Of a stretch of 54,584 nt of DNA, positions 1-54,584 are shown one piece after another. Numbering within the stretch: position 1 is the stretch's first letter; every line of letters starts with the position of its first letter. The notes beneath the pieces were generated by a model, which saw only the letters and a list, made by a program, of their open reading frames with translations, had not been told where the DNA came from and did not search any database. The position numbers and the translations under genes were made by a program. This DNA comes from Minisyncoccota bacterium. Its GTDB lineage: Bacteria > Patescibacteriota > Minisyncoccia > Phycocordibacterales > JABMNX01. Location of the stretch: NCBI GenBank assembly GCA_040876885.1, contig JBBDOU010000005.1, positions 38,620 through 93,203 on the forward strand. Direction: 5' to 3'.

Positions 1-118
1 CTAACGCGACTGCACTTGGATTTTCTAAAGCAAAAAAGCTAAGAAAATCTCGGCGGCAGCTCGCTAACGCGACTGCACTTGGATTTTCTAAAGCAAAAAA
101 GCTAAGAAAATCTCGGCG
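1..118 (+). repeat. Tandem direct repeat, 63-bp period, at least 2 copies
   Basis: CTAACGCGACTGCACTTGGATTTTCTAAAGCAAAAAAGCTAAGAAAATCTCGGCG occurs at 1-55 and identically at 64-118. The array may continue upstream of the window. Confidence 0.95.
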
Positions 119-125
119 CCCGTAG
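3..125 (+). CDS. C-terminal end of an intron-encoded ORF (partial; start is upstream of the window), possibly a homing endonuclease
   Basis: Frame +3 is open from the window edge to TAG 123-125 (NATALGFSKAKKLRKSRRQLANATALGFSKAKKLRKSRRP*). It ends at the start of the intron catalytic core. The 41 visible residues carry no diagnostic motif. Confidence 0.3.
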   Translation, partial: NATALGFSKAKKLRKSRRQLANATALGFSKAKKLRKSRRP

Positions 126-212
126 AGACTAAACGTCAGTTATCGTATTACTTTCATGAGTGTATACGTTAAAGCTATAGTCCAATGCACGAAGTAATTC
201 GTGAAAAACATG

Positions 213-497
<285 letters not shown>

Positions 498-551
498 AGG
501 AAATCTGGAAGTCGCTTACAAACGAAGTATCGTTGTTTTACATGTCTTTTG

Positions 552-790
552 AACATTCAGTGATGGGTGTTGTTAGAAATGATTACAGGGCCGTAGCTCA
601 GTTGGGAGAGCGTTTATGAGCGCACGTAGAACTTATTCTGGTTGTGTTATGCTTCCATGGGGTACTGTTTCTTGTGCGGTCTGAGAGGTCGGAGGTTCGA
701 TTCCTTCCGGCTCTGCCAATCATTTTTATACACGATAGTTCTTTTTTTTGCACGATTGACTTTGATCAATCGTGCCCATCACTGAATGTT
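552..790 (+). other. Long-range helices enclosing the tRNA-like gene (probable pre-rRNA/tRNA processing stem)
   Basis: AACATTCAGTGATGGG (552-567) is the exact reverse complement of CCCATCACTGAATGTT (775-790). An inner pair is AAATGATT (577-584) with AATCATTT (719-726). There is an extra hairpin GCACGATTGA-CTTTGA-TCAATCGTGC at 750-775. Confidence 0.6.
587..718 (+). tRNA. tRNA-like gene with a ~56-nt expansion where the anticodon arm should be; identity undetermined
   Basis: Acceptor AGGGCCG (587-593) pairs with CGGCTCT (708-714), followed by G715 and an encoded CCA (716-718). D arm is GCTC-AGTTGGGA-GAGC (596-611). Variable AGGTC and T arm GGAGG-TTCGATT-CCTTC are at 686-707. Between G612 and AGGTC lie 73 nt instead of 17. 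They fold as an irregular rod (TTTA 613-616 with TGAG 682-685; CGCAC 621-625 with GTGCG 674-678) with no recognisable 7-nt anticodon loop. Confidence 0.5.
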
Positions 791-822
791 TAATGTATGA
801 CGTTAAGCATTGAATCTTTTAA

Positions 823-928
823 TCTGGTGATTAATCGCTGAGGTCACACCTGTTCTCATTCCGAACACAGCAGTTAAGCTCAGTTGAGGCGATGATACTC
901 TATTTGGGGAAAGTAGCTAGTCGCCAGT
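823..928 (+). rRNA. rrf: 5S rRNA
   Basis: Helix I is CTGGTGA (824-830) with TCGCCAG (921-927). Conserved CCGAACACAG..GTTAAGC core is present. Flanked by complementary TTGAATCTTTT (810-820) and AAAGGATTCAA (931-941). About 105 nt, slightly short. Confidence 0.85.
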
Positions 929-942
929 TTAAAGGATTCAAC

Positions 943-978
943 AAAAAAACACGCCACATGATGTGGCGTGTTTTTTTG
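943..978 (+). terminator. Rho-independent terminator closing the 23S-tRNA-like-5S unit
   Basis: AAAAAAACACGCCAC-ATGAT-GTGGCGTGTTTTTTT: a GC-rich stem flanked by an A-run and a T-run. Confidence 0.85.
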
Positions 979-1451
979 TTGCAGTATATCGACAATCCCG
1001 TGTATTTGATGTATTCTCCAGAGGGGATATTTTTTGGTGTCACGTGAGCTTTTTGCTCAGGGCCGTTGGTGTTGGTTCCGCAGATATAGACAGGAAGCTT
1101 CTCATCGTAGCTAGAATGTTTGTACGTGCGGATATGTGAATTAGTGGTGCTTTTTGCATGAGGGCGCTACTGTAATAACTAACACTCACAGAGACCTGAG
1201 GCACTAGGTTGTTTAGAGAACAATCTATAGCTCCACTAAAGACGAGGTATATGTACTACTCCCGCAAGCTCGCACGGCTTGTTGCGGACTTTTACATGAC
1301 ACTTCTTTACGTGTAATTCGTGACTACCAGAAGGGGTGGGGCAGACTATTTGTTTGTTCCGCCCCTTTTTTATTACAAAATATACATACCCATTTCTATA
1401 TTTTTTTTGTTACAATAAAGTCATATGTCATGGGCAAGTAGGAGGAGAACA

Positions 1452-2186
1452 ATGTATGGAACAGGACTCGTTACTTTTTTGGTTGTTGTTATTGGAGTGC
1501 CCGCGTTTCTCCTTTGGTATGAGAAGCCAACTTGTTTTGATGGAGTAAAAAACCAAGGAGAAGATAGTGTGGACCGGGGAGGACCCTGTATGCTTCTCGA
1601 CGCATCCGGAGTACAGAATTTCGTCGTGCTTTGGGCTCGGGCATTTGAGGTTGTTCCTGGTGTCTATAATGCCGTTGCACAGGTGGATAACCCTAACTTT
1701 TCAGCGGGAGTGGTTGATGTCCCGTATTCTTTTAAGCTCTTTGATGGGAATAATATATTGATTGCAGAAAGGAAAGGAAGAACATTTATTTCTCCAAATA
1801 AGGTAAATGCTATTTTTGAAGGAGGAATTGAGACAGGAGAGCGGGTTCCTACACGTACTTTTTTTGAATTTCTAGAACCACCGCAATGGGAAAGAGTTAC
1901 ACACCCTGTTGAGGGAATACAGGTTAAAAGCCGAGTGTTGAGCGACGCAGAAACACAGCCTCGCTTAACTGCGGTTATTGAGAATACCTCTTTTAAAGAT
2001 GCCTATGAGGTCGAAGTCGTTGCGATAATTTTTAATGCACGTGATGTTGCTGTCGCTTCGTCTAAAACAGTTATAGAGATACTTCCGCAACAATCATCAA
2101 AAGGAGTCACGTTTACATGGCCGAAACCCTTCTTGAGCGCTTCTGCTCGCATAGAGGTTCTTCCGCAAGTAGTCTTTGGAGAGTAG
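1452..2186 (+). CDS. Hypothetical membrane-anchored protein (N-terminal TM, then CFDGVKNQGE..DRGGPC motif)
   Basis: Trimmed from ORF 1425..2186 to the ATG at 1452, 6 nt after AGGAGG (1440-1445). Hydrophobic N-terminus GLVTFLVVVIGVPAFLLW. No family recognised. Confidence 0.6.
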   Translation: MYGTGLVTFLVVVIGVPAFLLWYEKPTCFDGVKNQGEDSVDRGGPCMLLDASGVQNFVVLWARAFEVVPGVYNAVAQVDNPNFSAGVVDVPYSFKLFDGNNILIAERKGRTFISPNKVNAIFEGGIETGERVPTRTFFEFLEPPQWERVTHPVEGIQVKSRVLSDAETQPRLTAVIENTSFKDAYEVEVVAIIFNARDVAVASSKTVIEILPQQSSKGVTFTWPKPFLSASARIEVLPQVVFGE

Positions 2187-2191
2187 GAGGT

Positions 2192-3352
2192 ATGTTTAGC
2201 GGAGTACTACAAAAAAATACACGAGCGCAAAGGGCTCAGTCGTTATTTTCACATATAGACTGGGTACTCTTGACTGCAGCGCTCTTTATTACTGGTGCGG
2301 GAGTTCTTACCATGAATTCCTTTGCCGGAGAGAATTATTTTTTTGAAAACCAGATACTCTGGACCGCAGTCTCAGTATTTATTTTCTTTGTGGTGAGTTT
2401 TATAGATTTCAGATTTTTACGAAGAACAGGTGTTATTGTCGCACTCTTCTTATTTTCAATATGCCTCTTGCTCCTCCTGTTCGTCTTTGGTGACATTGTT
2501 AAAGGCGCACAAAGTAGATTTGATTTTGGTGCGTTTGCCCTACAACCGTCTGATCCGATTAAACTTGTGGTGATTTTTCTTTTAGCGAAGTACTTTTCAC
2601 GGAGACACATTGAGATAGCAAATATCCGTCATATTTTTGTATCAGGGGCATATGTATTTGTTATCTTTTTTTTAATTCTTTTACAACCTGACTTTGGTTC
2701 TGCAATTATTATCGCATTTTTATGGCTAGGAATGGTGCTTGTTTCGGGAATTTCAAAGCGCCACTTATTAGTCGTGGGTCTTCTTGGGGTTATTGGATTA
2801 TCACTTATGTGGACGTTTGTGTTTGCGGACTACCAAAAACAACGCATCGTAACTTTTATCCACCCACTTGCTGACATCAGAGGAACGGGGTACAACGCGT
2901 ATCAATCAACTATTGCTGTTGGCTCTGGGGAGGTGCTTGGAAAAGGAGTGGGGTATGGGACACAATCAAAATTAGAGTTCTTGCCTGAATATGAGACGGA
3001 CTTTATCTTTGCAGCGTTTGCGGAGGAGTGGGGATTGGTTGGTGTGTCAATTCTCTTTATCTTATTTTTGATAGTTATTTGGAGAGTCCTTGATAGTGCA
3101 ATGCTCGGAGCTACTAATTTTGAAATATTATTTGGACTTGGGTTAGCTATTTTGTTTATCAGTCATACGTTTGTTAATATTGGCATGAATATCGGTCTTC
3201 TTCCTGTCACGGGTACGACACTTCCGTTCATGAGCTACGGCGGGTCACATCTCGTCACGGAGTTTATCGGACTTGGTGTCCTTATGGGTATGCGTCGGTA
3301 TTCTCGAACAACACACAAAGATGATTCTGGTCGTGAGTTCCTAGGGATATAA
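2192..3352 (+). CDS. SEDS-family peptidoglycan glycosyltransferase (RodA/FtsW)
   Basis: Trimmed from ORF 2117..3352. Polytopic membrane protein with GYNAYQSTIAVGSGEVLGKGVGYG, PEYETDFIFAAFAEEWG and LPVTGTTLPFMSYGGSHL motifs typical of RodA/FtsW/SpoVE. Confidence 0.85.
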   Translation: MFSGVLQKNTRAQRAQSLFSHIDWVLLTAALFITGAGVLTMNSFAGENYFFENQILWTAVSVFIFFVVSFIDFRFLRRTGVIVALFLFSICLLLLLFVFGDIVKGAQSRFDFGAFALQPSDPIKLVVIFLLAKYFSRRHIEIANIRHIFVSGAYVFVIFFLILLQPDFGSAIIIAFLWLGMVLVSGISKRHLLVVGLLGVIGLSLMWTFVFADYQKQRIVTFIHPLADIRGTGYNAYQSTIAVGSGEVLGKGVGYGTQSKLEFLPEYETDFIFAAFAEEWGLVGVSILFILFLIVIWRVLDSAMLGATNFEILFGLGLAILFISHTFVNIGMNIGLLPVTGTTLPFMSYGGSHLVTEFIGLGVLMGMRRYSRTTHKDDSGREFLGI

Positions 3353-3356
3353 CAGC

Positions 3357-4511
3357 TTACGTGTTATAGACTCCTATCGTCTTTTTCAACATGTCTCCAA
3401 GTGAGAATTCTTTGAGGACTTTTTTTTGTAGGGCTTTGCCGAGCATACTTTGTTTCGTCTCGTTATGGACTAGTGTCATCAGTGCTTCTGTAATGGCAGG
3501 GACATCTCGTGTAGGTACAAGGAGCCCTGATGCTCCTGAAGTAATCACCTCGGGTATTCCTCCCACGTCACTCGCAACAACAGCCGATTGAGACAGTCCA
3601 GCTTCAAGAATTGTGTAAGAAAGTGCCTCTGAGATAGAGGTGAGTGTGAAGATATCAAACGCGCGTAGGTATTGAGATGCGGTGTCTATAAAACCAAACA
3701 AAAAGACACGCTCAGTTAAATCTTTTTCTTCTATGTATGTCCGTAGCGTATGTCGTTCTTCCCCTTCTCCTATGATAATAAACACAACGTTTCGCCCTTT
3801 TTTTATAAGCGACTCCACTGCGTCTATTGCGTATGTCTGACCTTTTGTCTTATGGAGCTCAGCGACGGTACCTATCCAGATAGCGTCAGAGGAAATAGCG
3901 TCAGCCATCTTTTTGTTATGTCGCAGGAGGAGTTCACGAGCTTCTTCTTTTGAGAAGACACCAGCTTGGTCAACTCCATTGTGAATAACGGTGATTTTAT
4001 GTTGTGTAAAAGGAAGAAAACCTACTTGTTCTTTAATTTGTTTTGATACCGCTATGGTTGTATGGGAAAGGAGCAGGGTTGCCCAATAGAGAAGTGTAAT
4101 AATTTTGCGTGAAATCCATGAGCGCTCTTCATTAAAAGCCCAGCCGTGGGCAGTAAATATAATACGGGGGACTCTTGCGATACGTCCGGAGAGCGCTCCG
4201 ATACCGCCTATTTTTGAGCTATTGAGATGCACAATGTCAGGACGTTCTTTTCGGTAGAGTGCAGAGAGTCTTAGGAAAACTTTTATTTCATTGAATAGGT
4301 TTACATCACGTTCAAGTCCTTCAATAGCTTGTGTACGGACACCGGCATCTTCCAGTTTTTCTTTAAGCAATCCTTCGCCACCAAAAGCGGCAACAACCTC
4401 AAACGTATCTTTGGGTAGGGAACGAGCTATGTCGTACACATACCGTTGTGCCCCGCCGAAGTTTGACTTGGTGATGACGAACAGTATCTTTTTTTTATGT
4501 ATTGTCTTCAT
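3357..4511 (-). CDS. Glycosyltransferase, GT4 family (GT-B fold)
   Basis: N-terminus KKILFVITKSNFGGAQRYVYDIA. C-terminal TLTSISEALSYTILEAGLSQSAVVASDVGGIPEVI (EX7E-like). Confidence 0.8.
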   Translation of the reverse strand: MKTIHKKKILFVITKSNFGGAQRYVYDIARSLPKDTFEVVAAFGGEGLLKEKLEDAGVRTQAIEGLERDVNLFNEIKVFLRLSALYRKERPDIVHLNSSKIGGIGALSGRIARVPRIIFTAHGWAFNEERSWISRKIITLLYWATLLLSHTTIAVSKQIKEQVGFLPFTQHKITVIHNGVDQAGVFSKEEARELLLRHNKKMADAISSDAIWIGTVAELHKTKGQTYAIDAVESLIKKGRNVVFIIIGEGEERHTLRTYIEEKDLTERVFLFGFIDTASQYLRAFDIFTLTSISEALSYTILEAGLSQSAVVASDVGGIPEVITSGASGLLVPTRDVPAITEALMTLVHNETKQSMLGKALQKKVLKEFSLGDMLKKTIGVYNT

Positions 4512-4752
4512 TAAGGCGATATGGTTATTTATGGGGTGGAGTGAGGAAGAGGGTCGGGGAAACGTGGTTTCCTTGTGGAGGAAAACAGTGGACGATAGCG
4601 AGTGTTAGAAACCGTTGGTTTCTAACGTGCGATAGCAATGCACCACCGAAATTAGATTTAGTTATGACAAAATAGTATTTTATTCTTTTTCATTACACGA
4701 CACAGGTAACTTGTAAGGCACTGTTTTTGTTGTATTATGCACTTATAATACA

Positions 4753-6120
4753 ATGACTATAGCAAGCAAACAAGAATCCCTCGTTCTTCTTATTGGAGAC
4801 ATTTCCCTTTTTTTAGTAGCCCTCTGGGTGACTTTGTTTGTGCGATACGTAGAGGTTCCTAGTACCACACTCCTCTATAACCACCTTATTCCATTTTCGT
4901 TTCTTTTTATTGTGTGGATTGGGGTGTTCTTTATCTCAGGGTTATATGATAAGCACACAATATTACTACGGAGTCGTCTTTCTTCAACGATTTTAAATGC
5001 CCAGGCGGTGAATATTGTGCTTGCAGCGCTTTTCTTTTTCTTTGCTCCTTGGTTTTCTATTGCCCCTAAAACAAATCTTGTCCTGTATTTAATTATCTCA
5101 TCTCTCCTTGTCCTCGTGTGGCGTACGTCAATTTTTCCGCGAACGGGCTTTAGAAAGAAACAGAAAGCAGTCCTTATTGGATATCGTGGTGAGGTAGGGG
5201 AGTTGGTACGCGAGGTAAATGTAAATCCCCGGTATAATCTTGAGTTTACGCTTGTCGTTGAGGTTGATGAGGGCATTGCTGTGGAAGCAGTTAAGGAAGA
5301 AGTAGTGGCGGTTATAAATTCAGGAGGCGCGTGGGTTATCGTTGCAGACGTTAAGAGCCGGAAGATACAAGGCTTACTCACTGCGCTGTATAATCTTACG
5401 TTGTCCGAAGTACCAATTGCTTTTCTTGATATACACAAAGTATACGAAGACATCTTCGACAGGATTCCCATATCAGCGCTAAAAGAAAACTGGATACTCG
5501 AGAATATTTCAACAAGCCCAAAGATTATATACGACACGATAAAACGCCTTGCAGACGTGGTAGGAGGAATAGTGCTTGGGGTTGTTTCGCTTATTTTCTA
5601 CCCGTTCGTGTACGTAGCTATTAAAATTGAAGACGGCGGAAGTGTGTTTATTAGTCAAAGACGTGTTGGAAAAAATAACAAGTTGTTTTATTCGTATAAG
5701 TTTAGGAGCATGAATAGAAACGAGGATGGTGTATGGGTGGGGGAGACCGATAATAAGATAACTCGAGTTGGTAGCTTTATGCGCAAAACACGTATTGATG
5801 AGTTGCCACAGTTGTGGAATATCGTCCGAGGAGACCTTTCTTTTGTGGGTCCACGACCTGACATGTCAGGGCTTAACAAAAGGCTTTCTGAAGAAATTGA
5901 ACATTACGACGTACGCAGTGTGATAAAACCGGGACTGACGGGGTGGGCACAAATTAAACAAGATTATGGAAATAAGAACCAAATAAGCCCGCAAGGAGTT
6001 ATAGATACACAAGAGCGACTTACGTATGATGTATACTATGTAAAAAATAGATCATTGTTACTTGATATACGAATTACATTTCGTACGATAAAGACAGTGC
6101 TCTCAAAGTTTGGAAGTTAA
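4753..6120 (+). CDS. Polyprenyl-phosphate sugar-phosphate transferase (WbaP/EpsB-like bacterial sugar transferase), priming enzyme
   Basis: N-terminal TM bundle plus a C-terminal catalytic domain with RVGKNNKLFYSYKFRSM, DELPQLWNIVRGDLSFVGPRP and KPGLTGWAQ. Confidence 0.85.
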   Translation: MTIASKQESLVLLIGDISLFLVALWVTLFVRYVEVPSTTLLYNHLIPFSFLFIVWIGVFFISGLYDKHTILLRSRLSSTILNAQAVNIVLAALFFFFAPWFSIAPKTNLVLYLIISSLLVLVWRTSIFPRTGFRKKQKAVLIGYRGEVGELVREVNVNPRYNLEFTLVVEVDEGIAVEAVKEEVVAVINSGGAWVIVADVKSRKIQGLLTALYNLTLSEVPIAFLDIHKVYEDIFDRIPISALKENWILENISTSPKIIYDTIKRLADVVGGIVLGVVSLIFYPFVYVAIKIEDGGSVFISQRRVGKNNKLFYSYKFRSMNRNEDGVWVGETDNKITRVGSFMRKTRIDELPQLWNIVRGDLSFVGPRPDMSGLNKRLSEEIEHYDVRSVIKPGLTGWAQIKQDYGNKNQISPQGVIDTQERLTYDVYYVKNRSLLLDIRITFRTIKTVLSKFGS

Positions 6121-6125
6121 TATAT

Positions 6126-7190
6126 ATGAACAAAAAAACACTTTTTATAACAGGAGGCGCGGGGTATGTTGGCGCGATGCTCTGCGAGCAGTTTTTACAG
6201 CGCGATGATGTCGAGAAAATTATTGCACTTGATAAAGAACCGCAACCAGAAATTCTCAAAGGAGATGCACGTCTTATTTGGATTGATGCGCATACGTGCG
6301 ACGACACATGGCAGGATGAGGTGGCACGACACAACCCTACCGTTGTGGTGCACACTGCATGGCAGATTCGTGAAATGTATGGAAAAAAGGAACTCCAGTG
6401 GAAGTGGAACGTGGAAGGGTCTGACATGGTTTTTGATTTTGCATTTTCAACTCCTTCAGTTGAGCGGTTAATTTATTTTTCAACAGTCTCTTCTTATGGT
6501 GCATCGAAGCATAATACCTTTGCGCATTTGTTTAAAGAAGAAGAACCTTTTGTTGAGGACCAGTACCGTTATGGCGTTGAGAAAAAAGAAGTAGAGGAAC
6601 ATCTGCGTGAGAAATTTGAACACAATAAAGAACGTGCACCTCAAATCTTTATCGTGCGTCCCGCAGCGATTACTGGCCCACGGGGTAGGTTTATGCGTAT
6701 TCGATTTGGACTCCAAGCGGCACTTTCAGGACAACTTACAAAGTCACCAATACATCGACTTATTTCACTTTTGGTTTCATTTGTTCCCGCAACGAAAGGA
6801 TGGGCACGGCAGTTTATTCATGAAGACGATGTTGCAGATATCGTGACACTTTTTGCATTCAATGACCTTGAAGGGAAGTACGAAGTCTTTAATATATGCC
6901 CCCCAGGGGACGCTGTGTATTCAAAGGACATGGCACGTGCTGTAGGGAAGAGAGTACTTCCCGTGTATCCGTGGATGGTGCGTCTCGCTTTCTTTTTCTT
7001 TTGGCATGCGACCCGTGGGCGCGTACCAACTTCATTTGGTGGGTGGAAATTTTATTCATACCCAATTCTTGTAGACGGAAGTCGATTGACCAAGCAATAT
7101 GGCTTTACCTACCGATGTGGTTCGCAAGATGCGTTTACCTCAACCAAAGGACGCTACGAGCAATACGTTCCAGAGGAATCACGGCAATGA
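6126..7190 (+). CDS. NAD-dependent epimerase/dehydratase (SDR family)
   Basis: N-terminal Rossmann motif TLFITGGAGYVGAML. Extended SDR length with a YxxxK-like YRYGVEKK. Confidence 0.75.
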   Translation: MNKKTLFITGGAGYVGAMLCEQFLQRDDVEKIIALDKEPQPEILKGDARLIWIDAHTCDDTWQDEVARHNPTVVVHTAWQIREMYGKKELQWKWNVEGSDMVFDFAFSTPSVERLIYFSTVSSYGASKHNTFAHLFKEEEPFVEDQYRYGVEKKEVEEHLREKFEHNKERAPQIFIVRPAAITGPRGRFMRIRFGLQAALSGQLTKSPIHRLISLLVSFVPATKGWARQFIHEDDVADIVTLFAFNDLEGKYEVFNICPPGDAVYSKDMARAVGKRVLPVYPWMVRLAFFFFWHATRGRVPTSFGGWKFYSYPILVDGSRLTKQYGFTYRCGSQDAFTSTKGRYEQYVPEESRQ

Positions 7191-7239
7191 TTTTTTGATG
7201 AGTTGCCCAAACTCTCCAAAACCTCTATAATTCCGCAAT

Positions 7240-8568
7240 ATGTTAAAGGTACGCATAATAGCGTTCATAATTCTTATTGCTGGCTTAGGAGTAGGCTATT
7301 TTGTTTTTGACACTGAACAGAAGAATGACGCTCATTTTGCGTTTAAATTTGGACTTGATTTAGCGGGTGGAACTCATTTGGTCTATCGGGCAGACACCAC
7401 CAGCGTGAGTGCGGGGGACGTGAACAGTTCTATGGCGGCGCTTCGTGATGTTATCGAACGACGCGTAAACCTCTTTGGGGTCTCTGAACCAATCGTACAA
7501 ACAGAAAAGAGTGGTATTTTTTCTGGTGTAGAAGAGGACAGACTTATTGTAGAACTTCCCGGTGTCACAAACACTGAAGAAGCCATTGCGCTTATCGGAA
7601 AGACACCAACGCTTGAATTTAAATTATTTAAAACCGAAGCGGGGGAGGTTGATGAGAACGGAAACCTTAACCTCAATGCTTCTTACGTAGACACGGGGCT
7701 CACTGGGGCACTCCTCAAGAAGGCGACACTACAGTTTGGTGGTTCAAATTCAGGGCTTTCAAATGAGGCTGTTGTGGTTGTTGATTTTAATAAAGAAGGT
7801 TCAGCGCTTTTTGCACAGATTACCCGAGAGCATGTGGGAGAACCTATGGGGATTTTTCTCGACGGGTCACTTATCTCAGCACCAACAATAAACGAAGAGA
7901 TACCAGATGGTTCCGCAGTGATTTCTGGAAACTTTACTCCAGAGGAAGCGCGCAACCTTGTTAAAGACTTAAACTTTGGAGCGCTTCCATTACCTATTGA
8001 ACTCTTAAGTACGCAAACAATCGGTTCTTCATTAGGTTCTACTGCGCTTGCGCACGGCGTGGTTGCTGGACTTATCGGACTCGCATTGGTTGCACTTTTT
8101 TTAATCTTTTGGTATCGAGTTCCGGGAATCGTTGCGGTGCTTTCGTTAAGTATCTATGTTGCTATAATACTTGCGCTCTTTAAGCTTATTCCCGTGACAC
8201 TCACCGCAGCAGGAATCGCTGGGTTCATTCTTTCTATTGGTTTGGCGGTTGATGCAAACGTGCTTATTTTTGAACGTATGAAGGAAGAACTCAAGGAAGG
8301 GAAGAATACTAAAGATGCTGTTGAAGAAGGATTTAGGCGAGCATGGCTCTCAATCCGTGATGGGAACGTATCAAGTCTTATTACTGCGGTGATTCTCTTT
8401 TGGTTTGGAACGTCGTTAGTGCAAGGGTTTGCGCTTACATTTGGTATTGGTGTATTAGTAAGTATGCTTACCGCGGTGGTAATAACACGAACATTCATGC
8501 GTGCTTTAGGGGAGTATTCAAATCGTCGACTTACTCGATTATTCTTTGGTAGTGGAGGGTATTTTTAA
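7240..8568 (+). CDS. secD: Protein translocase subunit SecD
   Basis: N-terminal TM, periplasmic-type domain (LGLDLAGGTHLVY, IVELPG), C-terminal 5-TM bundle with LAVDANVLIFERMKEE. Followed by secF. Confidence 0.9.
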   Translation: MLKVRIIAFIILIAGLGVGYFVFDTEQKNDAHFAFKFGLDLAGGTHLVYRADTTSVSAGDVNSSMAALRDVIERRVNLFGVSEPIVQTEKSGIFSGVEEDRLIVELPGVTNTEEAIALIGKTPTLEFKLFKTEAGEVDENGNLNLNASYVDTGLTGALLKKATLQFGGSNSGLSNEAVVVVDFNKEGSALFAQITREHVGEPMGIFLDGSLISAPTINEEIPDGSAVISGNFTPEEARNLVKDLNFGALPLPIELLSTQTIGSSLGSTALAHGVVAGLIGLALVALFLIFWYRVPGIVAVLSLSIYVAIILALFKLIPVTLTAAGIAGFILSIGLAVDANVLIFERMKEELKEGKNTKDAVEEGFRRAWLSIRDGNVSSLITAVILFWFGTSLVQGFALTFGIGVLVSMLTAVVITRTFMRALGEYSNRRLTRLFFGSGGYF

Positions 8569-8581
8569 ACTTTTTATATCT

Positions 8582-9481
8582 ATGTTAGTTATCACATACA
8601 GAAAAATATTTTACGCACTCACGGTAATCTTGGTTGTTGCTTCGGTTTTCTCTATTGGTCTCTTTGGATTGAATTTCGGTGTTGATTTTACTGGAGGTTC
8701 GTTACTTGAGATTTCTTACACAGGAGATGTTCCTCAAAAAGAAGTACTTGAGCGGCGCATTGAGAGTTTGGCCATAGGAGGGTTTTCATTACGGAGTATC
8801 GGAGAGGGTGGATTTATTTTACGAACACAAGAACTAACTGATGAGGCTCGTCTCAATGTACTTTCTGCACTTTCATTAAATGGTGAATTTGAGGTCGCTC
8901 AGGAGCGCATCACCACAATCGGACCAGTTATTGGAAATGAGTTAAAGAACAAAGCGCTGACCGCTATTATTGTGGTGATTATCGCCATTATTCTTTTCAT
9001 AGCGTTTGTCTTTAGAAAAGTATCAGAGCCCGTATCATCATGGAAGTACGGACTCATTGCAGTTCTTGCACTACTTCACGATGTGCTTATTCCTATTGGA
9101 GTTTTTGCGGTCCTCGGGCATCTCTTTGGTTCAGAGATAAACGTACTTTTTGTTATGGCACTTTTGGCGATTCTCGGGTACTCAGTAAACGATACGATTG
9201 TTGTGTTTGACCGTGTACGAGAGAATCTTCGAATCAATAAAGAGTTACATAGAAAAGAAGATTTCGATCTTACGGTCGGGAAGAGCCTTTCTCAGACGTA
9301 TACTCGTTCTATTAATACGTCGCTTACCACGGTGCTGGTACTTTTCGCACTCTTTTTCTTTGGCGCAACAGCAACACAGGATTTCGCGCTTACACTCTTG
9401 GTGGGAGTTATCGCAGGAACCTATTCCTCAATTTTCCTTGCCACACCGCTTTTGGTTACATGGGGAGGGGTGAAGAAGTAA
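8582..9481 (+). CDS. secF: Protein translocase subunit SecF
   Basis: Trimmed from ORF 8546..9481 to the first ATG after the secD stop. Motifs GVDFTGGSLLEI and GYSVNDTIVVFDRVREN. Confidence 0.9.
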   Translation: MLVITYRKIFYALTVILVVASVFSIGLFGLNFGVDFTGGSLLEISYTGDVPQKEVLERRIESLAIGGFSLRSIGEGGFILRTQELTDEARLNVLSALSLNGEFEVAQERITTIGPVIGNELKNKALTAIIVVIIAIILFIAFVFRKVSEPVSSWKYGLIAVLALLHDVLIPIGVFAVLGHLFGSEINVLFVMALLAILGYSVNDTIVVFDRVRENLRINKELHRKEDFDLTVGKSLSQTYTRSINTSLTTVLVLFALFFFGATATQDFALTLLVGVIAGTYSSIFLATPLLVTWGGVKK

Positions 9482-9510
9482 AAATAAAAATCTAAAAAAT
9501 TGTATATAAA

Positions 9511-9556
9511 AACACCCCCGAGACATTCCTGTCTCGGGGGGTAGTGTTTTTTTTTA
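9511..9556 (+). terminator. Rho-independent terminator after secF
   Basis: CCCCCGAGAC (9515-9524) pairs with GTCTCGGGGG (9531-9540), followed by a T9 run. Confidence 0.85.
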
Positions 9557-9627
9557 AAGGAGATACTTTAGTTTAGTTCGGTGTGCTAGCATAAAGCACT
9601 TCGTGCTTTATGCTACACCGTGCTACC

Positions 9628-9650
9628 TTTTGGCGGTCCGACCGCCAAAA
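9628..9650. repeat. REP-like palindrome, family 1 (TTTGGCGG-TCCGA-CCGCCAAA), copy 1
   Basis: TTTTGGCGG TCCGA CCGCCAAAA. Same core as copies at 20271, 20510 and 20807. Preceded by an unrelated 13-bp-stem hairpin at 9583-9618. Confidence 0.85.
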
Positions 9651-9730
9651 TACCGTCAAAATAGAAAAAATAAATAAACCAACAATCCGCGAGGCAGTAT
9701 TGGTGGTTTCTCTATATAACCCACATATTC

Positions 9731-9758
9731 TTGACTTTAAACGAGGGGAGTATATACT
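9731..9758 (+). promoter_or_regulatory. Sigma70-like promoter candidate for the 16S rRNA unit
   Basis: TTGACT (9731-9736), 16 nt, TATACT (9753-9758), about 300 nt upstream of the 16S 5' end. Confidence 0.5.
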
Positions 9759-10001
9759 GTCCTCAACTGCATTTTTGAGCAGTTTTTATTTTGAATCCAC
9801 GATGGGTGGGTGAGAACATTGATAATTAAATAGCTTGTGCGGACTTAAATCGTAACCCTTCCACGAGCGTTACGTTGTCCGTCTATGAGAATGTAATCAT
9901 TTCAATATTACATTCGTAACAGTAAATTCAGGAATTAGAATAATACAACCTCTCTTTAGGAGGAAGTTGTATAAAGAAGTAAGTCAGAATATAAGAGAAA
10001 G

Positions 10002-10031
10002 GTTAGTATCTTTTCTTTTGTTTCGTTCATC
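10002..10031 (+). other. 16S leader half of the pre-16S processing stem
   Basis: GTTAGTATCTTTTCTTTTGTTTCGTTCATC is complementary at 27 of 30 positions to 11648-11677. Confidence 0.7.
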
Positions 10032-10062
10032 TTAGGATGTGTCGTAAGGCACGTTAATATTT

Positions 10063-11512
<1,450 letters not shown>

Positions 11513-11647
11513 AATTGGAAATGTTATTTCGCACCCCGTGAAATAACTGAATTGGTCGGATTTATATGCCTCGTACGAGCATATAAACAAGCAATAGTGT
11601 TGAATCTTCTCTCTACACTCGCGCACCAGGATATCGCGTACTTGGAT

Positions 11648-11677
11648 GATGAACGAAACAAAAGAAAGCATACTATC
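11648..11677 (+). other. 16S trailer half of the processing stem
   Basis: GATGAACGAAACAAAAGAAAGCATACTATC pairs with 10002-10031. The 135-nt trailer between the 16S 3' end and this stem holds hairpins at about 11511-11556 and 11560-11590. Confidence 0.7.
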
Positions 11678-11689
11678 TATATATATTAG

Positions 11690-11728
11690 AAAACAAACAC
11701 GCCAGGCAACTGGCGTGTTTGTTGTTTT
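11690..11728 (+). terminator. Rho-independent terminator of the stand-alone 16S unit
   Basis: AACAAACACGCCAG-GCAA-CTGGCGTGTTTGTT, a 14-bp stem followed by GTTTT. Confidence 0.85.
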
Positions 11729-11810
11729 AAGTTTGGAAAGGAGGGTATTGACTTTTATATATAAAAATGTTATCATTAACATAGTATTAAATCAGCCTGG
11801 GAGGAAGATT

Positions 11811-12038
11811 ATGCGAGTGTGTAACCCGATTGAGCGTCTCGCTCTTCAGGATGCGAAGCGCGAGAGAAACCTGAAGGTATTGAAACTGTTGGTTTCTCTG
11901 CCTGTTATCTACGTTGGGCTTTGCTTGTTCATAAGTCTGCTTGTGCTCGTGAGCGCGGCGCTCGGAGCGCCTTCTTTAGGGGAATACGTTCCCTACATTC
12001 ACTGGCCTTTGAAGCTCCTCGTTCCATTCCTTTTGTAA
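11811..12038 (+). CDS. Small hypothetical membrane protein (75 aa)
   Basis: Trimmed from ORF 11646..12038, whose 5' part overlaps the rRNA processing stem and terminator. ATG 11811 follows GGGAGGAAG. Hydrophobic core LLVSLPVIYVGLCLFISLLVLV. Followed by a strong terminator. Confidence 0.45.
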   Translation: MRVCNPIERLALQDAKRERNLKVLKLLVSLPVIYVGLCLFISLLVLVSAALGAPSLGEYVPYIHWPLKLLVPFLL

Positions 12039-12054
12039 CACATCTCCGCCACAC

Positions 12055-12086
12055 CCGGCCCTGCAATTACGCAGGGCCGGTTTTTA
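12055..12086 (+). terminator. Rho-independent terminator
   Basis: CCGGCCCTGC-AATTAC-GCAGGGCCGG followed by TTTTTATTTT. Confidence 0.8.
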
Positions 12087-12116
12087 TTTTCACACAAAAA
12101 CATATTAAAAACATAA

Positions 12117-12146
12117 GCGCGGGGAGTTTTACTCCCCGCGCGTTTT
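12117..12146. terminator. Bidirectional terminator-like hairpin
   Basis: GCGCGGGGAG-TTTTA-CTCCCCGCGC with GTTTT downstream on the + strand. The - strand also has a T-rich tract (complement of AAAAACATAA). Confidence 0.6.
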
Positions 12147-12155
12147 CATTTCCTT

Positions 12156-12296
12156 CTAATCGCTACTTTTTTTATTTTTCTTTTTGGGTGTTTTGCAACA
12201 CACCCGTACAAATTCCTTGACATCTTGGCCTGGTGGCGGTTTTCGCACTCCAGTTGCACGACGCCTCCTTTGAGTATTTCTATTCCTTTTTCCCAT
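12156..12296 (-). CDS. Candidate small basic protein (46 aa), below the ORF-track cutoff
   Basis: Minus-strand ATG (12296) preceded by AGAAAGGA. Product MGKRNRNTQRRRRATGVRKPPPGQDVKEFVRVCCKTPKKKNKKSSD. Stop lies just before the 12117-12146 hairpin. No homology recognised. Confidence 0.25.
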   Translation of the reverse strand: MGKRNRNTQRRRRATGVRKPPPGQDVKEFVRVCCKTPKKKNKKSSD

Positions 12297-12750
12297 AAGT
12301 CCTTTCTCTCCCTTCAGGTTAGTTCCGTGGGCTCATTTGAGATAAAGCCAGTTGCTCAGGTACTCTGGATTCCGTTTGTTTGGTGACTACTCAGTCCTTC
12401 TCTCGTTCTCTCTTTTTCCGCCTCCTCTGGTTTCTTTCTGATGTTTCTGGCTTACCCCGGTGTTTTTTAGTTGTGGGTTTTCGTCCACCGCTATGTACCC
12501 GGGAAGGGCCTTTGTCTTGAGGTGCTCCATTTTGAGCGTAGCCGTTACACACGCAAACCTCCTAGTCTTTTTTTTAGAACGTAACTAATTTAGATGGTAT
12601 CAGGTATAAAATAAATACTCAAGCATTGAGGTTTTAAGCTAATTCTGGTACTATTTTGCGTACTCAGCCCCTCAAGAATCTTTGATTGATAATGTACAGC
12701 GACTTTGTTTTCTTACGAGCTGGCGAGTTAGTAAACAGGAAGTACTCTTG

Positions 12751-12813
12751 GTGGTGGTAGATCAGATGGTTAGAGCGGAGAAATAGTGTCTAAACACTAT
12801 TTCTCCTGATAAT
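12751..12813 (+). pseudogene. tRNA-Ile-derived fragment F1: diverged 5' half plus hairpin cassette plus anticodon-loop remnant
   Basis: GTGGTGG-TA-GATC-AGATGGTTA-GAGC-G resembles the 5' half of the intact gene. The 5' anticodon-stem strand CGTCA is replaced by a 28-nt hairpin (12778-12805), followed by CTGATAAT. There is no 3' half. Confidence 0.7.
12778..12805 (+). repeat. 28-nt hairpin cassette, copy 1
   Basis: GAGAAATAGTG-TCTAAA-CACTATTTCTC, a perfect 11-bp stem. Same context (TAGAGCG_CTGATAAT) as copy 2 at 12995-13022. Confidence 0.85.
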
Positions 12814-12828
12814 CTTTCTGAGCTGTGT

Positions 12829-12847
12829 GCGGGTGTAGCTCAGGTGG
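12829..12847 (+). pseudogene. tRNA-Ile fragment F2: exact 5' 19 nt of the intact gene
   Basis: GCGGGTGTAGCTCAGGTGG is identical to 12881-12899. It is preceded by CTTTCTGAGCTGTG (12814-12827), which is complementary (one G-T) to the trailer CACAGTTCAGAAAG found after F3 and F5. Confidence 0.8.
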
Positions 12848-12880
12848 GTTCGTTTGCAAAAGAATATTGCTTGGCATTGT

Positions 12881-12954
12881 GCGGGTGTAGCTCAGGTGGT
12901 TAGAGCGCGTCACTGATAATGACGAGGTCGTAGGTTCGAGTCCTACCATCCGCA
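12881..12954 (+). tRNA. tRNA-Ile (anticodon GAT), intact, CCA not encoded
   Basis: GCGGGTG-TA-GCTC-AGGTGGTTA-GAGC-G-CGTCA-CTGATAA-TGACG-AGGTC-GTAGG-TTCGAGT-CCTAC-CATCCGC-A. All four stems pair, with one G-T in the acceptor. Confidence 0.9.
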
Positions 12955-12987
12955 CAATGCTCGTCAATCAAATTCTTTTGTAAGCGA

Positions 12988-13066
12988 TAGAGCGGAGAAA
13001 CAGTGTTTAAACACTGTCTCTCCTGATAATGACGAGGTCGTAGGTTCGAGTCCTACCATCCGCACA
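12988..13066 (+). pseudogene. tRNA-Ile fragment F3: D-stem 3' strand plus hairpin cassette plus complete 3' part from the anticodon loop
   Basis: TAGAGCG, then the hairpin (12995-13022), then CTGATAATGACGAGGTCGTAGGTTCGAGTCCTACCATCCGCACA, which is identical to the intact gene from the anticodon loop onward. Lacks the acceptor 5' strand and CGTCA. Confidence 0.8.
12995..13022 (+). repeat. 28-nt hairpin cassette, copy 2
   Basis: GAGAAACAGTG-TTTAAA-CACTGTCTCTC. Relative to copy 1, a T:A pair becomes C:G (both strands changed). Confidence 0.85.
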
Positions 13067-13078
13067 CAGTTCAGAAAG

Positions 13079-13117
13079 AAATGATGAGGTCCCAAGTTCG
13101 AGTCTTGGCATCCGCAC
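13079..13117 (+). pseudogene. tRNA 3' fragment F4 with an alternative T stem
   Basis: AAATGATGAGGTC-CCAAG-TTCGAGT-CTTGG-CATCCGCAC. Same loop and acceptor strand as tRNA-Ile, but the T stem GTAGG/CCTAC is replaced by CCAAG/CTTGG with pairing preserved. Confidence 0.7.
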
Positions 13118-13134
13118 TTTGGAAAGTACCTAAT

Positions 13135-13161
13135 GTAGGTTCGAGTCCTACCATCCGCACA
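13135..13161 (+). pseudogene. tRNA-Ile fragment F5: T arm plus acceptor 3' strand
   Basis: GTAGGTTCGAGTCCTACCATCCGCACA. With the trailer CAGTTCAGAAAGAA it forms a 41-bp perfect direct repeat of 13040-13080. Confidence 0.8.
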
Positions 13162-13183
13162 CAGTTCAGAAAGAATAGACGTC

Positions 13184-13240
13184 AAAAATCCAAGGACCGT
13201 CCTTGGATTTTTACTTTTTTATCCACGGACGGTCCTTGGA
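13184..13240. repeat. REP-like palindrome family 2 doublet A (CCAAGGAC-N-GTCCTTGG); the first hairpin doubles as a terminator
   Basis: AAAAATCCAAGGA-CCG-TCCTTGGATTTTT (13184-13212), then TCCACGGAC-G-GTCCTTGGA (13222-13240). Same two-hairpin layout as 15652-15707. Confidence 0.8.
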
Positions 13241-13251
13241 CAACAAATAAC

Positions 13252-13281
13252 TTGCATTATGGGTGGTATTGGTTGTATACT
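13252..13281 (+). promoter_or_regulatory. Sigma70-like promoter candidate for the fur-ZIP-yibE/F cassette
   Basis: TTGCAT (13252-13257), 18 nt, TATACT (13276-13281). The same CTTGCATTAT...TATACT design occurs at 42971-42999. Confidence 0.45.
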
Positions 13282-13286
13282 ATCTT

Positions 13287-13303
13287 ATGCAAATAACTTG
13301 CAT
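13287..13303. promoter_or_regulatory. Candidate Fur-family operator (inverted repeat)
   Basis: ATGCAA-ATAAC-TTGCAT lies between the -10 element and the fur ATG. A half-site-containing copy AAATAACTTGCAT occurs at 13246-13258. Confidence 0.35.
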
Positions 13304-13309
13304 GAGAAT

Positions 13310-13651
13310 ATGAGTATTAATATATACAGAGATAAAATTATAAAGTTACTTGAGAAAAATCATCTTTTGAGTATTTCAGACATCCATAAAAAGATATCAG
13401 GGGTTGATTATTCCACGGTGTATAGAAACATAGAGCAACTTGTTGTTGATGAAGAAATTAAGAAAGTTGTTTTTGATAAGGGGAGGATTATGTACGAGGT
13501 TAATAACACTCAAAATAATCACGATCATTTTGTCTGTAATAGCTGTGGCGCTGTCGACGAATTAGAAAGACCGGTTTTCAACTTGAGACTTCTGAAGAAT
13601 CATGCAGTAACAGATGTCCTTGTGAGAGGGTTTTGTAGAAATTGTAATTAA
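13310..13651 (+). CDS. Fur-family metalloregulator (Fur/Zur/PerR type)
   Basis: Trimmed from ORF 13259..13651. Winged-helix N-terminus (LSISDIHKKI..VDYSTVYRNIEQL). HDHFVCNSCG and FCRNC metal-site cysteines. Confidence 0.8.
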   Translation: MSINIYRDKIIKLLEKNHLLSISDIHKKISGVDYSTVYRNIEQLVVDEEIKKVVFDKGRIMYEVNNTQNNHDHFVCNSCGAVDELERPVFNLRLLKNHAVTDVLVRGFCRNCN

Positions 13652-13662
13652 AGTAACCACAC

Positions 13663-14448
13663 ATGATATTAGAAGCAATAGGAGCATCCATAGTAGTAGC
13701 AGCGGTTTCCTTAATAGGGGTTTTATTTTTTGGGAACAGCACATACCTCAAAGGTACTCAAAAATATATTGCACCAATAGCGGTAGGAGTATTTTTAAGT
13801 CTCGTCTTGTTTGAACTTATACCTGAAACACTGGAGCTTTCTCCCACATATGGGGCTATAGCCGTTGCGCTAGGGTTTATTGCTTTCTATGTATTATCAG
13901 CGCTTTTGCATAAGAAGTATCACAATCTTGAGGAGGAAGATTGTGACCGAAAGGGGGCAGCTATGTTACTCCTTATAGGTGACGCAGTACACAACATTGC
14001 TGATGGAGTCATTTTAGGAGGCGCTTTTTTAATAGACCCTACCATTGGGTTTGTTACAGCAATAGGGTTAGCACTGCATGAGATACCCCAAGAGATTATT
14101 GAGTTTGGGGTACTTATCCGCGCTGGGCATAGTAAAGTAAAAGCAGCACTCCTCAACCTACTTTCCGCGAGCAGTATTATTTTGGGTACGGTACTCATAA
14201 TGATTATTGCAGAGCACGCTGAGGAGTATGTTTGGATTCTTACTGGTGTCGCTGCGGGAAACCTATTGTTTTTGGCGGCAAGTGATTTATTACCAAGAAT
14301 ACACGGAAGCCTTAAAGAACATGGAAGTATATGGAAATCAGCACTATCGATTCTTTTGGGCTTTGCTGTAATGACGAGCGTTCTTATGTGGACACATGAA
14401 AATTTTGGTCATGCACATGAACATGAAGAGAAACACGAAGAACATTAA
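13663..14448 (+). CDS. ZIP-family divalent metal transporter (ZupT-like)
   Basis: Motifs HNIADGVILGGAF and LHEIPQEIIEFGVL. About 8 TM segments. His-rich tail HENFGHAHEHEEKHEEH. Confidence 0.85.
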   Translation: MILEAIGASIVVAAVSLIGVLFFGNSTYLKGTQKYIAPIAVGVFLSLVLFELIPETLELSPTYGAIAVALGFIAFYVLSALLHKKYHNLEEEDCDRKGAAMLLLIGDAVHNIADGVILGGAFLIDPTIGFVTAIGLALHEIPQEIIEFGVLIRAGHSKVKAALLNLLSASSIILGTVLIMIIAEHAEEYVWILTGVAAGNLLFLAASDLLPRIHGSLKEHGSIWKSALSILLGFAVMTSVLMWTHENFGHAHEHEEKHEEH

Positions 14449-14508
14449 AGTAAACAACGTGAGTGTAAATATGTTTATGAAAGACAATTTTGATATACTG
14501 CATAAATA

Positions 14509-15642
14509 ATGCTCCAGGATATATCTAAAAAACACGTATTGTTCTTGTGTGTAGTAGCGCTGTTGTTTGGACCCAGTATCGGTTCAGCTCAGGTGTTACA
14601 TGACGACTATCAAGGCACGTATCATGGAAAAGTAGTAGCAGTACTTGACGAAGAAACACGTGAAATTCCTGGAACAGGTACGGAACATCTTTATCAGACT
14701 ATTGAGGCGAGGGTATTGGATGGTCCACAAAAAGGAAAGATTATTACCATTGAGAATGATTACCTTGAGCTAGAAAGTGGAGACAAGTTTTATTTCAACT
14801 ACAGTGTTTATATTGATGGGAGTGAACATTATGCGATTATCAACATTGACCGCAAAGACTCACTCCTCCTCCTTGTTGTGATATTTGTGACAATGATTAT
14901 TGCTTTTGGTGGGTGGCAGGGTGTTAGGTCACTCGTAGCGCTTGTTGGTAGCTTCCTAGCAATAGTGTTTATATTGCTTCCTGGGATACTTAATGGTTGG
15001 AATCCACTAGTAGCGAGTGTACTGGTCGCGGGGGCTATATTATTTTTAGCAATATTTTTTACACATGGTTTCAATCGTGAATCCTTAGTTGCGTATGGGG
15101 GCACAATGATTGCAGTTGTCCTCGCTGGACTGTTTGCAGTATTTGCAGTTCATGTAACGGACCTTTCTGGGTTTGCATCTGATGAGACAACATACTTAAA
15201 TTTTAATACCGGAGGAACACTGAATTTTACTGCGTTGTTACTCGGTGCGTTTATTATAGGTTTTTTGGGTGTACTTGATGACATCGCCGTCACTCAATCT
15301 GCTGTTGTCTCTGAACTCTTTAATAGCAATCCTCACATGACGAGGCGAGAAGTGTATGCGCGTGCCATGCGGGTTGGGCGGGAGCACGTTGGTGCCTTAG
15401 TAAATACACTCGTACTTGCCTATACTGGTGCGTCATTACCGCTTTTGCTTTATTTCAGTTTAGGGTCAGCAAGTTTTACAACATCGATAAATCTTGAAAT
15501 ATTTGCCACAGAAATAGTTCGTGTCATCGTAGGGAGTGTTGGGTTAATTTTAACAGTCCCCATTGTTACTCTGCTAGCTGTTAGGTATCTGAAAGGGTAT
15601 CAGTCAAAACATAATCACTCACATGGACATATTCAGAGCTAA
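14509..15642 (+). CDS. YibE/F-family membrane protein
   Basis: Signal or anchor, an extracytoplasmic domain of about 100 aa, then a polytopic region with GVLDDIAVTQSAVVSEL and REHVGALVNTLVLAYTGASLPLLL. His-rich C-terminus HNHSHGH. Confidence 0.6.
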   Translation: MLQDISKKHVLFLCVVALLFGPSIGSAQVLHDDYQGTYHGKVVAVLDEETREIPGTGTEHLYQTIEARVLDGPQKGKIITIENDYLELESGDKFYFNYSVYIDGSEHYAIINIDRKDSLLLLVVIFVTMIIAFGGWQGVRSLVALVGSFLAIVFILLPGILNGWNPLVASVLVAGAILFLAIFFTHGFNRESLVAYGGTMIAVVLAGLFAVFAVHVTDLSGFASDETTYLNFNTGGTLNFTALLLGAFIIGFLGVLDDIAVTQSAVVSELFNSNPHMTRREVYARAMRVGREHVGALVNTLVLAYTGASLPLLLYFSLGSASFTTSINLEIFATEIVRVIVGSVGLILTVPIVTLLAVRYLKGYQSKHNHSHGHIQS

Positions 15643-15651
15643 TAAACAAAT

Positions 15652-15707
15652 AAAAAATCCAAGGGTGGTCCTTGGATTTTTGCTTTTGCCCAAGGACCGT
15701 CCTTGGA
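15652..15707. repeat. REP-like palindrome family 2 doublet B
   Basis: AAAAATCCAAGG-GTGGT-CCTTGGATTTTT (15652-15681), then CCAAGGAC-C-GTCCTTGG (15690-15706). Direct repeat of doublet A. Confidence 0.8.
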
Positions 15708-15817
15708 CAATAAAGTGCCACCAACAGTCATCGTCACAGTAGAACCTGAAGACGGGGAAGCAAACCCCAACAAAAGAATAGCCTTTTCTTCTTATGAAAG
15801 TGCTGTATCATGGCACT

Positions 15818-16504
15818 ATGTCAACGCTCTATATTATAGGAACACCAATAGGAAACCTTGAAGATATCACGCTTCGCGCTGTTCGAACACTCAGTGAAGT
15901 GAGTGTTATCTTTTGTGAAGATACACGGGTGACTCAGAAGCTTCTGAGTCGGTATGAAATAGATACGCCACTACGAAGACTTGATGCAAACATTGAAAAG
16001 ACTCGCGCACAAGAAGTGATTGACCACTTGGTCTCAGGCGAAGATATTGCTTTTGTTACTGATGCGGGGACTCCAGGAATTTCAGATCCTGGAACAAGAC
16101 TTGTGGAGAGTGTTCGACAGGCTCTGGGTGACGGTTTTTCTATTGAACCAATTCCTGGAGCTTCTGCACTCACTGCGGTTCTCTCTATTGCAGGGGTACA
16201 AGCAGACCAGTTCGTTTTTATAGGTTTCCTTCCCCATAAAAAAGGTCGCCAGACTCTCTTAAAAGAAATTAATACCATCTGGCGTGCAGTGGTGCTCTAT
16301 GAGTCGCCACATCGTATTTTAAAACTCCTCACGGAACTTACTGAATGCATTGGAGAAAGAAAGGTGGTAGTAGCTCGGGAGTTAACTAAAAAATTTGAAG
16401 AAGTTCAAATTGGAAGCCCGCTTGATATCAAGAATTTTTTTGAGGAAAGTAGAACGGTTATGAAAGGGGAGTTTGTTGTCGTTATTTCCCCCAAAAAGCA
16501 GTAA
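15818..16504 (+). CDS. rsmI: 16S rRNA (cytidine1402-2'-O)-methyltransferase RsmI
   Basis: Trimmed from ORF 15794..16504. LYIIGTPIGNLEDITLRAVRTLSEVSVIFCEDTRVTQKLL and DAGTPGISDPG (tetrapyrrole-methylase fold). Confidence 0.85.
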   Translation: MSTLYIIGTPIGNLEDITLRAVRTLSEVSVIFCEDTRVTQKLLSRYEIDTPLRRLDANIEKTRAQEVIDHLVSGEDIAFVTDAGTPGISDPGTRLVESVRQALGDGFSIEPIPGASALTAVLSIAGVQADQFVFIGFLPHKKGRQTLLKEINTIWRAVVLYESPHRILKLLTELTECIGERKVVVARELTKKFEEVQIGSPLDIKNFFEESRTVMKGEFVVVISPKKQ

Positions 16505-16565
16505 TTTGAGCTTTAGTGAACAGAAGGTATACTATAGAGGTCTAAAATCTTTAGCCTCGTAATAT

Positions 16566-16883
16566 ATGTATATGTCAAAAAATTCAGCATTAATTTTATT
16601 TGGAAGTTTAATAATTATCGTATCGTTTCTTGGTATACCGTCTTCGTGGAAGACTGTTGCGTTTAGTATCCTCGGAGTTTTAGTTGTGACGTTGGCCCTC
16701 CTGTTAAGAAAAGACATCACTTCAGGAGCGTTGTGCCTACACTTAACTGAAGAAAAGCGGACTGACAGTTATGCTCAAAGCGGAGTACTTCGTACAGGAA
16801 GGGATTCTAAAGTGAATGAAGAAACGGATGAGTCACCAGCAACACCAGCGTATGAAAAAGACAATACGGAAATACACGCATAG
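16566..16883 (+). CDS. Hypothetical small membrane protein
   Basis: Two predicted TM segments (ALILFGSLIIIVSFLGI; AFSILGVLVVTLALLL). Overlaps the next ORF by 68 nt. Confidence 0.4.
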   Translation: MYMSKNSALILFGSLIIIVSFLGIPSSWKTVAFSILGVLVVTLALLLRKDITSGALCLHLTEEKRTDSYAQSGVLRTGRDSKVNEETDESPATPAYEKDNTEIHA

Positions 16884-18162
16884 CACACAAGTCTACAGTG
16901 TCGGTTTTCTTGTGGTCGCACTTTTTGCTGGGGCATATTTTTTTATTCCTCAAGTAGCGCCCCTGTCATACTCCTCTGAAAATGTATTAGCAACACCGCA
17001 AGATATTGAGGTTGTTGAACACGAGGCGCGCTACACGTCGGCTCATCTAGAAACTCCGTCAGCAGTTAAGGCAATCTACATGACACAGTGTGTCGTTGGG
17101 ACACCGTCTTTTAGGGACTCACTCGTTGAGCTCGTTGAAGAGACTGAAGTAAACTCGATTATTATTGATATTAAAGATTTTACCGGCTCGCTCGTATTTA
17201 GAAGCGAACACCCATTACTTAAAGATAATGGCGGAAAGGGGTGTAGAGCTCGAGATATTCGTGAATTCATAGAAACACTCCACAATAAAGGTATCTATGT
17301 CATTGGCCGAATTACCGTCTTTCAAGATCCATACTATACCAAAGTGCATCCAGAACTTGCGGTACGGAGTACACTTTCAAGTACGACGCCCTGGACGGAC
17401 CACAAAGGACTCCCATTTATTGATGTAAGTTCGCGCCCATTTTGGGATTATATTGTTGCGATTTCTAAAGAATCATACGCACTTGGTTTTGATGAGCTCA
17501 ATTATGACTATATTCGTTACCCGTCAGATGGACCAATGAAGGAGGCCGTGTTTATAAATAACAATAAAGCCGAGGCACTTGAGGGGTTCTTTAAGTATCT
17601 TCATGAGCAGGTGCATCCAACTGGCGCAAAGATGTCAGCGGATCTTTTTGGGTATACGGCTATTTTGACTGATGACTTAGGAATTGGACAACAGCTCGAA
17701 CGAGCGCTTCCATATTTTGATTTCATAGCCCCGATGGTGTATCCGTCACACTACAATAAAGGTTTTGCAGGACTATCAAATCCAAACACTGACCCACACA
17801 AGGTTGTCTTTACTTCAATGGCAGCAGCAGTAGCCCGTACCCGCGCAGAAGAGACAACGGTTAAGGCATTTAATGGAGAGGAGATTTTTATAAACAAGGT
17901 GACCCCTGCATACTACAATGAAAACAATGAGTTTATAGCAACAAGTACACACCAAGTATCATCAGGAAAGTATACAAAGCCGATATATGATGCACAGAAA
18001 CTCCGTCCATGGCTTCAGGATTTTGATTATGGTGGTGATTACGATATCGCAGAAGTGAGAGCTCAGATTCAGGCTACCTACGACGCAGGGCTCACGTCAT
18101 GGATGTTGTGGAGTCCATCAAACCGTTATACACGGGGTGCGCTTGAGTCCGCACAAGAATAG
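16816..18162 (+). CDS. Putative glycoside hydrolase-like TIM-barrel protein (DUF4015/GHL type), membrane anchored
   Basis: N-terminal TM. Motifs VKAIYMT, SIIIDIKDFTGSLVF, FDELNYDYIRYPSDG and MVYPSHY. The start could be a later in-frame ATG. Confidence 0.6.
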   Translation: MKKRMSHQQHQRMKKTIRKYTHSTQVYSVGFLVVALFAGAYFFIPQVAPLSYSSENVLATPQDIEVVEHEARYTSAHLETPSAVKAIYMTQCVVGTPSFRDSLVELVEETEVNSIIIDIKDFTGSLVFRSEHPLLKDNGGKGCRARDIREFIETLHNKGIYVIGRITVFQDPYYTKVHPELAVRSTLSSTTPWTDHKGLPFIDVSSRPFWDYIVAISKESYALGFDELNYDYIRYPSDGPMKEAVFINNNKAEALEGFFKYLHEQVHPTGAKMSADLFGYTAILTDDLGIGQQLERALPYFDFIAPMVYPSHYNKGFAGLSNPNTDPHKVVFTSMAAAVARTRAEETTVKAFNGEEIFINKVTPAYYNENNEFIATSTHQVSSGKYTKPIYDAQKLRPWLQDFDYGGDYDIAEVRAQIQATYDAGLTSWMLWSPSNRYTRGALESAQE

Positions 18163-18342
18163 GAGTACCCTGAAATAGGTTTTGAGTAAACTGGAAAGGG
18201 AGCATTGCCATGCGTCATCGTTATGGAACTCTTGGTGCAAAGGAGGTGATCCTTACTCGTTCAGACTGAGAGGCCGACATTTGTTGGGTTCATCTCCTCT
18301 CACCCTTTTCAAAAATAGTCACAAATGGAGGTTTAATATATG

Positions 18343-18377
18343 GGGGCGCAGATACATATGTATCTGCGCCCCTTTTA
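18343..18377 (+). terminator. Rho-independent terminator
   Basis: GGGGCGCAGATA-CATATG-TATCTGCGCCCC followed by TTTT. Confidence 0.85.
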
Positions 18378-18455
18378 ATTTTTCATATATTTTTCTACAA
18401 AGTGTTGTGTATGTGTATTTTACTGGGTCTACGCATGCGGTATACTTATAAGCAT

Positions 18456-20273
18456 ATGAATCTTGAGAAAATAACATACCTCGCTGCCACAGACTCTCGT
18501 GGTAAAGAAAAAGCATTTGGTATAAAAGCCATAGACAGAGCGAAGCATATGTATATCATCGGTAAAACTGGTATGGGGAAGTCAGTGCTTCTTGAGAATA
18601 TGGCGATTCAAGATATTCAAAATGGAGAAGGGCTTGCGTTCATTGATCCCCACGGCTCTACTGCAGAAAAGCTTCTTGACTATGTGCCAGAGCACCGCAT
18701 GGAAGATGTTGTGTACTTTGCTCCTTTTGATATGGACAACCCTGTTGCGTTTAATGTAATGGAAGATGTTGGGTACGACAAACGCCACCTTGTTGTGTCC
18801 GGCTTGATGAGCGCCTTTAAAAAAATATGGGTTGATGCGTGGAGTGCCCGTATGGAATATATCTTAACCAACACGTTGCTGGCGCTCCTTGAGTACCCTG
18901 ACGCGACATTGCTTGATATAAACCAGATGTTTATTAACAAAGCGTTTCGAAAAAAAGTTGTTGAGTATGTAACTGACCCTATTGTAAAATCGTTTTGGAA
19001 TGAGGAGTTTGCGGGATATTCAGACAGGTATGCACAAGAGGCAACCCCAGCTATTCAAAACAAGGTGGGGCAATTTACCTCGAACCCACTTATTCGAAAC
19101 ATTGTTGGACAGGCGCAATCAACATTTGATATGCGTGACATTATGGATAAGAAGAAAATCTTTATTGCAAACTTATCGAAGGGTCAAATGGGAGAAACAA
19201 ACGCAGACTTAATCGGAAGTATGCTTACCACAAAGATCTATCTTTCGGCGATGAGTCGTGCTGATGAGCAAGCGGTGGTCCAAGCGAAACTTCCTCCATT
19301 TTATTTCTATGTAGACGAATTCCAATCTATCGCAAATGACTCATTTGCCGATATTCTTTCTGAAGCTCGAAAATATAAACTCGCCCTTGTCATTGCGCAT
19401 CAATTTATCGCACAAATGGAGGACAATGTTCGTGATGCGGTGTTTGGAAACGCGGGAACCATTATTGCATTTAGGGTCGGTCCTTTTGATGCAGAGGTTC
19501 TTGAGACAGTGTTTCAGCCAAAGTTCCTTGCAGAAGACATTGTTAATCTTGGGAAGTACCAGACATATATGACGCTGATGATAGACGGTGCGGGCTCGAC
19601 CCCGTTCTCTGCGTCAACACTGCCTCCTATAGAAGAGCCAACTATCAGTTTCAAGGAGCAGATACTTCGTATATCAAAGGAGACGTATGGTCGCCCTCGA
19701 GAACAGATAGAGGAGGCTTTAAGGAAACGAAATGAAGCGCTTTCTCCTCAGCAGGCACAGCCTAAAAAACAAGAATATGCACAAGGAAACAAGGGCGGTA
19801 GTAGTGGCTTGACCAAGAGTTTTTCTCAAAGCCAAACTAAAGACTGTACACAGCCCTTGGGGAGCAAGAAAGATACAGGAACAGTAGCCCCCGCTGAAAA
19901 AAAACACGGAAACCCATCGAAAGATGTTCAGAATCAGAACAATAATTCAAGTAACGTTGTTCGCAAAGAAAAGCAAACAGTCTCGCTTAATACGTTGAAG
20001 TTTAAACAGCAGGCAACCAGTAAAGGGCCATCTGCTGCTCAATTATCTGCACTTCGGGACGCATTGAAGTCTGTGCAAAAAAATACGACACCTCCAGCGT
20101 CACAGAAAAAAAATAAGTCAGATGATATTGGAATAAAAAAAGAAAAACATTCAGAAAATGTTCCTCAAAGAGAAGGAACATCACAAGGGGCTTCAGGAGA
20201 AGAGAAAAAACCTCACCAAGAAAAAGAGGTTCCTCGTGAGGTGCTTGAAAATATCCTCAAAAAAGATGAGTAA
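18456..20273 (+). CDS. P-loop NTPase of the TraG/TraD/VirD4 (type IV coupling protein-like) group, with a ~170-aa low-complexity K/Q/S-rich tail
   Basis: Trimmed from ORF 18402..20273. Walker A GKTGMGKS. Walker B-like FYFYVDEFQS. ARKYKLALVIAHQFIAQM. Tail ...QQAQPKKQEYAQGNKGGSSG...KKNKSDDIGIKKEKH. Confidence 0.55.
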   Translation: MNLEKITYLAATDSRGKEKAFGIKAIDRAKHMYIIGKTGMGKSVLLENMAIQDIQNGEGLAFIDPHGSTAEKLLDYVPEHRMEDVVYFAPFDMDNPVAFNVMEDVGYDKRHLVVSGLMSAFKKIWVDAWSARMEYILTNTLLALLEYPDATLLDINQMFINKAFRKKVVEYVTDPIVKSFWNEEFAGYSDRYAQEATPAIQNKVGQFTSNPLIRNIVGQAQSTFDMRDIMDKKKIFIANLSKGQMGETNADLIGSMLTTKIYLSAMSRADEQAVVQAKLPPFYFYVDEFQSIANDSFADILSEARKYKLALVIAHQFIAQMEDNVRDAVFGNAGTIIAFRVGPFDAEVLETVFQPKFLAEDIVNLGKYQTYMTLMIDGAGSTPFSASTLPPIEEPTISFKEQILRISKETYGRPREQIEEALRKRNEALSPQQAQPKKQEYAQGNKGGSSGLTKSFSQSQTKDCTQPLGSKKDTGTVAPAEKKHGNPSKDVQNQNNNSSNVVRKEKQTVSLNTLKFKQQATSKGPSAAQLSALRDALKSVQKNTTPPASQKKNKSDDIGIKKEKHSENVPQREGTSQGASGEEKKPHQEKEVPREVLENILKKDE

Positions 20274-20315
20274 CTTAACCACTTTGGCGGTCCGACCGCC
20301 AAAGTGGTTAAGTTA
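20271..20315. repeat. REP-like palindrome family 1, copy 2 (45-nt perfect hairpin)
   Basis: TAACTTAACCACTTTGGCGG-TCCGA-CCGCCAAAGTGGTTAAGTTA, a 20-bp perfect stem. The left arm starts with the TAA stop of the ATPase gene. It ends 15 bp before the RAYT start. Confidence 0.9.
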
Positions 20316-20329
20316 TAAGTTATCTATAT

Positions 20330-21022
20330 ATGAGAAAAGTCCCTTTTGTTAACAATGAGTACTATCATATTTTTAACCGCGGTGTAGATAAGCGGACGGT
20401 TTTTGAAGATAAGTTTGATATAGAACGGTTTTTTGAAAGTATGAAAATTTTCAATCGTGTTAAACCAGTTGGTAGTATCCTTGAATATTCAGTCAAGCGC
20501 AGAAAAGATGGTAATTTTGGCGGTCGGACCGCCAAAATTACCACAAAAACCGAGGAGCGGTTAGTCGACTTTGTTAGTTACTGCCTAAATCCAAACCATT
20601 TTCACTTTATTCTTAGGCAAAGAAGCGATGGTGGCATTAGTGAGTTTATGAAACGATTAGGTGGTGGCTATACATGGTATTTTAATAATAAACATAGCAG
20701 AAATGGTGCGTTGTTTCAGGGAAAATTTAAATCTGTCCATATCAACTCAAATGAGTACTTACTCCACTTAAGTGCATATGTGAACCTTAATAATCGTGTA
20801 CATAACTTTGGCGGTCCGACCGCCAAAATAATTAGATCTAGCTGGGATGAGTATATAGGAGTAGATAATAAAGAGAGTAAAAAAGTCTACTGCGATAAGG
20901 ATATTATTTTAGGACAATTTAAAAATAAAAAAGAATATAAAAAATTTGCAGAAAATTCCTTAAGAGACATATTAAAAAACAAAGAAAAAGCCGAAGAGCT
21001 TGAGATTTTATTACTTGAATAA
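20330..21022 (+). CDS. REP-associated tyrosine transposase (RAYT) / IS200-like Y1 HUH transposase
   Basis: YYHIFNRG first strand. HUH motif NHFHFIL. GALFQGKFKSVHINSNEYLLHLSAYVNLNN with the catalytic-Tyr helix. ..SSWDEY. Flanked and penetrated by family-1 palindromes. Confidence 0.75.
   Translation: MRKVPFVNNEYYHIFNRGVDKRTVFEDKFDIERFFESMKIFNRVKPVGSILEYSVKRRKDGNFGGRTAKITTKTEERLVDFVSYCLNPNHFHFILRQRSDGGISEFMKRLGGGYTWYFNNKHSRNGALFQGKFKSVHINSNEYLLHLSAYVNLNNRVHNFGGPTAKIIRSSWDEYIGVDNKESKKVYCDKDIILGQFKNKKEYKKFAENSLRDILKNKEKAEELEILLLE
20510..20542. repeat. REP-like palindrome family 1, copy 3 (inside the RAYT CDS, centre inverted)
   Basis: GGTAATTTTGGCGG-TCGGA-CCGCCAAAATTACC, a 14-bp perfect stem. 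Translated in frame as GNFGGRTAKIT. Confidence 0.9.
20807..20827. repeat. REP-like palindrome family 1, copy 4 (inside the RAYT CDS)
   Basis: TTTGGCGG-TCCGA-CCGCCAAA, translated in frame as NFGGPTAKI. Confidence 0.9.
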
Positions 21023-21062
21023 GATTTTTTTACAAGAGTTAATTACTGATACAATAGTAGTA

Positions 21063-22466
21063 ATGAAGTTTCGTTTAGGTATTTTTATATTCGTTATGTT
21101 AGTTTCTCCATTGCCTGCTAAGGCAGAAGTTGTTTTGAGTGAGATTATGTATGACCTTGAGGGGAGTGATAGTAAGCGAGAATGGGTTGAAGTTTTTAAT
21201 CCGGACGGGTCTCCTGTTTCTCTTTCTGGTTGGCGATTATTTGAGAGTGACGCTAACCATAGACTTACGCTTATTACAGGAGACGAAACACTCTCTTCTG
21301 GGGCGTATGCAGTTATAGCAAATGACGGAGATGCATTTCTTTTAGATTGGCCTGATTTTTCTGGAACACTTTTTGATAGCTCATTTTCATTGAGTAATAC
21401 TGGTGAGACCCTTATCATTAGAGACAGTGAGCTTGTTGATATACATGCAGTTACGTACTCCTCAGAGTGGGGAGCTCAAGGCGATGGTAAGACGCTTTAC
21501 TATACGGGCTCTCAGTGGGAGACAGGGATACCTACTCCGGGGAAAGGGCCATATACCTCTGAAGACCCTCCGCAAGAACAACCTCAGGAGTCTCAAGGAG
21601 AAAACACAGCACCAGTTGTTACCAGTCACCCTGTAGAACCACAGATATTTGCACGGATTGTCGGCGTTAATACAAAAGAGAGGGTTGTAACTGTTGGGGC
21701 CGATACGGTGTTTACAGGTAGAGTCGTCGGCCTTTCTGGAGACCTTGTATCAGGCGCGCGGTATGTATGGAGCTTTGGTGACGGAGGGTCTCGTGAAGGA
21801 GAATCTGTTTTGTATCACTACCGATATCCAGGAACCTACCAAGTGGTACTCACCACGTCGTCTGGGAAATATACAGCGAGTGACAGGTTAAAGGTGCTCG
21901 CGCTCCCTTCAGAAGTTTCGGTACGGAGCGCATCACAAGAGTTTATAGAAATAAAAAATGATTCAGATAGAGAGATAGATCTTTCGTGGTGGATATTTTT
22001 AGTTGGGCGGGAGTCGTTTACTGTACCAGAGCATACAATGATACTACCCAAGAGTTCTGTGAGGTTCTCTACTGAAATAACGAGGCTTACACCGAAAGGT
22101 ATTGATGAAGTTGTGTTGCTGTATCCAAACATGATGCCGGTTATACAAGGAAGTGTGGTCGAGGACATTTCAGAAGAACAGTCGATTGTGTCTTTTGGAG
22201 GAAGTTCTTTAGTTGGGAGCGCAGTTGAGACTCCTTATACTGAAACCAGTGTATCGAATACAGCAAGCGCTGACGGTGACCCTACAAGCAGCCCGGCCAT
22301 CGCCGATGAAGATTTTCAGTATAAGAGTCAACTCGCAACGGTAAATACAGACACCGGGCATGGTGGGGTGCTTGTAGGGGCACTCATCGTCCTCTTGGCG
22401 CTGGGGTCAGGAAGTGTCTTATATTTACGGAAACAAGCTCGTGAAGGTATTACGCTTATTGATTAA
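21063..22466 (+). CDS. Secreted, C-terminally anchored lamin-tail-domain (LTD) / PKD-domain surface protein
   Basis: Trimmed from ORF 21000..22466 to the ATG before the signal peptide MKFRLGIFIFVMLVSPLPAKA. LTD signature VVLSEIMYDLEGSDSKREWVEVFNPDG..LSGWRL. PKD-like YVWSFGDGG..YHYRYPGTYQVVL. Second LTD-like EFIEIKNDSDREIDLSWW. C-terminal TM VLVGALIVLLALGSGSVLYL. Confidence 0.75.
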   Translation: MKFRLGIFIFVMLVSPLPAKAEVVLSEIMYDLEGSDSKREWVEVFNPDGSPVSLSGWRLFESDANHRLTLITGDETLSSGAYAVIANDGDAFLLDWPDFSGTLFDSSFSLSNTGETLIIRDSELVDIHAVTYSSEWGAQGDGKTLYYTGSQWETGIPTPGKGPYTSEDPPQEQPQESQGENTAPVVTSHPVEPQIFARIVGVNTKERVVTVGADTVFTGRVVGLSGDLVSGARYVWSFGDGGSREGESVLYHYRYPGTYQVVLTTSSGKYTASDRLKVLALPSEVSVRSASQEFIEIKNDSDREIDLSWWIFLVGRESFTVPEHTMILPKSSVRFSTEITRLTPKGIDEVVLLYPNMMPVIQGSVVEDISEEQSIVSFGGSSLVGSAVETPYTETSVSNTASADGDPTSSPAIADEDFQYKSQLATVNTDTGHGGVLVGALIVLLALGSGSVLYLRKQAREGITLID

Positions 22467-22525
22467 AGCGGGGTGCCTGTGAGCGTTGATTTAGAGCCGT
22501 TTTTATTGTATAGTTTAAATTAATT

Positions 22526-23755
22526 ATGAAGCGTGCATTAATATTTTCAATGACATACCACCCTTTTGTTGGGGGAGCAGAAGTTGCGCTTAAGGAAATC
22601 ACCGATAGAATTCCCAAGGAAGATATCGAATTCCACATGATTACACTTCGTCTTGATAGTACGCTTCCAAAGGTTGAGCAGATAGGAAATGTGCTCGTGC
22701 ACCGTATTGGGTTTGGAAAGGTAAATCCAACAAGTAAAGATTTAAAGCAGTTCCCACTTCATGTAAATAAATTGTACTATCAGTTCGCAGCTTTTTTTGT
22801 TGCGTGGAGACTTCATAAAAAATACACGTATGATTTTGTATGGTCCATGATGGCGCATTCCGCAGGGGTTCCCGGTGGGCTTTTTAAGACATGTCATCGT
22901 GATGTGCCGTTTCTCATCACACTCCAAGAAGGAGATTCAGTAGAACATATTAAGAAAGTAATGCTTCCGCTGTACCCACTCTTTACTCGTGCGTTTAAAA
23001 AGGCAGATAGGATGCAAACAATTTCTACACACCTTGCACGGTGGGGTGTGGCGATGGGCTTTAATGGGAAGCCGGTGGTAATTCCAAACGGGGTTACCGT
23101 TAAAGCATTCTCAAAAGAGTACCCTCGTCGAGAACTCGAGATGCTTAAGCAGAAGTTAGAGAAGAAAATTAACTCAGTGTTCCTTATCACCACCTCGCGT
23201 CTGGTACGAAAGAACGGTATTGATATGGTTATTAAATCACTCGCACATCTTCCCGAGCACGTATCATTTTTAATCTTGGGGGGAGGTCCAGAGGAGACCG
23301 CGCTTAAGAAATTAGCACGTGAAGAAGGTGTTATGAGTCGAGTACGCTTTCTTGGAGAAGTACCACAAAAAGAGATTCCTCAGTATTTGAAGATATCAGA
23401 TGTATTTATTCGTCCCTCTCGTTCAGAGGGGATGGGCAACTCATTCGTAGAAGCAATGGCTGCTGGTCTCCCCATCGTTGGAACTCACGTTGGAGGCATC
23501 ACAGATTTTCTTTATGATCCACTGAAGAATCCTGATGTTAAGCCAACAGGACTCGCCGTTACTGTCGATTCTCCCGAAGAGATAGCCAAGGCAGTACTGA
23601 GGTACAGCAGTGACGTATTACTGCGTCGTGAAGTTGTAGATAATGCTTTTGCACTTGTTAAAGCTCGATACGATTGGAAGATAATTGTACCTGCTATCCG
23701 CGATAAGTTTTTCAAGATAACTCCTTCACTCGACAGCGGTGCGGTAAAAAAATAA
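22526..23755 (+). CDS. Glycosyltransferase, GT4 family
   Basis: ALIFSMTYHPFVGGAEV N-terminus. RPSRSEGMGNSFVEAMAAGLPIVGTHVGGITDF. Confidence 0.8.
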   Translation: MKRALIFSMTYHPFVGGAEVALKEITDRIPKEDIEFHMITLRLDSTLPKVEQIGNVLVHRIGFGKVNPTSKDLKQFPLHVNKLYYQFAAFFVAWRLHKKYTYDFVWSMMAHSAGVPGGLFKTCHRDVPFLITLQEGDSVEHIKKVMLPLYPLFTRAFKKADRMQTISTHLARWGVAMGFNGKPVVIPNGVTVKAFSKEYPRRELEMLKQKLEKKINSVFLITTSRLVRKNGIDMVIKSLAHLPEHVSFLILGGGPEETALKKLAREEGVMSRVRFLGEVPQKEIPQYLKISDVFIRPSRSEGMGNSFVEAMAAGLPIVGTHVGGITDFLYDPLKNPDVKPTGLAVTVDSPEEIAKAVLRYSSDVLLRREVVDNAFALVKARYDWKIIVPAIRDKFFKITPSLDSGAVKK

Positions 23756-23756
23756 T

Positions 23757-24866
23757 ATGAGAATTCTTATTGCAACCGGAGTATATGCGCCACAGATTGG
23801 AGGACCGGCGACGTATGTGAAAATTCTCGAGAGATTATTACCACAACATGGTATCTCTGTAAAAGTGGTTCCGTTTAATAGTGTGTCGGGATTCCCAGTA
23901 ATTATTCGACATATACTATTTGCGTATCATATATTTCGGTTGGGGAAAAAGGCAGATGTCATTTATGCGCTCGACCCAATCAGTGTAGGGGTTCCATCAG
24001 CACTCATTGCTCGAATTCTCGGAAAACGTTTTTTTGTGCGAATTGCGGGGGACTATGCGTGGGAGCAAGGAGTACAAAGATTTAAGGTTACCGACCACTT
24101 AGATGTCTTTTCAAAAAAGAATGACGACTATCTCATTCCTGTACTGATTATTAAAAAGCTACAAAAGACAGTGGCTCAATATGCCGAAAGTGTTATAGTG
24201 CCGAGTAAGTACTTTAAGGGAGTCATTGAGAATTGGGGGGTAGATGCTAAAAAAATACAGGTTATTTATTCTGTGGCAGAAGAGATTCCTTTTCAAGGGA
24301 AAAAGGCAGACTTACGCAACTTACTTATGTTCAAGGGTAAAATAGTCGCAAGTGCTGGGCGCCTCGTCCCGTGGAAGGGTTTTGAGGCACTTATTGAAAT
24401 AGTCCCCCGGTTAATAAAGCGGTACCCTTCGTTTAAACTCCTTATAGCGGGTGATGGTCCTGAAATGGAGAAATTGAGTACAATGGTCTCTGATAAGAAA
24501 CTTGATGCTTATGTTGCTCTCACGGGGAATCTTGAGAGTGATGTTTTGTTTAAGTACATACGTGTTGCCGATGTGTTTGTCTTAAATACAAACTACGAAG
24601 GACTTTCGCATCAATTGCTTGAGGTTATGGCTATTGGTACTCCAATCATTACAACTGATATTGGGGGTAACCCTGAGTTAATTGATGATTCTGTGAATGG
24701 ACTTTTAGTTGATTTTAACAATACAGATGAGCTCTATAAAAAGATTATCACAGTTCTCGATAGTCAGGATTTGTCAGAGAAATTGGTGCGGAATGCAAAG
24801 ACAAAACTTAAAAAATTTAACCCCGATGATATGGTCAAGGAACTCGTTAAGGAATTTACAAGATGA
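23757..24866 (+). CDS. Glycosyltransferase, GT4 family
   Basis: MRILIATGVYAPQIGGPATYV. LNTNYEGLSHQLLEVMAIGTPIITTDIGGNPELI. Confidence 0.8.
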   Translation: MRILIATGVYAPQIGGPATYVKILERLLPQHGISVKVVPFNSVSGFPVIIRHILFAYHIFRLGKKADVIYALDPISVGVPSALIARILGKRFFVRIAGDYAWEQGVQRFKVTDHLDVFSKKNDDYLIPVLIIKKLQKTVAQYAESVIVPSKYFKGVIENWGVDAKKIQVIYSVAEEIPFQGKKADLRNLLMFKGKIVASAGRLVPWKGFEALIEIVPRLIKRYPSFKLLIAGDGPEMEKLSTMVSDKKLDAYVALTGNLESDVLFKYIRVADVFVLNTNYEGLSHQLLEVMAIGTPIITTDIGGNPELIDDSVNGLLVDFNNTDELYKKIITVLDSQDLSEKLVRNAKTKLKKFNPDDMVKELVKEFTR

Positions 24867-25777
24867 GAGTGCTCATGATAACAGGAGATAGGAATATATT
24901 CGATGTCAACACGGAAGCTCGTGCTCGTCTTGGTCTCCAGCGAGGAGTTGTTGAAAAACTTACTCCTGTATTTTGGGGTAAGGGCAGTCTGTTGCCAAAG
25001 ATTTCAAATGATATATTCGATGTAATAACCGTCCAAGACCCATTCTGGCGCGGGCTCTTTGCTTTGTATGTCGCGCGACAAAGAAACATTCGTCTTAATG
25101 TGCAAGTACACGCAGACCTTTCTGCGCAAACGTTTTTGAGGCGAGTAATAGCTAAAATAGTCCTCCGTCATGCTGATTCGGTGCGTGTTGTGTCCAAGAA
25201 GATAAGAGAGCAGGTGCTCAGTATCAGTACAAAAGTACCAGTTTATGTGCTTCCAGTATTTATAGATATTCAGAGGTTTCGTGAAGTTACACCTGTTCTT
25301 CATACGCAAAAGACAATTCTTTGGATAGGGAGGTTTGAAGATGAAAAAAATCCAAAAGCGGCGATTGATTTACTTGAATCAGTTCAAAAAACTGGCCTTG
25401 ACGTGGCGTTAGTGTTACTCGGTGCGGGGAGCAAGAAAGAATCATTACGCGAACGTGCACATAATCTGAAGAATGTTTCTTTCGAGGGCTGGCAGGACCC
25501 ACTGCGCTACCTTGCTCATGCAGATGTTGTATTATGTACCTCTAAACATGAAAGTTGGGGTGCAAGTATTATCGAGGCGCTTGCCGCAGGCGTGCCGGTT
25601 GTTGCGCCAGACGTAGGTATTGCAAAAGAGGCGGGCGCGTTTGTTGTACCGCGAGAAAACCTAACCTCAGAGGTTATTAGGGTACTGCACTCTGGAGTAC
25701 GCGGAGAGCTCAATGCTGAAGTACTCCCGTACACTTCAGCCGAGGAATGGGCAAATAAATGGAAAGAAACACTATGA
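24863..25777 (+). CDS. Glycosyltransferase, GT4-like (short)
   Basis: ATGA overlap with the upstream gene. CTSKHESWGASIIEALAAGVPVVAPDVG. Confidence 0.7.
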   Translation: MRVLMITGDRNIFDVNTEARARLGLQRGVVEKLTPVFWGKGSLLPKISNDIFDVITVQDPFWRGLFALYVARQRNIRLNVQVHADLSAQTFLRRVIAKIVLRHADSVRVVSKKIREQVLSISTKVPVYVLPVFIDIQRFREVTPVLHTQKTILWIGRFEDEKNPKAAIDLLESVQKTGLDVALVLLGAGSKKESLRERAHNLKNVSFEGWQDPLRYLAHADVVLCTSKHESWGASIIEALAAGVPVVAPDVGIAKEAGAFVVPRENLTSEVIRVLHSGVRGELNAEVLPYTSAEEWANKWKETL

Positions 25778-26829
25778 AGCTTTTAATAATTACACAAAAA
25801 GTAGATAAGAATGACCCTGTATTAGGTTTCTTTCACAGGTGGGTTGAGGTGTTTGCAGAGAAGTATGAAAGTATTATTGTTATATGTCTTGAGAAGGGTG
25901 AGTATAGCTTACCGAAACATGTGACTGTAATTTCTCTTGGTAAAGAAGAAGGAGTCTCGCGGTTAGTGTATATACTGAGGTTTTACAGGTATATTATTTC
26001 CTATAGAAACTCATATTCAGCAGTCTTTGTTCATATGAATCAAGAGTATATTCTTCTTGGTGCAATGTTTTGGAAAATGTTTAAGAAGGGAACTATTTTA
26101 TGGAGGAATCATGCGCAAGGAAATATCATGACCCGGATTGCTGTATGGTGTTCTGATATTGTTTTGACGACGTCACCTCAGTCGTTTACCGCTCGATTTA
26201 AAAAAACAAAGATGATGCCTGTCGGTATAGACACAAGTCTCTTTGAACCAAACCTTGAGGTGCATAAGAAGCCTCAATCAATCTTGTTCCTTGGGCGTAT
26301 TGCACCAGTTAAGAATGTCGACGTCTTCATCGAGGCGCTTAAGCTTTTGAAAAATAATGGAGTTGTATTTACGGCAACCATAGCAGGGAGTTCACTACCT
26401 AGAGATGCAGAGTATGAACACATGCTTCGTAAGAAGGTTGAATTATACCAACTTAATAAAGAGATAAACTTTACGGGGTCTGTGACTCAGTCAGAAGCGC
26501 GTACACTTTACCATGAGCACGAGATATACGTGAACCTAACCCCTTCGGGAAGTCTTGATAAGACTATTTTTGAGTCGTTAGCTTCTGGGCTCGTTACTGT
26601 AACTGCAAACAATTTTTTAAAAGATGTATTACCCGCAGGGTGGTTTATAGGAGACATTGAGAGTGCTCAATGCATTGCGGACGTTTTGAAGAATGTACTC
26701 GTTCAAGAAAGTCCGCGTAATATTAAAGACATTGAAGGTATCGCAGGATTTATTGAGAAACACAGGCTGCATTCGTTAACGCAAGAGCTTTTAGCTTGTA
26801 GTGTTGCTGTTTCTAAAGAAAAACAATGA
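25774..26829 (+). CDS. Glycosyltransferase, GT-B fold (GT4-like)
   Basis: Trimmed from ORF 25759 to the ATGA-overlap start. MKLLIITQKVDKNDPVLGFFHRWV. VNLTPSGSLDKTIFESLASGLVTV. Confidence 0.6.
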   Translation: MKLLIITQKVDKNDPVLGFFHRWVEVFAEKYESIIVICLEKGEYSLPKHVTVISLGKEEGVSRLVYILRFYRYIISYRNSYSAVFVHMNQEYILLGAMFWKMFKKGTILWRNHAQGNIMTRIAVWCSDIVLTTSPQSFTARFKKTKMMPVGIDTSLFEPNLEVHKKPQSILFLGRIAPVKNVDVFIEALKLLKNNGVVFTATIAGSSLPRDAEYEHMLRKKVELYQLNKEINFTGSVTQSEARTLYHEHEIYVNLTPSGSLDKTIFESLASGLVTVTANNFLKDVLPAGWFIGDIESAQCIADVLKNVLVQESPRNIKDIEGIAGFIEKHRLHSLTQELLACSVAVSKEKQ

Positions 26830-27938
26830 AACTTATTTATATTACATCAAAGAAATTCCCATCGAGGAAGACTGACCCATTTTATGTACAGTCAATGGCA
26901 GAAGCATTCTCGCGCTTGCGAGGTGAAGATTTTTTGTTTTTTATGAGAGGAAATGTTCCTGATGAGTTTAAAGAAATACAGACTAGCTCAATAAGTACAC
27001 CAAGGCGTTTTAGGGTATTTTTTTACTTTATTGCTCTGCCGATTCTTGTTTTTGTACGGAAGTGGAATACGAAAGAGGTCGCTTTCCTGTCGTATGACCC
27101 GTATCTATTGTCTATATTAATATTCTGGCGTAGTATTTTTAGATTTAAATACATCATTTGCTCTGATTGGCATCAAATGTTTGATGATTGGAGAGACTCC
27201 TATGTTTCAAAGCACAGCGACTATTTAATAACTACATCAAAAAGACTCAAGGGTTTAATTTCTTCTGCATGTAATATTGATCCCGAAAAAATTCTTGTTG
27301 CGTATGGGGGCGTTAACCCAGCTCCCTTTATCGAACAGTCAAAGGAGGATAAAGAAGGTCGTCGAGTGAGATTAGGGTTACCAACGGACACATTCCTTGT
27401 TGGTTATGTTGGCGCCTTTCGAAGTATTGGGACCATGGAAAAAGGTCTTGATACAATGATACAAGCACTGCCGTATGTTGAGGGACCTATACGTATGGTT
27501 TTTGTCGGTGGTTCGAAACAACAAATTGACGAATACAAGAAACTTGCTAGCAGTATTGGGGTTTTGGGCAAGTGTATTTTTGTTGAGAAGCAACCGTTCA
27601 AAAATGTTATTGCGTACGAGCTATCAATGGATGTGCTCGTTATACCGTATCCGGACAAACATCATTTCAGAGATTATGGTTTTCCAATGAAAGTGTGGGA
27701 ATATATGGCGTCAGGGCGCTCAATTGTATATTCAAATCTTGAGATCATAAAAGAAGTTTTAGGGGGGAGAGGGACCTCATTTCAACCCGATAACCTTCAG
27801 AGTTTAGCAAGATCTATTTTAACGGTATACCAGAACTTTTCTTCTGCAGAGGATATTGCTTGTGAGAACCCTAAGGCCATCAGTGCATATACATGGGAGG
27901 CTCGCGCAAAGAGTATAGTAAGCTTTATAGAAAAATAA
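26826..27938 (+). CDS. Glycosyltransferase, GT-B fold (GT4-like)
   Basis: ATGA overlap. VIPYPDKHHFRDYGFPMKVWEYMASGRSIVYSNL. Confidence 0.6.
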   Translation: MKLIYITSKKFPSRKTDPFYVQSMAEAFSRLRGEDFLFFMRGNVPDEFKEIQTSSISTPRRFRVFFYFIALPILVFVRKWNTKEVAFLSYDPYLLSILIFWRSIFRFKYIICSDWHQMFDDWRDSYVSKHSDYLITTSKRLKGLISSACNIDPEKILVAYGGVNPAPFIEQSKEDKEGRRVRLGLPTDTFLVGYVGAFRSIGTMEKGLDTMIQALPYVEGPIRMVFVGGSKQQIDEYKKLASSIGVLGKCIFVEKQPFKNVIAYELSMDVLVIPYPDKHHFRDYGFPMKVWEYMASGRSIVYSNLEIIKEVLGGRGTSFQPDNLQSLARSILTVYQNFSSAEDIACENPKAISAYTWEARAKSIVSFIEK

Positions 27939-27939
27939 T

Positions 27940-29769
27940 ATGTGCGGTATATCAGGGTTTAATTGGAAAGATGAAGAAAAGATTACGTCAATGATGCAAT
28001 CTCTTTCTCACCGGGGGCCAGATGCAGATGGTATATTTGTCGATGAAAATGTTTCACTCGCGCACAACCGATTAAGTATTATAGATCTCTCGGCGGACGC
28101 GAATCAGCCGATGTTTGATAATACAGGCGAGCTCGCAGTCGTCTTTAATGGAGAGATATACAACTTTCGTGAGTTAAAAAAAGAGTTAGAAGAAGTATAT
28201 GAATTCAAGACAAGGAGTGACACAGAAGTAATCCTTGCAGGCTATACCGTGTGGGGAAAAGATGTGGTCCGTAGACTCAATGGCATGTTTGGCTTTGCAA
28301 TATGGGATAAGCGCTCTGGGGAACTTTTCTGTGCGCGAGACCATGCTGGGATTAAACCTTTTTATTACTTTTGGGATGGAGCACGTTTTATATTTGCTTC
28401 TGAAATAAAAGCTATCCTTAAGCATGATATGGAGCGCACAATTAACCCTGACGCTTTTAATCATTACATGCGCGTGTTATATGTTCCAGAGCCTATGACG
28501 ATGATAAAGAATATTTACAAACTACCCCCCCAAAGCACATTAATACTAAAAAAGAAGAAATTATCGGTGTCCTCCTATGAGTCTTTGGTAAATGAAGTAG
28601 CTCCGCGGTCATATGCGGAGACAAAAGATCTTTTGCGTGACAAAGTTATCAAGGCCGTCGAAAGACAGCTTGTCTCAGATGTTCCTATAGGAGTGTATCT
28701 ATCAGGAGGTATCGACTCAAGTGCGGTTCTGTATTCTATGACGCAGTTCCATAAAAATATCGAAACATTCTCAGTTGGCTTCACTCTTAGTGAAGAAGAA
28801 CAAAGCGAGAAATTCAACAAAGACTTTGAACTTGCAAAAAAGACGGCTGATTTTTTTAGTGCCAAGCATAACGAGGTTTTAGTGTCAGCTCAAGATGTAT
28901 GTAATAACTTTGAAGAAGCTGTTGGTCAGTGCGACGACCCCGTTTCAAACCCGACTTCTGTAGCAATGTTTCTTCTTGCAAAACAAGCAAAAGAAAAAGT
29001 AAGCGTGGTGCTTACAGGAAGTGGGGGGGATGAGCTCTTTGGAGGATACGAGCGGTATCGCCTTGCGTTAATAGCTGACTACTATAAAAAACTACCAAAG
29101 GTGTTACGTGCTGTGTTCAATATGTATACAAAGGTCTCAAAACTTGACTATCAAAACCAGATAGATTTTTTTGCTCAGGTTATGTTTGAGAAAGACAAAA
29201 CTCTTTCAAAGGTAGTGTCTTCCTCAATATTTATAGAAGACGCCCATAGTAAAAAATATTTTAATGAGCAGTATCTCTCTCGTTGCGGGAATGACTCAGC
29301 AGCATGTTTTATGGAGACTGACCAAAAGAGCTGGCTTCCTGACTACTTTTTTATGCTTTCTGATAAAATGTCTATGGCAAGTGCACTTGAGGAGCGCGTT
29401 CCATTTGTAGACAAAGAGCTGGTGAATTTTTCTAAAACCATTCCCACTCGATATAAAGTAGATTTTTTTAAGACAAAGAAGATATTAAAAGACGCATTTC
29501 AAGCTGATTTACCTGAGTTTCTCTTTAATCAGCCGAAACGAGGGTGGTTTTCCCCCGGAGCAAAGTGGCTCCGTGACCCAGCTTTCGCAGACTTCGCGAG
29601 AGGGGTTCTATCTTCTGATTATTATCAAGGGACCAAAGATTTGTTTAATTGGCCTGAGATTGAAATCATGCTTGAAAAACACATCAAGAAAAAAGAGTAT
29701 AATTTAACAACACTCTGGGCACTACTTACATTTCAAGTATGGGCGAAAAAATATCAAGTAACATTATGA
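27940..29769 (+). CDS. asnB: Asparagine synthase (glutamine-hydrolysing)-family amidotransferase
   Basis: N-terminal nucleophile MCGISGF. HRGPD. PP-loop SGGIDSS. GSGGDELFGGY. Confidence 0.85.
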   Translation: MCGISGFNWKDEEKITSMMQSLSHRGPDADGIFVDENVSLAHNRLSIIDLSADANQPMFDNTGELAVVFNGEIYNFRELKKELEEVYEFKTRSDTEVILAGYTVWGKDVVRRLNGMFGFAIWDKRSGELFCARDHAGIKPFYYFWDGARFIFASEIKAILKHDMERTINPDAFNHYMRVLYVPEPMTMIKNIYKLPPQSTLILKKKKLSVSSYESLVNEVAPRSYAETKDLLRDKVIKAVERQLVSDVPIGVYLSGGIDSSAVLYSMTQFHKNIETFSVGFTLSEEEQSEKFNKDFELAKKTADFFSAKHNEVLVSAQDVCNNFEEAVGQCDDPVSNPTSVAMFLLAKQAKEKVSVVLTGSGGDELFGGYERYRLALIADYYKKLPKVLRAVFNMYTKVSKLDYQNQIDFFAQVMFEKDKTLSKVVSSSIFIEDAHSKKYFNEQYLSRCGNDSAACFMETDQKSWLPDYFFMLSDKMSMASALEERVPFVDKELVNFSKTIPTRYKVDFFKTKKILKDAFQADLPEFLFNQPKRGWFSPGAKWLRDPAFADFARGVLSSDYYQGTKDLFNWPEIEIMLEKHIKKKEYNLTTLWALLTFQVWAKKYQVTL

Positions 29770-30710
29770 ATATAGAAAGAAAAAGACAGCATATTCTCGA
29801 TTCCTTCTTTATCTCAGTATCGAAATATAAAGAAGTAATACGGTACGCATCTGCCCAAAAGAATGTAATATTCCGGGTCGCTTATAATATACATAGGTTC
29901 GGGACTCGATATGTGTTCTACCACAGCTCAAGATTAAGGATTCCTATTTTTGTAGAGCACATCCATGCCACACTTTTTTTTGGAAGGGGTATGCTATTAC
30001 CAGCGAGAGATATTGGTGGAAGTGTACTTTCTATGTACGGGATATCGCCACATAAAAGTGAACGAAGGTTGACTCTTTGGTTGATAAAGAATCTGAAAGA
30101 ATCTGATATTTTCTATGACGTGGGTGCGCATCTGGGTTACTACACAGCGCTTTCTGAGGAGTTGGTGATGGATGGTGAAGTGCATGCGTTTGAAGCTAAT
30201 AAATATCTTTGCACGTATCTTGAGAAGAATTTTCTTAAGTCGTCTTGCGTGCATGTGTCTCGTAGTGCGGTTGCTGACCATATTGGAGAGGTTGATTTTT
30301 ATGACGCTTCTGACACAGATGATAGCTCTACAAGCTCACGATTCCATCTTTCACAGAGTTCTATTACCCCATCAAAAGTCACCGCAATCACTCTTGATGA
30401 GTATGTTCGTTTGGGAAATATTCCACCGACAGTACTAAAACTTGATATCGAAGGAGGAGAGTCTGACGCGATACTCGGCGCATTAGAGGTAATCAAGATA
30501 TATAAACCACGTATTGCTATGGATGTGTGGGGTGGAGATATGGGTAGAAAATATTCTAGTCCCGCAGTAAAGAAACTTCAGGACTATGGATACCAGGCAT
30601 TTGCTTTAGATGGGAATGGTGATATCTCAAAAGAGTCCATTGCGGATCCGGTCATGAGTATCTCGGATACGTCAGAGGGAGCAAGGGGTAACTTCGTATT
30701 TTTAATATAA
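29766..30710 (+). CDS. FkbM-family methyltransferase
   Basis: Trimmed from ORF 29739 to the ATGA-overlap start. FYDVGAHLGYYT, VHAFEAN, LKLDIEGGE. Confidence 0.65.
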   Translation: MNIERKRQHILDSFFISVSKYKEVIRYASAQKNVIFRVAYNIHRFGTRYVFYHSSRLRIPIFVEHIHATLFFGRGMLLPARDIGGSVLSMYGISPHKSERRLTLWLIKNLKESDIFYDVGAHLGYYTALSEELVMDGEVHAFEANKYLCTYLEKNFLKSSCVHVSRSAVADHIGEVDFYDASDTDDSSTSSRFHLSQSSITPSKVTAITLDEYVRLGNIPPTVLKLDIEGGESDAILGALEVIKIYKPRIAMDVWGGDMGRKYSSPAVKKLQDYGYQAFALDGNGDISKESIADPVMSISDTSEGARGNFVFLI

Positions 30711-31318
30711 TGAATAAATCCTTCTACAAAGAAAATCTCAGGAAACTGTTTACTGAATCAAAGGAAGTAATAGACATTGGCGGAGGTCTAAGGATTTCAA
30801 ATAAAAAGGGGAATTGGTTTTCAGATGACAACAATTGGATGAGTCCTCTCCTAAAAGATGTTGAGTACAAAATCATGGACCCTGTTGATACGTATCATCC
30901 AGATATCATTGGTGATATTCATCACATGCCATTCCCAGATAATTCAATTGATGCGATAGTGTGTATCTCAGTACTAGAACATGTTGAGGACCCCATACGC
31001 GCCGCCGAGGACGTCTTCCGAGTCATTAAACCTGGAGGTTTTTGTTTTATCTATGTACCTTTTCTTTTTTATTATCACGCAGAAAAGGGTTATTATGGGG
31101 ATTTCTGGAGGTTCACTGAAGATTCAATTAGGTATATGTTTAAAGATTTTTCAGATATGAAAATAAAGCATGCGCGTGGTGCTATAGAAACATGGATTAA
31201 GTTGAGTCCTTTTGGGCGGGTAACACTTATCATGGGTCTTGCCCGGCTTCTTGACCGAATCACAGGAAAAAAATCGAGTAAACAAACAAGCGGGTTTTAC
31301 GTTATGCTTACTAAATAA
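30710..31318 (+). CDS. Class I SAM-dependent methyltransferase (type 11-like)
   Basis: VIDIGGG. SIDAIVCISVLEHVEDPIRAAEDVFRVIKPGG. Confidence 0.7.
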   Translation: MNKSFYKENLRKLFTESKEVIDIGGGLRISNKKGNWFSDDNNWMSPLLKDVEYKIMDPVDTYHPDIIGDIHHMPFPDNSIDAIVCISVLEHVEDPIRAAEDVFRVIKPGGFCFIYVPFLFYYHAEKGYYGDFWRFTEDSIRYMFKDFSDMKIKHARGAIETWIKLSPFGRVTLIMGLARLLDRITGKKSSKQTSGFYVMLTK

Positions 31319-31320
31319 TC

Positions 31321-32388
31321 ATGAAGATTCTTTATCTCGCAAACATACGAATACCAACAGAAAAAGCGCACGGGATTCAAATAATGAAGATGTGTGAAGC
31401 TTTTGGTGACCATGGAATAGAGGTTGAGCTTGTTGTCCCGTGGAGGTTCAATCATCTTAAAGAGGATGCGTTCTCTTATTATGGAGTCAAGAAGAATTTT
31501 AAAATAAAGAAAGTCTTTTCACTAGACTTGGTCAGGTTTGGGAAGGTTGGTTTCTTGGTACAGTCTATTTCATTTGCAATCTCTTCTTCTTTTTATTCAA
31601 TCATTAAAAAAAGAGATGCCTTCTATTCTAGAGATGAGTTACCAATATGGCCCCTTACTTTTTTAAGAAAGAATGTCGTGTATGAAGCACATATGCCGAG
31701 ATATAACTTCATGGTAAAGAGGTTCACTAAAATAGTCGCCATAAGCAATGGTCTTAAGAAATTTTATATAGACAATGAAATATCAAGCAATAGGATTTTA
31801 GTCGCACATGATGGAGTGGATGTAGAGGATTTTAATGTAACGGTTAATAAAGAAGACTTGGCTTCTAAGTTAGGAATTCCATTAGAAAAGCCTGTGGTAA
31901 TGTATCTTGGTCGCCTCGACCCATGGAAGGGTGTCGAGACTTTACTTCAAGCCTCTCGGCTACTTCCTAATGTAACGGTAGTTGTTGCTGGAGAAGGTAG
32001 TCAGTTAAGAGAATTCAAGATAAATTACCCAAATGTAATATTTCTTGGAGGTACACTTTATAGAGATTTACCATATAATCAAAAAGTAGCTGACGTTTTG
32101 GTAATACCAAACTCAGCAAAAAGTGATGTGTCACGTCTCTACACGTCACCGCTTAAGGTATTTGCGCACATGGCGTCAGGGGTTCCGATAGTTGCTTCTG
32201 ATTTACCGAGCATACGAGAGGTCCTCAATGAGTCCTGTGCTTATTTTTTTGAACCAGATAATAGTGAAAGCCTCAAGGAGGCTCTTGGCAGAGCACTTGT
32301 CGGAGGAGATAAGAAAGGAGGACTCAACATTGCCTCCACATATTCTTGGAAGAACAGAGCAGAAAAGATAATTACATTTACACAATGA
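31321..32388 (+). CDS. Glycosyltransferase, GT4 family
   Basis: MKILYLANIRIPTEKAHGIQ. IPNSAKSDVSRLYTSPLKVFAHMASGVPIVASDLPSIREV. Confidence 0.7.
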   Translation: MKILYLANIRIPTEKAHGIQIMKMCEAFGDHGIEVELVVPWRFNHLKEDAFSYYGVKKNFKIKKVFSLDLVRFGKVGFLVQSISFAISSSFYSIIKKRDAFYSRDELPIWPLTFLRKNVVYEAHMPRYNFMVKRFTKIVAISNGLKKFYIDNEISSNRILVAHDGVDVEDFNVTVNKEDLASKLGIPLEKPVVMYLGRLDPWKGVETLLQASRLLPNVTVVVAGEGSQLREFKINYPNVIFLGGTLYRDLPYNQKVADVLVIPNSAKSDVSRLYTSPLKVFAHMASGVPIVASDLPSIREVLNESCAYFFEPDNSESLKEALGRALVGGDKKGGLNIASTYSWKNRAEKIITFTQ

Positions 32389-33512
32389 ACCAAAGAATAA
32401 AAATCTTATACTTCCTCGTGTTATCTTCTTGTTATTTTTTTACACACGGTAAAGCAAAAAAAGAAGTGGGGAGTCCGCGAAGTATATTGATTCTCCAAAA
32501 TGCTAAATTAGGAGATATGGTATGCACGACTCCTATGTTTCGTGCCGTTAAAGATAAATATCCGAACGCACAGGTTACTGTTTTGGGTAATAAAATCAAT
32601 CAAAAGCTCTTAGAAGGGAATACTGATGTTGATGATTATATCGTATACAACGAGGACAATACGTACTCCATGATAGTAGAGGTAAAAAAGAGAAATCCAG
32701 ATTTTGCCTGTATCACAAGCCCTGACTCAATAAATCTTGCAATCCTGTACCTTGCGGGCATTCCTCTCGTTGTGGCTCCTGTCATTAAGGGTGGTTGGAG
32801 TCCGCTTGAGACAAGGAGTTATAAAATGTTACGAAATCTTGTAGAAGTAAGGACACATACTATGGGGAAGTATGCACCAAGAGAGTATCTGCGACTACTT
32901 GAGCCTATTAATATCTACACAGATGACACGCAGAAGCATCTCGCCTTTTCAAAAGAGGCTGACAGTAACGTGTCCAGATTTTTAAAGGAATATGGCATAC
33001 AAAAGGATGATTTTATTGTCGGTATTTCTCCATCAGCCGGAAACAAGATAAAAGAATGGCCTGTTGACCGATTTGCTGAAGTTGCAGATTATCTTCAGAG
33101 GAATAACAAAAATAAGGCGTTTATCATTGGCGGTCCTGAGGATAGTGGCCTATCTCAAAAGATGAGTCAGTGCATGGACACAGAGGTTCGGGACACCACA
33201 GGTAAGTGGAGTATAGACGAACTTAAAGCATTTATCTCAAAACTAAACCTCTTCATCTCTGTGGACACGGGACCAATCTACATTGCCGAGGCATTTGGTG
33301 TGCCTACGATTGATATAGTCGGACCTATAGATGAGCGTGAACAGCCGCCAATCAACAAAAAACATAAGGTTGTAGTCCCAAAAAGGGAGAAGCCCGAATT
33401 ACATGTTATGAACGCAAGGGTGTATAATCATCGTGAGGTAAGGGTACAAGCAGAGAGCATTTCGGTAGATATGGTTAAGAACGCAGTAAAGGAATTACAG
33501 TATGTCTTGTAA
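32385..33512 (+). CDS. Glycosyltransferase family 9 (heptosyltransferase-like)
   Basis: Trimmed from ORF 32346 to the ATGA-overlap start. ILILQNAKLGDMVCTTPMFRAVKDKYPNAQVTVLG. ISVDTGPIYIAEAFGVPTIDIVGP. Confidence 0.65.
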   Translation: MNQRIKILYFLVLSSCYFFTHGKAKKEVGSPRSILILQNAKLGDMVCTTPMFRAVKDKYPNAQVTVLGNKINQKLLEGNTDVDDYIVYNEDNTYSMIVEVKKRNPDFACITSPDSINLAILYLAGIPLVVAPVIKGGWSPLETRSYKMLRNLVEVRTHTMGKYAPREYLRLLEPINIYTDDTQKHLAFSKEADSNVSRFLKEYGIQKDDFIVGISPSAGNKIKEWPVDRFAEVADYLQRNNKNKAFIIGGPEDSGLSQKMSQCMDTEVRDTTGKWSIDELKAFISKLNLFISVDTGPIYIAEAFGVPTIDIVGPIDEREQPPINKKHKVVVPKREKPELHVMNARVYNHREVRVQAESISVDMVKNAVKELQYVL

Positions 33513-34389
33513 TGTTTGCAACTTAAAAAATAATACCGAGTTAACGCTCAATAGTATAAAGCTATATAAGTGTTTGCAGTGCGGCTTAATGTACCGTCAA
33601 GACTTTGATATTGGCATTGAGTATTATCAAGGGAAAGGGATTAATCTAGGCGAAGGTAAACTGATTGCTCGACTCCGCAATATAAAAGACAGGCTTTACA
33701 CACTTAAAAAATATATCTCATTAAACGATCTTTGCGATGTTGGCACGGGAGAGGGGTTATTCCTTGATGCGTTACAGAAAGGGGGTTGGTTGAATGTTGT
33801 GGGTATTGAGCCCGACAAAAAAGCATCGGAGTTTGCACAGTCAAAAGGTTTTAAAGTGATACGCGGAACGCTGGATGACCTGGGCGTTATTGTGGAGAAA
33901 AAACATATAAAAACAGTGACCCTTTTTCACGTTATTGAGCACCTACAGGACCCAAAGGCAGCAATGGCATATATATATTCTGTACTTCCAGAAGGAGGAT
34001 ATCTTGTTATTGAAACTCCAAATATAGACGGGTATGGCTTTAGAAAAAGCGAGTACGAACACCCGCTTGTGTACCCGGAACATCTATATTATTTCAATGA
34101 GAGTAATCTAAACCTGCTTTTAAAAAAAGTAGGCTTCAAAATTGTTGCGCATGGGAAGCGAGGTTTCGATCAATACAATATGAGCATATGGGAATCCTTG
34201 TTTCGTTTGGGTTTCCTTAAATCTCCATTTCAAACTCAAGACGAGAAAAATTCACTAAACGTGAAGAAAGGAGAAGAGAGAGATGCTTCTAGAGGAATTG
34301 TGCGTGAGGTAGCAAGGAAAGCCCTTAGTGTACTGGTCGTCTGGTTAGGTAGAGTTGACTATCAATGGGTTATTGTCCAGAAAAAATAA
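33502..34389 (+). CDS. Class I SAM-dependent methyltransferase with an N-terminal zinc ribbon
   Basis: CNVC..15..CLQCG. DVGTGEGLF. TLFHVIEHLQDPKAAMAYIYSVLPEGGYLVIETPN. Confidence 0.7.
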   Translation: MSCNVCNLKNNTELTLNSIKLYKCLQCGLMYRQDFDIGIEYYQGKGINLGEGKLIARLRNIKDRLYTLKKYISLNDLCDVGTGEGLFLDALQKGGWLNVVGIEPDKKASEFAQSKGFKVIRGTLDDLGVIVEKKHIKTVTLFHVIEHLQDPKAAMAYIYSVLPEGGYLVIETPNIDGYGFRKSEYEHPLVYPEHLYYFNESNLNLLLKKVGFKIVAHGKRGFDQYNMSIWESLFRLGFLKSPFQTQDEKNSLNVKKGEERDASRGIVREVARKALSVLVVWLGRVDYQWVIVQKK

Positions 34390-34390
34390 T

Positions 34391-34990
34391 ATGATTCCGC
34401 AGATGTCAAAACAGGAAGTTGAAATTATCGAGGGCGCACTTTTATCCTACGGCGCCCATGTTGATGTGCTTGAATGGGGAAGTGGTGGGAGTACGGTATA
34501 TTTTACGGAATTCTTAAAAAAGAAAGGTATTTCATACACCTGGACAAGTATAGAGTACAATAAGATCTGGTATGAACGAATTACAGATATCGTAAAAGAC
34601 GACAAGGGCACATCGGTTGTATTGTTTGATGTTGGTAACACTGACCTAAAGCAGCCTGACGTAGAAACGGACGAATACGTAACATATCCAGCAACACTTA
34701 AAAAACAATATGATTTGATATTTATTGATGGTCGGAAAAGACGTAGGTGTGTATTGGAAGCAAAAAAACTTCTTAAACAAAACGGTGTTGTATTTCTACA
34801 TGATGCACGCAGAACATATTACCACTGTGTTTTCTCTGAGTATGCCGACAGTCGAATACTCCTTTGGACCAGTCTTTGGCAAGGCAAGCTAGAGAACCCA
34901 GGGCTTATCAGGAAAGTCATAAATTGGATGCAGTATTGGTGTTTTAGGGCGTATACATTCTCATTTCGTTTTAGACATAGTTCATTATGA
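34391..34990 (+). CDS. Putative Rossmann-fold (SAM-dependent methyltransferase-like) protein
   Basis: Trimmed from ORF 34355. VLEWGSGGSTVYF, LIFIDGRKRRRC, VVFLHDARR. The family assignment is tentative. Confidence 0.45.
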   Translation: MIPQMSKQEVEIIEGALLSYGAHVDVLEWGSGGSTVYFTEFLKKKGISYTWTSIEYNKIWYERITDIVKDDKGTSVVLFDVGNTDLKQPDVETDEYVTYPATLKKQYDLIFIDGRKRRRCVLEAKKLLKQNGVVFLHDARRTYYHCVFSEYADSRILLWTSLWQGKLENPGLIRKVINWMQYWCFRAYTFSFRFRHSSL

Positions 34991-36216
34991 AAATAGTTTT
35001 CTTACAGGACGATTTTCCCCCACAGAGCTTTGGCGGAGCAGGTATTTCTACACACGAACTTGCTGTCGAGATGAAAAATGCTGGACATGAGGTTTTCGTA
35101 ATCACGACTTGTAGAAAAGAAAGCGAAGCGGGAGAGCTGGACTACCATGGACTAAAAGTTTTTAAAATAGTGAGCGATTATCACCAAAGATGGCGTGCCT
35201 ATGTGAGTTTGTACAACCCCCTGGTTGTCCGACAAGTGAAACAAATCTTAAAAGAGGTAAAGCCGGATGTGGTGCATGCAAATAATATCCATGGGTATCT
35301 TTCATACTATTCTCTCAAGGTTGCGAAGCAATATGCGAAGGGGGTTGTCTTTACTGCACGCGATGCTATGGCGTTCAATTATGCAAAATTAAACACCGAG
35401 CGGTATCTTAAGAATCTTGACCCTCGTACGACGTGGCGTGACCATTTAAGGCAGGCGGGAAGGCGCTGGAATCCCCTCAGGAACTTGCTTATTCGGCACT
35501 ATTTAAGATATGCGGATAGAGTTTTTGCAATAAGTAAGTCTCTGCAGGAGGCTCTTACCCAAAATGGCTTCAGTAATGTTGAAATGATACACAATGGAAT
35601 AGATGTGCATGGGTGGGATATAGATTCTGCTACCATTACTCGGTTTCGGAGGCAGTATAATCTCCTTGATAAGAGAGTCATCCTATTTGGAGGCCGGCTC
35701 AGTGAGGCCAAAGGGGGTGCCAAAGCGGTTGAAGCATTAGCGCAAATAGTTAAAGAGGTGCCCGACACTGTTCTTTTAATTGTCGGTACGGTTGATGAGT
35801 ATGCAAAAGTAATGAAAATCCGTGCAAAGAAACTTGGTATAGAAAATCACCTTATTTTTACCGGATGGGTCGAACGAGAAGAGATTAAGGTTGCATACGC
35901 TGTGTCATATGTCGTATTGATGCCTTCAATATACCTGGATACATTTGGGAGAGTAAACATTGAAGTAATGGCCTCAAAAAAGCCTGTCGTTGGCACGTGC
36001 TATGGAGGGACCCCCGAGATTGTGGTAGATGGTGTCACTGGTTATATTGTAAACCCACTACACCCCGAAGAAATTGCTGAGAAGAGCATCGATTTACTCA
36101 AGAACCCCGCGAAAGCAAAAGAGTATGGCGAAGCAGGGTACAAGAGAGCTCGGGAGTACTTTAATCTTAAAAATGTGGCGGAACAGTATATCGCCGTATA
36201 CAATACAATAATATGA
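34987..36216 (+). CDS. Glycosyltransferase, GT4 family
   Basis: ATGA overlap. MKIVFLQDDFPPQSFGGAGIST. MPSIYLDTFGRVNIEVMASKKPVVGTCYGGTPEIV. Confidence 0.8.
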   Translation: MKIVFLQDDFPPQSFGGAGISTHELAVEMKNAGHEVFVITTCRKESEAGELDYHGLKVFKIVSDYHQRWRAYVSLYNPLVVRQVKQILKEVKPDVVHANNIHGYLSYYSLKVAKQYAKGVVFTARDAMAFNYAKLNTERYLKNLDPRTTWRDHLRQAGRRWNPLRNLLIRHYLRYADRVFAISKSLQEALTQNGFSNVEMIHNGIDVHGWDIDSATITRFRRQYNLLDKRVILFGGRLSEAKGGAKAVEALAQIVKEVPDTVLLIVGTVDEYAKVMKIRAKKLGIENHLIFTGWVEREEIKVAYAVSYVVLMPSIYLDTFGRVNIEVMASKKPVVGTCYGGTPEIVVDGVTGYIVNPLHPEEIAEKSIDLLKNPAKAKEYGEAGYKRAREYFNLKNVAEQYIAVYNTII

Positions 36217-37253
36217 AAAAGAAACGGGTAGGTATTGTTGGATATGGAGTCATTGGTAAAAGACGCAGGCAATATATTGATGCGCATCCATTTCTTGAGA
36301 CTGTCGCTATTTCTGATACCAATCTTGAGTCTGGACAAAATGAAGTTGGTGGAGTAAGTGCATACCATAACCATACTGACTTACTCAATCTCGATATCGA
36401 CGCAGTCTTTATTTCTGTTCCAAATTATGTTGCACCTGAAATCACCATAGCGAGTCTAGAAAAGGGGATACACGTTTTTTGTGAAAAACCGCCGGGTCGT
36501 TCAGTGGAGGATATTGAATCAGTTATTGAAGTAGAGAAAGCTCATCCGGAGGCTGTCTTAAAATATGGTTTTAATCATCGGTATCATGATTCTGTTGAGA
36601 AAGCATTGAGCATTATAGAGTCCGGTGACTTGGGGGAAATAATAAATATGGAGGGGACATACGGTAAAAGTAAAATAGTTAACCCACAACTATCAACATG
36701 GCGGTCCAATCGCACACAGGCGGGTGGCGGAATCTTACTCGACCAGGGTATCCATATGCTTGATTTGCTGAGGTTGTTTTGCGGTGAATTTTATGACGTG
36801 AAGAGTTTTGTTACAAATGATTTTTGGAAACATGATGTTGAGGAAAATGTATTTGCGATTATGAAGGACACGCAGGGGAGAATTGCTTCAGTGCACTCAA
36901 GTGCAACCCTTTGGGAACATATGTTTTCTCTTAATATATATTTAACAAAAGGGTACATAAGGCTTTCCGGACTTCTGACAAGTTCTCGGAGCTATGGTGA
37001 GGAGACTCTTGTTATAGGAAAGCGGAGTGATTCTGAGCACGGAGTGCTTGAGTGGAACACTATTAAATCACTTGAAGACAGCTCATGGAAAAAGGAAATT
37101 GACGAGTTTGCAAAAGCAATAGTTGAAAATACTCCAATACGTTTTGGTAAAAGTGACGACGCACTAAAGACCATGCAGCTTGTATACAGAATATATTACG
37201 CAGACTTACCGTGGAGAGAGAAGTACCACATACCTAATCCAGACAAGACATAA
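36213..37253 (+). CDS. Gfo/Idh/MocA-family oxidoreductase
   Basis: ATGA overlap. KKRVGIVGYGVIGKRR Rossmann N-terminus. HVFCEKPP. GFNHRYH. Confidence 0.8.
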   Translation: MKKKRVGIVGYGVIGKRRRQYIDAHPFLETVAISDTNLESGQNEVGGVSAYHNHTDLLNLDIDAVFISVPNYVAPEITIASLEKGIHVFCEKPPGRSVEDIESVIEVEKAHPEAVLKYGFNHRYHDSVEKALSIIESGDLGEIINMEGTYGKSKIVNPQLSTWRSNRTQAGGGILLDQGIHMLDLLRLFCGEFYDVKSFVTNDFWKHDVEENVFAIMKDTQGRIASVHSSATLWEHMFSLNIYLTKGYIRLSGLLTSSRSYGEETLVIGKRSDSEHGVLEWNTIKSLEDSSWKKEIDEFAKAIVENTPIRFGKSDDALKTMQLVYRIYYADLPWREKYHIPNPDKT

Positions 37254-37257
37254 ATGT

Positions 37258-39021
37258 ATGAAAAGTGAAAACGCACTTGTTATTTTTGGTAAAGAGCTTC
37301 CTCCTCGACTGGCGCAGTTTAAAAGTGGTTCGACAGTTGTCTTTGCTTATAAGCAAATACGTAACGAGGTTGAAGACGCTGGTTTTAAGTGGAGTCCTCT
37401 TGAGGAGCTTGTTGACCCTGGAAATATTTATGAAGCGAGGAAGTTTGTTGAAGAGCTCTCTAGAGTATCTCTACCAGATGGTTCGCGTGTAACAAAGTCA
37501 GGAGTATATGAAGGGTATGAATTGTGGTGGGCACACTGTCAGAATTTATTTCTTTACTTCACGTTACCGCATACACAATATAAGAGACTTCTCGAATCCT
37601 TAAAGAAATACAACTCAATCTTCTTATACCAACCTCCGTACAAGAGTCTTTTTTTGTGCTATCTCCGTGCGTATGGAAAAGAGGTTTCAGTCCTTAGTGA
37701 GTCGTACCTAAGTGGTCAAAAGATCATCCCTCTTGGTGTTGTCGTGCAAATGTTTATCACATTTATAAGTATCCCGATATTAATAGTTCGTCGGTATCCC
37801 GTAATGATGTTTACCGGAGATAAATTTGAAAAGTCGAAAGACTACGATTTTAGAATGAGATTTCTCTATGAAGAGTTGAGGAGTAGGCAAATTCATTTTG
37901 TTGAATTCATACGAAGTCTAGAGCCGTGGCGTGTAATAATAGAACACGCTTTAAAAAGAAGACGCCCCATAATCTATTCTGAGGCTGTTACGTTCAGTGC
38001 CCGATTTATAAGTTTTGTAACTGGTGGCTCCCGTAGAGTGCGAAATAAGTTTATGTTCCCCAAGCCGCTAGAAGGTATGTCTTCTGAAGGTTACTTTAGA
38101 CTACTTGTCACAACACAATATCTACTAACGGTTGATGAAGATATATGGGCTATACGCATCATGAAACTGATTACACGCTTAATTGGTTTGAGGGCGTCTA
38201 TAGTAACTGCGACCATTGAACGTAATTTCCATAGTGTTTTGGCATGTAAATTAAATTCAATACCGGTGACCGGTATTTTGCATGGCGCAAATACCCATAA
38301 CTATAATGTCTATGATTTTATGCAGGGGTTTGATGGTGAAAAGAGACTGTCCGTTGATAAATACGGAGTGTGGAGTGAGTGGTGGAAAGCTTACTATGAA
38401 AAGGAAAGTGACGCCTACGGAAAAGAGCAACTCTTTGTTTCTGGTCCAATGAGACCACTTGAAGGTGTTGCCACTCATCAAGAAAGGGTGTCGGCAAATA
38501 ATAGTAAGAAGAAAGTACTCTTTGTTTCAGAAATAGTTGCTGTTCCAGCCGAGGTTATGCCATATCTAGAGGCGTTAACTAAAGTTGAGGATTTTGATGT
38601 GTATATAAAATTTAGATCTTATGGGGATAATTTTGAAGCATGGTTAAATAATAATCGACCTGACTTCCTTAATACATTTGATAAAAAGAAAATCCTAAAA
38701 GGAGACATGCATAAAGCAATAGAAATATGTGATGTGATAGTAGGTTCTCAGAGTACGGGCGTCATTGAAGCAACACTGCACTTGAAGCCGTTTGTCTTTT
38801 TTAGGACAAAAAAATGGGGCGATTATTTTAGTATGAAATCATTTGATTCCCAGTATAGTTTCTTTGCTGAGGATAGCAGTGAATTAGAGGATTGTATTAG
38901 AAAAAGTGGGACCATTCCAACTGATGTGCTGAAAGGTGTTCGAGATAAGTTTTTTGGTGACCCTCATAAAAATGGAAGCGCTTGGGTGATTGATCAGGTT
39001 GAGGATGTGTTGCAGAAATAG
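37258..39021 (+). CDS. Hypothetical protein (587 aa) closing the glycan operon; the C-terminal half may be GT-B/TagF-like
   Basis: Trimmed from ORF 37180 to the first ATG after the upstream stop. One central TM-like segment (IIPLGVVVQMFITFISIPILIV). C-terminal KKVLFVSEIVAVP...VIVGSQSTGVIEATLHLKPFVFF. No family recognised confidently. Confidence 0.5.
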   Translation: MKSENALVIFGKELPPRLAQFKSGSTVVFAYKQIRNEVEDAGFKWSPLEELVDPGNIYEARKFVEELSRVSLPDGSRVTKSGVYEGYELWWAHCQNLFLYFTLPHTQYKRLLESLKKYNSIFLYQPPYKSLFLCYLRAYGKEVSVLSESYLSGQKIIPLGVVVQMFITFISIPILIVRRYPVMMFTGDKFEKSKDYDFRMRFLYEELRSRQIHFVEFIRSLEPWRVIIEHALKRRRPIIYSEAVTFSARFISFVTGGSRRVRNKFMFPKPLEGMSSEGYFRLLVTTQYLLTVDEDIWAIRIMKLITRLIGLRASIVTATIERNFHSVLACKLNSIPVTGILHGANTHNYNVYDFMQGFDGEKRLSVDKYGVWSEWWKAYYEKESDAYGKEQLFVSGPMRPLEGVATHQERVSANNSKKKVLFVSEIVAVPAEVMPYLEALTKVEDFDVYIKFRSYGDNFEAWLNNNRPDFLNTFDKKKILKGDMHKAIEICDVIVGSQSTGVIEATLHLKPFVFFRTKKWGDYFSMKSFDSQYSFFAEDSSELEDCIRKSGTIPTDVLKGVRDKFFGDPHKNGSAWVIDQVEDVLQK

Positions 39022-39101
39022 TACGTGCAAGCCAATCAATTGACACCGTTCATTTATAATGGTATTTTTTCTTTAGATACAACCGATTAAGGATTATTGT
39101 T

Positions 39102-39347
39102 ATGCCTCATGTAGAAACAATCGATGGAAGACCCTGTGTGGTTGCAGAACGTGGCGATAGTCTTGATGTTATCATTAAGGCCTGCAAAAAAGACGCATTC
39201 CAAATGCCTACCCCTGACGATCCTGAGCCTCGCTATTTACATAAACTGGTTTCTGATAAAAAGCCAGAACTCCGACCTATTGAAGGGATTGTGATGACTG
39301 TTGAGAACTTATTACCGGAAGTTCGTGCAGCGAGTCTTCTGCCTTGA
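39102..39347 (+). CDS. Hypothetical small protein (81 aa)
   Basis: ATG preceded by AAGGATT. Followed by a strong terminator. No recognisable motif. Confidence 0.45.
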   Translation: MPHVETIDGRPCVVAERGDSLDVIIKACKKDAFQMPTPDDPEPRYLHKLVSDKKPELRPIEGIVMTVENLLPEVRAASLLP

Positions 39348-39364
39348 GCATGGCGAGGTATTTG

Positions 39365-39406
39365 CCCATTAAATGAGGACACGCGTCCTTGTTTAATGGG
39401 TTTTTT
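39365..39406. terminator. Rho-independent terminator between convergent genes
   Basis: CCCATTAAA...TTTAATGGG outer stem with an inner GGAC/GTCC pair, then TTTTTT. Confidence 0.8.
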
Positions 39407-39423
39407 GTATTAATCCGTATTAG

Positions 39424-40689
39424 TTATCGAGTCGACATTTTCCAAATAGTAGTTCCGACAAGAACACTAATAAACGAATTTAATGTGTATGCAATAACAA
39501 GACCAAGAATCCCTCCAAAAATACCAAGTGTAGTATAGAGAGTGAGTAGGATAGCGCTTTGGACGATACTTCGAATAAAAATAATCCGTGACATTTTTTG
39601 GGCTTCAAAAAGCAGGCTGAGATAGCGATTTGGCATTGCGAAAAGAAAACTTATCGCGAGGACTTGTGAATAAATAACACCATCGAGATATTGTGGCAGA
39701 AGATATTTGAAGAAGTATGGTGCTAAGAGGATATAGAATACTCCAATTATTCCGCCGACAAACATTCCTTGAAGTATTCTTTTAGAGAACACGGTGTTTA
39801 TCTCCTCTGGAGTTTTTTCAACGAATTTTGGAAATCCGAGTCCAACCCAGTTTTTAATAAACAAAGCCACTCTGTCTGGAACGGCAAGTGCAAGGAGGTA
39901 GGTTGCGAGTTGTGCAGGTCCCCAGTAGTGCGCTAAGATGATTTTATCTATTTGGGCTGTGATTGGGCCAATAAGTCGTATGAACGTAAGCTCTCTCCCG
40001 TACTTGAGCATTTCATTTGACAAAGGAGCAATATCTCCAAGCTGGAATTTTTTTATAATAAAGAAATAAAAGAAAAGTGTAGAGGTAAAGGTGGAGAGAG
40101 CGTAGGCTACTACAAGCCAAAGTACTTCACCGCTAAAAATAATCGCAGTAAAGGTTCCTGCAACATAAACGGTTGCTGAGACAATATTCGAAATACTCGC
40201 AAATCCAAATTTTTTCTTACCTTCAAGATACGCTCCGTATGTGTTAAGTGCGAGTGTTGGAGGTACGAGTACGCCAAGAATTAGGAACGAGGTTCCAAGA
40301 AGGGTATCAGTATTTATAAAATAGTATGCTGATAGTGCCCAAAACGCGACGAGCATAACCATGTTCCACTTCAGTTGGTAGAGTACGGAAACCTTTAATG
40401 CGCCGTCATTGCCCGATGCCACAGCCCTTGCTACAGCACTATTCATTCCCGTGAGTGTAAAAATATTCAAGACTCCCGCAAGCGCAAGGATGTAGCGATA
40501 GATACCGTAGGTCTCTTTAGGAAGAAGGTTTGCAAACGCTACGATTAAACCAAGAGACAATATGCTGGTAATTGTTTGCCCAGAAGTAACCCACAAGCCG
40601 CCTTTGGCAAGGTAGAGCATATCGGTCTTTGTATAGCGCTCACTCCAGCGGAGGAGTTGGTAGATTTTGTTTCGGTATCGCCGTATCAC
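39424..40689 (-). CDS. Polysaccharide flippase (Wzx-like, MOP superfamily)
   Basis: About 12-14 TM segments. N-terminus YTKTDMLYLAKGGLWVTSGQTITSILSLGL typical of oligosaccharide flippases. Apparent GTG start. Confidence 0.7.
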   Translation of the reverse strand: MIRRYRNKIYQLLRWSERYTKTDMLYLAKGGLWVTSGQTITSILSLGLIVAFANLLPKETYGIYRYILALAGVLNIFTLTGMNSAVARAVASGNDGALKVSVLYQLKWNMVMLVAFWALSAYYFINTDTLLGTSFLILGVLVPPTLALNTYGAYLEGKKKFGFASISNIVSATVYVAGTFTAIIFSGEVLWLVVAYALSTFTSTLFFYFFIIKKFQLGDIAPLSNEMLKYGRELTFIRLIGPITAQIDKIILAHYWGPAQLATYLLALAVPDRVALFIKNWVGLGFPKFVEKTPEEINTVFSKRILQGMFVGGIIGVFYILLAPYFFKYLLPQYLDGVIYSQVLAISFLFAMPNRYLSLLFEAQKMSRIIFIRSIVQSAILLTLYTTLGIFGGILGLVIAYTLNSFISVLVGTTIWKMSTR

Positions 40690-40760
40690 AGTATTACTAT
40701 TTTAGTCTATAAATTTTAGAGTTCCTAGCATCATAAAACACGAGGTGGTATAGTTTTCCT

Positions 40761-42953
40761 ATGAATTTTGAGACTTTAGCACGGAAATTTGTCACGTGGG
40801 GAGTATTTCTTATCCCTTTCATTCCTCTTATTATTTCTTTTTCTTTATTCTTTCCGTTTATCACAGGAAAGAACTTCGCTTTCCGTATCATTGTTGAGCT
40901 ACTCTTTGGCGGATGGATGATACTAATACTCTATAACAAAGCATATAGACCTCGGTTCTCATGGCTCCTTGGAAGTGTGGTTGCGTTTGTGGGGGTTATC
41001 GCGCTTGCAGATATTTTTGGGGAGAATCCACTGAAGAGCATCTGGAGTAATTTCGAGCGTATGGACGGACTCGTGACACTTGTTCACCTTCTTATGTACT
41101 TCCTCGTAGCTTCAACTGTTCTTAAGACAGAAAAGTTATGGACACGGTTTCTCAATACCTCAGTTGGGGTAAGTGGTTTCCTCGGTCTTTACGGACTCTT
41201 CCAGCTTATGGGGTTCATCACGATTAACCAAGGAGGAGTACGACTTGATGCCACGTTTGGTAACGCAACCTACTTGGCTATCTACATGCTCTTTCATGTC
41301 TTCATTACAACGCTACTGCTTGTCCGCTGGAATGGTGAACGGGTGATTCGATATGTATACGGAGGGCTTATTGCGCTCCAAGTAGCCATGGTTTATTTTA
41401 CTGCCACTCGTGGAGCAATACTCGGACTCCTTGGGGGGATACTCCTTGCGAGCGTACTCGTTGCACTCTTTGGAAGTGGCAGTAATCAAAAAACACTCAG
41501 AAAGATAGCGCTCGGTGTGCTCGTTACAGTCATTGTAATTGTCGGGGTATTTTTCACCATAAAGAATACAGACTTTGCAAAGGCGAGCCCCGTCCTTTCC
41601 CGATTTACTGACATGTCTCTATCGGGTGGGACGGTGAGCGCCCGATTTCAAATATGGAGTCTTGCTATAGAGGGAATAAAAGAGCGCCCTCTTTTAGGAT
41701 GGGGTCAAGAAAACTTTAATTTTGTATTTAATACACACTATAAACCAGAGCTCTATCCACAAGAGCAATGGTTTGATAGGGTGCATAACGTCGTGTTTGA
41801 CTGGTTGGTTGCAGGTGGAATATTTGGTTTCCTTGCGTACCTTTCGATGTTTCTCACAACACTTTGGTATACGTGGCATAGAAGAAATACATACTTTTCT
41901 GTTATAGAAAAGAGTGTCATCACTGGAATGCTTGCTGGGTACACATTTCATAATCTTTTCGTATTCGATAATCTTATGAGTTACGTACTCTTCTTTACAG
42001 TCATGGCATATGTACATTGGACGTACAAGGAAAGTACACGAGAGGAGTACATGGAAGGAATAGAAGATACGTGGGATAAAGGGATGGTATCTCGATTGTA
42101 TGCTCCGTTTCTTATTGTGCTGACATTATTTGCGGTCTATGTTGTAAATGGGAAACCACTCCTTACCGCATCTGCGCTCAGTAGTGCAATTTCAATACCA
42201 GGAGGACACCCCACGCAGATACCATTTTTTGAAAAAGCACTTCGGTATGACACGTTTGGCAATCAAGAAATACGTGAACAGTTGTCACAAATAGCAACGC
42301 GGGTTGCGGGAAGCGATTTAAGTGTCGAGATAAAGCAATCGTATCTGTCACTTGCTGGTAGTGAGCTGAAAAAGCAAGTTAAGGAAGTGAGTAACGACGC
42401 ACGCACGCAAATATTTACAGGAACACTTTTTGATTCTTTTGGTCAGTACGATGAAGCGCAGATATACCTCGAACAAGCAAATATGCTTTCTCCGCAGAAA
42501 CCAACAATCTTATTCCAGCTTGGACTCAATGCGCTTAATAGAGGAGATGCAGACGGAGCACTTAAGATATTTAAGCAAGCGTACGACATAGCTCCTGGTT
42601 ATGAAGAAGCACGTATTTTTTATGCGGTTGGTGCAATATATACAGGGAACGATACCCTGCTTCGTGAGATTCTTGTGCCAGAGTACGGTTCAATCGTTGT
42701 TAACAACAATCGTCTACTCCAGGCATATCTCAACAAAGGAAGGATGCAAGAGGTTCTAGGGATTTTACAATTACGAATAGCTGAGAATCCAAACGATCCT
42801 CAAACAAGACTGAGTCTTGCTGCGGTCTACTTAGAACTTAATCGCCGTAATGATTCTGTGATAGAGATACAAAAGGCAATTGACTTAGACCCGAGCTTCA
42901 AAGAACAGGGGGAGTATTTTATCCAAGAGGTTCGAGCAGGAAGGAATCCATAA
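40761..42953 (+). CDS. O-antigen ligase/polymerase-like (Wzy_C-type) membrane protein fused to C-terminal TPR repeats
   Basis: Polytopic N-terminal ~430 aa with YFTATRGAILGLLGG and the large loop typical of the O-antigen ligase family. C-terminal ~250 aa with TPR-like repeats (AQIYLEQANMLSPQKP, ALKIFKQAYDIAPGYEEA, VIEIQKAIDLDPSF). Confidence 0.7.
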   Translation: MNFETLARKFVTWGVFLIPFIPLIISFSLFFPFITGKNFAFRIIVELLFGGWMILILYNKAYRPRFSWLLGSVVAFVGVIALADIFGENPLKSIWSNFERMDGLVTLVHLLMYFLVASTVLKTEKLWTRFLNTSVGVSGFLGLYGLFQLMGFITINQGGVRLDATFGNATYLAIYMLFHVFITTLLLVRWNGERVIRYVYGGLIALQVAMVYFTATRGAILGLLGGILLASVLVALFGSGSNQKTLRKIALGVLVTVIVIVGVFFTIKNTDFAKASPVLSRFTDMSLSGGTVSARFQIWSLAIEGIKERPLLGWGQENFNFVFNTHYKPELYPQEQWFDRVHNVVFDWLVAGGIFGFLAYLSMFLTTLWYTWHRRNTYFSVIEKSVITGMLAGYTFHNLFVFDNLMSYVLFFTVMAYVHWTYKESTREEYMEGIEDTWDKGMVSRLYAPFLIVLTLFAVYVVNGKPLLTASALSSAISIPGGHPTQIPFFEKALRYDTFGNQEIREQLSQIATRVAGSDLSVEIKQSYLSLAGSELKKQVKEVSNDARTQIFTGTLFDSFGQYDEAQIYLEQANMLSPQKPTILFQLGLNALNRGDADGALKIFKQAYDIAPGYEEARIFYAVGAIYTGNDTLLREILVPEYGSIVVNNNRLLQAYLNKGRMQEVLGILQLRIAENPNDPQTRLSLAAVYLELNRRNDSVIEIQKAIDLDPSFKEQGEYFIQEVRAGRNP

Positions 42954-42971
42954 GGACATGAAAGAAAATAC

Positions 42972-42999
42972 TTGCATTATTTGAAATATATGCTATACT
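42972..42999 (+). promoter_or_regulatory. Sigma70-like promoter candidate
   Basis: TTGCAT (42972-42977), 16 nt, TATACT (42994-42999). No protein gene follows within 580 bp. Confidence 0.35.
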
Positions 43000-43582
43000 G
43001 CTTTCTGTGAGTGTCATACAAGTTGTGACTCTAACGAAAATCTACGTAAGATCCGTCCTTGTGGCGGGTTTTGCGTTTTTAAAACATCCTAGAGAGCACG
43101 GCTTTTATGTGCATATTACTTACGGTATACTATGGAGTAAGAGAATAATTAATGTAGTTATTGTTTCTATATACGGGGGGCGGCGGCACTCACATAAGAT
43201 TTTCATTTGGAGCTCGCACCCGCCTCCCATATATCGACGCAATAATGATTCTCTCGTGAGAATTCAAGAAGGCTAGTGTCACGGGATTATTTAACAGAGA
43301 CGTAAAAAATAAAACAAAAGTACTGTTTTAGAAAAAAGTCATACGTGGTGTGTAATATCTTTGACGTAAAAAAACTTTTTAATTTATTTTAGAAAAATTT
43401 TTAGAATTTTTTATTTTAAAAATAAAAAAGTTATCCACAAATAATTTTCATAATGAATTGTGTTTGTATACTGTGCGTTCGATAATGTAAGTAACTTCTC
43501 TAACGCGTTACAACAAAATCTTTTGTACAAGAGGGAAGACTTGGTCGGCATTATTTACATTTAATTTTTTTCTACATATTTT

Positions 43583-43735
43583 ATGGCAGCAAAAAAACGA
43601 CGAAAGGTGGCAAAGAAGCCAGCTAAAAAAGCAGCTAAGCGAAAGCCAGCTAAAAAAGCAGCAAAGAAAAAAGTAGCTAAGCGAAAGCCAGCTAAAAAAG
43701 CAGCAAAAAAGACTACCCGCCGACGAAAGCGATAG
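43583..43735 (+). CDS. Lys/Ala-rich histone-H1-like small basic protein (50 aa), below the ORF-track cutoff
   Basis: MAAKKRRKVAKKPAKKAAKRKPAKKAAKKKVAKRKPAKKAAKKTTRRRKR*. Repeated AK(R)KPAKKAA units. The listed ORF 43561..43782(-) is its antisense shadow. Confidence 0.6.
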   Translation: MAAKKRRKVAKKPAKKAAKRKPAKKAAKKKVAKRKPAKKAAKKTTRRRKR

Positions 43736-43832
43736 TAGTCTCTTTGCAGACTATTTCTAGCAAAATCCTCTCTATTGGTCAATCAGATCAGCAACTAGGG
43801 GGGATTTTGCTTGTATGGTATTATTGTCTTGT

Positions 43833-46367
43833 ATGATTTCGTTTAAAAAACTTTTTGGTGATGAACATAAGGCAAAACTAAAAGGACTTACTCCTATAGT
43901 CGAGAAGGTCAACTCTTTTGAGGAACTAACGAGCGGATATACCGATAGTGAGCTTGCTGGTAAAACAGAAGCTTTTAAAGGACGTCTTGCTGAAGGAGAG
44001 TCGCTGGAGAGTATTCTCCCCGAGGCCTTTGCGGTTATTCGTGAAGCCTCAAAAAGGACCTTAGGTCAGCGACACTTCGATGTACAGTTAATGGGAGGTA
44101 TTGCGCTTCATCAGGGAAATATTTCAGAAATGAGGACTGGTGAAGGTAAGACCCTTGTTGCAACACTTCCAGTATATTTAAATGCTCTTTCGGGTAAGGG
44201 TGTGCATGTGGTAACAGTTAATGATTATTTATCCCGACGAGATGGTGTGTGGATGGGACAGATTTATACTTTTCTTGGGTTGTCAGTTGGTGTAATTAAT
44301 CAAAACGAGTCTTTTTTATATGACAAAGACCATGTCGCAGATACTCATGACGATGAGGTTCGGGATGAGCTCGGGTCTTTTAAAGTGATCCATGAATTTT
44401 TACGACCGGTAAGTCGGAAAGAAGCCTATGGTGCAGATATCACATACGGGACAAATAATGAGTTCGGCTTTGATTATCTTCGGGATAATATTGAATACGA
44501 AAATACTGAACTGAGACAACGTGGACATAACTTTGTTGTTGTTGATGAAATTGACTCTATTTTAATTGATGAAGCTCGAACACCGCTCATCATTTCTTCT
44601 CAAGCAGGAGACTCAGAGAACCTCTATGAGATATTTGCTGATATTTCAAAAAAACTCCATAAAGATGAGGATTATACCGTTGACGAGAAACAGAAAGCTA
44701 TTTCTTTGACTGACGATGGAATTGAAAAAGTAGAAAAAATCTTGGGTGTAGATAATATTTATACCGATAAGGGTATAAAATTTGTGCACCACTTAGAGAC
44801 AGCGGTCCGAGCCAAGGCGTTATTTGAAAAAGATAAAGAGTATATCGTAAAAGATGGCGAGGTTGTTATTGTGGATGAGTTCACTGGGCGCCTTCAGCCA
44901 GGGCGTCGTTGGTCTGAGGGATTACACCAAGCAATTGAGGCACTTGAAGGGGTGGCAATTCAAAAAGAGTCCCGGACCTTTGCTTCTATTACATTTCAGA
45001 ACTACTTTAGACTCTACACCAAATTAGCAGGTATGACCGGTACCGCACTTACTTCGACAGAAGAATTTTATAAAGTCTACGGACTTGATGTGGTGCCTAT
45101 TCCCACAAACATAGAACCAAAGAGAATAGATAAAGAAGACTTGATATACCAGAGTGAGATTGGAAAGTTTAAGGCTACTGCAAAGAAAGTAAAAGAATTA
45201 CATGAGAAAGGACAGCCAGTGCTTATTGGTACTGTTTCAATTGAACGGAATGAATTATTGAGCGCATTTTTAAAAAAAGAGGGAGTGGTGCATCAAACAC
45301 TAAATGCTAAGAACCACGAACACGAGGGAGAGATAATTGCGCAAGCAGGACGTAAGGGGAACGTAACAATAGCTACCAACATGGCAGGGCGCGGGGTAGA
45401 CATTAAACTCGGAGGAAATCCTTGTACTGACGAAGAACACGAAGAAGTTAAAGCTCTTGGCGGGCTCTTTGTCCTTGGAACCGAGCGTCATGAAGCACGA
45501 CGTATTGATAATCAGCTCCGTGGCCGTTCAGGCCGACAAGGTGACCCGGGAGAAACACAGTTCTTTGTCTCTTTAGAGGACTCTCTTATGCGAGTGTTCG
45601 CGTCTGATATGATAAAAAATATGATGGGTCGGTTTGGCATTCCAGAGGACCAGCCTATTGAAAATAAGATGATTACACGCTCTCTTGAGTCTGCCCAGAC
45701 AAAGATTGAAGGTTTTCACTTCGATGCGCGAAAGCACGTACTTCAGTATGATGATGTTTTGAATCAACAGCGAATGATTGTCTATAAACAAAGGAGGAAA
45801 CTTCTTACCGGAACATCTGACGAAGTAGCACTGGTTCTTGATGGTGTGATAGCAGGAGACACAAAACTTCTTAAAAGTGCTTCAGAAAAGAAAGAACTCT
45901 TAGGAGAAGAGGAATTTATTAAGACTGTGCGCAGAATGTTACTACAGACGATTGATATGCTTTGGGTAGAGCACTTAGAGATGATGGACTACATGCGCTC
46001 AAGTGTTAACTTGCGCGCGTATGGTCAACGGGACCCACTTGTAGAATATAAAAAAGAAGGACTACAGATGTTTCGTGAGATGGAGGAGTCTTTTAAACAC
46101 CAGGTCAGGAATCTGTTGCCAAATATCGGCGCGGGAGCGTTTGCACGTGAAGAACAGAAGTTGAAGGAGATTCATGAAAATGTCCGTCTTGGAGACTCAG
46201 GTGGAGATAAGGGCACTATAACTAAAGACACTTCTTCAGAAGGGGCTTTAAAGATTGGAAGGAACGACCTTGTCACCATAACTGACGGAAAAGAGACTAA
46301 GGAGATGAAGTATAAGAAGGCTGAAGATTTAATTCAGAGCGGGGTATGGAAAATAGTAAGGAAGTAA
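43833..46367 (+). CDS. secA: Preprotein translocase ATPase SecA
   Basis: Trimmed from ORF 43815. MRTGEGKTLVATLP (Walker A), VVDEIDSILIDEARTPLIIS, TNMAGRGVDIKLGG, LRGRSGRQGDPGE. The tail reads KIGRNDLVTIT and has no cysteines. Confidence 0.95.
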   Translation: MISFKKLFGDEHKAKLKGLTPIVEKVNSFEELTSGYTDSELAGKTEAFKGRLAEGESLESILPEAFAVIREASKRTLGQRHFDVQLMGGIALHQGNISEMRTGEGKTLVATLPVYLNALSGKGVHVVTVNDYLSRRDGVWMGQIYTFLGLSVGVINQNESFLYDKDHVADTHDDEVRDELGSFKVIHEFLRPVSRKEAYGADITYGTNNEFGFDYLRDNIEYENTELRQRGHNFVVVDEIDSILIDEARTPLIISSQAGDSENLYEIFADISKKLHKDEDYTVDEKQKAISLTDDGIEKVEKILGVDNIYTDKGIKFVHHLETAVRAKALFEKDKEYIVKDGEVVIVDEFTGRLQPGRRWSEGLHQAIEALEGVAIQKESRTFASITFQNYFRLYTKLAGMTGTALTSTEEFYKVYGLDVVPIPTNIEPKRIDKEDLIYQSEIGKFKATAKKVKELHEKGQPVLIGTVSIERNELLSAFLKKEGVVHQTLNAKNHEHEGEIIAQAGRKGNVTIATNMAGRGVDIKLGGNPCTDEEHEEVKALGGLFVLGTERHEARRIDNQLRGRSGRQGDPGETQFFVSLEDSLMRVFASDMIKNMMGRFGIPEDQPIENKMITRSLESAQTKIEGFHFDARKHVLQYDDVLNQQRMIVYKQRRKLLTGTSDEVALVLDGVIAGDTKLLKSASEKKELLGEEEFIKTVRRMLLQTIDMLWVEHLEMMDYMRSSVNLRAYGQRDPLVEYKKEGLQMFREMEESFKHQVRNLLPNIGAGAFAREEQKLKEIHENVRLGDSGGDKGTITKDTSSEGALKIGRNDLVTITDGKETKEMKYKKAEDLIQSGVWKIVRK

Positions 46368-46368
46368 T

Positions 46369-46497
46369 ATGCGTTCAAAAGAAGAATTACATCATTTCCA
46401 GTGCGATATATGTAAAAAATGGTGGACCATCGGAGATGCACCAGAAGACAAAGTAGAGTGGTTCTGTTCGTGGTGTGGTGAAAAGCAAAATCAATAA
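46369..46497 (+). CDS. Zinc-ribbon mini-protein (42 aa), below the ORF-track cutoff
   Basis: MRSKEELHHFQCDICKKWWTIGDAPEDKVEWFCSWCGEKQNQ*. CxxC-16-CxxC. ATG is 1 nt after the secA stop, preceded by AGGAAG. Confidence 0.5.
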   Translation: MRSKEELHHFQCDICKKWWTIGDAPEDKVEWFCSWCGEKQNQ

Positions 46498-46515
46498 TGA
46501 TATAATTAAGTATCT

Positions 46516-47004
46516 ATGAATGAAAACAAATTTCTCCACGAAGTACCTATTACTGCCATTATCGTAAAAGATGGAAAGTACTTGCTTATTCGACGAGTAA
46601 AGACCAAGAAAAAATTCCCGGGAATGTGGACGGTTCCGGGTGGACGGTTAGAACCAGCTGACTATCAAGACTCTCCAAAAGACACCGAGCACCATTGGTA
46701 TAATATTGTTGAGAAGACTCTTAAAAGAGAAGTAAGAGAAGAAGTCGGTCTTGAAATAGAAGATATCGAGTATCTCACCAGCATTACCATGATGGTTGGA
46801 GAGTACCCTTCGCTTATCCTTTCTTTTATTGCTCGATACAAAAGTGGGGAAGTACTCTTGCAGGAAGAAGAGCTCGATAAAGCTGAGTGGGTAACATTAG
46901 AAGAGGCAAAAGAATATGATCTTATCGAGGGTATATATGATGAATTAGTTATGGCAGAGAACCATCAGAGGGGAATTAAAGGAGCGTGGCAGAAGGTAGG
47001 TTAG
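46516..47004 (+). CDS. NUDIX hydrolase
   Basis: Nudix box GGRLEP..x..LKREVREEVGLEI. Confidence 0.85.
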   Translation: MNENKFLHEVPITAIIVKDGKYLLIRRVKTKKKFPGMWTVPGGRLEPADYQDSPKDTEHHWYNIVEKTLKREVREEVGLEIEDIEYLTSITMMVGEYPSLILSFIARYKSGEVLLQEEELDKAEWVTLEEAKEYDLIEGIYDELVMAENHQRGIKGAWQKVG

Positions 47005-47048
47005 CAAGCAAGGACCCTTGAAGAAGGGTCTTAAATGGTATATAAAGA

Positions 47049-47390
47049 GTGTATATGGGCATTATTACAAGATTACTCCTTACAGTGCTTGCACTGCTTT
47101 TAGTGTCGAACTATGTTCCCGGGATAACCGTCTCTAGTTTCTATATAGCACTTATTGTTGCAGTAGTGCTTGGTGTTGTGAGTGTAATATTAAAGCCGAT
47201 TTTAATTATTTTGACACTCCCTATTACACTCGTTACACTTGGGCTCTTCACGTTTGTTATAAATGCTGGACTGTTTTGGTTCGTATCGACGTTTATAGAT
47301 GGATTTACTGTTGATGGATTTATCCCGGCGTTCATTGGGGCGCTTATTGTTGCTCTTGTGCACTCACTTGCAGAGAAATTTACAGACTAG
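47049..47390 (+). CDS. Small 4-TM membrane protein, phage-holin-4_2 / DUF360-like
   Basis: LLVSNYVPGITV, ILKPILIILTLPITLVTLGLFTFVINA. The start may be ATG 47055. Confidence 0.6.
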   Translation: MYMGIITRLLLTVLALLLVSNYVPGITVSSFYIALIVAVVLGVVSVILKPILIILTLPITLVTLGLFTFVINAGLFWFVSTFIDGFTVDGFIPAFIGALIVALVHSLAEKFTD

Positions 47391-47476
47391 AAGGAAAGGG
47401 GCGGAAAAACATAATTATTGCTACAGGTTCCTGATGAGCATCAGGGCACGCAGTTAAAAGTCACTCAAAAGACGAT

Positions 47477-48460
47477 ATGAAATTTATTGATGAAATAACA
47501 CTATCAGTTAAAGCCGGTAATGGTGGCGACGGCGTGGTTCGTTGGCTTCAGCAAAGAATAAATCCTCGCGGAGGTCCAGCGGGAGGAAATGGTGGTAAAG
47601 GTGGAGATGTGTTTGCACGCGCTGTTCGTGATATTAATATTTTATCGAAGTACCGAGGGAACAATAGTTTTGTTGCAGAGAATGGCGGTAGTGGTAGAAA
47701 GACAAGCCAACATGGAAAAAATGGTGAAGATTTGTTTATACCGCTACCCATTGGTGCTGTTGTTACTAATCAGACCACTGGAGAAAGTTTTGAATTACTT
47801 GAGGATGGGCAGGAAGCATTAATGCTCTCTGGTGGCTATGGGGGATTAGGTAATGAACATTTCAAAAGCTCAACCAATGTAGCTCCAAAACAATGGACAC
47901 CTGGTAAACCGGGTGGTGCATCCGATTTTTATATTGAGCTTGCGCTTATTGCTGATGTTGGACTTATTGGACTTCCTAATGCAGGTAAGTCCAGTTTGCT
48001 TAATGTACTCACCCATGCAGAAGCAAAGGTGGGGAGTTATCAATTCACGACGCTTGACCCAAACCTCGGAGATTTTTACGGATACATTCTTGCGGATATT
48101 CCAGGAATAATTGAGGGAGCTTCTCTTGGTAAAGGCCTAGGACATAAATTCTTACGTCACATTACACGAACAAAGATGCTCATCCACTGCATATCATTAG
48201 AGAGCTCGGATCCGATGAAAGAATATAGAACTATTCGTCATGAGTTGAGTTCGTACAACAAAGAGCTTGAAGGTAAAAAAGAGATACTGGTACTGACTAA
48301 GAGCGACCTTGTTCCAGAGGAACTCCATGAAGAAACGAGGAAGAGTATCTCAAAAGAAACAAAACAAGAAGTCTTTATTGTCTCCATTCTGGATGATGAA
48401 AGTGTTAAACAATTTTCAGATACACTCACGAGACTTTTAAAAGAGGAAACTAGTAAATAA
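47477..48460 (+). CDS. obg: GTPase Obg/CgtA
   Basis: MKFIDEITLSVKAGNGGDG glycine-rich Obg fold. G1 GLPNAGKSS. DIPGIIEGA. TKSD. Confidence 0.9.
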   Translation: MKFIDEITLSVKAGNGGDGVVRWLQQRINPRGGPAGGNGGKGGDVFARAVRDINILSKYRGNNSFVAENGGSGRKTSQHGKNGEDLFIPLPIGAVVTNQTTGESFELLEDGQEALMLSGGYGGLGNEHFKSSTNVAPKQWTPGKPGGASDFYIELALIADVGLIGLPNAGKSSLLNVLTHAEAKVGSYQFTTLDPNLGDFYGYILADIPGIIEGASLGKGLGHKFLRHITRTKMLIHCISLESSDPMKEYRTIRHELSSYNKELEGKKEILVLTKSDLVPEELHEETRKSISKETKQEVFIVSILDDESVKQFSDTLTRLLKEETSK

Positions 48461-48479
48461 ATTGCAGTACCAATAATAA

Positions 48480-48503
48480 AAACCTAGCGATATATCGCTA
48501 GGT
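48480..48503 (+). terminator. Terminator-like hairpin after obg
   Basis: AAACCTAGCG-ATAT-CGCTAGGTTT. The T tract is weak. Confidence 0.45.
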
Positions 48504-48590
48504 TTGTGAGGTAGTGCATATATTGTCAGTAGGGAATAGAGTCAAAAGATTACTTTCAGAAAGTAGGGTGATTTGGTATAGTACTTACTA

Positions 48591-50000
48591 ATGAAATACA
48601 CACCGACTATTGGGCTTGAAATCCACGCAGAACTTAAGACAAAAACTAAGATGTTCTGCAGTTCAAAAAACGATCCAGACGAAAAGAAGCCAAACACAAA
48701 TATATGTCCGGTGTGTATGGCGCATCCTGGAACACTGCCTGTTATAAACAAAGAGGCTGTAAAGCATGTACTAAAGATGGGGCTGGCACTCAACGGGACA
48801 CTTGCAGATTTTACAGAGTTTGATAGGAAAAATTATTTTTATCCTGACATCCCCAAAGGGTATCAAATCAGTCAATATAAATACCCACTTGTATCAGGTG
48901 GGAGTCTTAACGGGGTAGCATTAACACGGATTCATTTGGAGGAAGACACTGCTCGTTCAGTGCATGATGCAGGAGAAAAAAGTTTGCTTGATTTTAATCG
49001 GGCTGGAATACCGCTTATGGAACTTGTTACTGAACCTGTTATAACTGACGCGGAGTCCGCGGGAGATTTTGCGCGTGAGCTTCAACTGCTCTTGCGAAGT
49101 CTTGGAGCAGGAGACGCGCACATGGAAAAAGGGGAGATGCGCGTTGAGGCTAACATATCAGTAAGTAGCTCAGATAGTATGGGAACAAAGGTTGAGGTAA
49201 AGAATCTGAACTCGTTTAAGGTAGTTGAGAAGGCGATAGCGTATGAGATAGAAAGACAAAAGAAAGTACTTGAGAAAGGAGGTAGTGTACTTCAGGAAAC
49301 GCGTGGCTGGGATGAGAACAAGCAAGTTACCTTTTCACAAAGAATAAAGGAAGAAGCCCATGACTACCGGTACATGCCTGACCCTGATTTACCAAAATTA
49401 AAAATCTCGGAGGTCCGAGAATTTGAAAATGGGCTTTTATTAAGTGAGCTACCAGAGCTTCCTTGGGAAAAAAGAAAGAGATATATCCAAGATCTCGGCA
49501 TTAAAGAACAAGATATTAATGTCTTTATATACAATGAAGAATATCGGACTCTTTTAGAGGACTTTGTTATACCTGCATTTCAGAATGAAAGTAAAAAATT
49601 TAGCTTAGCTATTAACTATATCGCCTCTGATGTTGTGGGAATAAGTTCTCGGATGAGCGAGGATGTGATTCCTTTAAATAATAATTTTATTGAACTTATA
49701 GAGATGGTGAGTGCGAATATAATCTCTTCACGAGGAGCAAAGGATGTTTTAGTGATACTGCTTAAAGATGGAGGGTCTCCCGCTGACATAGCAAAAGCAT
49801 TAGGAGTGGTTCAGGAAAATAGTCTAGAGGCACTTCAAGATTTAGTAAATGAAATCATCTCGGATAACCAAGGTGTTGTTAAAGAGTATAAAGACGGAAA
49901 AGAAACAGCACTACAGTTTTTAATTGGACAAGGTATGAAGAAAAGTAAAGGTTCTGCCAACCCTGAGATTCTAAAAGAAATCTTAGTGAAATCCCTTTAA
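48591..50000 (+). CDS. gatB: Asp-tRNA(Asn)/Glu-tRNA(Gln) amidotransferase subunit B
   Basis: PTIGLEIHAELKTKTKMFC, CPVCMAHPGTLPV, YFYPDIPKGYQISQ, DFNRAGIPLMELVTEP, and a C-terminal GatB/YqeY domain. Confidence 0.9.
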   Translation: MKYTPTIGLEIHAELKTKTKMFCSSKNDPDEKKPNTNICPVCMAHPGTLPVINKEAVKHVLKMGLALNGTLADFTEFDRKNYFYPDIPKGYQISQYKYPLVSGGSLNGVALTRIHLEEDTARSVHDAGEKSLLDFNRAGIPLMELVTEPVITDAESAGDFARELQLLLRSLGAGDAHMEKGEMRVEANISVSSSDSMGTKVEVKNLNSFKVVEKAIAYEIERQKKVLEKGGSVLQETRGWDENKQVTFSQRIKEEAHDYRYMPDPDLPKLKISEVREFENGLLLSELPELPWEKRKRYIQDLGIKEQDINVFIYNEEYRTLLEDFVIPAFQNESKKFSLAINYIASDVVGISSRMSEDVIPLNNNFIELIEMVSANIISSRGAKDVLVILLKDGGSPADIAKALGVVQENSLEALQDLVNEIISDNQGVVKEYKDGKETALQFLIGQGMKKSKGSANPEILKEILVKSL

Positions 50001-50118
50001 GTAAAGTTATTTCGCCCAAACGACTTTATAAAAAATACAGGTTTGTGCATCTTAAAAACATACTTTAATCCACACACCTTGCTATCTTTATCTTCTCGTA
50101 CTGGCGTATAATACGTAT

Positions 50119-51318
50119 ATGGAAAGTCTCATTATTGAAGGTAAAAATTACATCTCGTCAAAACGAGCAGCAGAGCTCATGGGGTACACACAAGACTACG
50201 TTGGGCAGTTAGCTCGTGGTGGAAAAATCTCGGCTCAGAGGATTAGTGGTATTTGGTATGTTAGTGAAGACGAGTTTTCTGGTTCTTCTTCTGTACATTT
50301 GAATAAAAAAGAGGGTCATATAGATTCTCTATCAAAAAGGATACGTGACGAAAAAGCTAATGAGGTAGCGACAAGTAATGAGTCTTATGCTGTAACGAGC
50401 TCTGAAAAAAATAAGACAAAAATAACGTTGGAGGGGATTGATTATATCTCGTCAAAACGAGCAGCTAAAATTATGGGATATACCCAGGACTATATTGGAC
50501 AACTTTGCCGAGCTGGAAAAATTGAATCCCGACAGATTGGTAGAAGTTGGTACATACCAGAATCAGTGGTAAAAAAAGATATTCAAGGAAAATCTCGGGA
50601 AGCTAAAGTTAATGAAACAGAAGTTAGTCTTAAAGAAGAGAGTTTGAGTAACATCCTCGAATTTAAAAAAGATACTGATACAGAAACAAATAAATCACCT
50701 GCGGATGAGCCAGCTTCCTCTGTTGAGCTTAACGTAGTTCAAAAACCTCAAGAAAAGAATGAAATACCAGTAGCTACAGAGATAGAAGAAGAGAAAAGCT
50801 CTGTTATGGATGCTGGGTACGTGTACCCGTCGTTTCTTAGCGCAGAGTATTCAGTGGACAGTGCTCCTTTAATGCCAGCTCCTAAGCGCACATACAACCC
50901 TGTATTACATGAAATAGTATCTAACTCTCGAGACAATAAAGATGAAAATACTGTGTCGTTGAATCGTCCTGTACGCCCCACGACTTCAAGAAATTTACAA
51001 CAAGTTCTACAAAAAAGGGTTTCCCGGGCAATAATTGAATCAAAAGAAGAGAGTCTAGCACTGCGGCCACCAGTATCTTTAATAAAACTAACTTCGGTGG
51101 CTACCGGTGTGGTTTTGGTAGCCTCTTTGTTTACTTTCATACCTCAAAAAACGGTATTTAACTCTTTTACAGGGACATTGGAGACTATTTCATTGTTTGC
51201 ACAGATCTCTGCAAACGCTACAGCCATAGATTCTGTTGACGGTAGCTCTTTTATAGAGTCTTTCGCAGTGTACGCCAGTAGTTTTTTTGAAGACACGATA
51301 GAGTACAAGGCAAAATAA
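50119..51318 (+). CDS. Membrane-anchored protein with two tandem excisionase/MerR-like HTH (HTH_17-type) modules
   Basis: NYISSKRAAELMGYTQDYVGQLARGGKISAQRISGIWYV and DYISSKRAAKIMGYTQDYIGQLCRAGKIESRQIGRSWYI. Acidic linker. TM segment LTSVATGVVLVASLFTFI near the C-terminus. Confidence 0.65.
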   Translation: MESLIIEGKNYISSKRAAELMGYTQDYVGQLARGGKISAQRISGIWYVSEDEFSGSSSVHLNKKEGHIDSLSKRIRDEKANEVATSNESYAVTSSEKNKTKITLEGIDYISSKRAAKIMGYTQDYIGQLCRAGKIESRQIGRSWYIPESVVKKDIQGKSREAKVNETEVSLKEESLSNILEFKKDTDTETNKSPADEPASSVELNVVQKPQEKNEIPVATEIEEEKSSVMDAGYVYPSFLSAEYSVDSAPLMPAPKRTYNPVLHEIVSNSRDNKDENTVSLNRPVRPTTSRNLQQVLQKRVSRAIIESKEESLALRPPVSLIKLTSVATGVVLVASLFTFIPQKTVFNSFTGTLETISLFAQISANATAIDSVDGSSFIESFAVYASSFFEDTIEYKAK

Positions 51319-51340
51319 TGACATAATTTTTACCTAGAAA

Positions 51341-51372
51341 CATCATCTCGTTAAAACGAGGTGGTGTTTTTT
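51341..51372 (+). terminator. Rho-independent terminator
   Basis: CATCATCTCG-TTAAAA-CGAGGTGGTG (10-bp stem with two G-T pairs) followed by TTTTTT. Confidence 0.75.
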
Positions 51373-51508
51373 CTGTTTTTCTAAAAATTTTTTCTTTTCT
51401 ATCACACTTAAATTTTAAAAGACATTTTTAAAAGACTTTTCCCCATATAAAAAGACATGTCCTTAAAAAAATACTGTAAACTATAGTTAATTCGTGTTAG
51501 CGACCATT

Positions 51509-54500
51509 ATGCAAAACGGTGTCTTTTTAAATAATATAAAATACCTTTCTTCAAAAGAGGCTGGAGATTATTCTGGATATACGCATGACTATATTTCACG
51601 TCTGTGTCGTAGTGGGAAAATTCCAGGGACTAAGGTTGGGAAAGTATGGTTTGTTGAAGCTGAGTCTTTTCAGAAATTTTTAGAGAATCACGGAGACCAT
51701 AAAAATGAGGTTTGTCAAAATCTTTCTAAGGAAAGAAAAGAAGAATATCAGGACTCCTTAGAAGAAAAAGAAGTAAAAGAGCTTTCTCAATTTTCTCTGC
51801 CAAAGATTACAATCCCAAAATACATTTCCCAAGAAGTGTTTGCGGTCTCTTTGTCAGTGCTCGTGGTCTTTGGGACATATTTAGTGAAAGACGAACCATT
51901 TGTATACGCTACGTTTGAAAACTCAAAGGAACGGGTTAGCGCACAACTTGTGTCAACACAAGAGAATCTTAAGAATTTTAAAAATGGAATTCATGACGGA
52001 TTAGAAGATTCTTCTCAAAAAATGATTGCTTCTGTTTTTGAAGTTACCAGTGAAGAATCTATTGATAATTTTAAGTCCTCCTCTAAAGAATTTCTTACCT
52101 ATGAGAATCTATTTAATACAACCGTTCATCTAATTACAGGTACTCGTGACGGCATTAATAATAGTCTTGCGTCGTATCTAGAATTCATTAATACTGCTGG
52201 TGATGTTATTGTTGCCACGTCTTATAAAGTACTTGATTTTGAAAGAGGATTTTCTTTCAACGATTTGAGATTTAAAGATACTGTAGATGTTATCGCACTC
52301 TCAAAAGAGAGTGTATCGAAAGCAGTAGATGCTGTGAAAAATAAAAGTATTGGTGTGTATGGAAACGCAATCTCGAATGTTTCGAATATACAGTCTGCGG
52401 TTAAAGATGTGCCCAATAATCTATCCGCGGTAAGTTTCTCTACAATACCTAATTTCTTTGAAGGAATTGCCGAAGGTGCACGGACAAGGATAGCCTCATG
52501 GCTTAAATTTGGAGAGAGTGAAGAATCGCCCCAAGAAGAAAAAGAAATAGTACAGACTGTTATAAACCAGCCGGTGATTGAGCGGGTTGTCGAAACAGAG
52601 CGGGTGGTGGTTACATCTGGGATAACAGAAGAAGATGTGACGTTGGGTCTCGAACAGCTCAACAACAAGCTTTCTGCTGAGATATACCGTCTCTCTGACA
52701 TTAATGCGGGCAACATCATTAACAACTACAATGTCATTTCCCATACTAACAAAATAGATACTTTAAAAAGTGTCGCGATTACCAGCTCTACGTTTGTAGA
52801 CGGTACTATTAGTGGCAGTACGTCATTTTCTGGTACGACCGGCTCTTTTAGTGGGGCTGTTTCAGTAGCGTCACTGGCTGTGTCTGGAGACACAGCCTTA
52901 GCAGGTAGTTTGTCGCTCGGCGGGCTTACCGTAGACACTGCTGGGCTGGTGTATGCATCTTCGTCAAAAAACGTTGGTATTGGTACATCAACACCGTACG
53001 CGAAGCTTTCTGTTGTCGGACAAGTCGTCGGTGAGTACTTTACCGCGACGAGTACTACAGCAACGTCAACATTTTCTGGAGGTCTTCTTGCAACGAGAGC
53101 CCCAACAACCCCCCACACGTTTTCTTCTTGGACCACAGGAGCAACAAACAGCGCTTTATTTGATGCAGCGTTCGTTGTGAATCCAGCGAGTGCTGTCTCG
53201 GACTCTAACTTAATCTCAGCAGGGGTTGGTGGCTCCGTTAGGTTCTTGGTGGACGCAGAAGGGGACGTGTTTGTGAATAACTTAACCTCCGTTGGTTCCG
53301 TAACGCTCTCGACCACTTCAGCCTCCACTTTTACAGTTGAGGGTAATACAACACTCGGTGACTCAATCTCTGATACGACAGTAATCAACGGAACCCTGAC
53401 AGTAACAGGAGCAACCAGTGTCTCTACTACTGACGGTAACTTCGGTGTTGGTACCACGAGTCCGTGGGCACGACTTTCTGTCTCTGGAACATCAAATGAT
53501 TCGACAACACCGCTCTTGAGTATTTCTACCTCAACTGCGAGTGCTACCTCAACCGCGATTCAGGTTGACGCAAACGGTAAATTTGGTATTGGTACCTCAA
53601 CTCCATCTGAGCAGTTGTCGGTTGAAGGAAACGCACTTATTAACGGAACACTTACTTCGGGTGCGCTCACCACAACAGGCGCACTGACCGGGACGCATGT
53701 CACTGCAAATTCTACCTCCGCAACCTCAACATTTGCCGGGGGGCTTGCTGTCGAAACCTCAGGACTTGTCTATGACTATTCAACAAACAGAGTGGGTATT
53801 GGGACGGCGAGTCCTGCAGTGTCGTTACATATAAACGGAACAGACGGAATCATTATTCCCGTTGGTACTACGGCGCAACGCCCAACTGGGCAAACAGGGA
53901 CACTTCGATATAACACAACCTCTTCAACGTTTGAAGGATATAATGGTAGTACATGGTCCGGGCTTGGTGGTGTCATTGATGTTGATCAGGACACATATAT
54001 ATTAGCGGAGTCTTCTTCTGGGGCCGATGAAGATGTTCTGTTTTTCTTTACTGGGGGAAGTGAGAAGGCACGCCTTACCACAGCAGGAAATTTTGGCATC
54101 GGGACAACCTCACCATACGCAAAACTCTCGGTAGTTGGGGAAGTTGTTGCAAGTCACTTTACTGGGACGTCGACTTCGGCTTCTACTTTTATGGGTAATG
54201 TTGGAATTAATACACTGAATCCACAAGGACGACTTTCTATCTCATCTGCGAACCAGTCTCTTACATGGAGTCAGGTTGGAAGTGACTTGAATATTTCAGG
54301 TGCGGGTGTTCCCGCAGTTACCGCACTTTCGCCAAATCGGATTGCATTTGTTGATTCTAGTAATGACGACCTCCGCGTCTACGAATTCAATGGTTCTACA
54401 TGGTCGCAAGTCGGCGCTGGGCTAAATATAAACCTAGATAACCAAAGCATAACCGCACTTTCGCCAAATCGGATTGCATTTATTGACAGTGGCAATGCCG

Positions 54501-54584
54501 ACCTCCGCGTCTACGAATTCAATGGTTCCACATGGAGTCAGGTTGGAAGTGACTTGAATATTTCAGGTGCGGGTGTTCCCGCAG
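51509..54584 (+). CDS. Giant HTH-anchored, fibre-like surface protein (partial, over 1025 aa, runs off the window); absent from the ORF track
   Basis: ATG 51509. I hand-translated the frame (position mod 3 = 2) to the window end and found no stop. N-terminal HTH KYLSSKEAGDYSGYTHDYISRLCRSGKIPGTKVGKVWFV. TM FAVSLSVLVVFGTYLV. At least 5 copies of the motif (V/F)GIGT..P...L.V.G. GTLRYNTTSSTFEGYNGSTWSGLGG. Terminal 44-45-aa tandem repeats. The minus-strand ORFs listed here are shadows. Confidence 0.8.
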   Translation, partial: MQNGVFLNNIKYLSSKEAGDYSGYTHDYISRLCRSGKIPGTKVGKVWFVEAESFQKFLENHGDHKNEVCQNLSKERKEEYQDSLEEKEVKELSQFSLPKITIPKYISQEVFAVSLSVLVVFGTYLVKDEPFVYATFENSKERVSAQLVSTQENLKNFKNGIHDGLEDSSQKMIASVFEVTSEESIDNFKSSSKEFLTYENLFNTTVHLITGTRDGINNSLASYLEFINTAGDVIVATSYKVLDFERGFSFNDLRFKDTVDVIALSKESVSKAVDAVKNKSIGVYGNAISNVSNIQSAVKDVPNNLSAVSFSTIPNFFEGIAEGARTRIASWLKFGESEESPQEEKEIVQTVINQPVIERVVETERVVVTSGITEEDVTLGLEQLNNKLSAEIYRLSDINAGNIINNYNVISHTNKIDTLKSVAITSSTFVDGTISGSTSFSGTTGSFSGAVSVASLAVSGDTALAGSLSLGGLTVDTAGLVYASSSKNVGIGTSTPYAKLSVVGQVVGEYFTATSTTATSTFSGGLLATRAPTTPHTFSSWTTGATNSALFDAAFVVNPASAVSDSNLISAGVGGSVRFLVDAEGDVFVNNLTSVGSVTLSTTSASTFTVEGNTTLGDSISDTTVINGTLTVTGATSVSTTDGNFGVGTTSPWARLSVSGTSNDSTTPLLSISTSTASATSTAIQVDANGKFGIGTSTPSEQLSVEGNALINGTLTSGALTTTGALTGTHVTANSTSATSTFAGGLAVETSGLVYDYSTNRVGIGTASPAVSLHINGTDGIIIPVGTTAQRPTGQTGTLRYNTTSSTFEGYNGSTWSGLGGVIDVDQDTYILAESSSGADEDVLFFFTGGSEKARLTTAGNFGIGTTSPYAKLSVVGEVVASHFTGTSTSASTFMGNVGINTLNPQGRLSISSANQSLTWSQVGSDLNISGAGVPAVTALSPNRIAFVDSSNDDLRVYEFNGSTWSQVGAGLNINLDNQSITALSPNRIAFIDSGNADLRVYEFNGSTWSQVGSDLNISGAGVPA
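54263..54584 (+). repeat. In-frame tandem repeats (132-135 nt, 44-45 aa) at the end of the giant gene; the array continues beyond the window
   Basis: ACATGGAGTCAGGTTGGAAGTGACTTGAATATTTCAGGTGCGGGTGTTCCCGCAG is identical at 54263-54317 and 54530-54584. ACCGCACTTTCGCCAAATCGGATTGCATTT is identical at 54320-54349 and 54452-54481. Confidence 0.9.

Follow-up and report, generated by a model that had tools for sequence, protein, structure and literature searches.

A tRNA-Ile gene nested among tRNA-Ile-derived pieces in Paceibacteria looks like a conserved RNA architecture

Bacterial tRNA genes are usually regarded as simple units, and disrupted, nested or permuted tRNA genes are viewed as an archaeal and algal speciality that needs a splicing endonuclease. 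What is to be made, then, of a bacterial tRNA-Ile(GAT) gene lying in a nest of pieces of further tRNA-Ile copies? The locus belongs to a window of 54,584 nt (the whole stretch of DNA analysed, abbreviated W), and L-numbers (L009, L037, etc.) designate loci from related genomes. A preliminary description had read the nest as the footprint of repeated site-specific integration, excision or recombination at tRNA-Ile, with the caveat that the pieces might have a functional role. As far as the sequences tell, the nest looks like a conserved RNA architecture and not like the scar of a lost mobile element. The caveat appears to be a better lead than the integration scar, the pairing being kept by compensatory changes.

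Anatomy of the nest

Exactly one tRNA is found at the nest (ARAGORN; Rfam RF00005), an Ile(GAT) at 12881-12954/5 with 72.7 bits, as first described. It is surrounded by five pieces, F1 to F5 (Table 1), whose derivation from tRNA-Ile was confirmed together with their repeats and coordinates. F2 comprises tRNA positions 1-19 and stops at the GG of the D loop, and F3 runs from TAGAGCG through a hairpin H' (12994-13023) and CTGATAAT to the 3' end. The final 44 nt of F3 are identical to the intact gene (44/44), and F3 reaches only 17.3 bits against the tRNA model. F2 and F3 do make up, as proposed, a tRNA whose break is in the D loop, and the intact gene lies within that break. The complementary 14-bp leader and trailer also hold: CTTTCTGAGCTGTG pairs with CACAGTTCAGAAAG at 14/14 positions, one of them being G·T (G·U in RNA). 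F1 consists of an acceptor 5' strand, a D arm, a hairpin H (12777-12806) and CTGATAAT. F4 begins in the anticodon loop, after the CTGATAAT-equivalent AAT, and its T stem (CCAAG/CTTGG) differs from that of the intact gene and is fully paired. A perfect 41-bp direct repeat (13040-13080 = 13135-13175) flanks F4.

Table 1. Features of the nest, in window coordinates
Feature	Position	Strand	Remarks
Putative extended -10 promoter TGGTACTAT of the whole nest	12646..12654	+	predicted
F1: diverged 5' two-thirds of a tRNA-Ile copy	12751..12813	+	direct repeats D2, D4; inverted repeat I8
Layer-1 leader CTTTCTGAGCTGTG (12814-12827) plus T at -1	12814..12828	+	inverted repeats I2, I3; pairs with 13064-13078
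F2: 5' piece of the layer-1 shell	12829..12847	+	repeat D3; 19/19 identical to the 5' end of the intact gene
X1: 5' strand of the long helix carrying the intact tRNA	12848..12880	+	inverted repeats I5, I9
Intact tRNA-Ile(GAT)	12881..12954	+	ARAGORN, Rfam RF00005; the one tRNA of the nest that looks functional
X2: 3' strand of the long helix	12955..12987	+	inner trailer at 12955-12968, then arm at 12972-12987
F3: 3' piece of the layer-1 shell	12988..13064	+	repeats D1, D2; inverted repeat I6
Layer-1 trailer CACAGTTCAGAAAG	13065..13078	+	complement of leader CTTTCTGAGCTGTG; second copy at 13160-13173
F4 (13080-13116) plus trailer CTTTGGAAAGTACCTAAT	13080..13134	+	3' part of a second tRNA-Ile copy
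F5 (13135-13159: T arm, acceptor 3' strand) plus second layer-1 trailer	13135..13175	+	right copy of the 41-bp repeat
Intrinsic terminator	13184..13212	+	13-bp stem then T run, directly after F5

Several features come in addition to those of the preliminary description, which had missed the terminator. A 30-nt hairpin, present in both F1 and F3, replaces the 5' strand of the anticodon stem. The intact gene has a leader/trailer helix of its own, made of GCATTG/CAATGC plus TCGTTTGCAAAAGAAT/ATTCTTTTGTAAGCGA. X1 is composed of an arm (12850-12865) and an inner leader (12866-12880), and its duplex with 12954-12998 (-34.1 kcal/mol, z = -6.2) is contiguous with the acceptor stem. At the D-stem junction, 8 nt on the 5' side and 2 nt on the 3' side are unpaired before the long helix starts.

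The elements of the nest are not there by chance, because the counts of the hairpin pattern (0 matches expected in shuffled sequence) and of GGTTCGAGTCC (5 matches observed vs 0.43 expected) exceed those of the shuffles, and because the 471-nt RNA fold, in which the nesting is reproduced, has an energy of -194.7 kcal/mol with z = -12.3. Within the 54-kb window, the hairpin and trailer motifs are confined to the nest. A tRNA-Ala-like element between the 23S and 5S genes of the window has the same leader/trailer-duplex design.

The nest lies just downstream of a 16S gene, its other neighbours in the window being Fur and ZIP. The putative promoter box TGGTACTAT is orthologous to TGGTAATAT in L037 and to TGCTACTAT in L025, both located just 5' of the first tRNA-derived piece, and in L010, L011, L022, L024 and L030 boxes resembling TGnTAnnnT precede the outermost piece by 8-20 nt. 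A strict sigma-70 scan makes no call at TGGTACTAT. Terminators also follow the last piece in L011, L018, L019, L020, L024 and L038.

Such a repetitive locus might be a plain tRNA-Ile gene misassembled via short repeats, and short-read Logan contigs indeed break within the 41-bp repeat. Against this stand several independent assemblies. The nest of GCA_040904045.1 is identical, the same 2.2 kb having been assembled in two separate MAGs, and GCA_040881575.1 shows 1 mismatch in 2200 nt against the nest region. Similar nests were assembled in many independent contigs of relatives, including a chromosome-level genome. Moreover, repeat collapse cannot yield an F1 diverged from F3, two leader/trailer pairs and the distinct T stem of F4. 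The probability of the artefact envisaged at the outset is considered negligible. A Logan contig of the same strain (L001) links the left context of F3 to the right context of F5, as if without the 95-nt F4 block. Recombination among the repeats, which formed another part of the first interpretation, is evidently ongoing, as witnessed by this contig and by the perfect 41-bp repeat.

Recurrence and conservation in related genomes

The layered grammar of the nest is common to many Paceibacteria (CPR), without mobile-element cargo. About 25 loci of Patescibacteria/Paceibacteria share it: an intact tRNA-Ile is followed 17-230 nt downstream by a unit composed of TAGAGCG, a hairpin, CTGATAAT and a tRNA 3' end. 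Searching metagenomes for TAGAGCGGAG...CTCCTGATAAT yielded 8 true loci, and a genome scan for TAGAGCG-N19-45-CTGATAATGACGAGGT yielded 14, all from Patescibacteria, with a chromosome-level assembly among them. These loci were chosen by flanking tRNA motifs, pairing not being a criterion, and in every scanned locus the unit is co-oriented with the intact tRNA-Ile(GAT) and lies 17-230 nt downstream of it. A matching 5' piece is often found upstream, so that the working tRNA sits on a leader/trailer helix of about 30 bp issuing from the D loop of the interrupted copy, or shell. The same break point (CAGGTGG, then TAGAGCG) is observed in L009, L011, L019, L024, L030 and L038.

Another sample was not chosen on the nest, its basis being the SecDF-16S-tRNA-Ile synteny. 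Downstream synteny is useless for finding orthologous nests, because Fur and ZIP are not kept beside tRNA-Ile in relatives. Nested or tandem hairpin-bearing copies are present in L025, L037 and L038/L039 of this sample; the tRNA-Ile of L038 has a different sequence, and the L038 shell matches L038's own tRNA. The nest is missing in the syntenic L040, L041 and L042 (16S identity to the window 88, 86 and 84%, respectively). It is thus dispensable, accessory and patchily distributed, some relatives making do with a plain tRNA-Ile gene. This patchy distribution also fits a selfish or drifting element.

Several shells show signs of decay. That of L009 has a T stem/T arm chimeric between two alleles, and those of L010 and L027 have mismatched T stems. 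The third unit of L037 is truncated, and X2 of L037 has no partner strand. In the window, the 5' strand and leader of layer 0 (F1 and F4) now pair poorly. The L024 shell contains a separate structured insert of 85-215 nt, duplicated at two positions, for which RNAalifold analysis of related loci gave only a noisy consensus. ARAGORN calls the L030 shell a tRNA-Gly(CCC), a call that was rejected on account of its poor cloverleaf.

Comparison with L037 and L025 gives a measure of the constraint. Between W and L037, 16S identity is 92% and coding DNA is 67-73% identical, and nest blocks reach 84-96%; for the spacer 11676-12879, no match is obtained at E<=1e-5. F1 and the first unit of L037 (5639-5694) share 82% identity over 56 nt. 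X2, taken together with the adjoining tRNA end and the beginning of the hairpin, matches L037 5824-5918 at 86-90% identity, in the midst of unalignable spacer. F4 with its trailer and onward (W 13080-13161) corresponds to L037 5765-5846 with 89% identity, the tRNA part being identical. This L037 segment, colinear with F4, belongs to the tRNA-Ile that is intact in L037, of which it covers the 3' part together with the trailer, and a T-arm/acceptor fragment follows the trailer at the place equivalent to F5. In L025, whose 16S is 90% identical, F4 plus trailer matches at 95% over 42 nt. Conversely, of the copy found intact in W, L037 keeps nothing but remnants, namely X2, the hairpin and a piece with the GTAGG allele, and the T-stem allele of the W working copy differs from that of the resident copy kept in L037 and L025. 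By this measure, nest blocks are rRNA-like in conservation, including stretches not derived from tRNA, between genomes whose synonymous sites are saturated, and nest pieces are conserved far above the neutral level.

RNA-level constraint and the mobile-element question

All 28 hairpin units fold (28/28). In an alignment trimmed by hand to the outer 8 bp, which contains 20 distinct sequences, 94.4% of the cells are paired and 7/8 pairs have changed on both sides; the covariation score is 0.709, compared with 0.185 in shuffles (0/500 reach it) and <=0.18 with partners slid. The hairpin pairs are nearly pure Watson-Crick (1 G·U vs 4 A·C in 281) and lack a strand-specific signature, and the hairpin alone may for this reason be a DNA-level palindrome. 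The leader/trailer helices around the inner tRNA have z values of -4.8 to -9.1 (W, L009, L011, L019, L024 and L030). They are unalignable between loci, and every one ends at the shell D loop. Their 282 pairs include 29 G·U pairs vs 2 A·C mismatches, an asymmetry which suggests that the tRNA strand, i.e., the plus-strand RNA, is under selection. The two paralogous 14-bp leader/trailer helices of the window (layer 1 and intact gene) show 4 compensatory pair differences. On the evidence of these pairings, the hairpin and helices are maintained via compensatory change.

Known RNA families do not account for these structures. In Rfam 15, searched in E-value mode at E<=10 for the window region and at E<=0.1 for 8 related loci, RF00005 on the intact tRNA is the sole match, with none for shells, hairpin or inserts; weak matches to the L20 leader, miRNAs and the like were dismissed as terminator-like hairpins. 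The group I intron covariance model gives no match in the window region or in the 8 related loci. A reading of the hairpin loop as an anticodon loop was rejected, loops being of 3-4 nt in most units, and so was a hammerhead-like reading of CUGAUAA, which has no G8.

One could nevertheless consider the nest as neutral debris, that is, decaying tandem or nested tRNA-Ile duplicates refreshed by gene conversion from the working copy, with hairpins and helices devoid of any role. The tRNA-matching parts of the shells are often 100% identical to the tRNA of the same locus, as conversion would make them, compared with only about 50% identity for leader and trailer; signs of decay are plain in several shells, L040-L042 live without a nest, and a strain variant may lack the F4 block. 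However, the hairpin, X1/X2 and the trailers are absent from the tRNA and so cannot be maintained by conversion, yet they covary or are conserved. The G·U vs A·C asymmetry in the long helices is a signature of RNA selection, and neutral spacer is unalignable in genomes so small and diverged. The preliminary description had foreseen that relatives might carry the same fragments as neutral decaying duplicates with no associated element: no element is found anywhere, but neutral decay does not describe the behaviour of the fragments. Debris is considered an improbable explanation.

The first interpretation, repeated site-specific integration and excision at tRNA-Ile, would make the 3' fragments displaced attR-type copies left after deletion of the island body. 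Williams is said to have described in 2002 two classical crossover sublocations of tRNA-targeting tyrosine integrases, the anticodon loop and the T stem. Direct repeats of the tRNA 3' part that start in the anticodon loop (F4) or at the T stem (F5) are present, exactly at these sublocations. The nest resembles the att sites of tyrosine-integrase islands and prophages in its partial tRNA 3' copies downstream and in direct repeats that extend into the trailer, like the perfect 41-bp repeat around F4. Different T-stem alleles within one locus (W, L020), the chimeric T arm of L009, as from a T-loop crossover, and the joint duplication of trailer and 3' part in L021 and L029 point in the same direction.

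In contrast to att sites, the nest has no integrase or cargo at any locus. No cargo can lie between the pieces, because the distance from the intact gene to the next fragment never exceeds about 230 nt in about 25 loci, and the 25 Pfam families that recur most often in the 90 ORFs neighbouring 22 loci include neither integrase nor transposase. The search for attP-bearing elements gave no link either: four viral-contig scans (hairpin unit, trailer, tRNA 3' part, general unit) returned 0 matches, and BLAST of the whole nest against phages and plasmids returned generic tRNA matches only, at query positions 130-220. Integration also leaves unexplained the upstream 5' pieces, the D-loop nesting, the covarying hairpin and the compensatory G·U-rich helices. 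Furthermore, the pieces are orthologous across genera, between genomes of 90-92% 16S identity, and conserved far above neutral DNA. The integration footprint is not upheld, and it is now held to be very unlikely. A Y1_Tnp-like ORF (20330-21022) raised the idea of a REP/RAYT or IS200/IS605 end, which was rejected, the hairpin occurring only in the nest and the ORF lying 7 kb away.

A more unusual mobile element would be a selfish, non-autonomous tRNA-Ile cassette with inverted repeats, which enters a resident tRNA-Ile and replaces its function. Insertion would occur at the D loop or anticodon loop, repeated hits would build the doll-like layers, and the host could not lose the element. Inverted repeats do bound the inserted units (23-26 bp for 12810-13079; 16+6 bp for 12848-12987), the target is always another tRNA-Ile copy, with nested layers, and the distribution is patchy in relatives. 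The duplicated insert of L024 means that mobile-like insertions do happen in shells, and the W working copy carries a T-stem allele unlike that of the L037/L025 resident copy. On the other hand, the D-loop junctions, inspected in 8 loci, show no consistent target-site duplication, neither a transposase nor a homing endonuclease is linked, and the window contains no further copies. The flanking repeats are fully different between loci yet paired with G·U, which RNA selection fits better, and the hairpin present in every split copy is left unexplained. Such a cassette is regarded as quite improbable.

A multi-layer pre-tRNA locus and its known counterparts

On balance, the nest is probably a co-transcribed, multi-layer pre-tRNA-Ile locus that arose from local duplication and recombination. 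It would form one transcription unit, from the putative promoter near 12646 to the terminator at 13184, with a single working tRNA-Ile(GAT) enclosed by the remains of at least two further copies. Layer 1 (F2 + F3) would be a tRNA-Ile-derived shell that has kept the acceptor stem, D stem, T arm and D-loop GG. In this shell, the D loop would be opened after G19 by a helix of about 33 bp with the working tRNA at its tip, the anticodon-stem 5' strand swapped for the 13-bp hairpin, and the acceptor stem extended by the 14-bp leader/trailer helix. Layer 0 would be the leftover of another copy, of which F4 and its trailer match the version still intact and working in a related genome, and F5 would be a recent 41-bp duplicate.

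Such layers may have arisen as the tRNA-derived repeats were duplicated locally, recombined (unequally or homologously) and converted one another, lineages differing in which copy stays in use. No unique order of duplications and deletions linking the W, L037 and L025 arrangements can be reconstructed. The primary transcript is predicted to fold as a Russian doll, from which RNase P and RNase Z, probably after RNase III has acted on the long helices, would free one mature tRNA. The shells might then be folding and processing scaffolds that prevent mispairing of the repeated halves. Alternatively, they might be a separate tRNA-like RNA that remains after processing.

This last view can be taken further, tentatively: the shell might represent a new class of bacterial RNA gene, tRNA-Ile-derived, anticodon-less and in two pieces, with a real tRNA-Ile as its D-loop "intron", although this is thought rather unlikely. 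It would then survive processing by RNases P, Z and III as a stable tRNA-shaped molecule, the extra helices occupying the permissive D-loop and variable-loop positions, and would serve the cell in its own right, perhaps as a decoy or by partnering a factor that binds the tRNA elbow. The bacterial Y RNA YrlA, the tRNA-like domain of tmRNA and mascRNA come to mind, since the shell likewise keeps an acceptor stem, a D stem with GG and a T arm. It has no anticodon loop, and its extra helices are placed at the variable pocket of the D loop and in the variable region, as tRNA tolerates. Unlike these RNAs, the shell has no Rfam match and no linked rsr or smpB context, and it is derived from, co-evolves with and encloses a neighbouring tRNA-Ile.

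The multi-layer pre-tRNA locus can also be set against disrupted tRNA genes of archaea and algae, such as the split tRNAs of Nanoarchaeum, the tri-split tRNAs of Caldivirga, the multi-intron tRNAs of Thermoproteales and the permuted tRNAs of Cyanidioschyzon. Breaks at non-canonical places (D loop, variable/T region), long complementary flanks that keep the halves joined and intron-like inserts that seem to move between positions are common to both. In the archaeal and algal systems, the splicing endonuclease cuts at bulge-helix-bulge motifs and ligation then restores a functional tRNA. The nest differs in being bacterial, in that the insert is itself a complete tRNA, and in that no bulge-helix-bulge motif (3-nt bulge, 4-bp helix, 3-nt bulge) is visible by eye at the window junctions. 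F2 and F3 freed of their inserts do not form a full cloverleaf, the anticodon-stem 5' strand CGTCA being replaced by the hairpin. The interrupted copy cannot become a decoding tRNA, because one strand of its anticodon stem is missing.

The processing stems of rRNA operons, and the intervening sequences that RNase III cuts, offer another parallel, a mature RNA being there too at the tip of a long duplex whose sequence drifts and whose pairing is kept. In the nest, however, the stem rises from the D loop of another tRNA-like fold, and RNase III cleavage is only presumed. Group I introns of the anticodon loop, as in Azoarcus tRNA-Ile and cyanobacterial tRNA-Leu, are likewise insertions that a bacterial tRNA gene tolerates via processing. 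The inserts of the nest differ from them by their positions (D loop, anticodon stem), by a size too small and by consisting of a tRNA with its flanks. No description of such an arrangement was found in the literature on CPR tRNA introns, nested or pseudo-tRNAs, intervening sequences, tRNA-like RNAs and processing stems.

There are practical consequences: tRNA finders miss the nest structure and report one gene only, short-read assemblers break at it, and tRNA fragments beside tRNA genes should not automatically be taken for island scars. A lineage of CPR/Paceibacteria appears to keep a complete tRNA inside another tRNA-shaped RNA, namely in its D loop, and compensatory changes preserve the pairing across genera. 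If the shells are scaffolds for which duplication first created the need, the locus would be a clear natural example of constructive neutral evolution affecting one essential gene, and also an instance of sister lineages that have each held on to another copy of a nested duplicate. As unprecedented as a new class of bacterial RNA gene would be, if true, a tRNA cassette that perpetuates itself by nesting into the resident tRNA-Ile gene and taking over its function. If the shells are functional, they would represent a new RNA architecture, and possibly a new class of tRNA-like RNA, in organisms whose RNA biology is almost unexplored.

Architecture of the nest and its neighbourhood

The layout set out in the preliminary description agrees with the sequence, and its observation of an intact tRNA-Ile among five derived fragments (F1 to F5) was confirmed with ARAGORN, Rfam and a repeat finder. 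The single tRNA of the nest is Ile(GAT), found by ARAGORN and Rfam. The repeat finder gave a 44-nt identity between F3 and this gene and a 19-nt identity between F2 and the gene; it also recovered F5, the diverged F1, the leader/trailer complement (with one G·T) and the perfect 41-bp direct repeat. The F4 T stem, CCAAG/CTTGG, differs from that of the gene and is still paired. Chance expectation accounts for none of the repeats and complements of the nest. Missing from that description were a 30-nt hairpin in each of F1 and F3, an extended leader/trailer helix belonging to the intact gene itself (GCATTG/CAATGC plus a 16-bp arm), and a terminator directly 3' of F5.

From outside to inside, the pieces are ordered like a Russian doll: F1 [ leader - F2 [ X1 - tRNA - X2 ] F3 - trailer ] F4 - trailer0 - F5. 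X1 and X2 are the two strands of the long helix carrying the intact tRNA, trailer0 is the F4 trailer, F2 and F3 form the shell (layer 1), a tRNA broken in its D loop, and F1 and F4 form layer 0. Minimum-energy folding of the 471-nt RNA gives the same nesting (-194.7 kcal/mol, z = -12.3).

Features of the window, with their positions
Feature	Position	Remark
rRNA genes	1-929, 10056-12954	unlinked
tRNA-Ala-like element	587-715	between 23S and 5S genes; context 548-797
16S 3' end	11465-11515	GGAUCAAUUCCAAU
Spacer	11676-12879	no match in the related locus L037
Pyrimidine-rich stretch	12150-12560	3' of two terminators; no ORF of at least 60 aa
Hairpin in F1, 30 nt	12777-12806	exactly at site of anticodon-stem 5' strand
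Intact tRNA-Ile(GAT)	12881-12954	72.7 bits
Hairpin in F3, 30 nt	12994-13023	exactly at site of anticodon-stem 5' strand
F4, its trailer, start of F5	13080-13161	colinear with L037
Terminator-like double hairpin	13184-13247	AAAAATCCAAGGACCGTCCTTGGATTTTT ... ATCCACGGACGGTCCTTGGA
Its recurrence	~15653-15714	after YibE_F gene; 83% over 64 nt
Exact 14-nt direct repeat	13244-13257, 13290-13303	CAAATAACTTGCAT
TrwB/TraG and LTD/PKD region	18402-21022	

The surroundings of the nest have features of their own. A 9-kb stretch of protein genes (glycosyltransferases, SecDF) separates the block made up of the 23S end, the tRNA-Ala-like element and 5S from 16S; tRNA-Ile lies 1.3 kb beyond 16S, with no 23S after it, and the SecDF-16S-tRNA-Ile order is conserved in relatives. 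The tRNA-Ala-like element, overlooked by ARAGORN and scoring 39.7 bits in Rfam, has a G3:U70 pair, an encoded CCA end and ~56 extra nt replacing the normal anticodon arm. Its 11-bp leader/trailer extension lies within a further 20-bp helix (TGAACATTCAGTGATGGG / CCCATCACTGAATGTTTA), a tRNA-on-a-processing-stem design shared with the tRNA-Ile nest. As its sequence indicates, the 16S 3' end has no CCUCC anti-Shine-Dalgarno, an absence kept in every relative checked (L025, L037, L038, L040-L042). Gene starts in the window have no GGAGG upstream, and in many of them a box resembling TATAAT precedes the ATG by 7-10 nt, which suggests that translation initiation in this clade is SD-independent, possibly leaderless. 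The pyrimidine-rich stretch is unalignable with the corresponding L037 spacer. The double hairpin looks like a small intergenic repeat. The two copies of the 14-nt repeat lie close to either side of the start of the Fur-family gene preceding a ZIP metal transporter, the first outside the gene and the second within it, and this repeat could be an operator of a Zur/Fur-type repressor.

Evidence for constraint on the RNA structure

The hairpin folds in 28 of 28 units (TAGAGCG, hairpin, linker, tRNA 3' end). An alignment was made of the eight outer base pairs in 20 different hairpins, from loci picked by flanking motifs and not by pairing; 94.4% of cells are paired, and both-side changes occur in seven of the eight pairs. 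The covariation score is 0.709 versus 0.185 in shuffles (0/500 reach the observed value), slid partners giving at most 0.18. The hairpin is nearly all Watson-Crick (1 G·U and 4 A·C in 281 pairs) and, taken alone, could also be a DNA-level palindrome.

The long helices around the inner tRNA (z = -4.8 to -9.1) are an unbroken continuation of the acceptor stem, and their sequences are wholly different from locus to locus. Their 282 pairs include 29 G·U versus only 2 A·C mismatches, an excess that marks selection acting on the tRNA-sense RNA. The layer-1 leader and trailer are paralogous to those of the intact gene and have diverged from them (8/14 and 7/14 positions identical), four of the pairs differing in a compensatory way. 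Between the window and L037, coding DNA is 67-73% identical versus 84-96% for nest blocks, among which are X2, the F4 trailer and the hairpins.

Recurrence, origin and mobile-element readings

Scanning metagenomes for the hairpin unit TAGAGCGGAG...CTCCTGATAAT gave nine loci, eight of them real, and a TAGAGCG-N19-45-CTGATAATGACGAGGT scan of species-representative genomes returned 15 (14 real). The genuine loci of the genome scan are all from Patescibacteria, one being in a 617-kb chromosome-level assembly. Every unit has an intact tRNA-Ile(GAT) 17-230 nt upstream, in the same orientation. The layout is nested in the window and in L009, L011, L012, L019, L024, L030 and L038: a 5' piece ending at the D-loop GG, one strand of a ~30-bp helix and the intact tRNA are followed by the complementary strand, TAGAGCG, the hairpin, CTGATAAT and the 3' end. 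A tandem layout without the upstream 5' piece occurs for example in L021, L022, L025, L027 and L029, and additional partial copies of the F1/F4/F5 kind in L010, L011, L017, L023/L018, L028 and L037. An extended -10 promoter-like box stands directly before the outermost piece, and a terminator directly after the last.

The variable or T region of some shells (L008, L011, L012, L013, L017, L019, L024, L025) holds an 85-215-nt insert composed of a hairpin, GCAAGA, a long hairpin CCTTTTG..CAAAAGG, TGTACAG and a short hairpin CTCC-TGTAA-GGAG. It matches no Rfam family and is absent from the window. In L024, where two near-identical copies (5764-5967 and 6147-6350) occupy different positions of one shell, it looks like a mobile structured element.

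Relatives were also fetched through SecF homologues and the conserved SecDF-16S-tRNA-Ile order, a selection independent of the nest. The nest is present in L037, L025 and L038/L039 (16S identity to the window 92%, 90% and 85%), and a plain tRNA-Ile in L040, L041 and L042 (88%, 86% and 84%); the nested design is common yet dispensable. The tRNA-Ile of L038 differs in sequence and the L038 shell matches it, so shells evolve in concert with the resident gene. In L041, the alignment of 16S to the window is split at a GIY-YIG endonuclease ORF (9388-9642) lying inside the 16S region, a sign of a possible rRNA intron.

The MAG that contains the window belongs to the CPR/Paceibacteria; homologues of its ZIP and SecF proteins carry the names Parcubacteria, Kaiserbacteria or Paceibacterota. 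The 2.2 kb nest region recurs at 100% identity in GCA_040904045.1 and with one mismatch in GCA_040881575.1, and the nest is no assembly accident. Breaks in Logan short-read contigs fall in the repeats. The Logan contig L001, from the same strain (SRR27977662; 1-50 versus window 13037-13180), joins the left context of F3 straight to the right context of F5, the left flank of the first 41-bp copy meeting the right flank of the second; a contig of SRR27977661 ends at the branch instead. Assembly-graph logic suggests a strain variant or population polymorphism without the 95-nt F4 block.

The segment from F4 to the start of F5 is colinear with the 3' part of the intact L037 tRNA-Ile, its trailer and a T-arm fragment, with 89% identity overall and an identical tRNA part; that L037 gene has a perfect 16-bp leader/trailer helix. 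Conversely, L037 5824-5918 can be aligned with the 3' end of the inner tRNA, with X2 and with the beginning of the hairpin; L037 has only a fragment there and lacks X1. F1 is 82% identical to the first unit of L037, and F4 with its trailer 95% identical to L025. Several copies were therefore present in the common ancestor, different ones being used in each lineage, and the window fragments appear to be unused copies. Gene conversion and unequal or homologous recombination among the 17-44-nt repeats, together with local duplication, would suffice to generate them; no single order of events emerged from the comparison.

The nest had first been read as an integration/excision scar. This interpretation is largely replaced, since the loci have no recurrent integrase or transposase nearby, no locus contains cargo and no link to a phage or plasmid was found. 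Viral contigs gave no matches, and phages and plasmids generic tRNA matches only; the D-loop junctions show no target-site duplications, and the nest motifs are confined to the nest within the 54-kb window. Integrase att scars share with it only the 3' partial copies. A selfish tRNA cassette could still be proposed from the inverted repeats that end the nested units and from their patchy distribution, but it leaves both the ubiquitous hairpin and the RNA-type helices unexplained. Elsewhere in the window, an ORF weakly matching a Y1 (IS200/IS605-type) transposase and a gene for an LTD/PKD surface protein come after a TrwB/TraG (VirD4-like) coupling-protein gene; L037 has the TrwB-LTD pair in synteny, and this region is thus probably no recent island.

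Proposed processing and comparison with known systems

The whole unit would be one transcript folding into nested tRNA-like modules, whose acceptor/T-arm parts would be recognised by RNase P and RNase Z. The long duplexes would probably be opened by RNase III, as in rRNA processing stems, and one mature tRNA-Ile would be released, to which CCA must be added since it is not encoded. The shell keeps a tRNA core and is enlarged after G19, in the D-loop pocket; in relatives the variable region is enlarged as well. Known tRNA structures tolerate extra nucleotides at both positions, and the shell may thus retain the L-shape.

The nest resembles archaeal split, permuted and multi-intron tRNA genes in topology, but it has no bulge-helix-bulge motif, and its pieces cannot be made into a decoding tRNA. 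It resembles rRNA processing stems in its drifting leader/trailer duplex, and tRNA-like ncRNAs (YrlA, the tRNA-like domain of tmRNA) in its anticodon-less tRNA core. No Rfam family matches the architecture, and no description of such an arrangement was found in the literature searched. The nest is best read as an accessory, conserved pre-tRNA-Ile locus of Paceibacteria, built in several layers and constrained at the RNA level, in which the shells may be either clamps against mispairing of the repeated halves or a tRNA-like RNA with a role of its own.

Follow-up and report, generated by a model that had tools for sequence, protein, structure and literature searches.

Organization of the tRNA-Ile locus

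The window, i.e., the whole stretch of 54,584 nucleotides analyzed here, belongs to a genome of 0.62 Mb (623,460 bases; 96.6% complete), and ARAGORN accepts a single tRNA gene in it, tRNA-Ile(GAU). This live gene is surrounded by pieces of further tRNA-Ile copies, which are assigned to layers 1, 2, and 3 from the inside outward (Table 1). The pieces of layer 1 abut to within one base when positions 12848-12987 are left out; this segment, which comprises the live tRNA together with its leader and trailer, is thus an insert in the D-loop of layer 1. Layer 1 in turn sits in the anticodon loop of layer 2, which gives the locus a Russian-doll order. The fragments are not loose debris. Judged by sequence, they are the halves of older tRNA-Ile genes that were split by inserted tRNA-Ile units.

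The live unit contains a 16-nt (12850-12865 / 12972-12987) and a 14-nt (12874-12887 / 12947-12960) inverted repeat, and its leader and trailer form a predicted duplex of -27.2 kcal/mol with 24 pairs, three of which are G.U. The corresponding inverted repeat of layer 1 (12813-12835 / 13057-13079) spans 23 nt at 91% identity. The decayed 5' piece of layer 2 shares a 21-nt direct repeat with the live gene (12757-12777 vs 12887-12907, 90% identity), and the 3' piece of the same layer shares 97% identity with the live tRNA in another genome of the genus (locus L009). When positions 12660-13215 (556 nt) are folded as RNA, nested helices that match the layers are obtained, with a minimum free energy of -215 kcal/mol and a z-score of -8.4.

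A promoter scan of 12450-13350 gave no match; an extended -10-like motif upstream of the tRNA-Ile locus was seen in many genomes by eye only. In all relatives examined, the 16S gene (11516-12640 in the window) precedes tRNA-Ile by 0.7-1.4 kb, with 23S absent downstream; one same-genus genome has its tRNA-Ile locus inverted with respect to 16S. Additionally, a tRNA-like gene that ARAGORN misses is located at 587-715, between the end of 23S and the 5S gene (Rfam, 39.7 bits). Its acceptor, D, and T arms and its encoded CCA are intact, its leader and trailer pair, and 69 nt replace its anticodon arm.

Table 1. Features of the nested tRNA-Ile locus and of related elements; positions are those of the window unless a contig (C) is named
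Feature	Position	Strand	Evidence or remark
Decayed 5' piece of layer 2, the second-oldest tRNA-Ile copy (acceptor 5' strand and D arm; F1 of the preliminary description)	12751-12777	+	21-nt direct repeat
Hairpin copy 1	12778-12805	+	Replaces anticodon-stem 5' strand of layer 2; covariance-model match, 67.4 bits
Anticodon-loop remnant and split point of layer 2	12806-12813	+	End of 43-nt repeat
Leader of layer 1	12813-12828	+	Pairs with trailer 13067-13079; paired in RNA fold
5' piece of layer 1, positions 1-19 to the D-loop (F2)	12829-12847	+	19/19 identical to live tRNA start
Leader of live tRNA unit	12848-12880	+	Pairs with 12956-12987
Live tRNA-Ile(GAU) gene	12881-12955	+	ARAGORN; Rfam tRNA, 72.7 bits
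Trailer of live tRNA unit	12956-12987	+	Inverted repeats and duplex
D-arm 3' strand of layer 1	12988-12994	+	Resumes piece 12829-12847 to within one base
Hairpin copy 2	12995-13022	+	Replaces anticodon-stem 5' strand of layer 1 (F3); covariance-model match, 76.9 bits
3' piece of layer 1, anticodon loop to 3' end	13023-13066	+	44/44 identical to live gene, 12913-12956
Trailer of layer 1	13067-13079	+	Inverted repeat
3' piece of layer 2, from 3' side of anticodon loop, with a different T arm	13080-13117	+	Third copy of direct-repeat family, 70%
3' piece of the outermost copy, layer 3 (T arm and acceptor 3' strand)	13135-13161	+	26/26 identical to live tRNA 3' end
Second copy of layer-1 trailer, after the layer-3 piece	13162-13177	+	Inverted repeat
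Intrinsic terminator ending the whole nested locus	13184-13212	+	Sole terminator-like site found in 12450-13350
Y1 transposase-like ORF, 230 aa	20330-21022		PF01797, 31.1 bits (cut-off 23)
Head units at other tRNA loci	C11:17334-17510; C13:49638-49800; C15:12525-12681		Also locus L101

The hairpin in the window

Two copies of a 28-nt hairpin lie inside the dead layers, away from the insert junctions. Each of them is flanked by the 7-nt 3' strand of the D arm of tRNA-Ile and by the anticodon loop, and stands where the live gene has the 5-nt 5' strand of its anticodon stem. The hairpin pattern has exactly two plus-strand matches in the window, where none is expected (100 shuffles); it matches the minus strand at the same two places because it is a palindrome, and both are the sole exact-pattern copies in the genome. 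The pattern search and the comparison with the live gene thus confirm the preliminary description in its statements that there are two such copies and that each replaces the 5' strand of the anticodon stem in a tRNA fragment.

At their feet, the 5' arm of the palindrome carries an A-tract and the 3' arm a T-tract. In copy 1 the arms pair perfectly over 13 bp (12777-12789 / 12794-12806), and in copy 2 with one mismatch. Both copies are part of a 43-nt repeat (12771-12813 vs 12988-13030, 91% identity) with four differences. Two of these form a compensatory T:A to C:G pair, a third affects a loop base, and the fourth, a T to C substitution in the 3' arm, creates an A.C mismatch in copy 2. The paired change on which the earlier claim of selection was built is therefore real, although the copies also differ at the loop base and at the mismatch.

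The locus is present as identical unitigs in four metagenome runs of one study, where one unitig covers 12405-12915 and another 12927-13066; both hairpins and their flanks are thus read through. Since that study may be the source of the sample, the unitigs check the assembly and add no independent support. Alternative joints at the locus found no support among the contigs of the four DNA runs; one weak joint, present in one run with a side of 21 letters at 90% likeness, may stem from another organism.

Fragments at other tRNA loci

Fragments of their own tRNA accompany 13 of the 35 tRNA loci of the genome: 5' pieces upstream at seven, 3' pieces downstream at ten, and both at four. The downstream units, which measure roughly 140 nt and are often tandem-doubled, begin with a tRNA 3' part and a terminator palindrome, after which the T-loop region recurs in inverted orientation; one of two conserved cores and then the old 3' piece complete them. 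They are found on contigs C6, C8, C9, C10, C13, C14, and C15 (loci L071-L075). In one core type, a short hairpin beside the T-loop covaries among four copies. Rfam yielded no family for these small tRNA-linked elements or for either core. Upstream "head" units are composed of a dead 5' piece reaching to the D-loop, a hairpin, a second conserved hairpin, a new leader, and the live gene.

The genome as a whole is rich in palindromes, with 150 perfect hairpins (stem of at least 10, loop of 3-8) compared with 9 in the shuffled genome; most combine an A-tract in the 5' arm with a T-tract in the 3' arm, the A-tract being confined to the 5' arm in 84 of them, and the reverse holds in 14. Several palindrome families are repeated in 3-8 copies each. 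A reverse transcriptase (367-aa frame; C9:16959-17567) is encoded in this genome and in none of four relatives; about 2 kb separate its gene from a tRNA-His with a 3' fragment. The extra integrases of one relative (G003) are located at tRNA-Ser, with none of the small-element motifs.

Distribution of the hairpin module

The same locus type was recovered in several genomes when the locus was compared by BLAST with 40 relatives. A covariance model built from 11 copies of the hairpin module, i.e., the D-arm remnant, the hairpin, and the anticodon loop, detected the module with its hairpin in 13 of the 151 genomes sampled from the order and in none of the 149 sampled elsewhere in the phylum. Together with copies found by further routes, the final set comprises 21 modules in 17 genomes, which sets aside the case, named in the preliminary description as its refutation, that only the two copies exist anywhere. 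All 21 modules share the strand of a live tRNA-Ile and lie no more than 250 nt away, 14 of them downstream and the other 7 upstream. A strict pattern is matched in 8 of 401 genomes of the order, three of which (G109, G112, and G096) are chance matches in coding DNA. The hairpin is present across at least 12 families of the order, in genomes of 0.5-1 Mb; leader sequences are alike across families, and in seven genomes the outer 5' piece and the D-loop insert are also readable.

The position of the hairpin within the tRNA is fixed, while the insertion junctions vary among the D-loop, the anticodon loop, and the border of the variable loop and T stem. In several genomes the anticodon loop of hairpin-bearing copies decays, and many copies are devoid of the 5' half. 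The same family includes genomes whose tRNA-Ile gene is plain, with no shell, no hairpin, and only a weak leader-trailer duplex, which indicates that the module is dispensable. Near-identical stems occur in different families, yet same-genus genomes differ, a distribution that lateral movement fits better than plain descent.

Other arrangements were encountered among these loci. At about 1380-1560 of locus L049 (G083), a single shell contains a tandem of two hairpin types separated by a hybrid copy, and these take the place of the anticodon loop and of the stem's 3' strand. At loci L050 (G155) and L052 (G044), the dead 5' piece ends in a snap-back, in which the 3' strand of the anticodon stem and the variable loop are followed directly by their own inverted copy. 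Furthermore, G+C-rich palindromes of 17-20 nt that belong to one palindrome family occur in three genomes (L013 in G008, L034 in G009, and L005 in G039), inside or directly behind dead pieces of different tRNAs.

The hairpin family also extends beyond tRNA-Ile. Its pattern is found in 23 of 401 genomes of the order, with 1-4 copies per genome, and the reversed control gave no matches. At six of the 13 loci read, the hairpin stands directly behind a tRNA-Lys, -Arg, or -Gly gene and is followed by a tail of 5-6 T, which suggests that it is the usual tRNA terminator hairpin of these bacteria. Three further loci carry it inside a small conserved element behind tRNA genes, one in another nested tRNA-Ile shell, one after a dead tRNA-Gln 5' piece, and two elsewhere; in a same-genus genome it is located behind a dead tRNA-Leu 5' piece. 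This recurrence in several tRNA-linked settings marks the 28-nt unit as a reused module, in agreement with its earlier characterization as a discrete cassette.

Pairing and covariation of the stem

In a MAFFT alignment of the first 11 copies, 95.2% of 125 cells pair and 7 of the 12 pairs change on both sides. In the model alignment of 21 copies, 94.1% of 237 cells pair (42-54% with slid partners), 11 of the 12 pairs change on both sides (53 cells), and the covariation score is 0.574, compared with 0.163 in shuffles, of which 0 of 500 reach 0.574; since this alignment is fitted to the model structure and leans to pairing, and since the genomes are kin, the figures overstate a signal that is still large. 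The three A-U pairs at the base of the stem scarcely vary: two are retained as A-U in 17 of the 21 copies and the third in 19.

The 22 rows of the model alignment contain 8 G.U and 7 A.C mismatches, i.e., no strand bias; a sense-strand bias suggested by a hand count (5 G.U vs 2 A.C) was dropped on this account. Because the mismatches are unbiased and a palindrome in DNA gives equal covariation, RNA and folded DNA are indistinguishable here, and the covariation data separate neither these two nor selection from palindrome self-correction. The proposal that the hairpin is selected rather than junk thus stands insofar as pairing is kept in 21 copies from 17 genomes, whereas self-correction gives the same pattern. 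Nothing indicates that the hairpin-bearing copy is a functional tRNA-like RNA, given the decaying anticodon loop and the many copies without a 5' half.

Possible origins of the hairpin

A DNA-level explanation, which we regard as rather unlikely, is that the hairpin is a small mobile REP-like palindrome or the single-strand recombination site, in folded form, of cassettes that target tRNA genes and carry no cargo, DNA that would be handled by a Y1 (HUH) transposase or a tyrosine recombinase; its restriction to dead tRNA copies would then mean that live ones do not tolerate it. In its fuller form, to which we assign a still somewhat lower probability, such cassettes repeatedly invade the tRNA genes of the order, each bringing a replacement tRNA, a head or tail, and a border hairpin, the last of which would be the folded single-stranded site for a host Y1 or Xer-type enzyme. 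Y1 transposase-like genes are indeed present in four of the five genomes searched, one of them in this window, and each is associated with a palindrome family of its own, whose copies lie around the gene and within it, including in frame with the coding sequence; the ORF in the window carries a palindrome of about 30 nt twice in frame (20510-20543 and 20806-20835) and once just upstream (20271-20315), with at least seven copies of the family in the genome. Short palindromes thus do spread in these genomes. Mobility is also consistent with the appearance of the tRNA hairpin family in at least four unrelated settings, with the near-identical stems in different families, with the unbiased mismatches, and with hairpins that start at most 5 nt from the end of the dead 5' piece at three of the six loci with 5' pieces in the same genome (tRNA-Ile(GAU) excluded). 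However, the palindromes of the Y1 genes (G000, G003, G004, and G009) have 3-nt loops and other stems, and none belongs to the tRNA hairpin family, which has only 2-4 copies per genome. Moreover, no common flank or cut motif was seen at different hairpin sites, the hairpin keeps to a single tRNA position as the junctions shift, and a single Xer-like enzyme is the only tyrosine recombinase in four of the five genomes. REP/REPIN sequences with their RAYT (Y1) genes and Rickettsia-type in-gene palindromes are alike in that short palindromes are kept as structures, and a Y1 gene is at hand in the window; unlike them, the tRNA hairpin falls outside the examined Y1 palindrome families, accompanies none of the Y1 genes examined, is tied to tRNA loci, and has a very low copy number instead of many dispersed copies. 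TnpB, which would be expected of an IS200/IS605 element, is above the PF07282 cut-off in none of the five genomes. Integron attC sites and the CTX phage attP offer a possible parallel, as they keep structure over sequence, the stem being conserved at its foot and variable at its tip; unlike attC, the hairpin loci display no cassette array. The earlier idea that the hairpin is the end or recombination site of a mobile element targeting the anticodon arm is accordingly not upheld, since the hairpin is off the insertion junctions and no such element was found.

It is less likely again that a functionless palindrome entered one dead copy once and has since been maintained and spread by template switching (quasi-palindrome correction) and gene conversion. 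The window copies share flanks able to guide conversion, i.e., the 43-nt repeat, and the dead pieces, identical to the live gene in 44/44, 19/19, and 26/26 positions, speak for ongoing homogenization; moreover, hairpin copies within one genome are more alike than those of same-genus genomes, the mismatches have no strand bias, and the genome tolerates very many perfect palindromes. What a functionless origin does not readily explain is the persistence of the hairpin over at least 12 families while the neighboring anticodon loop decays in several copies, and the A-tract and T-tract at the stem foot, which are kept as sequence and not only as pairs. Partial tRNAs beside integrated elements are well known, as described in two reports (PMC9897764; bioRxiv 10.1101/2020.12.28.424599). 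The fragments could be ordinary att remnants of integrase elements that repeatedly integrated in tRNA-Ile, with the hairpin as an attP arm near an anticodon-loop crossover. We consider this improbable. Like the partial tRNAs of integrative elements, the locus has direct repeats of the tRNA 3' part behind an intact gene and several layers per gene: three 3' pieces follow the live gene in direct order, each beginning at a classic crossover site (anticodon loop or T arm), the foremost piece matches the live gene throughout, and other tRNA genes of the genome have tandem units that start with a tRNA 3' part. Unlike such remnants, which are one-sided, the locus has 5' pieces upstream in mirror order, with breakpoints complementary to those of the 3' pieces; the hairpin, at its fixed place, is found in 5' pieces as well (7/21); and only 32-110 nt, with no integrase, element body, or cargo, lie between the repeats, the single tyrosine recombinase of the genome being on another contig. 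In addition, the inserts are whole tRNA units whose leader and trailer pair, a pairing that two separate integrations would not give. A very remote alternative, which is close to refuted, takes the hairpin and the inserted units as intron-like parts of a tRNA or tRNA-like RNA that are spliced or used as such. The whole locus does fold as a nested rod, and the insert positions in the D-loop, the anticodon loop, and at the variable-loop border may recall non-canonical archaeal intron sites as well as split and permuted tRNAs, which likewise have long complementary flanks. However, these are bacteria in which the splicing endonuclease (PF01974) was found in none of five genomes, while four archaeal controls were positive, and the insert is itself a working tRNA. 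No Rfam intron family matches the locus; in 11400-13400, at E-values up to 10, the only credible Rfam matches are tRNA and rRNA. With the hairpin removed, neither side offers a 5' strand for the anticodon stem, so that the cloverleaf is not restored, and many copies are without the whole 5' half.

A proposed border hairpin on the sense transcript

The reading that we tentatively prefer, with a confidence approaching but not reaching an even chance, is that of a reused, structure-constrained border hairpin in displaced dead tRNA copies, for which a role on the sense transcript is the likeliest. The fixed place of the hairpin, the nesting, its spread, the covariation, and its reuse elsewhere are established; that it functions in folded, single-stranded form, setting the border of a dead tRNA piece, is our inference. 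On this reading, the dead shells arose when complete tRNA-Ile units, each bearing a long leader-trailer helix, were inserted into the resident gene, so that its 5' part came to lie upstream and its 3' part downstream; more than one such event gave the Russian-doll order. The hairpin is older than its two window copies and at least as old as the order; its arms change together, and gene conversion or local copying keeps the copies within a genome alike. On the sense transcript, it might serve as a stop, a pause, or a 3'-end protection, and could keep the dead 3' half apart from the live tRNA.

A sense-transcript role is suggested by the terminator hairpins of the same family at other tRNAs, by the sense-strand pairing of the units, and by the position of two-thirds of the copies behind the live unit. 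With respect to the pairing, the sense strand of the leader-trailer helix is the more stable one at 12 of 13 loci with at least 20 pairs, which fits pairing of the units around the hairpin at the RNA level. Like intrinsic (bidirectional) terminators, the hairpin combines an A-tract, a short G+C-containing stem (13 bp; 94% pairing in 21 copies), and a T-tract, and the same family stands behind tRNA-Lys, -Arg, and -Gly. Unlike them, the hairpin of the tRNA-Ile shells has a T-tract that is only 3-5 long and lies within the stem, with no T-rich tail after it. A scan for such a tail (at least 5 T in 8) after the stem flagged none of seven modules (G000, G003, G009, G023, and G012), whereas the same scan does flag 13184-13212, a strong terminator that the window has besides the hairpins. 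Furthermore, the third of the copies located upstream of the live gene (7/21) would block its transcription if they were efficient stops. The stems shared between families, which hint at transfer, the unbiased mismatches, and the genomes that do without the module also count against this reading.

Significance

The usual interpretation of dead tRNA pieces beside tRNA genes is that large integrating elements left them behind as scars. In the present 0.6-Mb genome, such pieces occur at 13 of the 35 tRNA loci with no element between them, and the tRNA-Ile pieces are nested, with one complete unit per layer and a hairpin at a fixed place that is kept arm-to-arm across the order. Full-text literature searches returned no account of nested tRNA genes, or of a hairpin of this kind, for these bacteria.

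If the transcript-level border is true, it would show how a live tRNA stays foldable among near-identical dead copies. A DNA-level site, if that is what the hairpin represents, would point to a turnover of tRNA genes of an undescribed kind, and cargo-free cassettes would constitute a new class of tRNA-targeting selfish element that has no recombinase of its own and builds Russian-doll tRNA genes. Under either reading, tRNA predictions and tRNA counts in these lineages need care.

Follow-up and report, generated by a model that had tools for sequence, protein, structure and literature searches.

Three of the four copies of a 21-nt palindrome found in the 54,584-nt stretch of DNA analysed here (the window) sit on a single gene for a 230-aa HUH/Y1 enzyme, two of them inside its coding sequence, where they are read through in frame. 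Within the RAYT/TnpA-Y1 superfamily, this gene falls in a large branch that extends across Patescibacteria and whose members bear a perfect, genome-specific hairpin at up to four fixed places. Covariation and codon-level comparisons among the homologues showed the in-frame copies to be DNA elements, with the (L/F)GGxTAK peptide that they encode as a by-product.

The coding sequence (20330..21022, forward strand; placed by the ORF, Pfam, a homologue alignment, an AF2 model and Foldseek) is predicted, from both sequence and model, to specify a RAYT-like HUH/Y1 enzyme acting on single-stranded DNA, in line with what the initial annotation had proposed. A search against Pfam Y1_Tnp (PF01797) passed the cut-off, with 32.2 bits compared to the required 23 (E 1.3e-7, residues 70-152). 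H90 and H92 of the HUH motif N89-H90-F-H92 (codons for N89-H92 at 20594-20605, forward strand) and the catalytic Tyr150 (codon 20777-20779, forward strand) were invariant among 32 aligned homologues. In the AF2 model of the protein (pTM 0.78), Y150 lies within helix 141-152. Foldseek gave a probability of 1.00 to 4er8_A, 2a6o, 2vjv and 2xqc, with 4er8 ranked first, followed by IS608 and ISDra2 TnpA; the top PDB match, 4er8_A (E 1.8e-5), is the structure of the RAYT of E. coli in complex with a REP hairpin. A profile-sequence search against the PDB returned nothing significant, and only the fold search was informative in this respect. With regard to the family proper, the assignment to Y1_Tnp stood, while that to the NCBIfam equivalog NF047646 (REP_Tyr_transpos) did not, the score of 25.1 bits being below the cut-off of 80. 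The tyrosine motif of the protein reads Y150-V-N-L-N154, followed by N or D, and the class-2 motif Y---NP was not matched.

The palindrome, TTTGGCGG-TCCGA/TCGGA-CCGCCAAA, was indeed present four times in the window, at 9629-9649, 20283-20303, 20516-20536 and 20807-20827, whilst the positions 20271 and 20510 originally given for two of these copies turned out to be the starts of longer palindromes with 21-bp and 16-bp stems, respectively. The sequence GGCGGNNNNNCCGCC occurred 4 times compared to an expected 0.27, a number reached in none of 100 shuffles. The upstream copy (20271..20315; core 20283-20303, loop CCG, 21-bp stem, DNA fold -24.3 kcal/mol, z -10.1) lies in the gap separating the upstream gene (stop codon at 20273) from the ATG; its extended form ends 14 nt short of the ATG and its 21-nt core 26 nt short. 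The layout that had been recognised, with a cognate palindrome before the start codon, is REPtron-like and is borne out.

The first in-frame copy (site 1; 20509..20543, core 20516-20536, loop CGG, 16-bp stem, DNA-fold z -8.4) is translated as G-N-F-G-G-R-T-A-K-I-T, which contains NFGGRTAKI (residues 62-70), ahead of the HUH strand with H90. In the AF2 model, residues 61-73 form a disordered loop (pLDDT <50). The second (site 2; 20807..20827, loop CCG, 9-bp stem, DNA-fold z -3.7) is the exact reverse complement of the 21-nt core of the first and is translated as F-G-G-P-T-A-K within NFGGPTAKI (residues 159-167), between the Tyr150 helix and the SSW motif, in a segment after the catalytic helix that was modelled with moderate confidence. 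Both peptides, as initially reported, were seen in the reading frame of the gene, and the two sites are 291 nt apart. The extra length that had been noticed at site 1 is present; however, in the 32-homologue alignment it proved to belong to the whole family and not to this gene alone. A dispersed intergenic copy (9628..9650, 10-bp stem, DNA-fold z -4.1), the sole one outside the gene in 54.6 kb, lies 3' of a secF-like ORF and its terminator, approximately 430 nt upstream of the 16S rRNA gene. No copy was found downstream of the window gene, which carries only the upstream, site-1 and site-2 copies. Four assemblies of this organism, independent of each other, had the identical arrangement, which is therefore not an assembly artefact.

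A set of 80 homologous genes from Patescibacteria, in which a hairpin was counted if it had a perfect stem of at least 7 bp, revealed a genome-specific hairpin at four fixed places: around 40 nt before the ATG (64 of 80 genes), at codons ~60-70 (site 1, 48 of 80), at codons ~155-167 (site 2, 41 of 80) and just past the stop codon (58 of 79 genes, 10-20 nt after it). This layout is common to hundreds of relatives, the family numbering at least 587 genome loci, and the consensus palindrome of the branch is (C)CACTTGG-NNNN-loop-NNNN-CCAAGTG(G). The hairpin consensus, CCACTTGG...CCAAGTGG, has no 5' GT[AG]G foot. The gene is also carried by a complete genome, CP011215.1, with the palindrome GACTGGGTCCGACCCAGTC. 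Hairpin positions were kept across proteins that are only 50-60% identical, and at both the upstream site and site 1, paralogues of about 35% identity possess unrelated hairpins of their own. If the in-frame copies have a function, it must be dispensable, because the gene was still intact in the 32 of 80 cases without the site-1 hairpin and in the 39 of 80 without the site-2 hairpin; some homologues devoid of an in-frame hairpin retain a peptide of the same length.

Within any one of the 80 genes, the copies are the same element in either orientation: arms were identical in 39 of the 63 genes with at least two copies, and the loops of different copies were either the same or exactly flipped. 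Among site-2 hairpins (n=40), which had been pre-chosen for perfect stems of at least 7 bp, 12 of the 13 stem pairs had changed on both sides, a count equalled by none of 500 shuffles, and the stems outreached the shared core by up to 18 bp, with covariation in that part as well. It could be argued that FGGxTAK is a functional protein motif which happens to be present twice and that palindromy is a by-product of its amino acids, since (L/F)GGxT(A/S/P)K was visible at both sites in most homologues. This interpretation was rejected by synonymous-codon resampling and we give it hardly any credence: with the peptides held fixed, all nine of nine pairs were formed in 0 of 21,800 resamplings, compared to 53 of the 109 observed cases. 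Codon choice also ran counter to background usage, with CTT paired with AAG 65 times and TTT with AAA 11 times, whereas 73% of background lysine codons are AAA. Furthermore, residues at the paired positions covered a broad range (G/S/H/C/N/D/R with T/A/M/V/P), in exact agreement with what reverse-complement codons demand, the same element was also found at non-coding positions, and distant paralogues encode unrelated peptides at site 1. Coding copies never occurred in the orientation with a TAA or TGA loop; where flanking copies have such loops, their coding counterparts read TTA or TCA. The homologue comparison for a conserved peptide thus came down on the side of the original suggestion that the internal copies are DNA elements, in which palindromic DNA covaries and needs non-preferred synonymous codons.

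Outside the gene, in the window and in the flanks of homologues, the element is low-copy. We counted 228 cognate copies in gene zones compared to 40 in approximately 1.15 Mb of homologue flanks, i.e., around one per 29 kb; these dispersed copies were mostly intergenic, with only a few possible in-frame copies in other ORFs. The element therefore does not appear to be a classical abundant REP, and this label, used in the initial annotation, is not supported in view of that number, of the single other copy per 54.6 kb in the window and of the missing GT[AG]G foot. A metagenome scan for a 19-mer yielded 106 matches; since many of them fell in an unrelated conserved peptide, (I/L/V)GGPTANMY, on higher-GC contigs, it does not represent a clean census.

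Hairpin and protein changed together. Proteins at least 79% identical had the same arm, and at ~70-78% identity the arm often differed by 1-2 nt. Paralogues within a metagenome-assembled genome (MAG), which are 50-76% identical, had different arms or hairpins, as illustrated by L007 and L008, two paralogues of one MAG that kept different arms. The window and a 76%-identical relative (L080) share synteny, the same three hairpins and 79% nucleotide identity; the upstream copy of L080 is the same 21-mer with its loop flipped, followed by TATAAT. Across 79 loci, conserved neighbouring genes were seen only for this relative.

These comparisons bear on whether the gene could be an autonomous IS200-like insertion sequence, a 0.75-kb unit that transposes as a whole, its left end formed by the upstream hairpin and its right end by the downstream one. 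Hairpins at both ends of a unit of ~0.7 kb, the lack of conserved synteny among distant genomes and a locus (L004) at which an intact unit sits between the pieces of another such gene would all be in line with transposition. Nevertheless, we consider it very improbable, given that the most similar intra-genome pair of homologues was only 76% identical and that such paralogues carry different hairpins, whereas IS200 copies are ~99% identical (subclass mean 99.4%; Table 1, PMC6006769). In addition, synteny was kept between the window and its 76%-identical relative, the tyrosine motif is YVNLN and not Y---Q, no tnpB-like gene was found among the called neighbours, and the window gene is without a downstream copy.

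The upstream hairpin is associated with a promoter-like hexamer in part of the homologues. A TATAAT (at least 5/6) started exactly 14 nt past the centre of 17 of the 63 upstream hairpins, compared to approximately one in each other hairpin set and on the reverse strand. Of the upstream hairpins, 26 had such a hexamer 12-17 nt past the centre, and in 13 of these it was located 6 nt from the ATG. Overall, TATAAT stood right behind the upstream hairpin in about a third of the homologues; in the window, a promoter scan found none overlapping the upstream copy, which did not fit the geometry of that third. With respect to broken genes, the only two informative partial genes, L174 and L004b, were both interrupted at or close to the site-1 hairpin.

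The best explanation, which goes beyond the anatomy and which we regard as plausible without calling it probable, is that of a cis-acting enzyme with its own hairpin at up to four places. The enzyme would recognise its hairpin on single-stranded DNA and act preferentially in cis, and cut-and-rejoin or templated copy-replacement would keep the copies at its own gene identical, with the consequence that hairpin and enzyme specificity would drift together. The same activity would now and then seed dispersed copies; promoter-embedded and intragenic copies would let the enzyme limit its own expression, and copies would also serve as breakpoints for deletions of gene modules. Candidate functions of the copies would then be those of cis targets of the enzyme, of autoregulation and of recombination breakpoints, and the intragenic copies would be modulatory rather than essential, given their loss, singly or together, from many intact homologues. 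Several points count against this explanation, namely the intact genes without site-1 or site-2 hairpins, the upstream copy of the window with its deviating geometry, the selection for perfect stems of the hairpins used in the covariation count, and the number of deletion derivatives, which are two cases only. Moreover, cleavage within its own gene would be harmful unless prevented, and no preventing feature was identified.

The same losses from intact homologues, some of which keep a peptide of the same length, would be expected if the copies were pure passengers without any role, left behind by the enzyme's cis activity or tolerated as insertions where two surface segments are permissive. 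We judge this to be rather unlikely. Site 1 is a disordered loop, mismatches in decaying copies resemble plain AT-biased point mutation, and a published precedent exists in the reading of the subclass 2.4 cases by Quentin et al. (PMC6006769). However, passengers would hardly account for positions kept at 50-60% protein identity, for a site 1 retained in ~35%-identical paralogues with unrelated hairpins, or for site-2 stems that covary up to 18 bp past the shared core, and identity with the flanking copies would not persist unless it were maintained by active homogenisation or by selection.

A further possibility is that control is exerted at the mRNA level, with hairpins or a 21-bp duplex between sites 1 and 2 governing translation or decay (e.g., through RNase III) independently of the HUH activity. 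The fold of the whole-CDS RNA did pair the two sites, which are exact complements in the window, and the downstream copy, 10-20 nt past the stop codon, is placed like a 3' stabiliser. This contrasted with the sharing of loops as well as stems among copies, with the occurrence of copies at promoter or untranscribed positions and, as dispersed elements, elsewhere in the genome, and with the flipping of the loop between sites in several genes, which alters the RNA loop. Likewise, G.U wobble gave no sense-strand signal of an RNA-level constraint: near-perfect copies showed 5 mismatches that were G.U wobbles in the sense RNA versus 14 non-pairing A.C/C.A, albeit in small numbers. Control by mRNA structure is improbable in our view.

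If the cis-acting enzyme is extended to a full regulatory device, the four palindromes would constitute a built-in control and rearrangement circuit of a domesticated single-strand-DNA enzyme, a proposal that we consider doubtful. The gene's own product would bind, or cut and rejoin, the promoter and in-frame copies, which would give autoregulation and lock the hairpin to the enzyme's specificity, and recombination between copies would delete hairpin-bounded modules and turn the gene off. Because 291 nt separate sites 1 and 2, losing the stretch between the two would excise the catalytic core without shifting the frame. Should such a circuit be true across Patescibacteria, it would represent a self-referential module of enzyme and substrate for which no description among RAYTs exists.

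Co-evolution of a domesticated transposase with a short DNA element of its own is exemplified above all by RAYT/REP pairs. Here, each of hundreds of genes has its cognate element in as many as four fixed positions, two of them coding, so that changes in the hairpin can be read directly against changes in the protein, and the branch offers a compact natural data set on how enzyme and element stay matched. It also raises the ideas of autoregulation, of a promoter-embedded hairpin and of hairpin-bounded deletions, in hosts whose very small genomes otherwise contain few repeats; the source bacterium is itself an ultrasmall member of Patescibacteria.

Contrary to the initial claim that in-frame palindromes had not been described for RAYTs, REPs inserted in frame in tnpAREP genes of subclass 2.4 were reported by Quentin, Siguier, Chandler and Fichant (2018; BMC Genomics 19:475; PMC6006769), which makes the finding less surprising than first thought; in-frame REPs in other genes were described by Di Nocera et al. 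(2013; PMC3733652). Literature searches pairing Patescibacteria/CPR with RAYT, REPIN, Y1-transposase/IS200, REPtron or TnpAREP returned no paper on this gene family. Nick sites within their own genes occur in the HUH initiators phiX174 gene A and pT181 repC, where the substrates are phage or plasmid replication origins present once and not multiple palindromes in a chromosomal transposase-like gene.

As in subclass 2.4 (PMC6006769), a RAYT-type gene is flanked by cognate palindromes, and the intragenic copies keep the frame and fall in peripheral parts of the protein. The differences from that precedent concern lineage, hairpin type, positions and family-wide conservation: subclass 2.4 hosts are mainly Cyanobacteria and Bacteroidetes, as opposed to Patescibacteria, and its REPs, of the long or the 'double foot' kind, possess a GT[AG]G foot, in contrast to the short perfect palindrome with a CCAC...GTGG base. 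Also unlike subclass 2.4, the sites here lie before the HUH motif (62-70) and after the tyrosine (159-167), and the four-site layout is conserved family-wide.

With the classical REPtron (E. coli TnpAREP/RAYT with REP/BIME; Nunvar 2010; Bertels & Rainey 2011; Ton-Hoang 2012, PMC3333891; Messing 2012, PMC3479197, PDB 4ER8), the branch shares the HUH/Y1 fold, 4ER8 being the best structural match, as well as a low-copy gene, a genome-specific flanking hairpin and a separate hairpin family for each paralogue. It departs from it in not reaching the NF047646 cut-off, in lacking a GTAG guide, in having Y---N[ND] and not Y---NP, and in its dispersed copies, about one per 29 kb of flank compared to the hundreds of classical REPs per genome. 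Judged by motifs and not by a tree, there is a likeness to TnpA-Y1 subclass 2.1/TIRYT (Quentin 2018; Di Nocera 2013) in NH[YF]H, in FQ for WQ, in a tyrosine motif of the Y[IV]xLN type (Table 1, PMC6006769), in a C-terminal tail with SS and in a length of ~230-240 aa; however, no REP-like structures were found near subclass 2.1 genes (Quentin 2018, PMC6006769), whereas hairpins are dominant here. Finally, the copies resemble the Rickettsia RPEs (Ogata 2000) and intragenic REPs (PMC3733652), in which in-frame reading of a short palindrome likewise yields a short peptide where the protein tolerates it, with the difference that the host gene is here that of the element's own presumed enzyme and that the positions are kept family-wide.

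The core palindrome TTTGGCGG-TCCGA/TCGGA-CCGCCAAA occurs in four copies in the window, and the same four sites were matched by the looser pattern GGCGGNNNNNCCGCC, for which 0.27 matches were expected. One copy is dispersed (core 9629-9649; extended 9628-9650), one lies upstream of the ATG of the gene for a RAYT-like protein (REP-associated tyrosine transposase; core 20283-20303; extended 20271-20315), and two lie within that gene, namely at site 1, before the HUH strand (core 20516-20536; extended 20509-20543), and at site 2, after the Tyr150 helix (20807-20827). In three of the four, the stem continues beyond the core recognized in the initial annotation, reaching 10 bp in the dispersed copy, 21 bp upstream of the ATG and 16 bp at site 1. 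The ORF at 20330-21022 (plus strand, 230 aa) translates the two internal copies as NFGGRTAKI and NFGGPTAKI. This arrangement was base-for-base identical in four independently produced assemblies of this organism and is therefore no assembly artefact; that the palindrome is present four times and read in frame twice is confirmed. Outside the gene, its frequency in the window is one copy per 54.6 kb.

With regard to the surroundings of the dispersed copy, a further hairpin that is unrelated to it (TAGCATAAAGCAC-TTC-GTGCTTTATGCTA; 13-bp stem) is located directly 5' of it, at 9587-9618, and the 16S rRNA gene (10056-11515) lies approximately 430 nt downstream. The latter is unlinked to the 23S-5S pair (1-929), with about 9 kb of protein-coding genes in between. 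Between the 3' end of the 23S rRNA (1-500) and the 5S rRNA (823-929), Rfam matched a 129-nt tRNA at 587-715, where ARAGORN called no tRNA; this match may represent a tRNA interrupted by an intron or another insertion.

The encoded protein exceeded the cut-off of the Pfam Y1_Tnp model (32.2 versus 23 bits), which supports its proposed membership of the HUH-Y1 family, and did not reach that of the NCBIfam RAYT equivalog (25 versus 80 bits). A search at the protein level yielded 4,588 relatives, almost all of them unnamed or labelled 'transposase', which, where named, belong to Patescibacteria; the best 120 listed are 204-253 aa long. H90, H92 and Y150 were invariant in an alignment of 32 relatives. 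In the AlphaFold2 model (pLDDT 77.8, pTM 0.78), whose best structural match was the E. coli RAYT-REP complex (4ER8), followed by the IS608 and ISDra2 TnpA proteins, the site-1 peptide comprises residues 61-73 with pLDDT below 50, and that of site 2 falls within the segment after the Tyr150 helix. The gene is thus a RAYT-like HUH/Y1 gene of a family spread across Patescibacteria.

We scanned the DNA of 79 homologous genome loci, in which 80 genes were counted, for perfect stems of at least 7 bp. A genome-specific perfect hairpin with the consensus (C)CACTTGG-NNNN-loop-NNNN-CCAAGTG(G) recurred at four positions: upstream, at about -40 from the ATG (64 of 80 genes); at site 1, at about +175 (48 of 80); at site 2, at about +450 (41 of 80); and downstream, 10-20 nt past the stop codon (58 of 79). 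All four were occupied in 23 genes, and the window gene has the first three. Paralogues with approximately 35% identity to the window protein have hairpins of their own that are unrelated in sequence (e.g., ATGTCGGACAT-GTT-ATGTCCGACAT), found both upstream and at in-frame site 1 in L005 (~7265-7500) and L009 (~6330-6590), and seen only as an in-frame copy in L055 (~1540-1570, minus strand); the arrangement is therefore old.

A conserved protein motif without palindromic DNA, which the initial annotation had named as an outcome that would undo its reading, had to be weighed against a DNA element. The motif itself, (L/F)GGxT(A/S/P)K, was present at both sites in most homologues (alignment of 32 relatives). 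However, the two peptides vary jointly within a protein (LGGSTSK/LGGSTSK, FGDRVAE/FGDPVAE, LGDLVAK/FGDLVAK), and the paired residues are exactly those with reverse-complement codons (F-K, L-K, G-A, G-S, G-P, G-T, D-V). Changes on both sides were found in 12 of 13 stem pairs of 40 site-2 hairpins and equalled in 0 of 500 shuffles, in a set biased by its preselection for at least seven perfect pairs. Free of this bias was the examination of all peptides of the form [LF]G....K across the 80 proteins (n = 109): all nine palindromic pairs were formed in 53 and eight in 19, while synonymous-codon resampling yielded nine in 0 of 21,800 trials and eight in 0.4%. The pair CTT-AAG occurred 65 times and TTT-AAA 11 times, against a background of 73% AAA among lysine codons elsewhere in those genes. 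On the basis of the resampling and this codon pairing, the protein-motif explanation was rejected; the motif exists, but it is palindrome-encoded.

Copies at one gene resemble each other closely. The 8-nt arm was identical among them in 39 of the 63 genes with at least two copies, and loops were the same or exactly flipped. Where flanking copies have the loop TAA or TGA, coding copies have TTA or TCA, so both orientations arise and stop-creating ones are removed. Arms are shared between proteins at least 79% identical and often differ by 1-2 nt at about 70-78% identity; same-genome paralogues (50-76% identical) keep different arms (e.g., L007 TTGGCGGT versus L008 TTGGGGGT). The relative at L080, with a 76%-identical protein, has the same three 21-mers as the window at 79% overall nucleotide identity, the upstream loop being flipped. 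It also shares neighbouring genes, at least the downstream one (LTD and PKD domain protein, 21000-22466 in the window), and the end of the upstream one (TrwB/TraG-like coupling ATPase, 18402-20273) aligns as well. The palindromes are gene-specific and occupy fixed sites, two of which are in the reading frame, and all their copies undergo concerted evolution.

Cognate copies numbered 228 in ~72 kb of gene zones versus 40 in ~1.15 Mb of flanks, where they were mostly intergenic; the few in long ORFs included several sharing the LGxxxxK frame. This concentration, together with the absence of a GT[AG]G foot on the palindrome, argues against the label of a classical REP. When metagenomes were scanned for a 19-mer, 106 matches were obtained, of which 20 were located at RAYT-like genes, 35 between genes and 51 within long ORFs; an unrelated conserved peptide, (I/L/V)GGPTANMY, accounts for many of those in ORFs. 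The 19-mer TTGGCGGTCCGACCGCCAA encodes this peptide in long ORFs of higher-GC contigs (L090, L094, L099, L100, L116, L122, L129 and other metagenome loci), apparently a chance product of codon choice with no relation to the RAYT-like genes.

As to function, a hexamer matching TATAAT in at least five of six positions started exactly 14 nt past the upstream-hairpin centre in 17 of 63 loci, compared with about one in each of the other hairpin sets and on the reverse strand. When starts 12-17 nt past the centre were counted, such a hexamer followed 26 of 64 upstream hairpins, with TG at -15/-14 in 16 and a distance of 6 nt from the ATG in 13. Around one third of the homologues have TGnTATAAT at a fixed distance past the hairpin and the ATG 6 nt on (e.g., L019 6747-6787; L030 1506-1546; L036 5493-5533). 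Judging from this spacing, the upstream hairpin would be a promoter spacer and the mRNA leaderless in such homologues; the geometry is matched by the upstream copy of L080 and not by that of the window.

Because their loops are flipped (CGG versus CCG), window sites 1 (20516-20536) and 2 (20807-20827) form perfect reverse complements along their 21 nt, and in DNA they are direct and inverted repeats at once, 291 nt apart and in frame. In the minimum-energy RNA fold of the whole coding sequence they pair with each other, enclosing the 270-nt coding region of the catalytic core. Among mismatches of near-perfect coding copies, sense-strand G.U was not enriched (5 versus 14 A.C/C.A), a pattern with no RNA-specific signature. 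Truncated genes were also found. The RAYT-like gene at locus L174 (233-720) is missing its N-terminal module and is broken exactly at the site-1 hairpin, and a second RAYT-like gene in L004 (690-1940) is reduced to that module (1716-1898, minus strand), stopping shortly past the site-1 hairpin that belongs to it, TGGACATC[CG]GATGTCCA. This hairpin has a third copy at ~737-757, beyond the intact gene. We propose that the enzyme may recognize the hairpin as single-stranded DNA and act in cis, and that it could homogenize the copies and seed the rare dispersed ones; promoter and intragenic copies might serve autoregulation and act as breakpoints. A serious rival is that the in-frame copies are passengers: many homologues remain intact after losing one or both, so they are dispensable.

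A literature search by lineage names combined with RAYT-related terms found no publication dealing with RAYT-like genes in Patescibacteria. In-frame palindromes had been considered new for RAYTs; however, according to Quentin et al. 2018 (PMC6006769), one trait peculiar to TnpA-Y1 subclass 2.4 is the presence of REPs within tnpAREP genes that leaves the frame undisturbed, and in-frame REPs in other genes were listed by Di Nocera et al. 2013 (PMC3733652), so this central claim fails. Of the initial interpretation, the DNA element and the HUH/Y1 enzyme stand, and the novelty and the classical REP do not. By its motifs (NH[FY]H, FQ, YVNLN and SS tail), the Patescibacteria family looks closest to subclass 2.1 of Quentin et al. 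2018, in which, in contrast to the palindromes described here, no REPs were found (PMC6006769). What is new relative to known in-frame REPs is the lineage, the hairpin type, the positions, the family-wide four-site layout and the link to the promoter.
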